From Macrostomum hystrix (Eukaryota > Animalia > Platyhelminthes), in the NCBI GenBank assembly GCA_950097015.1, contig CATNEN010000007.1, positions 12,648,001 through 12,712,000 of the forward strand: DNA of 64,000 nucleotides, given 5' to 3'. Below are positions 1-64,000 of the stretch, in pieces (positions within the stretch are counted from its first letter, which is position 1; the number at the start of each line of letters is the position of its first letter). Both the position numbers and the translations under genes were made by a program. The notes under the pieces were generated by a model. That model was not told the DNA's origin, did not search any database, and worked only from the letters and a program-made list of their open reading frames with translations.

Positions 1-1511
1 GCAGCAGAGTAAATAGCGAGCCGCCAAGGGGCCCCTAACCGGAGAAGGCAGAATTTTGAAATGCAGGCGGGGAGTTTACTGACTGCACGACTGCTATTAG
101 ACATTGTGACCGGGCAGGACCCCCCGAAGATATATGGGGGAGGGTTAGGCAAACAGCAATGGAATTAGTGAGTTTAACAATTTGTCGCCTTTGTCTCATT
201 GCCTGCTGAGCTGCCCATGCAGCACAGAGTGGAGGCACAAATCTGCAACACACTTGAAGAGGTCGCGCCCACCCCAGCAAAAGCAGCGAAATTAAGATTA
301 GCCCGAAAGACAGGGCGGCCACAGATCAGAGAGAAGGGGGCGAGAGGACGTCTGCAGCTTCCCACGGGCTCTCCAGCTGTGCCCAGCCAGCCATAAGCAG
401 GGCAGCCTTCTTTGGTAATTTCGATACCGCGAGACTGCTGGCCCGGTGCCAGAACACGCGCATTGGCGGCTGATCCACAAGCTGTTCCTGCGAGCCCACA
501 GAGGCTGGACCAAGCAGAATATTAAGAATAAAAATACTTATTGCCAGGAAGAACAGCCCCGGTGAGTACTGGGAGAACGCACTTAATAGCAGACAGGCCC
601 AAATAACAGAGAATATCGCGTAGCTCGCGTGACACACTGGCCAGCCCCCCTGTCCCCTGCCCGCTCTCAAATTTCCAAACCCACCCGGCCAGCCGCCCCG
701 GAAAAGCTTCTGTTTTGACGGACGGCCCTGCACTGAAGCAGCAGGCGGAGAGGGGGGACAGGGGGAGTGGCAGGGACAGAGGGGCAGATACGGGCCTGGT
801 CTGTCTGGCCTTTCTTCCCCAGCACTCCCCCTTGCGCAGCTCCCACACCGCAGCCACCGCTATGCCAGTGCAGCAGCTGCACTGGTGCCCTTTTAAACTA
901 GACGTGCCCGCCACCCCAGCAGTCAGGCTAAAATTCAGCAGCGGCAGAGCGGGCCGGGAGCAGATAAGGGACGGAGAGGCGGGGACGGGAAAAGCCAGGG
1001 CGGAGGGTGGAGGGCAGCAGATCACGCAGAGGCCGCGTGTGCTGGGGGCCGGTCCTGTACCCGCCCCGAAGCGCGGAACAGCCCAGTGACGCAATGGACT
1101 GAGGGGCTCTTATCAGTCCTCGAAGGCCGCTGCAACTGACAGCAGGCACTTTCGCTAGCTGCCATCGCCAGTAGCAAATCTGTACAGCAGAGCAATATTT
1201 CCTGTTAGCTTACCAAACTGCAAATTAAACAATAAAAATAATAGCTAGTGCCAGTGAAGCAAGTCTGTGAAAATAAAGTGCAAAGTGGCAGCAAAATAAT
1301 CGCATAGCCCGTTAAAAGTAAAACACAAACAAACAAACGAAAGTGAGCAACTGCGCGAACAGCCGGGGGCTAAACACTGAGAGGAAGGCCAGCTAAGCTA
1401 AGAGGAGGCAGCTGGTTAAACAGAGAAGGACAGGTGACAACAGCGATAACAGACAGGACACACCGACATCTGCTGAGTAAAACAGCAGCAGCAGCAGCAG
1501 CTTCAACTTAC

Positions 1512-1547
1512 TCGGCCTCATCGGACTGTCGCACCTGCTGTCCGCCG
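1512..1547 (-). CDS. Possible 36-nt phase 2-2 micro-exon of RalGPS (GGQQVRQSDEA)
   Basis: TAG acceptor (1550-1548), GTAAGT donor (1511-1506), open in the phase left by exon 2378-2072; no homology support. Confidence 0.4.
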
Positions 1548-2071
1548 CTAGAACCAAGGAGGCAAAAGTATTGCATGAACTTCGGTAAGCCAGAAACCCA
1601 GGGACACAGCCAGACTACAGTGTATGCACTTTAAGGAACTCGGACATTTGTCACTCGCCCGAATGCTAAGTGGTCGGGCGCAGAAATTGCCAATTAAAAG
1701 CTGTCGCAGGCCATACATATTCATAGTAATAGTAATAATTCAAGTCTGACAGGCCGGACGGGCTGGGGCGCTGAGGCAATAAATCTGTGCTCAGGGGAGC
1801 GGAGAGATGAGACCAGCTAGGGGAGAGGGCTTGGGGGGGAAGCCAATAAATAATGATGCAGACAGGAAGCTGGGAGACACGGGCACGACTGTGGCAGGGC
1901 GGGGTCTGAGGCAGACATTCTAGCGGATGAATGAGCAACGCAGCTGTGAGTAGGCTTCTGTTTAAAAGCTGGCAATGTCTGGAGCATTGTGGACACACGA
2001 GAAAGCAAGTGGCTGCATGCGAATCGAACTCGCGGCACCAGTAGAGTGGGAAAGCATGCGCACTGACTTAC

Positions 2072-5000
2072 GCATCGCTAAAGCTTTTGGACTTGCGGTG
2101 CCCTGCCGCATTCCTGGAGTCCGAGCCCTGACTATCCAGACGGCCGCGCGGTCCACCGCCGAGCTCGGAGGCCTCCGGCAGCCGCAGAGATTCCTGGTGA
2201 TGTACGCCACCGGAGCCGGGCGGGCCACCAGCGAGACCGCCGCATACGCTGAAGCCGTCGCTGTGCGGCTCGAGATCTCGCGAGGTCTTGTAGTTGGCGG
2301 CCTCCACGAAGCTCTGCATCTCTTCGATGTAGGTCTGGCCCTCCAGGTAGCGGCGCACGTGCTCTTTGCTCTGGAAGTCTGCGGATTAACGCGGGGAAAC
2401 AGCTGATTAGCAACAAGCGGTTCTGTGCGAAACCAGGCCGAGCTTGCCTGACCAGAAGCGCTTCAATTGCAGAAAAATAAAAAACAAGGGCCGCACGCCA
2501 CGCCATCTGGGACTGTTTACTCACTGCAGTCACATTTGCTGTCAGGCTTATACTACGTAAACTCGTAATTCAAACTCTAGTTCAACATTTCTAATTCTAC
2601 AATGTGAAAGCAAAGCAGATGTTGCTGTGAATTGCAGTCACATGGTCCTGCCCTAACTGGCCTACAATTGAATTCCTTGCCATCTACAGACCAATTTAAA
2701 GGAACTCGCGAAGCCGCAACTTACTGTACTGCGACTGCTGATAATCTGACAGCAGGCGGCAGATGTTGTTCATCTTGTCCTTGCGGGCCTGCGACTCCAG
2801 GCCGCCAGTGCTTGGGTGGCACGTGTCAATGTACACCAGGTCATTCATGTAAAGGCCTGCGGGTTGGGTGGGCAATGCTCAGTTTTTTTCATGCGAAATC
2901 TTTGTTAATTAAAAGAAAAGCAAGAACGCGAATTGAAAATATTTACAGCCGTAACAGCGGCAATCATCCAATAGGTGGATGGCGAGTCTGCCGCGATTCA
3001 AAGAAGCATCAAGAGCTGCCAGAAGCGGCAATCATCCAATAGGTGGATGGCGAGTCTGCCGCGATTCAAAGAAGCATCAAGAGCTGCCAGAAGCGGCAAT
3101 CATCCAATAGGTGGATGGCGAGTCTGCCGCGATTCAAAGAAGCATCAAGAGCTGCCAGAAGCGGCAATCATCCAATAGGTGGATGGCGAATCTGATGCGA
3201 TTCAAAGAAGCATCAAGAGCTGCCAGAAGCGGCAATCATCCAATAGGTGGATGGCGAGTCTGCTGCGATTCAAAGAAGCATCAAGAGCTGCCAGAAGCGG
3301 CAATCATCCAATAGGTTGATGGCGAATCTGCTGCGATTCAAAGAAGCATCAAGAGCTGCCAGAAGTGGCAATCATCCAATAGGTGGATGGCGAATCTGAT
3401 GCGATTCAAAGAAGCATCAAGAGCTGCCAGAAGCGGCAATCATCCAATAGGTTGATGGCGAATCTGCTGCGATTCAAAGAAGCATCAAGAGCTGCCAGAA
3501 GCGGCAATCATCCAATAGGTTGATGGCGAATCTGCTGCGATTCAAAGAAGCATCAAGAGCTGCCAGAAGCGGCAATCATCCAATAGGTTGATGGCGAATC
3601 TGCTGCGATTCAAAGAAGCATCAAGAGCTGCCAGAAGCGGCAATCATCCAATAGGTTGATGGCGAATCTGCTGCGATTCAAAGAAGCATCAAGAGCTGCC
3701 AGAAGCGGCAATCATCCAATAGGTGGATGGCGAGTCTGCTGCGATTCAAAGAAGCATCAAGAGCTGCCAGAAGCGGCAATCATCCAATAGGTGGCGAGTC
3801 TGCTGCGATTCAAAGAAGCATCAAGAGCTGCCAGAAGCGGCAATCATCCAATAGGTGGATGGCGAATCTGATGCGATTCAAAGAAGCATCAAGAGCTGCC
3901 AGAAGCGGCAATCATCCAATAGGTGGATGGCGAATCTGATGCGATTCAAAGAAGCATCAAGAGCTGCCAGAAGCGGCAATCATCCAATAGATGGATGGCG
4001 AGTCTGCTGCGATTCAAAGAAGCATCAAGAGCTGCCAGAAGCGGCAATCATCCAATAGGTGGATGGCGAATCTGCTGCGATTCAAAGAAGCATCAAGTGC
4101 TGCCAGAAGCGGCAATCATCCAATAGGTGGATGGCGAGTCTGCTGCGATTCAAAGAAGCATCAAGTGCTGCCAGAAGCGGCAATCATCCAATAGGTGGAT
4201 GGCGAGTCTGCTGCGATTCAAAGAAGCATCAAGTGCTGCCAGAAGCCGCAATCATCCAATAGGTGGATGGCGAGTCTGCTGCGATTCAAAGAAGCATCAA
4301 GAGCTGCCAGAAGCGGCAATCATCCAATAGGTGGATGGCGAGTCTGCTGCGATTCAAAGAAGCATTAAAAGTGAAGCACTGCCAGATGGCTTCATTTTCG
4401 CGGCTGCAGTGCATGATTCGAAGCGGCAACTACGCTCGTATTGCGCTGCTGCGGAATGAACCGTGGGAGAGGAGGAAACAAGAGGCGGGCAGGGGCTGTG
4501 GCAAATGTTGCAGCATGCGTGAAGCCTTTAGTCTCCGTGTTTACACACTGTCAGGCACACCAAGCGCAGCCCCGCTTCTGGCCGAGTTTGAAACTGCGCA
4601 GTAGCAGCAGCAGCATCAGCCCACTGTCTCCTGCAAGGGGGTCCCCGCCAGTTCGCTCGCCGTTCCTTGCAGTGCTTAGCAATTTGCCAGGACCGCTCGT
4701 AATCCAGCCGCAGATCGGACAACAATTAAGGCTGCATATTTGATTGCCAAGGTCACACTGAAGAACACTAGAACAGAATTGCGAAGCAGTTTGTCTTAGC
4801 TAAGAGAATTCTGCATGCACTGATCCATTAGCCCAGTGCAGTCGGACTGCACAAGCGAACACCCAGGCCTCCAAGGACCGACTGGAGAGATGAAGTTTAC
4901 GACCGACGGGCGCTGCTCCTCGCATGTAAAATCCAATTTATTGAGCCCTCCTAAGTGTGCCAGCCATCCAGAAGATGGCTGGACTTGGCTGGCAAACCTG

Positions 5001-7869
5001 ATGAAACCAGCTGAGTTAGATTGCGCTCTGTACTCACCCAGGTAGGGAATTACGGGCTGCCGGATGTCCTGCATGAGCCTTCGCAGCCGCTCGTGGTTGC
5101 TGTTAGCTGAGAACAGGTCCGAGAGCCGCTCGAAAGCTTCAACGTGCTTGCGCGGCAGGCTGGCCCACGTCTTCTTCAGGCGGAAGATCGGCTGCGACTG
5201 GAGCGCCGCCACCACAGCGAAGGTGCCGTGCAGGTTCTGGAGCTCATACAGCTTCTTAGCGATCTTGATGAAGTGTGCCAACACTGTGGCGCGGTTGGAC
5301 AGGCTGGCAGTCTCTAGGATGCACTTCTGCACCCAGAAATTCACGTTGTTGAAGACTCGCGTGAACTTCACAACATTTGGCGCGCGCTGCTCCTTCTCGC
5401 GGCCGTGCCAGGCCACACTGGTCAGCTCGTCGGGCTGGATAGCGGTGAACACCGGCAGGAATATCAGCGTGATCTCGCGCGCAAATTCCTCGGCTGGCAC
5501 CTTCGTGAACTCAAACACAACCTGGTCGTAGCCGTCCTGCAGGTGCGCGGCTCGGGACCCGGGGCCGCCACTGGCGCTGTCGGCTTCGTCGCCGCCCAGG
5601 GCCGCCGCTACGGCCGCGGAGGAGGCGGACGAAAGGGCGGGCGGGGTCACGGAGACGGCCGCAGTTGGATTGGGCAGCGGGGGAGTCGGGGCTAGGTAGA
5701 AAGGCAGCGGCTGGGACGAGGGGCTTGGCATTGAGTCGCTGCGCTTCGGTGGCAGGGCGAACGGATTCTGCGGCTGCTGCAGGTGGTGCTGAACTTGCAG
5801 CGGGTGCTGCCGGGAGCTGAGAGAGGCAAAGGAGTCCGGCCGGTTGGCCAGGCTGGGGGCCACGCCGGCTGGCAGAAGGTTGTGGCCGGCCGGGGAGATT
5901 GCATTCAGTTGCTTGTGACTTCCCTGTGGGGTGAGGCGAGAGTGTGAGCTTTGACACGTGCGCTGAAGTTGCAGCAAGGGTGAGTATTAGTGCATAAACC
6001 CAAAGCCAAAGGTAATACGCAATCAGCTGCCAGGTGGGAAGTGAACCTCAGATAACAACACTAAAACTGCTGCAGCTGCCAGGTGGGAAGTGAACCTCAG
6101 ATAACCACACTAAAACTGCTGCAGCTGCCAGGTGGGAAGTGAACCTCAGATAACCACACTAAAACTGCTGCAGCTGCCAGGAGGCGTATTAGGGACTTAT
6201 CAGTTAATCAAATGATAGTCCGTAGTGAACAGGCAAGCTCAGAATCAAACTAATTCACGTAAATTGTAGCAGAGGAGAGGAAAGACGGAGCGACCAATGC
6301 AGGCGGCACTTGATTGATTGCAGGCAAGGTACACGGAAGCAACTTGACAGAGCGGCCTTGGGTGGCCGTGAGAGCAGGTATCGATTTTGTGAGCAGGCAA
6401 AGCGAATCACTCTTTGATGTTTTAATAACAAAGGCGATAAAAACAGACAAGCTGGTTAATCAGCGAAGAATCAGCACCGAGCTGCATACCAGGTGAGAAC
6501 AGCTGTTAAACATAATGCGGGAATGGCGGGGCGGGCCATGCGGCTCTAGCAGTGGAAAGACCGCATGAGCAGCCGGTAAGGCAAACAACCTACTCGAGCT
6601 CCTCCTGCCTCTGAGCGGGACCTCAAGCGGGAGGAACCGCCATCGGACGACACCCGGGTGAGACTCGGCGATACTGGCACTGCGAGTCCAAAGAATGCCT
6701 CGGCCTGTGCGATTCAGGGTGGGGAATGTCTGATCTGCTGTGCGAATCAGGGTGGGGAATGTCGGATCTGCTGTGCGAATCAGGGTGGGGAATGTCTGAT
6801 CTACTGTGCGAATCAGGGTGTGGAATGTCGGATCTGCTGTGCGAATCAGGGTGGGGAATGTATGATCTGCTGTGCGAATCAGGGTGGGGAATGTATGATC
6901 TGCTGTGCGAATCAGGGTGGGGAATGTATGATCTGCTGTGCGAATCAGGGTGGGGAATGTATGATCTGCTGTGCGAATCAGGGTGGGGAATGTATGATCT
7001 GCTGTGCGAATCAGGGTGGGGAATGTATGATCTACTGTGCGAATCAGGGTGGGGAACGTCTGATCTGCTGTGCGAATCAGTGTGGGGAATGTCTGATCTG
7101 CTGTGCGAATCAGGGTGGGGAATGTCTGATCTACTGTGCGAATCAGGGTGGGGAATGTCTGATCTGCTGTGCGAATCAGGGTGGGGAATGTCTGATCTAC
7201 TGTGCGAATCAGGGTGGGGAATGTCTGATCTACTGTGCGAATCAGGGTGGGGAATGTCTGGTCTACTGTGCGAATCAGGGTGGGGAATATCTGATCTACT
7301 GTGCGAATCAGTGTGGGGAATGTCTGATCTGCTGTGCGAATCAGGGTGAGGAATGTATGATCGGGGTGGGGAATATATGATCTGGATGGGGAAAGTCTGA
7401 TCGGGGTGAGAAATGTCTGATCTGGGTGGGAATCTCTGATGTGCTGCTTGTCCAGTGTCGCAAAGGAATATTCAAAGCACATGCAAGCTCTGGGTTCAGC
7501 TCAGCTGCTGAGTGCCAAGTGTTGAGTTGGCCAAGCAATGCTGGGCATTAGCATTAGGCACAGCCTGTTTTGTCTCCAGTGTGAGCAGCACCTGAATCAG
7601 TCACCTGTTCAAATAACCTGAACTGCAGCAGGTTGGTGCAGTGCAAGAACAAGCACAGCGGCGTCACTCACAGATTCGAAGGCCATGTTGACCTGCTCGC
7701 TGTCGTCAGCAGTGTGGCCTGCAACTTGCGGGTCTGTGGTGGCCTTGGTCAGGCAGAAGGAGTCCGGCGCCACGCCAGGTCTGGCGGTCCTCAGTGAGTA
7801 GGAGTGCGGCAGGGTGGACCTATGGTCCCTGAGGAAGGAGATGAGCTGCGGCCTTGAAGTCCAGTTCAT
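2072..7869 (-). CDS. RALGPS: Ral-specific guanine nucleotide exchange factor RalGPS (CDC25/RasGEF domain); 3' part incl. expected PH domain lies left of the mapped exons/outside the window
   Basis: Phase-consistent GT-AG exons 7869-7672, 5962-5038, 2856-2725, 2378-2072. Translation: EEFAREITL...APNVVKFTRVFNNVNFWV...HFIKIAKKLYELQNLH...IFRLKKTW...IPYLG|LYMNDLVYIDTCHPSTGGLESQARKDKMNNICRLLSDYQQSQY|NFQSKEHVRRYLEGQTYIEEMQSFVEAANYKTSRDLEP...GHRKSKSF. No REM domain, typical of RalGPS. Exon 1 is less certain. Confidence 0.9.
2957..4365. repeat. 68-bp tandem repeat, ~21 copies (RalGPS intron)
   Basis: Unit gcggcaatcatccaataggtggatggcgagtctgctgcgattcaaagaagcatcaagagctgccagaa. Confidence 0.97.
6024..6181. 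repeat. 49-bp tandem repeat, ~3 copies
   Basis: Unit cagctgccaggtgggaagtgaacctcagataaccacactaaaactgctg. Confidence 0.9.
6706..7440. repeat. 33-bp minisatellite, ~20 copies, degenerating rightwards
   Basis: Unit tgtgcgaatcagggtggggaatgtctgatctgc. Confidence 0.95.
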
Positions 7870-8429
7870 GAGTGCGGATGGCTGGGACGGCGGTGCGGCA
7901 ACAAAACAACACAGAAGCTGCCCTGTGCGGTGTCATCCGGCGGTGCGGGCGCTGGCGGGCTGCCGGGGCATCCGGGGCGATGTCAGGTCGGGCTCAGTCG
8001 CCTCCGAGCTCCGCAGAGAAAACTCGCTCTCACTTCAGTCTAGTCGAGCCGCGGCGTTTAAAAAATAGGCAAAAAGGCTGGGAGTCAGCGGGGGCAAGGG
8101 AGGCGGTGCTGTGCTATGGCTGTACAGGCAGTGGCTCACATGTCGCGCCGCAATCTGCAACAGGCAGTGAGAGTGTTAGCAGGCACAACTGCAGCAATCA
8201 TTTAGGCCAAGTTTTCTTCCCACCATCACGCAACTGTGAAGCAGGGGTTGGTGAGCTGATGCTGGCAATTTTTCGGCAGTTTTCTGCGCACCCAAACTCT
8301 TTCTATCTGTGCAGTCCAAACTTTCGCTCTGCATTTGCCACAAGTACCCACTCCATCAAATCTAAGGGCAAAGCTGAAACACAAGCTGTCTTTTCGATTT
8401 GCTTTATCTCTTTAACAAACAGATTATTC

Positions 8430-11400
8430 TAATCCATGGTTAGGCAAATGTCTGGCTTCCAACAAGAGCAAGTAACAGCTTTTGCATTGCAACTGACAAA
8501 CTTGAGACTCAGAAAGTTGGGCATTTCTGTGGTATCACACATGTTTTAACATTGAAAATCAAGGAGGATTGCAGATAACAATTTTGTAACATTTACCAAG
8601 TATTACATAATATAAACAACACAAAGAGCTAATATAAACAGCTAAAAGAAGTTAAAAAATACTTATTTCTTCCAAAAAAATTCTGTTTAGGAATGCATTT
8701 TTTACCATTTGAAGATAAAATAATGTTGACGTAATAACTGACAAATAAATATTTTGTTTATTCATAGATATATAATATTTTATTAATAATTATTATTCCA
8801 AAACTTTTCAAAGCTTAATTTATAGCTAAAAGGTGAAAACACAAAATACTTTGCAATTCAATTTTGTCAGACAAAAATCTACCCAAATTTAGATATGACA
8901 ATGTAACTCTAAGTTTTAGTCTGTCAAGCCTTTATACATGCTAGTGAAATGGCTATCCTTTAGTTTCACATTTTTAATTCAAATAGATTTATATTAAAAT
9001 ACCAGTTTTGGTAAAAATATAAACAATAACAAATACCCAACAAGCAACAAGCTACTCAGTTGCCATAGTACTAGACTCATATGGTTTAGCATTGTAACAC
9101 CCAGAAAATAATGTTGCCAAAGGTAAAAGGCAAGGCAGGCTAACCAGGCAAGAATAAAATTATGCTTTCTTCCAAGTCACTCCCTCTGTTTCTTTTCTCT
9201 CTTTGGTTTAGCCTTTAGGCCATAGACATACCCAATATCCATATACTGCTATTTCATTAAAAAAAACTTGCATGACCATACGTATTTACTAGCAAAAGCT
9301 AGGATAGCCCTTATCTTTCATAACATATGAAACTATAGAATGGTTGTAAAATGTATCTATCTTAAAATCTTAAAGTAGCTTAAAAACCTTTCTAGAGTTT
9401 CTTAATTTCTAGAGTATTGCTTCCACTTATAGAATCCAAGCAAAGTTAAAAACCCTTTAGGAATAATAAGGCCACAAGAAACAATATGCATACCTGTGCA
9501 ACACCCGGCCGACCCAGCCAAACCGGCTGGGTGAAACAAGGGCCAAGCAAGGTAAGTTGCAAAAACCAATTGACCAGGTGCAAAAAATCAAAGGGGGGAC
9601 CAAGGGACAAAAAAGGAAGGCGTGAAGAAAAGGAAAAAGGAAAGAGAAAAAGAGAGCAAATAAGAGCAAACTAAGTTGTAAATTAATCAATGAAATGAAC
9701 TAAGTCGCAAATGAGAGCAAAAACTAAATAGCACGGCCGGCTAAGATTTGGGAGGTTGGGCATCTATGACAATATTCATTTATTTGTTGCATTTTATAGT
9801 AGTATATATATCATTTACTTTTTCAAAACAATAGGAAATTCAATTTCTGAAAACATACTTCCCAAAAGATAAACATTTTATTTTTTGTACTCTACAGAGT
9901 AGAGTGGAGCAAAATAGTAAATACATAATAGTCCAGATCATATAGTTTATACACAAAATTTTATTGTGAAGTTGAGTTTGGCATATTTTCTGACATAAAT
10001 TTAATGATGAAAAAATTCATGGTGCAAAAGTTTGGATGGAGTATGAAACAAGTATTTTATTAGCACAACCTTAGTTAATAGTAGAGAATAATAGCAACCT
10101 ATGCAATGTTATTGTAAAGCAAAGTACTTGTAAATTAAAACTTTGTATAACTTTTTTATGTTTTTAACAAATTTTCTTACATATATATTTTATTTCCTGT
10201 TTAAGTTTTGCTTTTTGTTATTGTTCATATTTTTTATTCAGAAATGTAAGGCATTGTAGTTTTATTTTAAACATTGTCTAATCAAAAAGTTAAATATCTG
10301 TTTAAACACTAACACACATTATTATTTTTATTCTGGGTGTCCTTTTCTGATTGGCATAATTTGGCATAGAGCTTCGGGGCCAGTTTTCCACTTGGCATAA
10401 AATAAAAAAAGCATCTCTAATTTCTTCTGGCATATGGTCAGCATGATCCAGACTAAGGCAAATACACTATGACAACTGAACATAGTGTACTTGTGCTTAA
10501 TCACTAAAGAAAAATGCAATGAAGGTTTGCAATTTGCTAATATAAAAACTTCTCATCCTTCAAATTTTAAACTTCTACATAGGCCTAGTATAAATAGAAA
10601 ACCATAGGTCATAAACCATAAACCATTAGATACTTTTTAAAGCTTCCATAAGCATAACTGACAGTGTGACATTGTCATTATTCTTAATGGTCCTACATTA
10701 TATTTATTAGCTATTGGCATAAGAAAGCCACTGATAGTGGTAAGTGAATAAACGCGTGAGACAAATGTCATAAAAAATCGTCATACATAATTAATTAGAA
10801 AAACAGGTACTGTTCTATTGATTATAATTTAGTGAAGAAAGCACCCTAAAGGAACAAATCATACGGACAGCAGTTTTATCCGCCAAATGTTAACTTTTAA
10901 ACAAGGAACTTTCTGAAAGCACTATGGCATGCAACTATAACTGCAATGCCGCCAACAAAAATATACGGTGCAGAGAGAACGCTCTGTAGTGATTTAATCG
11001 ACGAAATTAACTTTTTTGGCTTTTATGCAATTCCACTTTAGTAGCTAGAGATCGCAAGCGTTAATTTACATAAGTTTTTTTAAAACATATTTTAATTCTT
11101 GGATTGCTTAAAACATTAGGATTAGTTTTTTAAAAGTTTAATGAAAGTAGTATTTTTTGTTATTCTTTCTCTTTTCTTTCCGGACAGGACAAACAATGCT
11201 GGCTATATCGTTAAAATTGAAGTGAAAAAAAACAAAAAATGAATTCTTAATGACGCAAAATTAACAACCAAACACGCGTCCCAAAAGCTATATTGATATA
11301 TTTTCGTGCAAACACCTACTTTATATAGTTGTATGTTGTATGTTGTATATTGTCTGCTTTATTGAGATTAATATATAATGTGTGTATAATGTATATATGT

Positions 11401-11560
11401 AATGGCTTGAGATAAATGTATAATTAAGCTTCGTGGGTTTACATTTATAAATATTTGTAAATTACAAAATTATCTCGCATGATCAAACGCATGCATTCAT
11501 AAACCTTGCAAATCGCACAAAAACTAGCTTTTTGGTAGACCGTTTATTAAAGTGTGGATG
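8430..11560. promoter_or_regulatory. AT-rich island between the TBC1D2 3' end and RalGPS 5' end (likely RalGPS promoter/5' region)
   Basis: Compositional island upstream of RalGPS; minus-strand AATAAA at ~11358-11363 and ~11543-11548 may end the TBC1D2 transcript. Confidence 0.4.
9489..9768. mobile_element. Non-autonomous hAT-type MITE, copy 1
   Basis: Ends CATACCTGTGCAAC / GTTGGGCATCTATG; 8-bp TSD ACAATATG/ACAATATT (7 of 8 match); body is the reverse complement of 37254-37574. Confidence 0.85.
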
Positions 11561-13185
11561 ATGAACTGCCGATTTGTGCGTTGGCCGTTGGCAGTACTTC
11601 ATACATCGCCTGCTTTGATAATTTCTTCTCTAGAGTGATTCTCTTGAATGGCTGAATTTCCGGTTTAGTTGGGTTATCAGGCCAACTGCACCAGAAAAGT
11701 AATATTCGAATATCGTGAAGGCTTATAAAACTTCAGTCTCGAATTGTGCAGAATTTTGCAAACTTTTTTGTTTATACAGCTCTTATATGAGTATATGAGC
11801 TGCTACTTGACCCTTAACGATGAGTAAAAGTAAGCAGGAAGACACCAGCAGGACGCGTGTCAAGAATCCATTCCATTTGTATTATGCGACAGCAAATATA
11901 ACAAAAGGGTTAGAGTGAGTGTTACAAATAGGCGCCAATCACTACAACGGTTGTGCGCGCAAAACCACCCAAAACAACATCGACATGACCGACAATAACT
12001 GTGCGTCAGCGAAAAGACAATAATAGACCAATATGCGATGGATGGGTTTACCGGATGAAAGACAAGTACACAGATGAAGCGCAGTGGTTGGTTTAGTTGG
12101 TTGGTTGCCGCGCAATTCAATATCGCTATCGGGCTTGAAGGCATCAATGAAGAAGCTAGAACAATAAACAACTATAATCTGGCAATAAAAACTCACTTAA
12201 CCAACGCTTGCTTGAGTTTGACACAAATGGGTTGCTTTCAGCCGCGAGAGCTGCAGGTGAGCTGCCAACCACCCCATGAGTGAAACTGCAAGCTTCATCT
12301 GATCTTTAGTTTGTTCGTGAGTATATACTCGTAGTTCTTAGAAGTGTCCGTCATTGCCAGGTCACCTTTGTTTGTGCATCTACAAGCTATCGCACCGCGG
12401 CAGAATTTTTGTCACTAACATTTATCAATTCGCTGGTTGCAGCAAATACCCTGCAAACGCTTGGCTGGTAGAAATAGTGAGCAGTGAAGGATTGGGAGAT
12501 TGTGCGGCTACTAAAAATAGAGTATACAGCTGAAAAATAGAAATCATGTGACGAGCGTTCTGAAACTGGAATGCATGGCTGAAAATGTGCGAATAAAAAA
12601 TGTGCTGGAGCCCGCGCCGATTGTGGTGCAGGGTGAAGGCCTCTGAATCCGCGAAGCGCACAACGCAGGCGCTGCGTATAAACTGGAGCAACAACGAACT
12701 GGTAGACAGCAGAGCTCACCAGCCTTAGAAAATTGAGAAACTTTTGGCTTGTGCTGAGCAGCAAAACAAGAGTGAAAAGCTGGAATTGATTCGAAGATTA
12801 GGCACAGGGCTTAGGCACAAGAACGCGGAGATGGGTGTGCATTGAAAAAACATAACAGTCGATTATGGTCGATTCTATCACATGTTGCATTGGGAATAGC
12901 GCAAGACTGCTAAATGGAAAAGACGACAATGCTGCTCTCACACAGCTACGAAAAGTAAAAGGACCGTAGAAACATCGGGGCTACTATGAGGAGCCCAAGG
13001 TGCAGGCCGCTGACGTGGTCTAGCATAGTAACAGCAGAGACTTATGTGCATGGACCTAATTTTCGGTTGGTCAGATCGAATATCAGGTACATTGATGCGG
13101 CTATTAAATAGTTTTGTGTGACACGAATAAGCGGGAACATGAGTAGTAAATGGTAAAGCAAGTCACCACACAGAGCTAACAAGAA

Positions 13186-16100
13186 CTAGTCCGTCAGGCA
13201 GGCCGAGCTGTCCTTTGGCTTGGTGGACTGCTCGCTGCGGTTGCTGCCGAGTCGATTGCGCACTGCCATGTAGGTTGGGAACTGGATAATCTTGGTGATG
13301 GGATTCACCTCGAAGATTGGCTCGTTGGTAAAAATCTGCTGCTGAAATTTGATGAAATTATAGAAAAAATATTGAAAAATTAGCAGCGATCATGTATTTT
13401 GTCATCCCAAGCTGTAGGCAGGGTGTCATTGTTCCAGGAGACTTACGTCCTGGTTCTCACGCCGCCATTTAAGAACTGCTTCATCTTCCCCGAATCTGCT
13501 GGAGCAGGAGATTATGTAGCTGTCGCCGCGCGTACTGGGTCTAAAATTGCAAGTTTAAAACGTTGATTCCAAGAAAAGAAAGCAAATAAAAACAAGGAAA
13601 TCGACTGTCGCTCACTTTGTTAGAATTAGGCACTTGATGGGTGACTCAGACACCTTGTTGCGCACAGTCAGCATCAGGTTGTAGTCGTACGGCTGGTCGA
13701 CATTCACGATATTCTCGAATGGCTGCAGGGCCGTGGCGGTGGAGCTGGCGGCGGTCAAGAAAGGCGACGGCTTCGAGGGCTGGGATCCCGGGGTTTCCGT
13801 CTCCTCGGCAGAGGCAAAGCACTCATACGGTGACTGCTTCACCGCATCCCCATGACCCGAAACTGGACTCGACGGCGTCTCCTGCGCAGCTTTGGACGCA
13901 TCAACAGCAAGAGCAGCTTGAGTAGCAGATGAGAGTCCGTCAATTGGGCTGGCTGAATCGGATCCTTTAGCATCCTCGAATACGTTGTCGCTCTCCTCGT
14001 CCTCGGTAGCGACGCTCTGCTGTTCGGTGGCGTTCTGACGCCTTGGACCCATGTGCTCTGTAGCGCTAATGGTCGGATCCGTGAGCGTTGCCTTGTCTTG
14101 CATCTCCACTCGTGAGCTCTCGCCACCCATCTGAAGGAAAATCTCCAAATGGAAGGCGTCTCTTTCCACGATTTCATCGTCCAGGCGTAGGTCCAGTACC
14201 TTCGGATCCTCCGAATCGTACTTGCTCTTTCGCACCATGATCTGCTTCCTGTGGTTGCTCAGCGTTTGGCAGCTACGTGACATACGGTGAGCACGCGGCG
14301 CAGTGCGCGCGTGAGCCGGCGAGTTGTAGGGAGAAGCTCTGGGAGTCGACTCATCCGATGCCTCTCGCTTCAGCACTGCCTTGGTAAGCGGCTGGTCCAT
14401 TGCACTGAGGTACTTCTCAACCTTCTCCTTTACTGTTGACCGACTCATCAAAGTATCCGGCCGCTTTGCTGACGTGTGGTTCCGAAGAGCGTCGGAAAGG
14501 CCTGAAGACACAGTCTTTCTGCTGATGTAAGAGACGGTGAATACAACAAGGTCACCGCTGCCAGTGCCGACCCACAGCGAGTCTTCGAACGGCAGGATGG
14601 ACGTGATCCGACACGGGTTGAAGAGAGTCTCATCGTCCTTGCGGAAGATGGGATACTTCAGCTCCTTGACGTCATACAGAAGGCAGCACGTCAGCGTGTC
14701 TTCGTCCCACAGCTCGATCACCGAGGAGCCGCGGACTGCAATCCAGATGCCGAAGCGGTTGCGCCTGAGGCACAAAATGGAGTCGAAAGGATTGTTGGAC
14801 ACGTGGAATTTTTCCTTCGGATCGAGGCTCTCCGCGTCAAGCAGTTGGACGTAGTTTCCACACGCCACCCACAAGTCCGTGTTGACCAGCAGCAGCGACG
14901 TCAGCGGTGAGGTGCTGAGATTCACGTAGAAGATGTTGTTGTTCGGCTCATCGTGGCCCACGTGGTCTAGCACAGCCACTGAACCGTTCGCCAAGGCGGC
15001 AAAGACGCGATTCCCGATTCGGTCGGAGGTGGCACTGGCGCAGATGTCCAGCACGGAATCGTGGATGCGGCACTGCCACAGGCGCTCCCTAAAAACAAGA
15101 TGACCGTAGCCTTATATATTTGCTTTTAGCAGCTGCTGTATCAGTGATTGCAGATCCAATCAGAAACCAACTTACTCTGCCTCGGTGTCGAATGCGATGA
15201 TGTACATGTTGAGTGTACCCAGCAGCACAACATTGGCATCCAGGGCGCACACGCACATGACGCGAGAGTCAATCTGTTGAGTTGAGGTGCATAATAGCCA
15301 GGGGTTAGAGGGATACAGAACAATGAGCACATGAGCCGAATAAAAAAATCTCGACTGAAGCGCACCTCCTCGCGCAGGTTGTACATGAGATTCTCCTCAG
15401 GCTGCAGCTTGCAGATCCGCGTCCGGTTCTGGTCCCCGTAGCAGATCCATGTGTTGCCTTCGCCGAAGGAGCCGCCGCACTCGATGATCGGCCGGTCGAC
15501 ACTTCGAGTCTCCATCTCGCGGAACTGAAAGGAAATTTAATTTTGAAATGTCTTCTGTCATTGTAGCAAATTCTTTGACGGTAAATTGGCTAGTGATCTC
15601 ATTATTTTACTTTCAAGAGCGTAAGTTTCCAGAATGGCCGAACTGTTCAGTTTGGTAACCAACCCCTGATTAATGAGCGCCATTTTCAGTAGAATCTTAT
15701 AGACTGTCACGTAAGGATGCACCCAAGACTGAAACTCAGGACTGGCGAGTTCTTCAGTCTTCTCTGCACTGGTCCTTCGGTAAAGTGTCGAATGAATATC
15801 AATGATAAAAAAGCTTCCTTACCAAACCCTGCTCCAGCGGCTATTGAAATGTTAAATCTCATTAATTTGTTGAGAATCATCAGCAAAGCAATACTGAAAA
15901 CGCACTTTCACCCAGCGATTAAAACTTGAATCAATTTAATTCAGTAGTAAGTTTCCGGCCAGCAACCAGCGGCTGATGAAGCAAAGAAAACAAGCCACCG
16001 AATCACTGCACAGTTCCCCCATACAATGTCCGGGCATTTCCAATCGCTGGCTACTTGCCGTTCGGTGAGAAAATCGGCGAAAGCTTTCGTAGGCCATGGT

Positions 16101-19100
16101 GGCCCGTACAGTTAAATGGCGCATTGGCGAGCTTTGCAGTCTGTGGCTCTGCAAATCGGGTTATTCAGGTCGGGAAGTCCTCGGGCTGCTCTCTCTGTCT
16201 GTTAATGAGGCTTGAGCATTGGCTAAACAAGTCTTGACGTCAGTGGTGGCAGTACACGCGACTGACACTTTGTGAGGTGGCTTACTTAGAAAAGGAGGCT
16301 CATTCAGTAAGGGAAAGAGGTCCAGGCGGACAAAAGTAAATGCTTTGTTTACGACATAATCTTTTACTAGTACAAAAGCGCCAGCTTGCACTTGCAGCTG
16401 CGAAATCTAAATTGCGAGCTCCCAGTTTGAGCAGTTTGGCAGTTTTGAGCAGTGCAGCAGACGCTGTCGGGGTAGGCAGAGTGGCTGGTGATTGTCGAGC
16501 AACAGAAAGCCGGACTCCAAGGTAGGGTGCCAATAAGGTTATAAGGTAAGTAAGGATACGCGAGGGTAAAGTGAGGGTTCCGTGCAAGTGTGGAGAGGCC
16601 AGGTGGACTCACGCGCTCCTCCGTGTCATTGTAGGCCTTGCGCTTCTTCTTGCGCCGCTCGTCCTGCTCGATGAGCGAGTTGATGAAGCAGCTTTGCTTC
16701 ACGGTGATGTCCTTCCTGTGGGCCATGCCTGGCAGCTCTTCGAAAGCGGCCTGAGCAAGGCCCTCTACGTCGAAGGTGAGCTTGGCGGCCGCCTTCAAGT
16801 GTTTCCAGACGCTGATGGTGTCCGTCTGCTGCAGCAGGATCTTCTCGTGCAGCTTCAGGATGCCGAGGGTGAAGCGGAACAGCACCTTCGGGCCCTCCAG
16901 CAGGAAGCAATCCCAGATGCGCAGCAGCGCTTGGAACGGCACTGCGTCGAAGAACACGGCCAGGAACCAGTTGAGCGTCACGGTGGAGATGTCGATCTCC
17001 AGCTCCTCCAGGTGTTTGTGCAGCTCCGGCAGGTGCGACTTCAGCAGGTCCTTCAGCACAAGTTGATCGGCCTGAGCTCCGATGAGGTTGGAGGTGAAGT
17101 AGAGCGGGTGGAAGTAGGCCTCCGTGATGGCCACCAGCAGCCAGAAAGTGTCTTCCTTGCTGAGGAAGAGCAGCCCCATGCCGGCCAAGAAGTTCATGCC
17201 CTGGCAGTAGCCGATGGCCGGGTTGTGGATGCAGAAGGCCTGCAGAATCTCCTGCAGCTTCTGAATCTGAACAGGCGCGTGTGGGCATGGCGCTAAGAAT
17301 TTCAAGCAAAACAAATCCTTCACAGAGCCAAACCAGTGACTTAACTGAAGCTAAAATGAGTATGAACTGCACAGCTGAGCACACTCACCCCCTCCGAATC
17401 GTTTGAGTCGAACTTAATGTTGGTGGGCATTGTGCGCAGCAGGTCCAGCGAAATCTGCTTCCGGTGAATGCCGGCCACCTCCGAGTCGTGAATCTGCTGC
17501 GTCAGCGTGGTGTAGTAGTGACGGCCCTTCACCGCCCGGATCTCCTGGATGTGCGAGTGCACCAGCTCGCGCCACACCGCTGAGCGGAACATCCTCGGAA
17601 TGCCGTTGCGCACCAGACCCTTCAGCTCCTTCTGCAGGGGATTTTGAGGCAAGATGCGACACTTGCGCTATGCTCATTATCGAATGTATCATTGCCTAGC
17701 CTTTTACCGTCTTAGTGTAGCTGCGGGACGTGGAGATGAAGGTCTTCCACTGACGCTGGTGCTGCTCCCACCGGTCCAGCAGGGAGGTGTAGTGCTCGTG
17801 CAGCTGCCGGCAGATGTAGTGCAGCAGCAGCGACTCGTTCTCGTGGCTGTGCTTGAAGCCAAAGCTGTCCACGTGGCACTCCGATGCGGTCAGGCTGGGT
17901 TGGGAGAGACAAGTCAGTTGATTTTGCAATAAAAAAATAGATTAACCATTTCATCTAGAAATTTAGGCCCACTGTATGGTCCCGTCCCGTCCCGACCCGT
18001 CCCGACCCGTCCCGACCCGTCCCGACCCGTCCAGTCCCGTTCCGTCCCGTTCCGTCCCGTTCCGTCCCGTTCCGTCCCGTTCCGTCCCGTTCCGTCCCGT
18101 TCCGTCCCGTTCCGTCCCGTTCCGTCCCGTTCCGTCCCGTTCCGTCCCGTTCCGTCCCGTTCCGTCCCGTTCCGTCCCGTTCCGTCCCGTTCCGTCCCGT
18201 TCCGTCCCGTTCCGTCCCGTTCCGTCACGCCGTTAACCCGTCATGTCGGTCGAGACCCACACTAACCTCTCAAACGTCGGCAGCCGTGGATTGACAGTGC
18301 GGGCGTCCTCGAGCAGCTCAGTCAGGCGCTCCCGGTGCTGAAGTGGGTGATAAGCGAGTCGGGAGTGAGCGAATAATTTCCTTATCGAGAGTGCTCCATT
18401 GTTTCCAAGCTTTACCGAGTTGGGAGATTGTACAGGATCAAGAATTAGCAGGGAGAGAGTGGAGTGGGGAGTTGTCTCGAGAGGGTTTGCCTGAGCAATC
18501 AGCAGAGTCAATCAGCAAAAGTCTCTCGCTTTCAAATTAAAAAAATGAAATTGCCGCATAGAAAGAGTTCTGTCTCTCAATAGAAAAGCTCTGATTTCCT
18601 GAATGCAGGAAAGAGAATCTAAAGAAGAGATCGCAGGGATTTAGAGCCAGCTGATTATATTTTCTTCTATTTCTCAGCGCACCAGCTGGGCCTCACCCTG
18701 TGTCCGCCATAGACGTTGAGCTCGAAGCCGTCAGACACATCGCCGGTGGGCACGGTGATGCAGGACTGCAGCAAGAACAGGTAGTCCCGCTTCCAGTTCT
18801 CAATCTCCAGCTTCTGCTCGCGGTAGATTCTGCAGTGAGAAATGAGTACGGCATGAGTCCGCTGCTGTTCCGCTCCCCAGCCGTCGCGCCAGCTCACCTG
18901 TCCTGATTCTTGAACTTCTCCAGCTCCATCTGGCGCAGGTTGGTCAGCTTCTTGACCTCATTGTTCAAGAAGCGATTGTTGTTCTGCAGGATGCGACACT
19001 GCTCCTCCAGCTGCTTCAGGTCCGCAGTCTTGGCATTCATCCAGTCCCGCATTGCTCTGGAAAAAGGCGGCATGGTGAGCGATCGTCAGAAAGCCGGTGC

Positions 19101-22100
19101 GAAGGTCACTGGGGAGGTTAGGACCGAATAATATTGAGCAGGGGGACTCACGACTCGGACTTAAAGCTCGGCAGGGCAGTCGAGCGGTTCCGCATTGTTC
19201 TGGAATGGTTGAGAAGGTCGGAGTGGGGGAGATTTTCTTAGAGGCTGCGAACTTAAATCCGCAATGGCAGCTTTAAGCACTCAGAGCAATAAGCAGCAGG
19301 TGCACTGTACAACAAAAGCGGTGATCAATGTTAAGCATGTCAATAATCTACTCAGAAGCGAAGCACGAAAGCCTCAAGGCAATGCTCTGGTGAGGAGTCT
19401 CGGCGACAGCCTTCGCTCCTGACTGCCTTCACCGGAGCTTCAAAGTGCTGCGGCACGAATGCATGCGGGCCGCCACCAACGCGCAGAGGGGGTCCCACCA
19501 CCGCGAGGAAACTTTACAGCAAACTGCTCGCATGGGAGGAGAGGAAGACCGACAACTCTGGAGAATGTTCCCCAGCATTCGAAGGAAACGGTCTCAGAGG
19601 AAGTTATTAGTTTGCTTCTCAATGCTCTGCTTTGAGCAGACAGGCGGGGAAGTACCGGAAGATTCTGAACCCGGCGTCCAGGTGGAAATTGGGCGAGGCG
19701 TCGGCCGACCGGGAGCGCTCGAAGTACCTGAGGTACTGGTAAATCGGCAGCTTGCTGATGACACTCCGCTCCCAGAGGTGCTGCTGTGAGGAGGCTGCGG
19801 CGTTGGCATCCGCTCCCCCGGCCGCACCGCCTGCCTCCCTGGGCTCTGGCGGCTGTCCGGAGGCGTCATCGTCGAAGGCGGCAGCGCTAGAACGACAAAC
19901 AACCAGCGTGCGAGCTTGCCATGAAAGTCTGCTGCTATGTGAGCTATCAGTAAAGACTGGCCACAGACTGGCCCCCCACAGAGTTCCCAGCACACTCAAA
20001 GCCAAGGCCGGCATGCAAAGAGCGAAGCGGGTGAGGCTGCACAGCAGCTGGGGCGATAGCAGCGAAACGACGTCGTATTCGAAAAGGTTATTCGCATTGG
20101 TGAGGAGGGAAAACAAAAACGGTAAAATGTTAGGAAAGGTGGATTACCCCTTCTCCTGGTGCTCAGACTCAAGATGCTCTAACCTGCTGAGCCTCAGGTC
20201 CAGTTCCGCGATCTGCGCATCGCGCTTTTTCAGCACCTCCTTCAGCGCCGTGTCCTGGTTCATCATCTCCGCCAGCTCCTTCTTGCACCTTCTGCAAGTC
20301 GGGGAATGGGTGGTAAGAACCAAGACTTTTTCAACTAAAGTGCTCAGAAGCTCAGAAATGCCATACTCCATAGCGGAAAATGCGAATGAGAAACATCAAT
20401 GCGAAGCTGAGGCTGACTAAGAACTCACATGAGCTCCTGCTCCAGGTCGTGCACCCGGTTGCTCGGGTCCAGCAGTGAGTCATCGGACTGTGAGCTGCTG
20501 AAGGAAAACGGGTTGGAGGGCGGCCCGAGCCGGTGAGTTGTTGCCTGGCTATTTCGTGCGCTGGCATTCGAGCATTCGCTACAGTTTGAGCTCACAGTCT
20601 GAGCACTTTCTTCTGTCTGCAGTTGCGCCCAGGGACCAGCCGCACCGCTGCGGTGCCAGTGGGGTGGAATGCAGATCCCGGGGCTTTAGTCTGGCCTTGA
20701 GGAATGTCTGTCTTTAGTGTATTGTGAAGCGAGTTGGGATCAGGGAATAGTTGTTCCTCACGCAGGAGACGAGACAGGGCGTTGGGGGCGATCGCAACTC
20801 AACGTGTTGAAAACCCAGGGGAGGAGCCACTGTCTGAGCCCGGGCGGGGCATTGCGCTAGAAAGCGGTCAATAGTTCCGTATTTCAAAATGGGAAATTGG
20901 CCTCTCCTTCCCCGGTAAATACATGCGGCAATTAGTCTAGAAAAACAAATCCCATGACTCAGAAGTTGGGCGGCACGTTCTATTTCATGACGAAGCAGCG
21001 AAAAACACAAATTATTTTTTTCCGGAAAATGGGCTGCTTTAGAAAACTGCAGAAACAGCGAGAGCGGCACTAACAGCGGGTTTCGGGCGTCCTTGTTGCT
21101 GCCGTCGATACCGGAGTCCTCGCTGCGCGGCTTGCTGCCTCTGGGCTGACCGGCTGGGGCGCAGCTGCCAGCGTAGGCCGCCCTCCGCTTGGGCGACTCG
21201 TCCACCAGGCTGTCATAGTTAAAGGCCTCCGCATCCGAGCCGCCGTCCGAGTCCTCCTGATCGTCGTCATTGAGGCCCCCGCCCGAATGGCGGGGTCCGG
21301 TGCGGGCGACGCCGCTGGTGAAGCTCTGCGACAGCGACAGGCCTAGGCGGCTTCCGAAGCCGGCGGCGGCGTCCTGTACCTTGCGGATTACCGGCGGCAC
21401 GCCGTTGCTGGAGTCTGCGGGAGAGCAGCGGCGAGACGGATTGCTAGACCGGTCCCACCCTGGTCCGCCCAGTAGCCTCAGACATCAGTAGGCAATCAGC
21501 ACCCTAGATTTTCTCAGAAACCCCCGCCCTGAAGTGCAAGCTGCGCGCACTCACTCACCGCCACCATTGTGCAAGACTGCAATTCATAGTTTCTTATCTG
21601 CTCATTGTTGCGCTGATCAATGCGGGAATAAAGTACAAAATGCGGCTACTGGGCTGACCGGATGAACGAAGCTAAACTGAACATAGAGAATTTCAAACTC
21701 TGATGGGTAAACAAAATCACGAATAAAACGACTCGGGTGACTTAACACAAGTATCAAAGGTGATAGACAGCTAGTTTGAGTAAATACAGAAGGCAAATCA
21801 AAGTTCAGCGTTGCTACTGAGTCAAGCATAATAATTGTTTTGAGTAGCTGAGCATGCTACAGCAATAACTGTCACGGTGCCGAAGAGTCGGCAGCGCAGG
21901 ACCACCCAGGAGGAATAAGAGCATGCCATAGAATCTCATGCAATTCGTGGAATGTCAGCAGAAATGTGATGAAACACTTGGAATGTCAGTTGTCAGGGGC
22001 TTGGCACCGTTTGATTGGGTGGATAGGAAAAAATCCCCGGCTAAGACCCCGATCTTGTTGATGGGGCCAGCCGCGCGTGCCCGCTGCGGCTGCATTAGCT

Positions 22101-25100
22101 TATTGCCTGCCCACCCCCCTCCGCCCCTCCGAGTGCGGCCGGCCTCAAAGTGCAGATCTGAAAAACTGCTTGTTTACGCCGCTGCTCCCGCTGCTCAAAC
22201 CCCCTCCCCAGTCCTCCGCGCTGACGCAGCTCAAAGTAGCCCTGAGCTCTGACTCTCCGCCCTTACTTGTTCGCCTCCTGCCCAGAGTTCTCAAAGCTGT
22301 TGTGTGAGCGGGTCTTGAGCATTTGTGAGCACAGCGGCTTCCGGCAGTCAAAGGAGAAATGAAACGGGGCCCTCGAAAGTCAGTAGGATTGGCACAGACA
22401 GACAGAGGCACAAAAAACTGAAAAATAACGCCGGACGCTTCCGGACTGCCAGAGCGGCTTGTGGCTGGCTCACCGCTGGCCGGGAAGCTGGACAGGCTGT
22501 GCGACACGCCCAGCTGGCCGCTGCGGCCCAGGCAGCTGCTGCCCGACAGCCCCAGGTCGACGGAGGGCACGGAGGCTGCAGGGTCAGGTTGGTGAGGGCG
22601 GGCCCGGGTGTCAGGTGAACTGAGGTGCGCTGGGGCCGCACAATTGCTGACTTGGACGAAACGTAGCCGGCAACCCATCAACATTGCCAGGTTAGAAAGC
22701 GCCAACCGCAGGTAGCAAATAACAGAAAAATTACCCAAAAATAGGTGCTTTCACCAGCATTTAAAAATTGTAAAATCCCAGCACCAAGGGTTTAGGGGTT
22801 GAAAATGGCGGCCTTAAACTGCGGCTCTTCGATCGCAGCGGCTTGGCACTTGCCCGCGAGCTCCGGACTGCTGCACTCAGCCGGCTGATCCTGGTGGTTC
22901 GGCGGGCTGGCCGGCAGCGCGACCGCGCCGGCCACTTCCGGTAGGAACTCGCAGTCAACCCAATCTTTGGTGACTTCCGGTGGCAGAGGTGAGAGGGCTT
23001 TTAATGATTATTCGCCCATTGCAACTGTGTCCGAGAGCCATAAAAATTCCCACAAATGGAAGTTTCTGTTGCAGACTTGTCTTAAGCAGCTTTGCAACAG
23101 CTTCCGCTTCTGCCATTCGGGATCTGATTTATCCAGGGAATAGATCGACAACTCACTTTCGTCTTCCTCCTCGATTGCGGAACGGGTCATCAGCGAGGAC
23201 GTCTGGTCCAGGGTGCTCATCCGAGTCATTCGGCGGCCCCCGGCTGGTCCGGAGGACATGCGGCCTGGAATCGAGCCCAGGCTGCTGCTGCCGTTGAAGC
23301 TGCCGCTCACGTCTGGAGCCGATTCGCGCTAAAAGGATTCGGGATTTCGGGAGAATTCTGTAAACGGTGCAGAATTTAAACCGCGTAGTTGATCGCGAAA
23401 CTGCGAAAGTAAACACTGAATGGTTTATGCACGAATTCTGGAATTCTGGCAAGACTGCAATCGCTAAAAATTTGAAATTAACATTAGTTACGCAAATGAG
23501 ACACACCAGGGAGCATTTGCCAATACCCAGGGACTGAGTCAGCGCGGCTGTGGCTGCAAAACCAAGAAAAAAGCTGCTAATTTTACGAGTCCGCTATGCT
23601 AAAGATGCGTTTCTTATCTGTTAAAAACTTTACTCAACCTCAGCCAACCAAAAAACCAACTGACACACAAACCAACCAACCAACCAGCACACCAACCAAC
23701 CAACCAACACACTAACCAACCAACCAACACACCAACCAACCAACCAACACACCAACCAACACACCAACCAACCAACACACCAACGAACCAATCAACACAC
23801 CAATCAACACACCAATCAACACACCAATCAACACACCAACCAACCAACAAACCAACCAACCAACCAACCAACCAACCAACAAACAAACAAACAAACAAAC
23901 CAACCAACCAACTAACCAACTAACCGACCAACCAACCAACCAACTAACCGACCAACCAACTAACCAACCAGCTACACAAAAACCAATCAAGTAAGCAGCA
24001 AATCAATAAATTAATTAAACAAAAAGGTGCAGGTCTCGGCTAGGTAGTGGATTATGCAATGTAATTATTAGCTTGGGTGCAGTAAAATATGCATTGGATC
24101 TAATGCGAGTTCGGTGCCTTTGTCTCTACCACATTACGGTTATAACTGGAGGTGCAATATCTTATCTTAGTTCTTAGGGCGCAACTGCACCAAAGTGGAC
24201 ACGACACGGCATGGCTGGATTTGTTCATGCTACTGTGGCAATGAGTCTATGAACATGAGCGAATAGGTGGCTGCATGCGGGCCAGTGACCCGGCTCACTC
24301 ACAACCCAGTAGTGGCTGTCTGTGTTATCGCTGAAGCGCTGAAATCAGGGGCAAGCATTTGAGGCATGAGGCAAAGATGCGGTGATCACCCAGGCTCTTA
24401 ATTACACTCAAGGATGCTGCTGGAAGCCCGGGCCTCACAAGAGCGCTCTGCTGGTTTTAATGACCGAGATTAGTCTTTTAATTAGTCCCCTGACCGTCCT
24501 CCAGTCCGATTTAATCTCTGACAATTTGCTGGCCGGGAGAAAACTGCCGAGCCCACCGCCCCAATGACTGCCTTCGTGGCAACAGCTGCGGACCGCGTGT
24601 CCCACGAACTGCCCTACCGACTCCGCGCATTCTAAGGGAAATTCAGCGCATAACTCCCAGATAGAGGGGCCGGGCTAGGGGTGGGGCAAATCGATAAGGC
24701 CGAATTCTGGCTCACGCGTGCCGTCGGCTGCCTTCGTGCAGGGGAGGGGCAGAAGTGCAGATTCGGAGCAGCAGGGGTGGGTGAGTAGCCCGGGTGGCCG
24801 CTAACTGCGGGAATCCAGCCCGGGCTCGGAGCTGGGAGGTGAAAAATCAGCGCCCAACAACGATTGGGAACTGCCGCTCCGTTGCCGCCTCCCCGCCTCC
24901 CCTGCGGCCTCAGGCGGCCAGCAATCCAAGCAGCTCTCCCCGAGTGCAGTAGCGGGCAGGCAGGACTGCTCATAAATTATCAACTATCTCGGCGTGCCTT
25001 CTGTAAGTCGCGTCGAGTGGAAAAGGGAAGTGCGGAAATGAGGAAATGCCTTCGAAGTCTTTCTTCCTGTAGATTTTTTTCCGCAAAATCTTTACTACTT

Positions 25101-25770
25101 GGGGAAATTTTCGGACCCTGGGCAGTTTTAGTGCCGTATCCTCACCCTCTTGTGAGCCAGGGCGAGCTGCTTGCTCATCCGCGAGTTCTCCGGCTTGAGC
25201 TCCCGGCTGGCGAAGGCGTCGCGGTTGGCCTGCAGGGCAAGCAGCCAGATCATCATGGACTCGTGGTTCTCAGCCTGCAGGATGAACTCCTTGCCCTCGG
25301 AGCTGCGGCAGAGTGGGTGATTCGGTGGAATGAGCTGCCATTTCACTGAGCACTCAGTCTAAATAAACTGAGCACTCTTAGCATGTTAGTAACGAGATTA
25401 TAACTTTTGAGAAGACAATGAGCAGTATGACGGTCAGTGAGCAAATGCTACTCACTTGATAACGAAGCTGTTCGGTTCATCAAAGTGCAGCGTGATGGAG
25501 GCGCCGCGTACATTGATGGTGCCCTGCGGCTCCTTATCCTTCTGCGCTGCCTCGTGTTTGTCCCTGTAAAAGTGCAGCTGGCACTTGCTCTCCTCGAACA
25601 CATAGTACTGGGGCCGCTTGGACTTGAAGCGACTGAAAGCTGCAAAAATTCGGTGGGATTTGGGTATGCTCAGCTTAACATTTCCCATATTGTGAGGTTG
25701 TAGGTGAGCGGGACTCACCTCCGGTGGGCTTGCTGTAGAGCAGGCCGGACAGCGAGTGCCAGCCGGACAT
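13186..25770 (-). CDS. TBC1D2: TBC1D2/TBC1D2B-like Rab GTPase-activating protein (PH - coiled coil - TBC) with C-terminal WD40-like beta-propeller extension, ~1583 aa
   Basis: 20 phase-consistent exons: 25770-25719, 25639-25456, 25302-25146, 23328-23157, 21414-21075, 20497-20429, 20291-20148, 19886-19728, 19199-19152, 19056-18898, 18829-18697, 18337-18267, 17894-17708, 17631-17389, 17266-16613, 15524-15366, 15273-15176, 15088-13616, 13540-13447, 13341-13186. PH (LSGLLYSK...[14 protein letters not shown]...[19 protein letters not shown]), coiled coil ([14 protein letters not shown]), DSFGF motif, TBC catalytic fingers ISLDLLRT and [25 protein letters not shown]. Confidence 0.9.
17979..18226. 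repeat. (CCCGT-TCCGT)n microsatellite in TBC1D2 intron
   Basis: Direct inspection. Confidence 0.97.
23642..23990. repeat. Degenerate (CCAA)n microsatellite
   Basis: Direct inspection. Confidence 0.92.
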
Positions 25771-27366
25771 GCTGATGGCTGGAATTCTGCTGCTCTCGGC
25801 TGAAATTCAAAGCCGTCAAGGATGAGAGCCAGCTGACAAAAGTACAAAGTTTCGCCCAAGGCCGAGTTCCGGTCTGCTTGTGGGAGCTCCTCCGACTTAC
25901 TGGCAGCTGCTGTCCCGGCCTTTGCTGCTCCTGCGCTCTGTGGGATCTGCTGCGCCCGCGCTCTAAAAGAGTTAAGTGGGAGAAATGCGGAAGGTGGAAG
26001 GCTGGTCAGGAGAAGAGCAGGTGGGGCAGAGCTCTCGGCTGTGAGTAGCTGGGGTGGACTGGCAGCGCAAACAATGGCAGGCAGGTACGGCTGGGTCGGC
26101 TGTGCGAGAGAGAATGGCGAGAATGGACGGAGGCTGTGGGCGGCGGGTGAGCGGGGAGGCGGCTGTCTGGGCCGGGCCGTCAATCGATAATCCGCGCGGC
26201 CCCGTCTCCCAAATTTAAGCTGCTTTGGTGGGTCTGGCTGCAGCGCGCACCTCAGCTGCCAGTGCGGGAGAACTTTTCACCTGTCCGCCCGCCCACCCCC
26301 GCAGACTGTCCGCGTTGAGGATGCAGAACAATGGCGAGGATGGCAGCCGACTGTCAGGTTCCCAGGCTCCCCACCTCCATCCAATTGGCCTCCCTCTCCC
26401 TCACTCATCCCAAAGCGCTCTGTTGTTTTCGACGGGGAGCTCAGCGCGCCTAGCAACAGAGCAGTCGGGGGCTCCGGCTCAGCTGAGCGGCGGAGGGGAG
26501 GGCCAGGTGGAAGCTGCTCTAATTTATTTTTGGTACAAATGAATCCCAGTTTAGTCCCACAAGGGGATTTAATCCCCGAACTCAGGCTGATTATCAACCG
26601 GCCAGATTATTCGGGTCTTCAACTCACACGGTCTTGAGTCCGAGTCGGCGGTTGTTGCGGCTCACAGGGCGGGTCGCATCCGGATTGTCTCAGTTCTGCT
26701 CGGCCTTCTTAAGTCTCACCCAGAGCTCCATGTCTGCAGAGCCGCTTGCTGAGGCGCGCTAAAATAGCCCCCCTGCCTGCACAGCTCTCGCAACCCAGAC
26801 CAGCCAGCCAATGGGAGCCGAGTTGTGTGCGAGGCCGAGGCAGAATCGATACGCAGTTGAGGCCACTTTGAGCGGAGTGCGGAGTGACGAAAGCGAAGAG
26901 CGCTTGCAGAATGCAATTCCGATCCCTTGAGATCCCCCAACCCTCTGCACAAATGGGATCTGTGGGGGCGCCAGTTGTTCGCGCCTGAATTCCGGAATCC
27001 ACCCTCCTTGGGAGATACGGAAGCGATCAGTGATCCCACTGCTAATCTCACTCCGCCGGGTCGTTAGTAGCTGAGGTTTTTGATAATCCAGGTAGATGGA
27101 ATTAGCGGGCAGTAAGGCCAGCTCGTGACACGAGCTCTGCCGCTGGTTTCGAGGCCTGAGTGCTTAATCCCTGAACTCCGCTGCTGACAAAAGTTGGTCT
27201 ATTCAGACCCTCGCTGGGATCCGATAATAGCTACTATTCTGATGCCAGGCACTGAGAAAGACCAGTTTATCCTCGATTGTTATTGCTTTTCAGTTTGTAC
27301 TTATAGGAGCCCGTTAGGGGAGACGAGACTACCGCGAAAGAAGAAACTTGGTTGACAGTTTTAGAT

Positions 27367-28135
27367 GCCAAGGTTGGCAGCCAGAGAGGCAAGGGTGGCA
27401 GTTAGAGAGTCAAGGGTTGGCAGATAGAGAGGCAAGGGTGGCAGCTAGAGAGTCAAGGGTTGGCAGTTAGAGAGGCAAGGGTTGGCAGATAGAGAGGCAA
27501 GGGTGGCAGCTAGAGAGGCAAGGGTGGCAGCTAGAGAGGCAAGGGTGGCAGTTAGAAAGGCAAGGGTGGCATTTAGAGAGGCAAGGGTGGCAGTTAGAGA
27601 GGCAAGGGTGGCAGCCAGAGAGGCAAGGGTGGCAGTTAGAGAGTCAAGGGTTGGCAGATAGAGAGTCAAGGGTTGGCAGATAGAGAGTCAAGGGTGGCAG
27701 TTAGAGAGGCAAGGGTTGGCAGATAGAGAGTCAAGGGTTGGCAGTTAGAGAGGCAAGGGTTGGCAGATAGAGAGGCAAGGGTGGCAGCTAGAGAGGCAAG
27801 GGTGGCAGCTAGAGAGGCAAGGGTGGCAGTTAGAGATGCAAGGGTGGCATTTAGAGAGGCAAGGGTGGCAGTTAGAGATGCAAGGGTGGCAGCTAGAGAG
27901 GCAAGGGTGGCATTTAGAGAGGCAAGGGTGGCAGTTAGAGATGCAAGGGTGGCAGCTAGAGAGGCAAGGGTTGGCAGTTAGAGAGACAAGGGTGGCAGCT
28001 AGAGAGGCAAGGGTGGCAGTTAGAAAGGCAAGGGTGGCATTTAGAGAGGCAAGGGTGGCAGTTAGAGATGCAAGGGTGGCAGCTAGAGAGACAAGGGTTA
28101 GCAGCTAGAGAGGCAAGGGTGACAGTTAAAGAGGC
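27367..28135. repeat. 21/22-bp minisatellite
   Basis: Unit ggcaagggtggcagctagaga. Confidence 0.95.
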
Positions 28136-28734
28136 CAAAAGTTGTATTCAGATGGGCCTGAAACTGAACTTGGTGATTAGAGATAGGAAATGATTTATTG
28201 AACACATGTGCCAGCTAAAAGCATTCCCTGGGATTGAGTAGACTCGTGAGAGTGAGTCCACAAACCGACAGGCGGACTCCATGGAGACTGGGACGGAGAA
28301 AGTGTATTTGAGGAAATTGGCAATAGAGGCTCGGAGAGGTTTCTCCGCAGTGAGATGAGCAGTTTGCGAGCATTCTGACACCTTCTGCTCACCCCAGAGC
28401 ACGCGAAATCCAGATTTCAATTGCGCAGAGCCCCACTAAACAGTGCTGAGCACATGTGAGAATGTTTGAGCGCAGCCCAGTCATTTGTTCATTTTCACAG
28501 TCGATAAAAAATTCTGCATTTAAAACCGCGTAGGCTTGAAAGCAGCGGAGCTCAGCTAGGCACTGTGGCCAGAATTAACAAGCTCAAGCTCAGACTAACT
28601 ATGACAGTTTCTAAATGCATGCGCATTCTCAATGTGGAGTGGAGCGAATGCAGACACAGGCTCCGTAAAGCAATCATAAAAATTAATTTCTGCTTCCGTA
28701 TTGCTTCTGCTTCTGATTCTCCGAAACACATTTA

Positions 28735-28993
28735 GCTGACAGTTCCCAGCCTGCTGACAGTTCCCAGTCTGCTGACAATTCCCAGCCTGCTGACAGTTCC
28801 CAGCCTGCTGACAGTTCCCAGCCTGCTGACAGTTCCCAGCCTGCTGACAGTTCCCAGCCTGCTGACAGTTCCCAGCCTGCTGACAGTTCCCAGCCTGCTG
28901 ACAGTTCCCAGCCTGCTGACAGTTCCCAGCCTGCTGACAGTTCCGAGCCTGCTGACAGTTCCCAGCCTGCTGACAGTTCCCAGCCTGCTGACA
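28735..28993. repeat. 18-bp minisatellite, ~14 copies
   Basis: Unit ctgacagttcccagcctg. Confidence 0.95.
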
Positions 28994-29288
28994 GAAATTT
29001 TGAAACAAAGAAAACAGAGCGAAACTCAACAAGCCGAATGCCAATATACGAGATAAATAGATTAACGTCTCAACTGCCCTACCTATGCAAGTAGTTTACC
29101 GTAAAAGTACAAAAAAGTTGAACTTGGCTCAGAATTCAATTTGGCTCTGGGAAACTGCAGTTCTATGGTAATTTTAGGCCCCTGCCGGGTGGAGGTGTTT
29201 CAAGCATTTAGTGCGCAAGCTGCAGCCATGCAGTCGAGGCCGCATTCAGCACGAAGCATTCCTAAGCCTTTTGGAGCTCAATCAGCTA

Positions 29289-31354
29289 ATGGCGACTGCA
29301 GTAGCCCAGCTGCCCTATGAAAAGCAAAGCAGAACGAATCAGCGACAGCAACTTGAAGTGCAGCTAGAGCAGCAGCAGCAGAAGCAACCTCAGCAGCAAC
29401 AGCAATCACAACAACAGCAACAGAATCAGCAATCACAACAACAGCAACAGAATCAGCAATCACAACAACAGCAATCACAACAACAGCAACAGAATCAGCA
29501 ATCACAACAACAGCAACAGAATCAGCAATCACAACAACAGCTACCACAACAGCAACAGCAGCAGCAGCATCAGCAGCCACCTCAACAGCAGCAGCTAGAG
29601 CAGCAGCAGCAGAAGCAATCTCAGCAGCAACAGCAATCACAACAACAGCAACAGAATCAGCAATCACAACAACAGCTACCACAACAGCAAAAGCAGCAGC
29701 AGCAGCAGAAGCAACCTCAGCTGCAACAGCAACTACAACAGCAACAGCAGCTGCAGTATCAGCAGCCAACTCAACAGCAGCAGCAGCAGCTAGAGCCGCA
29801 GCCAACTCAACAGCAACAGCAATCACAACAGCAGCAACAGAATCAGCAATCACAACAACAGCTACCACAACAGCAACAGCAGCAGCAGCATCAGCAGCCA
29901 CCTCAACAGCAGCAGCTAGAGCAGCAGCAGCAGAAGCAATCTCAGCAGCAACAGCAATCACAACAACAGCAACAGAATCAGCAATCACAACAACAGCTAC
30001 CACAACAGCAACAGCAGCAGCAGCATCAGCAGCCACCTCAACAGCAGCAGCTAGAGCAGCAGCAGCAGAAGCAATCTCAGCAGCAACAGCAATCACAACA
30101 ACAGCAACAGAATCAGCAATCACAACAACAGCTACCACAACAGCAAAAGCAGCAGCAGCATCAGAAGCCACCTCAACAGCAGCAGCAGCAGAAGCAACCT
30201 CAGCTGCAACAGCAACTACAACAGCAACAGCAGCTGCAGTATCAGCAGCCAACTCAACAGCAGCAGCAGCAGCTAGAGCCGCAGCCAACTCAACAGCAAC
30301 AGCAATCACAACAGCAGCAACAGAATCAGCAATCACAACAACAGCTACCACAACAGCAACAGCAGCAGCAGCATCAGCAGCCACCTCAACAGCAGCAGCT
30401 AGAGCAGCAGCAGCAGAAGCAATCTCAGCAGCAACAGCAATCACAACAACAGCAACAGAATCAGCAATCACAACAACAGCTACCACAACAGCAACAGCAA
30501 CAGCAGCATCAGCAGCCACCTCAACAGCAGCAGCTAGAGCAGCAGCAGCAGAAGCAATCTCAGCAGCAACAGCAATCACAACAACAGCAACAGAATCAGC
30601 AATCACAACAACAGCTACCACATCAGCAACAGCAGCAGCAGTATCAGCAGCCACCTCAACACCAGCAGTTAGAGCAGCAGCAGCAGAAGCAACCTCAACA
30701 GCAACAGCAATCACAACAACAGCAACAGAATCAGCAATCACAACAACAGCTACCACAACAGCAAAAGCAGCAGCAGCATCAGAAGCCACCTCAACAGCAG
30801 CAGCAGCAGAAGCAACCTCAGCTGCAACAGCAACTACAACAGCAACAGCAGCTGCAGTATCAGCAGCCACCTCAACAGCAGCAGCAGCAGCTAGAGCCGC
30901 AGCCAACTCAACAGCAACAGCAATCACAACAGCAGCAACAGAATCAGCAATCACAACAACAGCTACCACAACAGCAACAGCAGCAGCAGCATCAGCAGCC
31001 ACCTCAACAGCAGCAGCTAGAGCAGCAGCAGCAGAAGCAATCTCAGCAGCAACAGCAATCACAACAACAGCAACAGAATCAGCAATCACAACAACAGCTA
31101 CCACAACAGCAACAGCAGCAGCAGCATCAGCAGCCACCTCAACAGCAGCAGCTAGAGCAGCAGCAGCAGAAGCAATCACAGCAGCAACAGCGATCACAAC
31201 AACAGCAAACAAAACAGCATAAGCCGCAGGTGCAACAGCTGCATCAACAGCAGCATTCAAAAAACAAACGGCAGCATCAGAAACAGCAATCACAGCAGCA
31301 GCAGCATTCGAAATGCCAAGTGCAGCATCAGAAGCAGCAACAGAAGCTACAACC

Positions 31355-31405
<51 letters not shown>

Positions 31406-31730
31406 GCAGCAGCAGAAGCTAGCGCAGCTATCGAATCGATGGCCCTTTTCGTGCCTTGGCAAACGAAAGTCGTCGTCCTCCAGACTGGTGGCGCCGTTTG
31501 CGACGCCCCAGACTGCTGGCAGCTCTGTGTTGGGGGCTCCCCGAGATCACCAAGATCTGGCGAAAGATACGGACGTTGCAGAGCTGGCGGCGCGACCCGT
31601 CACTGCTGGTTTGGTGTCACCAGACCTGGGCGCGAGTTGGCCAGTTCCGCTGCCCTCGCTGGCTCAGCAGCGCTCAATCATACTCAGCTTGGACAGCATT
31701 CTTGAGCAGCACCAATGCCAGCTAGCCTAA
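29289..31730 (+). CDS. Glutamine-rich repetitive ORF (~813 aa from ATG 29289); coding status unproven
   Basis: Stop-free frame of ~2.5 kb built from a 135-bp (45-aa) unit plus variant blocks; short unique N-terminus and ~100-aa unique C-terminus; no recognisable domain. Confidence 0.4.
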
Positions 31731-31732
31731 CC

Positions 31733-32452
31733 TCGATTCAGTCCAGTTTCCTGCCCGAGTCCATGCTGGCGAGCTACTAAGCCTCTGTGAGCGTCGATTC
31801 AGTCCAGTTTCCTGACCGAGTCCATGCTGCCGAGCTGCCAAGCCTCTGTGAGTGTCGATTCAGTCCAGTTTCCTGACCGAGTCCATGCTGCCGAGCTGCC
31901 AAGCCTCTGTGAGCGTCGATTCAGTCCAGTTTCCTGCCCGAGTCCATGCTGCCGAGCTGCCAAGCCTCTGTGAGTGTCGATTCAGTCCAGTTTCCTGCCC
32001 GAGTCCATGCTGCCGAGCTGCCAAGCCTCTGTGAGTGTCGATTCAGTCCACTTTCCTGCCCGAGTCCATGCTGCCGAGCTGCCAAGCCTCTGTGAGCGTC
32101 GATTCAGTCCAGTTTCCTGACCGAGTCCATGCTGCCGAGCTGCCAAGCCTCTGTGAGCGTCGATTCAGTCCAGTTTCCTGCCCGAGTCCATGCTGCCGAG
32201 CTGCCAAGCCTCTGTGAGCGTCGATTCAGTCCAGTTTCCTGCCCGAGTCCATGCTGCCGAGCTGCCAAGCCTCTGTGAGCGTCGATTCAGTCCAGTTTCC
32301 TGCCCGAGTCCATGCTGCCGAGCTGCCAAGCCTCTGTGAGTGTCAATTCAGTCCAGTTTCCTGCCCGAGTCCATGCGGCCGAGCTGCCAAGCCTCTGTGA
32401 GCGTCGATTCAGTCCAGTTTCCTGCCCTAGTCCCTGCTGCCGAGCTGCCAAG
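31733..32452. repeat. 61-bp tandem repeat, ~12 copies
   Basis: Unit tcgattcagtccagtttcctgcccgagtccatgctgccgagctgccaagcctctgtgagcg; starts 3 nt after the polyQ ORF stop. Confidence 0.96.
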
Positions 32453-33781
32453 CTTGACTGTCTTTCGAGAGACCGTTGAGATTTCATTTGAATTGCCACT
32501 TTTTAGTTTCGAATGCTATTGCACAGTTTATGTTCTTGTCCTTGTGAGTCATGCCCGTCTCGATGGGGCCGAGAAATACAAGGCTAGGAATGCTATGCCT
32601 TTAGTTGGAAAATTTATCAATCAGGTATTTAGTCGATTATTTCAAATCTGATTAACAGTAGAAATACGATGCGCGGCGCATTTCAAATGCACACGTATTG
32701 CTGCATCTCCCAAAATACGAGGGGTATTCAACCAATTGTCATGAAAATTCGTCTCTTTTCGGTTCTATCCGATGAAACAACTTCCAGAATGCCAAAACAT
32801 GGGTATTCGATATTCAAGATTCTTGTCGAGGTATCTGGAGGCGAAAGCCATCAATATAGGCTTTGAAATCTGGACTTTCGCGGTGGACTTTCACGAAAAT
32901 TGGTCATTCGGTTTGGGAGCTATTTTGAAGTAGGCAATGGGTATTTGAAATGCCCCCGTGGTCGTTTTCCAGGGGTGAAAATAGCGTGCTCTTTCTGCTG
33001 TTTATCGGAATGTGCTAATCATTCACCCGAAAGAGTCTCAGGAAATCCACCGATTCGGACTGCTTTGGTTCTCAGAGCATTTTCTATGCAATCCGCAAGG
33101 CATGTTAGGCCACAGCTTCCCTTTTTCATCTTGAAGTAAACGCTTTTAGTGCTCGACCGGAGCACTAAGCGAAAATAAAAAGTCCCTTCAACAGGCTGCA
33201 AAGCAATGCATAATTACACTTTTCGAGCATTAGGAATGTACGAGCGTTGATTGACAACAGATAGAATCTGCTTGCTGATTAGCATCTATTTGCAGATGGT
33301 GCAACAGGGTGAGTTATAAACCTGCGAATATCAGCCATGCAGGCCGAACACAAGTGCCGCTTGCTATTGAAGCAGAACGCTGACTCGCAAGCAACAACAA
33401 AATAAGTGCCAACTGTCTACTGTAAAGCGCTCACAATTGACATGCGATTTCATAGGAACTCTATCTGATGCAGGTCCGGCCCGCAATTCGGTGGGAAGAA
33501 ACCTAAGCGGATCTTGTTAAGCAAAAAACTTGTCTTTACATTTGTCACCTGTAGTTTTTCAGCTGAGGTTAAACTATTTCTTTCAACGCCACAGGTCGCA
33601 TGTTTAGTTATTATACTAAAAAATGAGGGCATTCTGTAAATGGAAAACTTGCACAAAATGAAAAAACTTGAGACCGCTGCTAGTTTAGCCGAAACGAATA
33701 AGCGGGAAAATTCTCAACAATACGAGCTACCAAAACAAAGTGAGCAGAATTTGTCTTTGCCGACGAAAACTTTGCACCGCT

Positions 33782-35044
33782 TTAAGAGGCCTTGGCGCCG
33801 CCGCGCTGTCCTGCAGGCTTGGCGGACCTTGCGGGCGCCTCCGCCGACTTCGGTGTGTAGGAGAATGCGGAAATGATGGCGATGACCTCGGTGACGGCCG
33901 GGAAGGCGATGCAGAAGCCGAAGATGTAAAAGAAGTCGTTGACTGGCCAGGAGTCGAGTAGGAACAGCAGCAGAGCCACCGAGCCGGCAAAGTGCGAGGC
34001 GGTGGCTGTGATTGGGTTAGGGAAACTCTGAGTTAAGGAATCGCGGATCGTTTATTGTCTGCTTTTAGTGGCTATTTGGTTGGGACAGGAAAGCCCGATG
34101 GCTGCGGACTGGGCAGAGTCAGAGCCCCATTTACAGCTGCTTGCGCAGGCTGCGCTCAATCAGCTGACTGAGGTCGAGGAGTGCGGGCAGCGCGATGGTC
34201 ACTGCGAAGATCGGCCAGAATCGGCTGTAGCTCCAGGCCCACATGACAAAGTAGCAGGAGCTGACTGTGCCGCCGCAGTGGATCATGATGGCTGCAGGAC
34301 GGGTGGGACAGAGAGTTAAGGATTATTTTGCTCGCCTTGACCTCCCGCAAAGTTGTAAGTTTCTACTACTAAAAATTTTATTTTTCAAAAGGATACAGAA
34401 AAGGCTTTGTGTCGGCAAGAACATCGTCACGCCGAACAGGAAGGACAGCATCTCAAATGCAAACAAAAAGCAGGAGACCGCCAACACGATGATGAACCTA
34501 AAATTAAATTCAATACGTTGTGTTAGTAGCTAATGCGAGCGAATTTATTCGCCATAAGATATTTATTTTTTCAACTTTCAAATGAAAGCGATACACTCTT
34601 ACTTGAGATCTTCAGCATTGTATTCTGCCGTGGTATAAGTAGTTGACAAAGAAGCCTTTATATGTAGATCCTGCAAGATCAGATTTTTAGAAGCAGATTT
34701 TTGCGGACTTAAGTAAAAAATTTGCATCAAACTGAGAAGCATGCATGGAAAAGACACCTAAAAGTGTAGAAGCTAAAAAAGGCCAAAGTCGCTTTTCATA
34801 GAGAGAGACAAACACAGGCGCATATATTCAGGGCGTAAACGTAGTTGAAGTGTTTTTAACTAGTACATAGTATTAGATTAAAAATTAAGCCTCATGTCTT
34901 ATTGATAAAATTAATGTACATGTTACCTATAACTATAATATGATTAGAAGTGGAACTTACCCGAGAAATAAAGATCGTTACTGTGATTATAATATGGGAA
35001 ATCAGAACTAGAAAACGAGCAGGTATAAGACCATTTACTCGCAT
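33782..35044 (-). CDS. TMEM107: Transmembrane protein 107 (ciliary transition-zone, MKS module), isoform using distal last exon (158 aa)
   Basis: Exons 35044-34961 (MRVNGLIPARFLVLISHIIITVTIFISR), 34670-34603 (DLHIKASLSTTYTTAEYNAEDLK), 34497-34397 (FIIVLAVSCFLFAFEMLSFLFGVTMFLPTQSLF), 34005-33782 (STASHFAGSVALLLFLLDSWPVNDFFYIFGFCIAFPAVTEV...). Matches TMEM107 motifs LVPSRFL, GVSMF..TQSL, AH..ASVAL, YIF.FC.A.PAVTE. Confidence 0.92.
34131..34291 (-). CDS. TMEM107: Alternative proximal last exon of TMEM107 (137-aa isoform)
   Basis: CAG acceptor 34294-34292, phase 1 like the distal exon; encodes SIMIHCGGTVSSCYFVMWAWSYSRFWPIFAVTIALPALLDLSQLIERSLRKQL*, which aligns to TMEM107 TM3-TM4; AATAAA downstream at 34056-34051. 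Confidence 0.8.
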
Positions 35045-36001
35045 CTTGAATGAAATTATGAAGTTGCTGCTTGTAACAATTAATGGAAAACACCAAACTA
35101 ATCCAAACCGCGAAGTCCAACAACCAACAAAAAATTGTTAAGAATGCGTAAGTTAAAAGCATTACAGTTTAAACAAGTTTCATCATAAATTCTTGGCAAC
35201 GGCATATTTTATTGTATAAAAAGTGTTTAAAAAACATATACGTGTTATCTGCAGATATTAAATTACAAAGAAGCTATATTACAAAACAACTTTGTTAAAA
35301 TAGACGCATAAAAGATTTAAAACAGTTCAGAAAAAAGCGTAAAAAATTAAAGGCACACTTCGTAGATCGTGGATAACTACATAAATAAATTTCTATTTGT
35401 TGTTTGTTTCTGTAAAGTAAATAAGTGAGCATTTTTAGTGTTCGTATATCCACTATTTGGGACTGAATTTTCAATAGAGCTTGAAGCTGAAATATTACTA
35501 TGATAAACCTAAAGCATGCTTTGAGGTTCCGTTCCTCTTTGCTTGGAACCTGTTCAAATGCACTTTTCAAAGATGTATCACTTAACTCCCCAACATGCAA
35601 TCTAATGTTTGCCGCGATTCCCTCAGGTAATTGCTGATAATTGCTGACCTTGCTGCTCTGTTATGAGCTTCGGTTTAGTATTTTTGGCTCACTAGTAATA
35701 ATAATAAATATAGTATTACAGTGTACCTAGGCTTAATCCAACCACATTCCTCATATCCGAAAACTTTATGGACAGCATATGCGTGACATATAGCGCACAA
35801 CATGATTCTGAGTGTTTTCTAAGATTTTAAGTAAGATTGCTTTAAATAGGTTTTAAAAAGGCTTTAAATTATTCTTATGTGTTCTTATATCTAGAACAAA
35901 TACCATAAATAGCTAATCATTATATTTTAAATGTTGTTTAATCTATAAAAAATATTACCAAGTTTAGCGTTTTTTACTTTTGTATTAAAAATAAAGTTCT
36001 A

Positions 36002-36981
36002 TGAGGTGCATTCAAAAAGTTCTTTTCGGTCCTTTGGCATTGTTTTGTAAATGACACACAGAACAAACTTTTTTCGAATGCTAGGCCCCTACAAGTTAAG
36101 TTTATGGCCTAAACCTTCCTAAGTTTTTAAGCCTTAGCTGGTGACTGTGTCTGAGCTACATGCATTTTTTTAAGCTACCCATCTATTTCTTGGCCATGGC
36201 AGAATCTTTTTCAAAGCAAGACGTTCGGAGCTTGATGAAGTTCCAATTCCTGCAAAGAAAGAAACCTCCGGAGATGTTTAGAGAGCTTCAGCAAGTGTTT
36301 GGTGACAGTGCACCAACTGAACAGACTGTTCGAAAGTGGTTCCTGTTGTTCACTGAAGGCAGAGAGAGCATCAAGGACAACGACCGCTCTGGAAGACCAA
36401 TGACTGCCACCAATGAGACCATGGTGAAGAAAGTGCAGGAGCTCCTGGATGATGATTGGCAACTGACTTGTGAAGAGCTGTCAGAAGATGTTGGAGTGTC
36501 AGTTGGCAGTGTGCACACCATTCTGACAGAGCGTCTCAACCTGCAGAAGAAATTCAGCAAGTGGGTGCCACACCTGCTAACAGGTGAGCAGAAGATGCAA
36601 TGTGCTCTGGCCGCCACCAACCACCTGTGCCATTTCCAGCGAGAAGGAGAGAATTTTCTTTCGTCTACCCTACTTGCCCGATTTGTCACCCTGTGACTTC
36701 TTCCTATTCCCATCTGTGAAGAAGCACTTTTAGGGCATTTGATTCGACAACATCGAGCACATCAAAGCTGCTTGCCAAGGTGCGGTGCGTGAAATGGACG
36801 CAAGAGGTGTGGGTACTGGAATCAGAGGTCTGGTGCATCGCTGGCAGAAGTGCAAGGACATTGGTGGTGAATATGTTGAGTGACCAAATGACATTGAATG
36901 ACCTAACCATGTTTTCATTGTTCCATATGTTTTTTGTTAATTTTTGCTGAGCACCGAAAATAACTTTTTGAATGCACTTCG
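36002..36981 (+). mobile_element. Internally deleted Tc1/mariner DNA transposon
   Basis: ~30-bp imperfect TIRs (tgaggtgcattcaaaaagttcttttcggt / accgaaaataactttttgaatgcacttcg) flanked by TA on both sides. Transposase N-terminus from ATG 36196 (HTH domains, WVPHLL motif) is joined out of frame to a PYLPDLSPCDFFLFP...RWQKC..IGGEYVE tail containing stops. Confidence 0.93.
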
Positions 36982-37253
36982 TATATGGCACACATTGTTA
37001 TACTAGTATATTAATGTAAAATAAAAATACATGCCATTAAGTAACAGAACATACCCTAAACATGTTAATGTAGGGGTGCAAAATGTATGGCATGAAAATT
37101 TTTATCAAACCCTGGCTTAGCAAGTCAACTTGCTTGGTGCACTAACCCCACCTTAACTAGACTTAGAGTTTAGTTGTAATCAAAATTTTCCTATATCTGT
37201 AACCATATCTTTGTTTCCAAAATTTTCTTATAGCCTGTCCATATCAATATCCA

Positions 37254-37574
37254 CATACATGTGCAACCTCCCAAATCTTAGCTGGCCGTGGGACATAGTT
37301 TTTGCTCTATTTACGACTTTCATTGCTCTATTTACGACTTAGTTTGTTTCATTGCTCTATTTACGACTTAGTTTGTTTCATTGCTCTATTTACGACTTAG
37401 TTTGCTCTCATTTGCTCTCTTTTTCTCTCCCCTTTTTCCTCTTCTTCACGCCTTCCTTTTTTGTCCCTTGGTCCCCCCTTTGATTTTTTTGTGCTTGGTT
37501 GATTCGTTTTTGCAACTTACCTTGCTTGGCCCTCATTTCACCCAGCCAGTTCGGCCGGGTGTTGCGCATGTATG
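37254..37574. mobile_element. Non-autonomous hAT-type MITE, copy 2
   Basis: TIRs CATACATGTGCAAC / GTTGCGCATGTATG; perfect 8-bp TSD AATATCCA (37246-37253, 37575-37582); inverted homolog of 9489-9768. Confidence 0.88.
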
Positions 37575-38274
37575 AATATCCATATCCAAACCTAAAATTT
37601 TTCTAAATTTCCAATAATCTCCAAAGCAGTAGCATCTCTTAAATCATGTGTGTTACTATCATATGGATACATGTAACTCAGAGAAATGGAATAATATATA
37701 TAGTTTGTTCTCTTTTCCATAGTATCTAATATACTAAAAATGAAATGGTTGCTTGCTTGCTTGCTTGCTTGTAATTGATTTTCTCCCGAACGGCTCAACC
37801 GATTTTCACCATTTCTTCACCAAAGGATGCTAAATATGGGCAGAATTTTACACGTATTTTTAATAAGCTTAACTTCATTGTTAAGGGGATTAAATATTCG
37901 AAAAACTGTTTTAGATAGGATTTTTAATGCATTGCATCAGAGCCAGTTTTGTCAATGTGCATTCCACTGCCAATTTTAATGATTGCATCAGGGCCAGTTT
38001 TGTTAATAGTGAGTACACTGATAAGAATTTCACTGTGTCAAATGTACATAGCTATGCCAACCCCACTGACGAGACAGTCAGTACGAATTTATAAATAGAT
38101 TACATCACAGCTTTTCTCACCCGTGTGTGTGTGTGTGTGTGTTTGATTTGAATAGGTAAAATGTGCATAGCAGACTTCAATTCAACGATATATTGAGACA
38201 TCTACTCCTTTCTTACTACAACATATAAATCATCAAATCTTTAACAAAATTTCAATCGAGAAAAGTGTCCAACA

Positions 38275-39200
38275 GTTTTTTAAATGTCCAACAGTTTTTT
38301 AAATGTCCTACAGTTTTCTACATGTGTTTACCAGTATTCTAAATGTGTTTACCAGTATTCTAAACGTGTTTACCAGTATTCTAAAAGTGTTTACCAGTTT
38401 TCTACATGTGTTTACCAGTATTCTAAATGTGTTTACCAGTATTCTAAAAGTGTTCACCAGTATTCTAAAAGTGTTTACCAGTATTCTAAATGTGTTTACC
38501 AGTATTCTAAAAGTGTTTACCAGTATTCTAAAAGTGTTTACCAGTATTCTAAAAGTGTTTACCAGTATTCTAAATGTGTTTACCAGTATTCTAAAAGTGT
38601 TTACCAGTATTCTAAAAGTGTTTACCAGTATTCTAAATGTGTTTACCAGTATTTTAAATGTGTTTATCAGTATTCTAAATGTGTTTACCAGTATTCTAAA
38701 TGTGTTTACCAGTATTCTAAATGTGTTTACCAGTATTCTAAATGTGTTTACCAGTATTCTAAAAGTGTTTATCAGTATTCTAAATGTCTTTACCAGTATT
38801 CTAAATGTGTTTACCAGTATTCAAAATGTGTTTACCTGTATTCTAAATGTGTTTACCAGTATTCTAAAAGTGTTTACCAGTTTTCTAAATGTGTTTACCA
38901 GTATTCTAAATGTGTTTACCAGTATTCTAAATGTTTTTACCAGTATTCTAAATGTTTTTAACAGTATTCTAAATGTTTTTAACAGTACTCTAAATGTGTT
39001 TACCAGTATTCTAAATGTGTTTACCAGTATTCTAAATGTTTTAATAGTATTCTAAATGTGTTTACCAGTATTCTAAATGTGTTTACCAGTATTCTAAATG
39101 CTTTTTACCAGTATTCTAAATGTGTTTAACAGTTTTCTAAAACTGGGTCTCGGTATTCTAAATGTGTTTTATAGTTCTCTAAATGTGTCTAAAAGTTTTC
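38275..39200. repeat. 21-bp AT-rich minisatellite
   Basis: Unit tgtttaccagtattctaaatg. Confidence 0.96.
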
Positions 39201-39214
39201 TAAGTGTGGATTAA

Positions 39215-40154
39215 CTGCTGGGGAGGAATTACTGCTCTGCTGCTGGGGGGGAATTACTGCTCTGCTGCTGGGGGGATTACTGCTCTGCTGCTGGGGGGGA
39301 TTTACTGCTCTGCTGCTGGGGGGGAATTACTGCTCTGCTGCTGGGGGGATTACTGCTCTGCTGCTGGGGGGGAATTACTGCTCTGCTGCTGGGGGTGGGG
39401 GGAATTACTGCTCTGCTGCTGGGGGGGGGGAATTACTGCTCTGCTGCTGGGGGGGAATTACTGCTCTGCTGCTGGGGGGGAATTACTGCTCTGCTGCTGG
39501 GGGGATTACTGCTCTGCTGCTGGGGGGAATTACTGCTCTGCTGCTGGGGGGGAATTACTGCTCTGCTGCTGGGGGGAATTACTGCTCTGCTGCTGGGGGG
39601 GAATTACTGCTTTGCTGCTGGGGGTGGGGGGAATTACTGCTCTGCTGCTGGGGGGGGAATTACTGCTCTGCTGCTGGGGGGGGGGGAATTACTGCTCTGC
39701 TGCTGGGGGGGAATTACTGCTCTGCTGCTGGGGGGATTACTGCTCTGCTGCTGGGGGGAATTACTGCTCTGCTGCTGGGGGGGAATTACTGCTCTGCTGC
39801 TGGGGGAATTACTGCTCTGCTGCTGGGGGGGAATTACTGCTTTGCTGCTGGGGGTGGGGGGAATTACTGCTCTGCTGCTGGGGGGGGGAATTACTGCTCT
39901 GCTGCTGGGGGGGAATTACTGCTCTGCTGCTGGGGGGGAATTACTGCTCTGCTGCTGGGGGGATTACTGCTCTGCTGCTGGGGGGAATTACTGCTATGCT
40001 GCTGGGGGGGAATTACTGCTCTGCTGCTGGGGGGAATTACTGCTCTGCTGCTGGGGGGAATTACTGCTCTGCTGCTGGGGGGGATTACTGCTCTGCTGCT
40101 GGGGGGGGAATTACTGCTCTGCTGCTGGGGGGAATTACTTCTCAGCAGCTGGGG
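39215..40154. repeat. ~24-bp G-tract minisatellite
   Basis: Unit aattactgctctgctgct followed by G5-G10. Confidence 0.96.
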
Positions 40155-40192
40155 AGACACTGGTTTTTTACTGCTGAGGGGATAGTTTTCAC

Positions 40193-42483
40193 ATGTACTT
40201 AAGTAGCATTAAGCTGAGTTGTATCAAACGTAAGTTACTTGTGTAATTTTGCCCCGATGGGGCTCTTGGTGTACAGACTGAATGTGTCAGACAGACTATT
40301 TTTGTATTTAGTGAGAATTCAAATTTTCGTCGAATTGCAATCACATACGAGTGTATATTTGCAATCAGGGAAATTAATACTGACGACATGAGTTTTCATT
40401 TTTGTTTCCTTTCAGGTGTATTTTGTCCTTCTGCATTACACAATATTTTTGTTTGAACAGTAGTGCCCCCCAAAGGGGGGCTTAGTGTGCTAGTTATTTG
40501 CTAAACACAATCTTCATTATAATATATTTTATGAACCATTGATTAAAAGAGAACTTAATTTTTGTCTTTCATATTTATATTTATCTAGAAAGTGGAAGCC
40601 AAAAGACCAATGTGTATTGGAATTGCAAAGCCAGGGAGACTGTAGCCAACAAGAATTCAAGCATTTCTTGGGATACAACAGGTTTGGTATGAAATCCCCA
40701 TCCCATAAGATCCAAATAGCAATATTTAGCGATATCCATAGCTATGGCAGAACTGTAACTAGAAGGTTGAGTGGTGTTGAGTATGGCTTTACTAGCACTT
40801 GCTAGTCAAGTGCAGTCTGGTTGCTGAAATACAGTAAATATTTTTGTGCTAGAAAGTTTAAATATAACATAATAGCTCGTTGGCTAGATTATTAGATCAG
40901 CACTTAACAGTAAAACTACCAGCTAAGAGAAGTCCCACCTTGGTATAAAAACAGGATGCGAAATGGCTTGGTAGTCCTACTGTTAACAATGAAATTAAGT
41001 ATATTCTTTTTTGTAGGTATTAAAAATGACAAATGTATATGATTAGTTGTCATTGTTATTTAGTAAAAATATCACAGAGATGTATTGCTTAAACTATAAA
41101 TTTTTTTTTTGTGATTTAAAAGAAAAAATACTTGTGCATTCGTGTGAAGGACTTCAAGTATATTATACTATGCACAGTTTGTATGTTAAGATTGGACAAG
41201 GTTTCTGTAAAGTGTGTAGCATCTTAGATAGTTTACTTAGAATTGCTCCAATCAATGATACAGAGAAGGTCAATCAGCTCATCATCGCAACATTATGTAT
41301 CCATCGCAAGTGGGTTTTCACTGATTGATGCGAAATGACTATAAATGAGACAAGCATTAAAAGCATGACAAAAATTAACTTAATCACATACTGACCAACC
41401 TTATATTATGGTACATACATTATGGTACGAATATTCTCTAATAGTATTTTTGTCTATACATGTTCCTAGTCTTACAAAATTAGTTAGTTTTAGTAGCAAT
41501 AAATGCAGCTTTTCTTTTTCTAGAGGTCCTTTGGCTATTTGGTTGTCTAATTTTTAATCTTTGTACAATTATTTGTCAAAAAAGAAAATAACGGGATTCT
41601 CTTTGAATTTAGGTCTTACGAATCAAGTCAGGCGAGGCCTTTGCACCGAGAAGAAAGTCCGTAAGTTTATTTTCAATTTAGTTGTTTACCCTTTGTAAAC
41701 TTTTTAGTAGTTCAGGAACTAAATCCTATTTTACTACTCTGGGCTGACTGCAAAACCTGCAGGTGGTGAAAAGTTACCCTAGTTATTCTCCCGTCCGCTC
41801 AATTCGCAGCCACTGTCCGCTATTCGGATCCGAGCTTGCGCGAGCCGCTGAAAGTGTTCGGTAAATACGTCGGCGAGTGCATGCCCAAGTTTGTTCAGGC
41901 GGCCGACGTGACCAGCTTCGATGAGCTGGAGATCCTTGTCCACCCTGAGGGCGTCGTGCCTGTGCTGTCGTTCCTCAAGGACCACCACGCCGGCCAGTTC
42001 CTCAACCTGAGCGACATCTGCGCCGTGGATGTGCCCAGCCGGCAGTACCGCTTCGAGGTGGTGTACAATCTGCTCTCACTGCGCTACAACTGCCGGGTGC
42101 GCGTCAAGACCTACACTGACGAGCTCACCCCGCTGGAGTCCAGCTGCTCCGTGTTCCACGGCGCCAACTGGTACGAGCGCGAGATATGGGACATGTTCGG
42201 CGTGTACTTCACCAATCACCCCGACCTGCGGCGCATTCTCACCGACTACGGCTTCCAGGGCCACCCGTTCCGCAAGGACTTCCCGCTGGTTGGCTACAAT
42301 GAGTACCGCTACGATGACGAACAGAAGCGGGTGGTGATCGAGCCTGTGGAACTGGCACAGGACTTCCGCAAGTTCGAATACTCCACGCCCTGGGAGGTAT
42401 TCCCCAACTACCGGGACTCGGACAAGAATGTGCGCAAGGAGGGCGGCGGTGGCGGCGCCAGTGACGGCGCTGCTCCGAAGTGA
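40193..42483 (+). CDS. NDUFS3: NADH:ubiquinone oxidoreductase core subunit S3 (complex I 30 kDa), ~252 aa
   Basis: Main exon 41810-42483 (PTVR...FGKYV...[28 protein letters not shown]...[42 protein letters not shown]), exon 41613-41660, and a less certain first exon 40193-40229 giving a basic, targeting-peptide-like N-terminus [27 protein letters not shown]. Confidence 0.95.
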
Positions 42484-43118
42484 CCGCCCGGGTGACGACT
42501 TTGAAATGATTCAAGCGAAACTTTTTCGTTAAGGTCTTTTGAAGCTGTTTAGGCTAAGTGGGGTGGGACTGACTGTTTATTTAGATGTGTATAGTTTTAG
42601 AAACGCTACCGTATTTTTTCCCGTTCTCCTCAGTAGACGCTAAGTTTGTGTTCGTTCTTCGCCTAAGTTTGCAGTCGGCTCAAGCTAGAGCGGGGGACAT
42701 CCTACTCGATGTAGAAATTCATAGATTTGCCACTCGTCAAATCTACTGTTAGTAGTTAATGGTAATCTGGTTTAGTAAATTGGCTAAGAAAACAATGGCG
42801 CTCTGTTGCGCACGGATCGGAACTTATCCGTATATAGCGCTATGTTTGTCTCATTGCTTAAATGCTTTCACTGAATGATATAGCTATATAAATACAATCT
42901 AGACGCAGACAAACCGCAGACTCTCAGAAGTCATAGTTATACGCCTGCATTCTCCTCACTTGCTTTATTTTACTTTTGTCTTTGCTAAGCCTGTGTTCTG
43001 CTCACGGCAGATGGGTTGGGCGCATTGTGTACAGCTTCGGGTTTCGCATTCAAAACATTGGGAGTTTGATCCTGTTTCCTCTCCAACTCCAGCCACCGGC
43101 CCCACAAACTGCTGACCC

Positions 43119-43298
43119 ATGAAAAGTAGCGAAGCTGTCGATTGCGTCCACCTGACCATGATGGTCAGCGAGAGGCTCCACTTTATTGACGACTTCTGGA
43201 ATATATCGGCCATTTTCCTGCTTGGTCCGCTGATCTTCTTGCTTTTGTTCTCCACGGCAGCGCTGTTCGTGACTAGCTACCAGAGGCGGAGTCACTGA
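43119..43298 (+). CDS. Putative 59-aa single-pass membrane microprotein
   Basis: MKSSEAVDCVHLTMMVSERLHFIDDFWNISAIFLLGPLIFLLLFSTAALFVTSYQRRSH*; ~24-aa hydrophobic stretch followed by a basic tail; pyrimidine-rich CAG acceptor at 43090-43092; alternative start at 43158. Confidence 0.5.
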   Translation: MKSSEAVDCVHLTMMVSERLHFIDDFWNISAIFLLGPLIFLLLFSTAALFVTSYQRRSH

Positions 43299-43749
43299 GT
43301 GTTCTCGGCTGCTGCGGCAAGTCGGGCTGTTGCTTGGAACAGGACGAATCTGCATTTACACCTTGGCCTGCGCCTGTCTTTTTAGTTAGGAATGAAAACT
43401 TTTTTTCATCGAGCCTCTTTTGATTTTCTTACTTCTAAAACCAGCATTTTAATCTTGCATTGTTTCATTTTTTAGTGTTTTTACTGTTTTACTAGACAGT
43501 TTCAAAGATAACATTATCTCTTGAACTTGCACTGCATTTGAACATTGATTTATTGCCCAAATTTAATTATCGTATGAAAAATTGTGTTTTGTGTTTCAAA
43601 AAAATGTTTCTCAAAAAACTTTTTTGTTGTCACTCGATTTTCATGTTTCATGCCTGTTAATCAGCTTTGTTTGATTCTTTCTTCGTCTTGGAGCTTTCAT
43701 TTTCTGTATTTCGAATTTGAATAATACTAAGATTTAGGTCAGCCTAAAT

Positions 43750-44188
43750 CTGGCTCATAGATTGCAGCTAGGATAAGCAACTGGCTCCTAGATTGCAGCC
43801 AGGATAGGCAACAGGCTCCTAGACTGCAGCCAGGATAGGCAACAGGCTCCTAGATTGCAGCCAGGATAGGTAATTCGCTCCTAGATTGCAGCTAGGAAAG
43901 GGAACTGGCTCCTAGATTGCAGCTAGGATAGGCAACAGGCTCCTAGACTGCAGCCAGGATAGGTAATTCGCTCCTAGATTGCAGCTAGGATAGGCAACTG
44001 GCTCCTAGATTGCAGCCAGGATAGGCAACAGGCTCCTAGATTGCAGCTAGGATAGGCAACTGGCCCCTAGATTGCAGCTAGGATAGGCAACTGGCCCCTA
44101 GATTGCAGCTAGGATAGGCAACAGGCTCCTAGATTGCAGCTAGGATAGGCAACTGGCCCCTAGATTGCAGCTAGGATAGGCAACTGGC
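43750..44188. repeat. 32-bp minisatellite upstream of MED18
   Basis: Unit ggctcctagattgcagctaggataggcaact/a. Confidence 0.95.
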
Positions 44189-44275
44189 TGATAAATCGAT
44201 ACTATAAATGCTGCAGCTTATCTCCAGCAAAGTCGACAGCTCATTTTGAGTCTTCGATCCTGTTTTCTATTAGAC

Positions 44276-44884
44276 ATGCAGCAGCAGCAGCAGTCTGCGG
44301 ATCTGCGCCAGCGGGTGCCCAACACTGAGGTGTACCTGCAGGGCAGCGTGCTCAATCCGTTCCGCGACTACCTGCTGACCCGCCTCCGAGGCATCTGCGA
44401 CTCGGCCGGTGACGAGTTCAAAGACCAGGAGTCCGTCTACGCCTGCGCCCTGCCCGGCCAGAGCGTCACCCGCCTGCGCCTGCGCTGGAGCCTCCTACAT
44501 ACGCAGACGCCAGCCTACCTGCGCTACCTGGGAATTCCCGAGTCGGCCGACCAACGCGTCATGTCCCGCGCCGCCTACGAGGTGCCCGTGTGGCCTGTTG
44601 AGTCGGCCAGGCAGCTGTTGGAGGCCATGGGTTTCCAGCACGAGTTCGACCTTATCGCCGAGGGCAACATTTTCCGCCGCGGCCTGCTGAAGGTCACCGT
44701 CTATCGCGTGTACCGTCCAGGCGCTCCCAACCCGATAGCGCCCGAGTCCAGCCTGGTAGAGGTGTCAGGGCTGGGCTCGGCGTCCCTAACTACCGGCCTG
44801 GTGGAGTCTGTGCTGGCCATGCGGGACCAGCTTAAGTCTCTCATTGTGCTGAGCAAGTACGATCAGAAGGCACCTAAGTCCTAG
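44276..44884 (+). CDS. MED18: Mediator complex subunit 18 (intronless CDS, 202 aa)
   Basis: EVYLQGSVL...LLTRLRGICD...LRYLG.PE...LLEAMGFQHEFDLIAEGNIFRRGLLKVTVY...LVEVS...DQLKSLIVLSKYD matches MED18; ATG 44276 follows a TAG acceptor (44271-44273). Confidence 0.93.
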   Translation: MQQQQQSADLRQRVPNTEVYLQGSVLNPFRDYLLTRLRGICDSAGDEFKDQESVYACALPGQSVTRLRLRWSLLHTQTPAYLRYLGIPESADQRVMSRAAYEVPVWPVESARQLLEAMGFQHEFDLIAEGNIFRRGLLKVTVYRVYRPGAPNPIAPESSLVEVSGLGSASLTTGLVESVLAMRDQLKSLIVLSKYDQKAPKS

Positions 44885-45154
44885 TGCTGAAACTTGAGCC
44901 AGCGATCAGGCAGCCGTTTGTTGTTCCAGTGAAAGTAGCGCATATTGGATTGTAGCATTTATGCTGCCGCACTTACCAAGCCTCTCACCTATTAGACCTC
45001 AAGCACATGCCATTGTACATACAGCTATGCGACTGTCAAGTTGCTGTCCTCACTTGTAAAAAATTTCTGCACTACATTGAATTAGTACTAATTGTCTTTC
45101 AGGTGTCTTGCCTTATTTCTTTAAGTCTTCTATCGACCACACGTCCTTTGGTCT

Positions 45155-47022
45155 GGACAGCCAGCCCAAGCAGTAATTAGGCAGCTATTGCATAGTATTC
45201 AGGACATCTAGCCTAAGCAGTAATTAGGCAACTATTGCATAGTATTCAGAACATCTAGCCTAAGCAGTAATTAGGCAACTATTGCATAGTATTCAGGACA
45301 GCCAGTAATTAGGCAGCTATTGCATAGTATTCAGGACAGCCAGTAATTAGGCAGCTATTGCATAGTATTCAGGACATCTAGCCTAAGCAGTAATTAGGCA
45401 GCTATTGCATAGTATTCAGGACAGCCAGTAATTAGGTAGCTATTGCATAGTATTCAGGACAGCCAGCCCAAGCAGTAATTAGGCAGCTATTGCATAGTAT
45501 TCAGGACAGCCAGTAATTAGGTAGCTATTGCATAGTATTCAGGACAGCCAGCCCAAGCAGTAATTAGGCAGCTATTGCATAGTATTCAGGACAGCCAGCC
45601 CAAGCAGTAATTAGGCAGCTATTGCATAGTATTCAGGACAGCCAGTCCAAGCAGTAATTAGGCAGCTATTGCATAGTATTCAGGACAGCCAGCCCAAGCA
45701 GTAATTAGGCAGCTATTGCATAGTATTCAGGACATCTAGCCTAAGCAGTAATTAGGCAACTATTGCATAGTATTCAGGACATCTAGCCTAAGCAGTAATT
45801 AGGCAGCTATTGCATAGTATTCAGGACAGCCAGTAATTAGGCAGCTATTGCATAGTATTCAGGACAGCCAGTAATTAGGCAGCTATTGCATAGTATTCAG
45901 GACATCTAGCCTAAGCAGTAATTAGGCAACTATTGCATAGTATTCAGGACATCTAGCCTAAGCAGTAATTAGGCAGCTATTGCATAGTATTCAGGACATC
46001 TAGCCTAAGCAGTAATTAGGCAACTATTGCATAGTATTCAGGACATCTAGCCTAAGCAGTAATTAGGCAGCTATTGCATAGTATTCAGGACATCTAGCCT
46101 AAGCAGTAATTAGGCAACTATTGCATAGTATTCAGAACATCTAGCCTAAGCAGTAATTAGGCAACTATTGCATAGTATTCAGAACATCTAGCCTAAGCAG
46201 TAATTAGGCGGCTATTGCATAGTATTCAGGACAGCCAGTCCAAGCAGTAATTAGGCAGCTATTGCATAGTATTCAGGACAGCCAGTCCAAGCCGTAATTA
46301 GGCAGCTATTGCATAGTATTCAGGACAGCCAGTCCAAGCCGTAATTAGGCAGCTATTGCATAGTATTCAGGACAGCCAGCCTAAGCCGTAATTAGGCAGC
46401 TATTGCATAGTATTCAGAACATCTAGCCTAAGCAGTAATTAGGCAACTATTGCCTAGTATTCAGGACAGCCAGTAATTAGGCAACTATTGCCTAGTATTC
46501 AGGACAGCCAGCCCAAGCAGTAATTAGGCAGCTATTGCATAGTATTCAGGACAGCCAGCCCAAGCAGTAATTAGGCAGCTATTGCATAGTATTCAGGACA
46601 GCCAGCCCAAGCAGTAATTAGGCAGCTATTGCATAGTATTCAGGACAGCCAGCCCAAGCAGTAATTAGGCAGCTATTGCATAGTATTCAGGACAGCCAGC
46701 CCAAGCAGTAATTAGGCAGCTATTGCATAGTATTCAGGACAGCCAGCCCAAGCAGTAATTAGGCAGCTATTGCATAGTATTCAGGACAGCCAGTCCAAGC
46801 AGTAATTAGGCAGCTATTGCATAGTATTCAGGACAGCCAGCCCAAGCAGTAATTAGGCAGCTATTGCATAGTATTCAGGACAGCCAGCCCAAGCAGTAAT
46901 TAGGCAGCTATTGCATAGTATTCAGGACATCTAGCCTAAGCCGTAATTAGGCAGCTATTGCATAGTATTCAGGACAGCCAGCCCAAGCAGTAATTAGGCA
47001 GCTATTGCATAGTATTCAGGAC
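45155..47022. repeat. 49-bp (41-bp variant) tandem repeat between MED18 and the Tudor gene
   Basis: Unit ggacagccagcccaagcagtaattaggcagctattgcatagtattca with catctagcctaa variants. Confidence 0.96.
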
Positions 47023-47124
47023 TAGGGATTCGCTGGGGATTCTGTTCACCGCGAAAGACACTTCAGCCAATTCAGCAGTTCGGGTCTGCATTCATTCGCG
47101 CGCCCATCCTGTCATTGCAGCTTA

Positions 47125-50100
47125 ATGAGCGGTCTGCAAAAGAAGCAGAAGAATCTGAGACGCATCGAAGAAATGCGGTGTGAGCTGCACCGCCAGCTGC
47201 AGGACTTGCGCGACAAAATCGATGCCGCCAAACAGCTGGTCAACTGCAGAGTGGAACGGGTACTAATTCGCGAGGCCGCATTGGACTACAAAAGCTCCAG
47301 CCGCGTGATGAATCTTTTGAGGGATCTTTCCCAACTGCAGCTCACCCTGGAGAGCTTGTGCGAAAGCAGCTGTAGCGAAGACGAGGTCGAGGAAGCGGCG
47401 GAAGAAGCGCACAGCAGTCGACGTTCTCCTTCGCTGGAAGCTGACGGAGAGGAGATAAGAGCGGGAGCCGAGGCGGAGCGAATAGCTAAGGCCGAGACAG
47501 AGATGATAGCCAAGGCTGAGGCTCAAGATAAAGCGAATATTCAAGCAGCAATAAAGGCTCAACTTTTAGCTGGAACTGAAGCCAATGCCAAAGCCGAGGC
47601 AGCGATCAAAGCTAAAGCGATTGCAGACGCTAAGGCTAAATTGGAAGCAGAAGCTAAGGCTAAAGCAGAAGCTAAGGCTAAAGCAGTAGCTAAGGCTAAA
47701 TTGGAAGCAGAAGCTAAGGCTAAAGCAGAAGCTAAGGCTAAAGCAGAAGCGGAGGCTAAGGCTAAAGCAGAAGCTAAGGCTAAAGCAGAAGCGGAGGCTA
47801 AGGCTAAAGTGGAAGCTAAGGCTAAAGCAGAAGCGGAGGCTAAGGCTAAAACAGAAGCTGAGGCTAAGGCTAAAGCAGAAGCGGAAGCCAAGGCTATAGC
47901 TGAAGCTAAGGCTAAAGCAGAAGCTAAGGCTAAAGCAGAAGCGGAGGCTAAGGCTATAGCTGAAGCTAAGGCTAAAGCAGAAGCGGAAGCCAAGGCTATA
48001 GCTGAAGCTAAGGCTAAAGCAGAAGCTAAGGCTAAAGCAGAAGCGGAGGCTAAGGCTATAGCTGAAGCTAAGGCTAAAGCAGAAGCGGAAGCCAAGGCTA
48101 TAGCTGAAGCGGAGGCTAAGGCTAAACACGAGGCTGAGAGAAGAGCAAGTGCGCAGGCAGAAGCGAAAGCGAACATCGATGCTGAGATATCCCAGCTGCC
48201 CTCAGCGGCAGATCAATGGCATGAAGTCGCTCCGAGCCCGGCGGTTCGGGAGTTTCAGGCTGCACCGCACAGCCACCAATCGCTTGCAGTTGTGTTTTTG
48301 TTCAGCCCCATCTGCTTCTCCCTGGCTAACAAGCGCTCGGGTGAGATGGAAGAGCGCCTGACTCTCTTCTATCAGCATGCTCCTCGCACTCTGTACAAGT
48401 TCATGGAGCCGCCCCAGCCTGGGACCATGGTCGCCTGTCCCTATCCGTGCAAAGCGCATGGCGTCATGCACCGCGCTAGGGTGCTGTCCGTCCACGATGA
48501 CGAGGACCTGCTGGAGGTTTACTTCATCGACTACGGCAACTTCAGCTCCTGCAAGGCTGGCCTGGTTCGCCGCCTCGACCCAACCTTTGCGCAGCTCCTG
48601 CCCACCCAGGGCGCCCCCTGCCTGCTTTTGGGCCTCCTGCCGCCCAACCAGCGGGCCAGCAGCTTCGAGGACTGGGATGTCACAGCCGAGGCTACGCAGC
48701 AGGCAAAGAGCTTGGTGGAGGAGTTCATCGGAGAGGTCATTGAGGCCGCATTCGAGGACCCGCTGGAGGGCAGCCGAGTCCAGCTGATCAGCCCACCAGA
48801 CTCTCTGCGCAGGTTCCTGGTGGAGAGGTGCAAGGCGCGACCGGCCACAGCGCAGCAGACCCGAGACTTCTTCGGCCCGCTGCTGCCCGACTATTGGAAG
48901 CTGGACGGTTCCGAGCTAGGGTGAGTTTCGTTTGATTGCAAGTTTAAGTTTTACTCAAAATGTTTTGGCGGATTTAGTAAAATTCAATGGAGTTCTATTG
49001 TAACGACTGGGCCTGAGACCTTGATCCTTTCCGCGTCTGCTCGCAATCTTATTTCCCAATCTTATTTGTTCCCTGTTTAATTCCGCCCGCTGGCGCAAAA
49101 ACATTTCCACAGAGCCATGCCGCTGATGCCGCCGCATCACCAGTTGTCTAGCGACATCTTCGACGAAAACGCGCAGCCCGAGCTGCCCGGCCCTGACGCT
49201 TTCGCTGACTCGGGCGACTCTGACGAAAACATGCAGGACGCGGCTGGCCACGTCGAGCCCGAAGACTCCCTGCAGCCGCCGTTCCGGATCGAGGAGTTCA
49301 TGCCGCAGCAACCGCGGGCTCGCGTCCTGCCTGAGCTGATAGCACTGCGGTCACTGCCGCCAATGATACTTGACCTGGCAATTAGCGGCGAGCCTCTGGA
49401 ATTCTTCATCACCGAGGCCAACGGTCCGGGTTGCTTCAGCGCCTTCAGGGCTGTGCAGCAGATTGGCCAGCTGTATGACTGGCAGCGAGCCGAGCTGCAC
49501 AAGTGGTACTCCAAGCACGAGGACGGCATGCTGCTGCGCTTTCTTTCGAGCAGGGTGGCTCCCGGCGCCGCAGGCGATGTCGAGGACGGCGAGGGCGAAG
49601 GCGCGGCCGGCACCGAAGATGACGACGAGGAGGAGGACAGCGAGCGGATCTTTTGCGCCCGCCTGCCTGACGGCACTGGCTACGAGCGGGTGGTGCGGCT
49701 TCCGGCAGACAGCGAGTCGGCCTCGAAGGTAGGCGGTGCAGTCCGCGTGGTCGCCTTCGACCTTGGCGAGACGCTGCAGTTGCCACCAGACAGCCTGCTG
49801 CCCCTGATCTCAGACTTTTGCCGCCTGCCTCCGCTCACAACCCGATTCGCATACGCGGGCCTCTGTCCGGCTCCGGAGCAGTTCCTGCCGGCTCTGCGAC
49901 GCCTGTGCGGTATGCCGGAGGACTCGAACTCGCTGCTGCGTGTGCGGCTGCGCCTGTGGAGCTCGGCCGGAGCCAGTTGCGAGGTTGGTAGAGTGTGCTC
50001 ATGTCTCTCTGATCAAATACTTGCGCTTATCCCATTGGTTGGTGGATTCTCAAATATGGCTTTCATTGCATTCGCAGGTTGAGGAGCTGCGCGAGCCGAT

Positions 50101-51121
50101 CCCGGTGACGATCCTCTCAATGGACGGCAGGGCGCTGTCCGACCTGCTGGTGGCTGAGGAGACAAACGGAGTCAACGAGCCCACGTGCGAATCAGAGACA
50201 GACCAGAGCTGCTGCGAGGTGGCCGTGCCTGGCCAGGAGCAGGACTCGTACCTCGCCGAGCAGACACGGCGTCTGCGCAGGCCGCTTTCTCCTCCGGCCA
50301 AGGTGTGCGAGTTTTTCCGCCGCCGCGGCAGTTGTTACTATAAAGACCAGTGCCGCAACGCGCACATCCGCACTGACGACGCCTTCCCAGAAGAGGAGCG
50401 TGCCGTACTGGAGCTGCTGAGGGTTGACGCGGAACCGACCGAAGTTGAACACGTTGAATTCCCACCATTGCAGTTTCTGGCGGACATAGGGAGTTCCGAA
50501 TGTTGCCTGATTGTCGTTGCTGTCGCCACTGTCCCTGGTCGTATTGTCTGTGCGCAGCTGCTTGGCGACAACGAGCAGTTAAGCACAATGCACCGGGCTC
50601 TGAGCAGCCAGTGCGATATGATGCCTGGCGGCCCAAGTGACCGATTCCTGCGCTGCATCGGCCAGTGCGTCGGCGCCTACGTCGAGGGCAGCTGGCGGCG
50701 TGGCATCGTCCAGCCCAGCGGCATCGCCATCGACGGCTGTGACCTGGTCGGCGCTGACCTCATCGACGTCCAGCTGGTGGACTTTGGCTTTTCGGTCGAG
50801 GTGCCCGTGTGGCGCACGCGACCGCTGCCAGCTCGCCTAACCTCGCTGGCTCCTCGTGGCCTGCAGCTCCGCGTAGTCAGCGACGCCCCCAGCTGTTCGG
50901 ATGAGTCGCTGCGCCGCCTGGTCGCCAACGACAGCATCTGGTATGCCCGCATCGTTAGCTTCGCTCCTGACGATGACGAGTTGTTCGAGGCGGAGCTGTG
51001 CCGATACCCGGACGGCGCCTCACTGGAGCGCCTGCTCGAGAACGCTCCGTCATTGTCTGCAAACAGTGCGACCAGACCTGCGGGTCCGCGACAGATGAAA
51101 ATTGTGCTTGTGCCCGGCTGA
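47125..51121 (+). CDS. Multi-Tudor domain protein with CCCH zinc finger (Krimper/TDRD-like, probable piRNA/nuage factor), ~1236 aa
   Basis: Phase-consistent exons 47125-48920, 49113-49983, 50078-51121. N-terminal coiled coil, AEAKAK repeat, extended Tudor 1 (HRARVL...EVYFIDYGN...LRRL-like VRRLDPTFAQLLP), degenerate Tudor 2 (YERVV...VVAFDLGE...LLPLISDFCRLPP), CCCH finger CEFFRRRGSCYYKDQCRNAH, Tudor 3 (WRRGIV...DVQLVDFG...RPLPARL). Confidence 0.85.
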
Positions 51122-51224
51122 GAAACTGAACACTGAAAGCTGGACATGTTTCGTTTAACTGTTTAACAGTTTGTGTTTCTGATTTAAATACATGTTTTAT
51201 AGACGGGGTATTGGCTGGTTCTGC

Positions 51225-51507
51225 CTGACATGAGCTGGGAGTATGGGCTGACATGAGCTGGGAGTATGGGCTGACATGAGCTGGGAGTATGGGCTGACAT
51301 GAGCTGGGAGTATGGGCTGACATGAGCTGGGAGTATGGGCTGGGAGTATAGGCTGACATGATCTGGGAGTATGGGCTGACATGAGCTGGGAGTATAGGCT
51401 GACATGAGCTGGGAGTATGGGCTGACATTAGCTGGGAGTATGGGCTGACATGAGCTGGGAGTATGGGCTGACATGAGCTGGGAGTACTGCCTGACATGAG
51501 CTGGGAG
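51225..51507. repeat. 23-bp minisatellite, block 1
   Basis: Unit ctgacatgagctgggagtatggg. Confidence 0.95.
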
Positions 51508-52385
51508 TTTACCGTTTTGGCTTCCGTCAATTTTTTAAAGTGCATTGTTAGAAGTTGAGGCAGCATTGTTAGAAGTTACAGCTTTTATACTGTAATCCAA
51601 GTTCTGCTGATATCAGATAGGCTATAATCCTGTATATTATCTTATTGATACATTTCTCTTGTTGCTCCCATGGCAATTGTCTCTACTTGTTAACTGTGGC
51701 CTGTTTGCCAATTTGCTTGTTGAGCCTATAAAAAAGCGGATATTTTGTGTACGCTTTATATAAATTTACAGTGTCCTGACAGCATATGTCAACGTATTCT
51801 TGAGCTTATTCTTGCAAGTCTGGCTCTTCATTGAGCATTTGTATCCCATAATTACTCACTTATTCTCCATGCAGTGTCAGTGTTTGTTACCTCCTGCTTT
51901 TCCAAAGAAGCACCTTAGCCAGCTATTCAAAAAAGGCATTCAACTGACTGGGGTTCCTCATTGGACAATACTCAAAGGCGATGTATTTGATTAGCATTGC
52001 AATCCGTGCTGCACTGCCCATCGAATGGGCTGTCATTTGTGCCAGTTAGCTCTGGGCCTAAGAAATATTCTAGAGCGCTTCTTGTTCAAGTCCGTACGGT
52101 GTGCGTTTATTTGTTATGCTTGCATTTGATTTGCATTTTCAGAGCAGTGCACTCAACGTCAAAACGCATTTCGTGAGTCTCCTGTGCTAATAAGTTGCTC
52201 GCGATCAACCGCTTGCATGATTTATTCTTCTAATAAAAGTTTTATCTACCTATTATGCATGATTCTCAAACTTCTCGTTATTTCTAATACTTTCACAGCT
52301 GTCTACAAGTTGCGTGCATTGTTCACAGTAGGACTTAAAGCATCGACAAATCGGGTACGAGGCATAGAAGATTGGCTGGTTCTGC

Positions 52386-53440
52386 CTGACATGAGCTGGG
52401 AGTATGGGCTGACATGAGCTGGGAGTATGGGCTGACATGGGCTGGGAGTATGGGCTGACATGGGCTGGGAGTATGGGCTGACATGAGCTGGGAGTATGGG
52501 CTGACATGAGCTGGGAGTATGGGCTCACATGAGCTGGGAGTATGGGCTGACATGGGCTGGGAGTATGGGCTGACATGAGCTGGGAGTATGGGCTGACATG
52601 AGCTGGGAGTATGGGCTGACATTGGCTGGGAGTATTGCCTGACATGAGCTGGGAGTATGGGCTGACATGAGCTGGGAGTATGGGCTGACATGAGCTGGGA
52701 GTATGGGCTGACATGAGCTGGGAGTACTGGCTGACATGAGCTGGGAGTATGGGCTGACATGAGCTGGGAGTATGGGCTGACATGAGCTGGGAGTATGGGC
52801 TGACATTGGCTGGGAGTATTGCCTGACATGAGCTGGGAGTATGGGCTGACATGATCTGGGAGTATGGGCTGACATGAGCTGGGAGTATGGGCTGGGAGTA
52901 TGGGCTGACATGGGCTGGGAGTATGGGCTGACATGAGCTGGGAGTATGGGCTGACATGAGCTGGGAGTACTGCCTGACATGAGCTGGGAGTATGGGCTGA
53001 CATGGGCTGGGAGTATGGGCTGACATGAGCTGGGAGTATGGGCTGACATGAGCTGGGAGTATGGGCTGACATGAGCTGGGAGTATGGGCTGACATGAGCT
53101 GGGAGTACTGGCTGACATGAGCTGGGAGTATGGGCTGACATGTGCTGGGAGTATGGGCTGACATGAGCTGGGAGTATGGGCTGACATTGGCTGGGAGTAT
53201 TGCCTGACATGAGCTGGGAGTATGGGCTGACATGAGCTGGGAGTATGGGCTGACATGAGCTGGGAGTATGGGCTGACATGAGCTGGGAGTATGGGCTGAC
53301 ATGAGCTGGGAGTACTGGCTGACATGAGCTGGGAGTACTGGCTGACATGAGCTGGGAGTATGGGCTGACATGAGCTGGGAGTACTGGCTGACATGAGCTG
53401 GGAGTATGGGCTGACATGAGCTGGGAGTATGGGCTGACAT
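52386..53440. repeat. 23-bp minisatellite, block 2 (same unit as block 1)
   Basis: Unit ctgacatgagctgggagtatggg. Confidence 0.96.
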
Positions 53441-53588
53441 TTGTGGAGACTCGGGGCGAACTCTCTTCAGAGAGTTTTCGCACTGTGTGAGCCTACGCGG
53501 GTAATGAGTAGACTCAGGAGTCGGTCAGAACACTCAGTCATTGTCTGGAATTCCACTAACGACTTGCAGCTAACGGTACCCAGCCGCC

Positions 53589-55595
53589 ATGGGTCTGGAG
53601 TACGTGAACACATTCCTGATCGGCGTGTTCTGCCTATCGCTCGTCACAGCCGCCTTTCTCTATCTGCGCCGGCGATTTCGTCGCAGCGAAGATGAAGACG
53701 ACTTTGCGACTGGCGGCGCTGAGGGCCGGAGACAGCCTCGGCCTCGGCCGGCTGTCGATGGCCAGCATGTCCGGCGCCGTCCCGTCCCCGGCCGCCGCTC
53801 CGCTATGGACCGCATGCAACAGGGGGCCGCTGCCGCCCCCGCCCCCGCACCAGCCGCCGCAGCTGCTAGACCCGCTGCCGCCACGGATTCTGATTCTGAC
53901 AGCGATGCAGCCAACGCTCAGCCTGGTGAGCCTAACAAGTCTATTTTATGAAGCGCTCCTTTTCACTGTTCTTGATTTCTAATTTTACATGTCCTTGTCT
54001 GTCCCACACCCTCTGCTGTGCCACTCTTGATTCGCTACTGACAGTAGCCTTATGTGCTCGAATGCGTTCCGCCTTTTCAGGCAAGAAGGTGGGCGTGAAA
54101 AAGCAACGCAAGCTGGACGAGAAGGAGGCGCGGCGCGAGGAGCGCGAGCGCGAGCAGAAAGAGCGCTTGGAGCGGCGCCAGCGCGAGGACGAGGAGCGCC
54201 AGCAGCGCCAGGCTGACGAAGCCGCTGAGGAGGCGGACGCCGCGGCCCGCGAGGCGGCCGAGCGCGAAGAGACGCGCCGCCGCGAGGAGGAGGAGTACCT
54301 CAGACTGCGGTGAGCCGTGTGCCGGGGAATCTCCCTGAAGTCCTCGTGGAATCTCCCTGAAGTCCTCTTGGAATCTCCCTGATGTCCTCTTAGTATCGCC
54401 CTGAAGTCCTCTTAGAATCGCCCGAAGTTCTCTTAGTAAAGCCCTGAAGTCCTCTTAGAATCGCCCTGAAGTCCTCTTAGAATCGCCCTGAAGTCCTCTT
54501 AGAATCGCCCTGAAGTCCTCTTATAATCGCCCTGAAGTCCTCTTAGAATCGCCCTGAAGTCCTCTTAGAATCGCCCTGAAGTCCTCTTAGAATCGCCCTG
54601 AAGTCCTCTTAGTAAAGCCCTGAAGTCCTCTTAGAATCGCCCTGAAGTCCTCTTAGTAAAGCCCTGAAGTCCTCTTAGAATCGCCCTGAAGTCCTCTTAG
54701 TAAAGCCCTGAAGTCCTCTTAGAATCGCCCTGAAGTCCTCTTAGTAAAGCCCTGAAGTCCTCTTAGAATCGCCCTGAAGTCCTCTTAGAATCGCCCGTAA
54801 TAATAATAATAATTGCAGGAGGGCTGCGGGCAATGACACATAGTTTGGTGACACTAGACCCGCAGCCAGCGAGGAGGCAATTCTGCCCATTTCGCTGACT
54901 CCTGAGCACACACGCACACAGATACCGTACGCAGGCATACGCTCACACAGGTGTGTACATCTGCCCTGACTTTCTAATCGTCAGGCAGTGTACACTCGAA
55001 CTGTGCCTTGGAGGTTGGCCCTCAAGGGCGTAAATTGCACGACAAGCCCCCAAGCCTTCTCTCCGCGGCTGCGCCCCAAATAAATGTGGCCTCGCCGTGG
55101 AATCGAACTTAGGGACTGTGGTGCGAGTGGCAAACGCGTTAACCGCTCTGCCACCGACCCCCCTAGAATCGCCCGTAGTCCTCTTAGAATCGCCCTGAAG
55201 TCCTCTTAGAATCGCCCGAAGTTATATTTCAAAACCCAACCCGTTCCTGCAGTTCGGAGTTCACAGTGGAGGAGGAGGGCGCCGATGCGGACGACGATGG
55301 CGCTGGCCGGTCGCTGGCGGAGTTCGTGGCCCTGATCGAGCAGCGCAAAGCGGTGCAGCTGGAGGAGCTGGCCGACGAGTTCGGCCTGCGGGCGGACGAC
55401 TGCGCCCAGCGGCTGCGCGACCTGCTGGAATCCGGCCGGCTCACCGGCGTCCTAGACGACCGCGGCAAGTTCGTGCACATCACGCCGGCTGAGTACGAGG
55501 CCGTGGCCGCCTTCATCCGGCAGCGGGGCAAGGTCAGCCTGCAGGAGCTGGTGGAGAACTCCAACCGGCTGGTGCAGCTGGGCGAGGCCGCCTAG
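53589..55595 (+). CDS. DDRGK1: DDRGK domain-containing protein 1 (UFBP1, UFM1 E3 adaptor), 302 aa
   Basis: Exons 53589-53925 (N-terminal TM anchor), 54081-54309 (KKVGVKKQRKLDEKEARR...EEEEYLRL), 55253-55595 (FTVEEEG...LTGVLDDRGKFVHIT); AATAAA at 55966. Confidence 0.96.
54327..55222. repeat. 22-bp minisatellite in DDRGK1 intron 2, interrupted by the SINE
   Basis: Unit gaatcgccctgaagtcctctta. Confidence 0.94.
54800..55163 (-). mobile_element. tRNA-derived SINE in DDRGK1 intron 2
   Basis: Minus-strand head GGGGGGTCGGTGGCAGAGCGGTTAACGCG...GTTCGATTCC (Pol III A and B boxes), 3' stem GGCTGCGGG/CCCGCAGCC, (ATT)n tail, 14-bp TSD TAGAATCGCCCGTA (54786-54799, 55164-55177). Confidence 0.88.
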
Positions 55596-56210
55596 TCCGC
55601 CAATCCGTCGCTACTGACTTGGCCGCTATTTTGGGTCGTTCTCTGTGTCAGTGCTGTCTGTTGCTTCTAATCCGTGTTCCATTTTCTCTGCTGTTTTACT
55701 CCTCGTCTCAATCGGTCCGTTTGTGGCTCCCCGACTGTCAGCTGATGGTGGGCCGGGTTACTCAATCAGCTATAGATGACAGATTTAGTATATTTGGATG
55801 TGATCATTTTGAGTCCCAGCGTCCTCTCTGCTGTGCTGCCTATATGCACTATTTGCGTACTCTCAATTGCCTGCCACTTCAGTTGCTGTTCTCCCGTTTG
55901 CTCTGTGCGCTAGCTGTGATGTCAGTCAGCTGGATTCTGCTGCGCTGCGAGGTACGCTTCTGAGAAATAAACGAGCGCTTCTCGCTTGTCGATTTGTGAA
56001 GTTGTCACAGTGGCACAGCTCTGAGCATTGAGTACCTGGCTGCGTCTTCTCCTGGCCTTGATTCAGTGCTTCCGCGAAACCACCTGATCACTTGGCAAAG
56101 ATAGGAGATCCTTATTCGTACTGGGCAGCGTGTACGGACAGGAAGGAATGGACGGACGAGTAGGAAGTGTAGATACATCCGGTGCATTCTTTAATGGGAT
56201 CCTCAAAATG

Positions 56211-56748
56211 GGATCTGAGGATAATATAGATTGGATCTGAGGATAATATAGAATTGAATCTGAGGATAATGTAGAATCGGATCTGAGGATAATATAGAAT
56301 TAAATCTGAGGATAATGTAGAATCGGATCTGAGGATAATATAGAATCGGATCTGAGGATAATATAGTATTGAATCTGATGATAATATCGAATTGGATCTG
56401 AGGATAATATAGATTGGATCTGAGGATAATATAGAATTGAATCTGAGGATAATGTAGAATCGGATCTGAGGATAATATAGAATTGAATCTGAGGATAATA
56501 TAGAATCGGATCTGAGGATAATATAGAATTGAATCTGAGGATAATATAGAATTGGATCTGAGGATAATATAGAATTGGATCTGAGGATAATATAGAATTG
56601 GATCTGAGGAAAATGTAGAATCGGATTTGAGGATAATGTAGAATCGGATCTGAGGATAATATAGAATCGGATCTGAGGATAATGTAGAATCGGATCTGAG
56701 GATAATATAGAATTGAATCTGAGAATAATGTAGAATCGGATCTGAGGA
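56211..56748. repeat. 23-bp minisatellite downstream of DDRGK1
   Basis: Unit ggatctgaggataatatagaatc/t. Confidence 0.95.
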
Positions 56749-58816
56749 TCGGCATAAGCAGAACAGGTCGCAGCTAGCTGTGCTAATTATTTCTAGTACT
56801 TTTGTGAGTTGTCACAGTTACCGCACAGTGCAGCCACTTGTGAGGTGTTGCTACACTGTTGCGAATGCTGTTGCACATTCAAATCCAGCATGTTTTAGCA
56901 GGAACGGGAGTGTCTCAGCCAGCTGTTCGCAGGACAATTCATAATCCTTTCTGATCAGGCATGGAATTAGCCCCCCACACCCCTTGGCCGGCCCACTTGG
57001 ACTCTTCTAGTTTGCCTTTCTTAAAAAAGCGCATTCCTCAAGTCACCGTGTTGAATGCGAAGCCCAGGAAGTGGCCGTCCGTTCACAGTGCGGGTCCCAC
57101 CCTGCTGGAGGCAACCGAATCCTGCTGTACGCTGTTGCTGCTGCTGCTGCTGGAATTATCAGGGCTTCCCGCTTCCCTCTGCCCGCTCCTGCGGTTCCAA
57201 CTTCTTTTCTCCCCGTACGCCTACGCAGGCGAGTTGGGAATTAATCCCAAAGTATCCCGGTGGAAGCCCTGCGCCCCCATTCCTGCCGCTAGCCACAGCC
57301 AGACCTCCTTACCAGGGCCAAACTGCCGACCTAGGATTCGCCAGCAGAACTCGGCAAATCGTCGGCCTTGCACTCTCCCGCCCTCCGCTCCGCTTCCTGT
57401 CCCCCGCTATCAGGGCAAAAGCGAGACCCTTAGCCGTGGGCAGAGCTCGGAGGCCGCCCACAACTGACAGCCCCGACCAGCACGCGCAGACACGGAGACA
57501 GCATGAGTCGCAAGCCGGAGTTCCGCCTGCATGAAGACAAGGCCGGTGAGACTTGATTCAATTTGCTGAGCTGTCCGTCCCCACTCGGTAAATATTAAAA
57601 AGGCGGGGCCGCCTGTCCCGGTCGGCTCCGCATGGCCGCTGCGCCCGCCCCTGAGGGTCCGGCAAGTGGCTGGTCTGCTGCCCCTGTTGCCTCGCTCGCT
57701 GCTTTGCCGCTCCGGGTGTCTCTGGGGTTGCCGGCTATGGCCTCGTCCTCTTCGCCTCCCAAGGCCTGGGGCTCAAACTCGAGTCAATCCCGAGCAGCGG
57801 GGAGCCGCACCGGTCATTGGCCAGGACAGGAAATGCCCGTAACTCGGACACGTTAAAAGCATTTGGTTGCCCTGAATTTCAGCCACGCATGTTACACATT
57901 AGACCTTCTGGGAATATTTAATGAAGGGAGTTCGCTCTGAGCCAGCAAGATACTCCGGATGGGCGAGCTATGTCAGCTGGGACACGAGCTGCTGGGGTGA
58001 AGTTACTTTTTCCTCCGACCCTGCCGCTGTCTGCAGGTGTAAAGCAGATAAGCAATATCGGGAGAACCATCTCCCAAGTCCTCGTTCTCCCCTTGAAGGT
58101 GCGGAGCGGAAGCTCGCGAAATCTCGGCCGCGCGTCGGCCTGAAATTTACCGCTGTCTGGCAGACCTCGCCGGATTCGAAGTCCCCTTTCTGCCCTCCCC
58201 TGCCCTGCTCGGGCGTGCCGCATTTCCCCTCCGTGAATTATCCCCCGCACAGCTCGCAGCCTCGCTAATTTCCATCCCCAGCTCCTAAATCTCCCGTTTC
58301 GCGCAGATTTAAAAATCCCATTCCCCTGGCAGCAGCCCCGCCTGCTCCGCCCTGGAGAATCGATTGAAGTGCGGACGGAGCAGCTGGGAGCGGCATCCGG
58401 CAGCGCCAGCCAGGGGCCTATTTTTAGGCCGCTGTTTCATTTCGACTGACAGAGCTGGCGAGAGCGGGCTCTCCGAGACACTCGGTGCCTCAGAAGGAGT
58501 GGGAAGCTCGGGCGTGCCTCCGCATAGCTCCTGGGTTCAGGCCGATTTCCCCGTCTGCTAGGGACCGGTGGAAAGCTGAGAAGAATCCTGTGCTTGAGAG
58601 GAGATGCGCGCCGATAATAAACTGCGGGTGACTCAACCCTTGACTCGTCCCGGGGCGAAAATATCCAACTCCGGGGTCAGCAGCCATTTGAGCACTTGTC
58701 GAACTGGCCGATAGGCTGAATGTGACTATCGAAGCATTCACTGTATAATGTTTATCTACTAATACCACTCCTTATGGTGTTGCGTTCACAAACCGCTTTT
58801 TTGCGTTCTAATTTAC

Positions 58817-59160
58817 TTAGTTGCATTCCCAGTACATTAGTTGCATTCCCAGTACATTAGTTGCATTCCCAGTACATTAGTTGCATTCCCAGTACATTAG
58901 TTGCATTCCCAGTACATTAGTTGCATTCCCAGTTCGTTAGTTGCATTTCCAGTCCATTATTTGCATTAGCAGTTCATTAGTTGCATTCCCAGTACATTAG
59001 TTGCATTCCCAGTACATTCGTTGCATTCCCAGTACATTAGTTGCATTCCCAGTACATTAGTTGCATTCCCAGCTTATCTGTTGCATTCCCAGCCTGCTTC
59101 TGTTGCTTTCTGTTGCTTTCTGTTGCTTTCTGTTGCTTTCTGTTGCTTTCTGTTGCTTTC
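58817..59160. repeat. 20-bp minisatellite grading into a 10-bp repeat
   Basis: (ttagttgcattcccagtaca)n then (tgttgctttc)n. Confidence 0.93.
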
Positions 59161-59646
59161 GCATTCCACGGCTGGCGAGCTCCCTAGCCCATTTCTTAAA
59201 AGCTTTTCTTCAAAGTGAGATGAGCAGGGACTGAAGTGCAGTCTCCGGGCTTCACAGGTATCAGTGAGCGATCCCGTTGCCTTTCCTTTTTTCCAGGTAG
59301 GACTCAGTAAAATCAGGGCCAGCCATGTTGTCTTGAGTCTTGGCTGAGGCCAGTGTATCAGTTTATTAGTTCTTTCGTATTAGAGCTAAAGTACCCATGG
59401 CCGTGCAATCATGCCGCTGATTTAATTCAGAAAGCATAAAATAAATAGTAGTTGGAAGCGATTATTGAATCATTTTTAGGGATATTTTAGGGAGCTCTGA
59501 TTAACTGACAAGTGTCTGCTCCATGCTTGGCAGGCCACTGTTGTGTCCTTAGCTATCACTCTCCAATCAGTGTCCGGTTTGGTGCAGTTGCGCAATTAAT
59601 AGTCTCGGTTCAGGTGCCTATGGCATCCGCTGGCTGCAGACTCCGC

Positions 59647-61287
59647 TCACTCCCAATCGCCGGACGAGTCGCTGCCGCCAGAGTCCTCCGAGTCCTCCCG
59701 GACCATGTGCGGACGGATGCTGGTGATGGCGTCGAAGATGGCCTGCACGTCGCAGGCGCCGGAGGAGATCTTCTTCTTGGCAGCCGACGAGTCCGTGCTG
59801 ACCGCCGCCTTCTTCAGCTGGATGCCCTGGCGGATCTGCTCCAGCAGCGCGCTGGTCGAGCCGGCCTCCGGCTGCTTCTGCTTCTGTTCACGGCTCACTG
59901 GTTTCAGCCTTGTCGTCGACAGCGAGGCGGCCGACAACATCGGCTGCGCGCCACCGCTGTCAGTTGCTGCCGCGGCTAGCGATGGCGGCGGAGGAGGTGG
60001 CGGCGGCGGTGGTGGCGGTGGCGGTGGTGGCGGTGGCGGTGGAGGAGGCGGTGGGGGTGGTGCTGCAGCTACTCTCTGCGTTCCCATCTGCTCCGGAGGG
60101 GGCGGCTGTGGTGGTGGTGGCGGAGGCATGGCAGCGCCACCCATTTGATTTCCGAGCTGAGGAGGCGCTGGCGGTGGAGGTGGAGGCGGAGGTGGAGGCG
60201 GTGCTGAAGTCGAAGTAATCCATCCAGCCGGCCTTCTTAAGTCCGATAGTAGTGTGGATGGATCAGGCGGAGCAGGCGGCGGAGGCGGAAGGCCAAGCCC
60301 GCGCTCTCCTGGCTGCGGCGGTGGCGGCGGCGGAGGCGGCGGTGGTGGAGGCGGCGATGGAGTGCTGCGCTCATGCAGGACCGCTGCCGAAGATGGCAGA
60401 GGTGGCGGCGGCGGCGGAGGTGGTGGTGTGACTTCTCGCTGGCTGCCTAGCAGATCCAGGTACTCGCCCTCCTCCTCCTCCAGGGCGACAGCGTCTGCCC
60501 ACTGACGGGGCTGCGTCCCAGGCACGGACACCGTGGGAGCACTGCTCTGCCCCGCGCTTTTAGTAACGACGTCGAGATACTCATCCTCGCTTGTCGGTTC
60601 CGGAGCCTCAGGCTGCTCCGGCTGCTGTGAGCCTTGGGCAGGCGCGAACTCCACCCCGTGCTTCAGGGCCTCGTAGTTCGGCTTCTCCACATGTCGCGGC
60701 TTCTTCCGGCGCTTCTTTTGGCTGGCCCGCTTGCCCGGGCCTCGGCCGGCCGCGGCAGAGCCCTCCGGGCGCTGCTTAGCCGCCCTGGTTGCCTGTTCCA
60801 GCATCTGCTGCGCCCACAGGCGGAAGAAGAACTCGGGGTCCGAGTACAGGCTCATGCACTTTCGTTTGTCATCGCGCAGGTGGTCCAGGCCGTCGAGCGA
60901 CGGCGGCGGCTCGGCGCCGGTACGCAGCTTCCGCACGGAGTCGGGCTGGGCGCAGGGTGTCAGCAGTCCTTGCTCCGTGGCCTGGCGCGAGGCAAACGAC
61001 TCCGGCTGGCCAATGGCAGGTGGGTCCTGCTCTCGGACCAGCCTCTCCACCCGGGATCCGAGCCGCTCCGCCCGCAACGCCAGCCGCTTAGTCCGCCCCA
61101 CCAGCTGCTGCATGTCGCTGGTCAGGCCCGCGAATATGCCGCTGGCCTGCGCGCTGATGCAGCTCATCTGGCTCAGCATGTTGCTTAGCGTCACATTGTT
61201 GGTGAAGCTCAGGTCCTGCGACTTTGGCAGGGGGTCGTTGGTTTGAGTCACGGCCACGGGCTCCACAATGCGCTGGGGGAAAGGCAT
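59647..61287 (-). CDS. WASF: WASP-family verprolin-homologous protein (WAVE/SCAR), intronless CDS, 546 aa
   Basis: MPFPQRIVEP...TNNVTLSNMLSQMS...YSDPEFFFRLW (WHD), basic KKRRKK, long poly-Pro region, WH2 SALLEQIRQGIQLKK, central helix DVQAIF, acidic C-terminus ...DWE*; AATAAA at 59367-59362. Confidence 0.93.
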   Translation of the reverse strand: MPFPQRIVEPVAVTQTNDPLPKSQDLSFTNNVTLSNMLSQMSCISAQASGIFAGLTSDMQQLVGRTKRLALRAERLGSRVERLVREQDPPAIGQPESFASRQATEQGLLTPCAQPDSVRKLRTGAEPPPSLDGLDHLRDDKRKCMSLYSDPEFFFRLWAQQMLEQATRAAKQRPEGSAAAGRGPGKRASQKKRRKKPRHVEKPNYEALKHGVEFAPAQGSQQPEQPEAPEPTSEDEYLDVVTKSAGQSSAPTVSVPGTQPRQWADAVALEEEEGEYLDLLGSQREVTPPPPPPPPPLPSSAAVLHERSTPSPPPPPPPPPPPPPQPGERGLGLPPPPPAPPDPSTLLSDLRRPAGWITSTSAPPPPPPPPPPPAPPQLGNQMGGAAMPPPPPPQPPPPEQMGTQRVAAAPPPPPPPPPPPPPPPPPPPPPPPPPPSLAAAATDSGGAQPMLSAASLSTTRLKPVSREQKQKQPEAGSTSALLEQIRQGIQLKKAAVSTDSSAAKKKISSGACDVQAIFDAITSIRPHMVREDSEDSGGSDSSGDWE

Positions 61288-63059
61288 GGTGCTTGTCTGG
61301 GTGCTGCTTCCGCTGCTCTGTGCCAGCCTGCCCAGCCAGGCCGAGGCTTTATCGCCTCGCCTGCAGCAAGTGTGGTGGGGGTGGGCGCCAGTGTGCAGAG
61401 GCACGCTGCTGATGCTATCGCAGCCCAGGATATCATCAACTCGGCTCGGCTCGGGCCGCCACCTCCGCTCGCTCGCCTCTGCGCACGTTGTGCGCGCATC
61501 GCCACCCGCCCGCCTTTGGCGGTTGAGGTGGCTTGCACTGCGGCTCAGCGTGCCCTAGCCGAGACCCGCCCGTCCCTGCTTGCAGGCGGGGGGCTTGTTT
61601 AGCATCGGCAGCCAGGCTAGAAATTCAGCCTGCCAGATAGGCTGTGCGCCCGAGTGTTATCAGTTTGGCTTGACGGATGCCTTGTGCAGATGGCATCTGT
61701 TTGGTGAAGCGCGGGGCCAGGCCTGGCCTTGCAGACTGCAGATTCGCGGCTGATGATTTTCGACTTTGTTAGAAAATGATAGCGAAAATAGCGAAACTGT
61801 TTCTGCCTGCGAGGGTTGCGCTTATGCAAGCCTTAGTAGTGACTACCTAGGACTAGTATATACCAGCAGAGGTACGTGTTCTGTATAGTTTTACAAGTAT
61901 GGACTAAACTAAGAAGTAGTAGTCAAAAAGAGCGAGAATAAATTTACCTGCCGTACCTATTTTGCAGACACAATTTTGACCAGCCATTTAGAAGCGAATA
62001 TTTTGCTTCATGTTTTTTCTGTTGCTAGATTTGACTCTTCTGCTACTACATTTAGTACTCACATGAGTAGACATAAATGAATGCGGCGGTATTTATTGGC
62101 CATGCGAATATTTCTCCACAATGAAGGTGCATATTTAAATGAAGCATTGCACAGATGCAGCCTGTTGCTGCACACCCAGCAACCCTTCAACGGAGCGGCC
62201 GGTTCCAACGGAGCAACGGATTTAGGCATCGTGACTGCGCCAGTGGAGGCCAAATTCAATGAGCAGCTCTCGGTTGGAGTTTTTTTGCTAAGAATTCGCC
62301 TATCCGCTCGGCTGGCTGGTAAATTATGAATTCTGAATTAGCAAACTCGTGCCGGATGCTCCCAGCTCCGCATCGCATTGCCGGCTTGCCCGACATTTGT
62401 GGAGCTCCGGATCCGCGCCCCACTAATGCCGAATGCCGCAGACCAGCCCTACCCTCGGATTCCCCAGCGGCGTGGCGCGACTCTGAGCGGGTCGCGACCC
62501 ACCCCAGCCCGCCGTGTCAGAGCGGAGGGCTGAGGTGGGGCGGATCAACTGATGAGATTCGGCGGGATAATCTGGGCAGGATTTTTCTAGAAGCGATCCC
62601 GAAGAGACGAGAAGACAGCACGAAGACTGCTCAAAAAGCAAGGCAAACGGGCTCTGAGGCCCAGTCAAAATGGCCTTCTTCTGCTTCCGGTGCTGGGCAA
62701 GAAACACAGAAATTGCGTGGCGACAGGCCGTTGATCCCGAGCTGCGGAAGCGGTGATTTAATTCTGCCCATGCGCCCGCCCACGAGTGCAGGCGGGCTGG
62801 GCGGCCTGTACCCAGCGCAATCCCCAGGACAGGCAGGCGGCTCGGACCAATGGCAACGCCGAAGCTGGCAGCATTGGCTGCAGGCACAGCACAGCCCTCT
62901 GTCTGCATCCTCTGCTTTCTTAGGATTCCCCCCCGGATCGATTTATGCTTGGCGGGCAGCGCAGCAGGCCAGTGTTTGAGCTGCACTGAAAGCAGTCGCT
63001 GGCACAACATGCATTAGCGAGACACAAGAATAGCAGTAGCAGCAGCAGCAGCAGCGAAC

Positions 63060-63132
63060 ATGAGCTCCCGGCTCAGGTGCTCACAGTCGGCGTTCTTCAA
63101 TCGGGCATTCGAGCTGAGCCACATCGAGGAGG
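63060..63132 (+). CDS. Possible first coding exon of a gene continuing beyond the window (MSSRLRCSQSAFFNRAFELSHIEE)
   Basis: ATG in AACATGA context, GC3-rich codons, GTGAGC donor at 63133; no recognised homology. Confidence 0.3.
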
Positions 63133-63205
63133 GTGAGCGCCTCGAGGACCAATATGGTCCTTGAACTGGAGCGAATGCTCTGGCTGGAAGGAGCAGTTGA
63201 TAATG

Positions 63206-63848
63206 CAGCTAGAGAGAGCAGAGGGGAGCTGAGAGAGAGCGGGGGGAGCTGAGAGAGAGCGGAGGGGAGCTGAGAGATAGCGGAGCGGAGCTGAGAGAGA
63301 GCGGAGGGAGCTGAGAGAGAGCGGGGGGAGCTAAGAGAGAGCGGAAGGAGCTGAGAGAGAGCGGAGGGGAGCTGAGAGAGACGGAGGGGAGCTGAGAGAG
63401 AGCGGAGGGAGCTGAGAGAGATCGGAGCGGAGCTGAGAGAGAGCGGAGGGAGCTGAGAGAGAGCTGGGGGAGCTAAGAGAGAGCGGAGGGAGCTGAGAGA
63501 GAGCGGAGGGGAGCTGAGAGAGAGCGGAGGGGAGCTGAGAGAGAGCGGAGGGGAGCTAGAGAGAGCGGAGGGAGCTGAGAGAGAGCGGAGGGGAGCTGAG
63601 AGAGAGCGGAGGGGAGCTGAGAGAGAGCGGAGGGGAGCTAGAGAGAGCGGAGGGGAGCTGAGAGAGAGCGGAGGGGAGCTGAGAGAGAGCGGAGGGGAGC
63701 TAGAGAGAGCGGAGGGGAGCTGAGAGAGAGCGGAGGGGAGCTGAGAGAGAGCGGAGGGGAGCTAGAGAGAGCGGGGGAGCTGAGAGAGATCGGAGGGGAG
63801 CTGAGAGACAGCGGAGGGGAGCTGAGAGAGAGCGGAGGGGAGCTGAGA
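63206..63848. repeat. ~21-bp purine-rich minisatellite
   Basis: Unit gagctgagagagagcggaggg(g). Confidence 0.94.
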
Positions 63849-64000
63849 AGGCTAGGAGCCGGCAGTACTTAGTGGAGGCGAAGGCGCGGGCATGCGGAAC
63901 GGTCCGAGGCCTGATAAGATCACTAGAAAAAGTGATTAAATCAGCGACCTGCCTTTGACTGCACACTAGCTGGAGCAGAAATCCCAAAGTGCGATCGCGC

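Follow-up and report, generated by a model that had tools for sequence, protein, structure and literature searches.

TMEM107 is associated with ciliopathies (Joubert, Meckel and orofaciodigital syndromes), and its product anchors membrane proteins of the MKS module at the gate of the cilium. Both human TMEM107 and zebrafish tmem107l are U12-intron genes (PMC9992838; PMC6800510; bioRxiv 10.64898/2026.08.20.745718). Tandemly duplicated exons that are used in a mutually exclusive manner have also been described (Kondrashov and Koonin, 2001; Letunic et al., 2002; both as cited in PMC1874599). For exons 6a and 6b of the JNK genes (MAPK8-10), which have a U2-U12 hybrid intron, exclusivity results from the incompatibility of U12 and U2 splice sites (PMC1874599).

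Here, we describe a TMEM107 gene in a 64-kb window of the Macrostomum hystrix genome, i.e., the whole stretch of DNA that was analyzed, in which an old tandem duplication has probably resulted in two TM3-TM4 forms that are made from one pre-mRNA by means of alternative U12 acceptors. The two terminal segments, designated 4a and 4b, resemble tandem mutually exclusive exons in that they are adjacent, homologous and of the same phase, follow a common upstream exon and swap an equivalent part of the protein. They differ from such exons in being terminal and of unequal lengths, each with its own stop, and in that the 4a mRNA keeps 4b as 3′ UTR, so that no mechanism enforcing exclusivity is needed. 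As in JNK 6a/6b, the alternative use of a duplicated pair appears to involve a U12-type intron; unlike in JNK, both TMEM107 acceptors have U12-type branch sites and there is one U12-type donor, which would leave the choice between them to the minor spliceosome itself. The locus has in common with vertebrate TMEM107, including zebrafish tmem107 and tmem107l, that it is a predicted U12-intron gene (a likeness at gene level, the intron position not being stated in those sources) of the transition-zone MKS-module family, and fish also possess two versions (PMC9992838; bioRxiv 10.64898/2026.08.20.745718). The fish versions, however, are two separate genes, whereas here two C-terminal halves are found in one gene. 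Alternative last exons that arise by coupled splicing and polyadenylation similarly provide two C-termini with separate stops, but differ from the present case, in which 4a-to-4b read-through means that some of the transcripts, at a minimum, have a common distal 3′ end. While tandem exon duplication with alternative use is already known, the present case is set apart by the predicted duplication of a U12 branch site together with its acceptor, with both alternatives U12-type and both segments terminal. A full-text literature search yielded no mention of a flatworm TMEM107, or of alternative last exons in TMEM107 that are homologous to each other.

The TMEM107 gene occupies positions 33782-35044 of the minus strand, and the translations of its exons give a TMEM107 protein. 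Exon 1 (34961-35121) consists of a 5′ UTR that reaches at least to 35121 and of 28 codons (35044-34961, ATG at 35044) encoding TM1; it matches positions 1-23 of the Pfam TMEM107 profile (PF14995) with 19.3 bits. Exon 2 (34603-34670; 68 nt) ends in phase 2 and has U2-type flanks, with the donor GTAAGA. Exon 3 (34397-34497; 101 nt), delimited by RNA contigs, encodes TM2, ends in phase 1 and matches profile positions 48-79 (24.2 bits), with exons 1, 3 and then 4a/4b falling on consecutive parts of the profile. The donor that follows exon 3 is the GT at 34396-34395 (phase 1), and the two CAG acceptors, both also in phase 1, end at 34292 (4a) and 34006 (4b). Segment 4a (34131-34291) encodes an alternative TM3-TM4 with a short basic tail and stops at a TAA at 34133-34131, whereas segment 4b (33782-34005) encodes a more typical TM3-TM4 with a tail of ~30 aa and stops at 33784-33782. 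The spacer between the two segments (34006-34130), which contains an AATAAA at 34056-34051, is 3′ UTR in the 4a form and intron in the 4b form. Downstream of 4b lies a shared 3′ UTR (33225-33781), covered by contigs at 33307-34005 in one sequencing run (X5) and 33225-34005 in another (X7), these limits being contig ends and not a mapped 3′ end. A preliminary description of this DNA had placed the exons, acceptors, stops and AATAAA at coordinates that are all correct by sequence and translation, and its isoform lengths of 137 aa (4a) and 158 aa (4b) agree with those that we obtained by arithmetic from the exons. In a whole-genome six-frame search of the 220-Mb assembly, PF14995 matched this locus only (47.2 bits for exon 3 with its neighbors), with exactly two copies of the terminal segment; the locus is therefore single-copy, and a third copy or a paralogue of TMEM107 was ruled out. 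An apparent 132-aa open frame across exon 3 and 4a (contig positions 12682164-12682499) was also rejected, as it is broken by an in-frame TAA at 34325-34323.

Splicing was assessed using Logan contigs from four runs (X1, X3, X5 and X7); these contigs drop rare variants, and their depth is no measure of expression and does not provide isoform ratios. The X5 and X7 contigs are identical to the window, lack introns 1 and 2, which have ordinary donors (GTAAGT and GTAAGA), and have their exons joined at exact GT-AG borders, which shows that they derive from spliced RNA. The upstream joints (34670/34961 and 34497/34603) are present in X1, X5 and X7, with contigs spanning 34960-35121 including the joint to exon 2. 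Both of the terminal junctions proposed in the preliminary description were recovered from spliced RNA contigs of two runs: the exon 3 to 4a joint (34397>34291) occurs in X5 and X7, and the exon 3 to 4b joint (34397>34005) in X5, X7 and also X1, which represents a very close relative (~1-3% different) and has this joint at a depth of ~5. No 4a contig was obtained from X1 or X3, where the depth (~5) is too low to tell on 4a. In mRNA, each of 4a and 4b is thus joined alone to the common exon 3, as seen in the contig joints, and there is no 4a>4b joint among the contig joints listed. The assembly of the 4a form in both X5 and X7 indicates that this form is common enough to be assembled.

Directly beyond the 3′ end of TMEM107 is a minisatellite (31733-32453), in which a 61-nt unit is repeated ~12 times with 96% likeness between copies, and long CAG/CAA-rich (poly-Gln-type) repeats, in which periods of 135 and 483 nt are nested, are found at 29360-31428, inside an 850-codon plus-strand frame. 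Many contigs from all four runs touch the window only at a short multi-copy element (32882-32961), to which they are 90-95% alike, and run on into unrelated sequence, with a summed depth of up to 620. Upstream of TMEM107, an open plus-strand frame at 36160-36693 contains the HTH_48 domain of Mos1/mariner transposases (41.1 bits) and is probably a transposon remnant.

The preliminary description was right on the two acceptors, but had missed the U12-type character of the donor and of both branch-site/acceptor pairs. The 5′ splice site common to both splices, GTATCCTTT (34388-34396, minus strand), is situated at the RNA-verified donor, fits the U12 consensus RTATCCTTT and is one of just two RTATCCTT matches in the window. 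Across both strands of the 64-kb window, the U12-type branch-site motif TCCTTAAC has two matches only, one before each RNA-verified acceptor on the minus strand, i.e., at 34315-34322 for 4a and at 34032-34039 for 4b, where the branch A is 24 and 27 nt upstream of the AG, respectively. Approximately 1.4 matches per window would be expected by chance, and the probability that both would lie <30 nt upstream of these two acceptors, and on the correct strand, is negligible. The two branch sites share the same ten bases, TCCTTAACTC. The 4b acceptor is additionally preceded by the near-consensus TTCCCTAAC (34024-34016, minus strand), located 11 nt before the AG. In U12 introns, the branch site is usually 10-20 nt from the acceptor, and the distances of 24 and 27 nt found here are longer; one further GT-AG U12 pair in the genome has its first AG ~30 nt past the branch motif. 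Removal of the intron to the proximal acceptor takes out 105 nt and to the distal acceptor 391 nt. On these signals, we classify the last TMEM107 intron as a putative U12-type (GT-AG) intron that would be removed by the minor spliceosome. As a branch site precedes each acceptor, the duplicated unit would have been branch site, acceptor and coding segment together.

Genes for three snRNAs of the minor spliceosome were detected in the genome, all above the Rfam gathering scores, i.e., U12 (85.7 bits, with the branch-site-pairing GTAAGGAAAAT), U11 (70.4 bits, starting with AAAAAGGGT) and U6atac (47.5 bits). The Rfam model for U4atac gave no match in the genome in a search whose controls were uninformative, and U4atac may be too diverged for this model. 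Six further RTATCCTTT...TTCCTTAAC pairs were present in the genome, compared with two for a control pattern, and predicted canonical U12 introns thus occur elsewhere in it. RNA pairing as the selector between the acceptors was rejected: the fold of 33990-34400 gave no signal (z = +0.87), and the repeats around 4a and 4b are short ones only and probably due to chance. On the minus strand of the spacer, GCAGCCATC and CTGTCCCAACC are found at 34097-34105 and 34078-34088, respectively, and again at and just before the 4a acceptor. Their presence in the spacer may reflect chance or a remnant of the duplication, and the place is used by no RNA joint in the contigs.

Segments 4a and 4b had been described as homologous, alignable without gaps and strongly diverged, and BLASTP bears this out, with an ungapped alignment of 13/42 identical residues (31%, E 1e-6). 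They thus constitute adjacent, homologous tandem segments of the same phase. Taken alone, each segment also scores above the curated PF14995 cut-off of 26 bits, in line with the TMEM107 profile match anticipated for both, and covers the same profile positions (81/82-122). In a protein atlas, 4a and 4b are both nearest to the same three TMEM107 clusters (0.93 and 0.90). The lower profile score of 4a (29.8 bits, against 41.2 bits for 4b), together with the weak hydrophobicity of its TM3, would be in keeping with a decaying duplicate, in which the kept U12 branch site and acceptor would serve as a decoy, with a 4a mRNA that has a long 3′ UTR of ~900 nt and is noise or an unproductive product that only lowers 4b, no functional 4a protein being made. 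The same may be said of the lack of 4a relatives in short-query protein searches. The 52-aa 4a sequence had no match at E ≤ 0.001 among 1.8 billion protein representatives, a library for which such a query is too short, and a search for homologous proteins with 4a returned no candidate within a length window that left out the 137- and 158-aa full-length forms. With the same length window, an 89-aa open frame over 4b (33785-34051; residues 17-89 scored) gave two candidate proteins, none of which scored. As they result from short exon queries and from the length window, these blanks are uninformative on conservation.

The age of the duplication was assessed on the 46 codons of 4a and 4b that align without gaps, using NG86 and codon-order shuffles. 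At codon positions 1 and 2, 44 of 92 bases are identical, compared with 24.4 ± 4.1 in shuffles, none of which (0/20000) reached 44; the similarity of 4a and 4b is therefore far beyond chance. At codon position 3, identity (17/46) is no higher than the shuffle mean of 20.5, and the silent sites are thus saturated, as is also evident from NG86 values (dN 0.92, dS 1.51) that are consequently uninformative on selection. Saturation of silent sites implies that the duplication is old, as had been proposed in the preliminary description. Given that positions 1 and 2 have remained similar at this level of saturation, the positions that determine the amino acids would have been conserved in 4a as well as 4b over much of the period since the duplication.

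Base composition points in the same direction. GC contents at the three codon positions are 0.50/0.46/0.87 in 4a and 0.55/0.53/0.82 in 4b, a pattern that matches other genes of the window (GC3 0.70-0.83), and the difference in 4a between GC3 (0.87) and positions 1 and 2 (0.48) is significant (p 2e-6). Outside the coding parts, GC is 0.40 in the proximal intron, 0.51 in the spacer and 0.42 in the 3′ UTR. An abandoned exon would be expected to have lost its three-base GC pattern, and the retention of this pattern by 4a, within a spacer and intron of 0.40-0.51 GC, fits an exon still in use. GC3 also switches within the gene, from 0.25-0.27 in exons 1 and 2 to 0.79-0.87 in exon 3, 4a and 4b.

The 52-codon frame of 4a was found to be intact and of coding-type composition, not broken; by itself, the open frame is weak evidence, since 23% of 4a shuffles also stay open. 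Composition and the comparison between the paralogous segments together fit constraint on both copies, and would argue for long-term selection on 4a. They also speak against decay, as do two features of the transcripts: X5 and X7 each yielded the 4a junction contig, even though Logan contigs drop rare variants, and the 4a stop is in the last exon, leaving mRNA decay without an exon-junction trigger. The failure to see 4a in X1 has to be read at the low depth of that run. We therefore regard a decaying 4a as unlikely, and favor two maintained TM3-TM4 forms produced through alternative U12 acceptors.

The same RNA contigs have a bearing on how the 4a form arises. A 343-nt contig containing the exon 3 to 4a joint, present in X5 and X7, continues unbroken from 34291 to 33976, i.e., past the 4a stop, past the AATAAA and 30 nt into 4b, and ends exactly at the point where both paths merge in the 31-letter word graph. 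Positions 34292-34396 and the other introns are covered by no contig in the four runs, which indicates that the 4a contig is not pre-mRNA. A mature mRNA with 4a alone is thus not what was seen; since the contig reads into 4b, some 4a mRNAs at the least have 4b as their 3′ UTR, with a distal end in common with the 4b form. A given protein contains only one of the two segments, whereas an mRNA may contain both, and their use is formally a choice of alternative 3′ splice sites. The term mutually exclusive last exons, used in the preliminary description, accordingly holds for the coding sequence but not for the mRNA. Its suggestion that the choice is made by alternative polyadenylation or splicing stands as regards splicing, given the two junctions; polyadenylation is not required, as the 4a contig passes the AATAAA.

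This canonical AATAAA is located 75 nt past the 4a stop, with no other on the minus strand between 33200 and 34130, and its presence might suggest that the choice is mainly one of alternative polyadenylation, with cleavage at this signal competing with slow U12 splicing to 4b and most 4a mRNAs ending at ~34030. Contigs cannot show 3′ ends, and partial use of the signal is possible. However, the 4a contigs of X5 and X7 pass the signal, so that some 4a mRNAs at least must extend beyond it, and the proximal acceptor must be chosen whatever poly(A) site is used; we therefore consider polyadenylation a most improbable basis for the choice. The 4a form arises from the proximal 3′ splice site, and internal polyadenylation is not required for it. 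That the 4a signal is an artefact of genomic DNA, unspliced pre-mRNA or assembly duplication is scarcely credible, for although the runs are not recorded as RNA, the contigs are spliced at exact GT-AG borders, with no coverage of introns 1 and 2 or of 34292-34396, 4a and 4b share 31% of residues and are hence no assembly duplicate, and the locus is single-copy.

Taken together, the data favor a model in which an old tandem duplication copied the branch site, the acceptor and the terminal coding segment (TM3-TM4 with the C-terminal tail) of TMEM107. The one U12 donor after exon 3 would be recognized by U11/U12 and bridged to one of the two branch sites. Use of the proximal branch-site/acceptor set would remove the 105-nt intron and direct translation of the 137-aa 4a form, with the spacer and 4b as 3′ UTR, while use of the distal set would remove the 391-nt intron and direct translation of the 158-aa 4b form. 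Both proteins would have TM1-TM2 in common; the parts that distinguish them are TM3, the TM3-TM4 loop, TM4 and the cytosolic tail, and this membrane half is the one with which a transition-zone scaffold would be expected to bind its partners. Compared with TM3 of 4b, that of 4a contains more Trp, Tyr, Ser and Cys and is less hydrophobic, and the TM3-TM4 loops of the two segments differ. TM4 keeps the IF...IA-x-PA core, and the C-terminal tail is short and basic in 4a but comprises ~30 residues, predicted to be disordered, in 4b. With the exons taken singly, hydropathy analysis gave two hydrophobic stretches per segment for 4a and 4b, TM3 of 4a being a weak one. Single-sequence AlphaFold2 models of the segments alone, with low pTM, showed two helices for 4b and one long helix for 4a.

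A more far-reaching reading is that the minor spliceosome acts as the switch between the branch sites, that the TM3-TM4 modules serve different cilia (motile epidermal, sensory or protonephridial) with different transition zones, and that the pair is conserved beyond this species; we put this forward tentatively, as a possibility that is on the whole doubtful. In minor-spliceosome diseases, the transcript of vertebrate TMEM107 is one of those most affected, and the link between TMEM107 and U12 splicing may therefore be ancient. With one U12 donor and two U12 acceptors, the locus would allow the choice of branch site by the minor spliceosome to be tested in an animal amenable to RNAi and transgenesis. 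Isoforms with a common TM1-TM2 and different TM3-TM4 amount to a ready-made domain swap, which could show which half of TMEM107 holds its partners, and the pair could also show whether different cilia use different gates.
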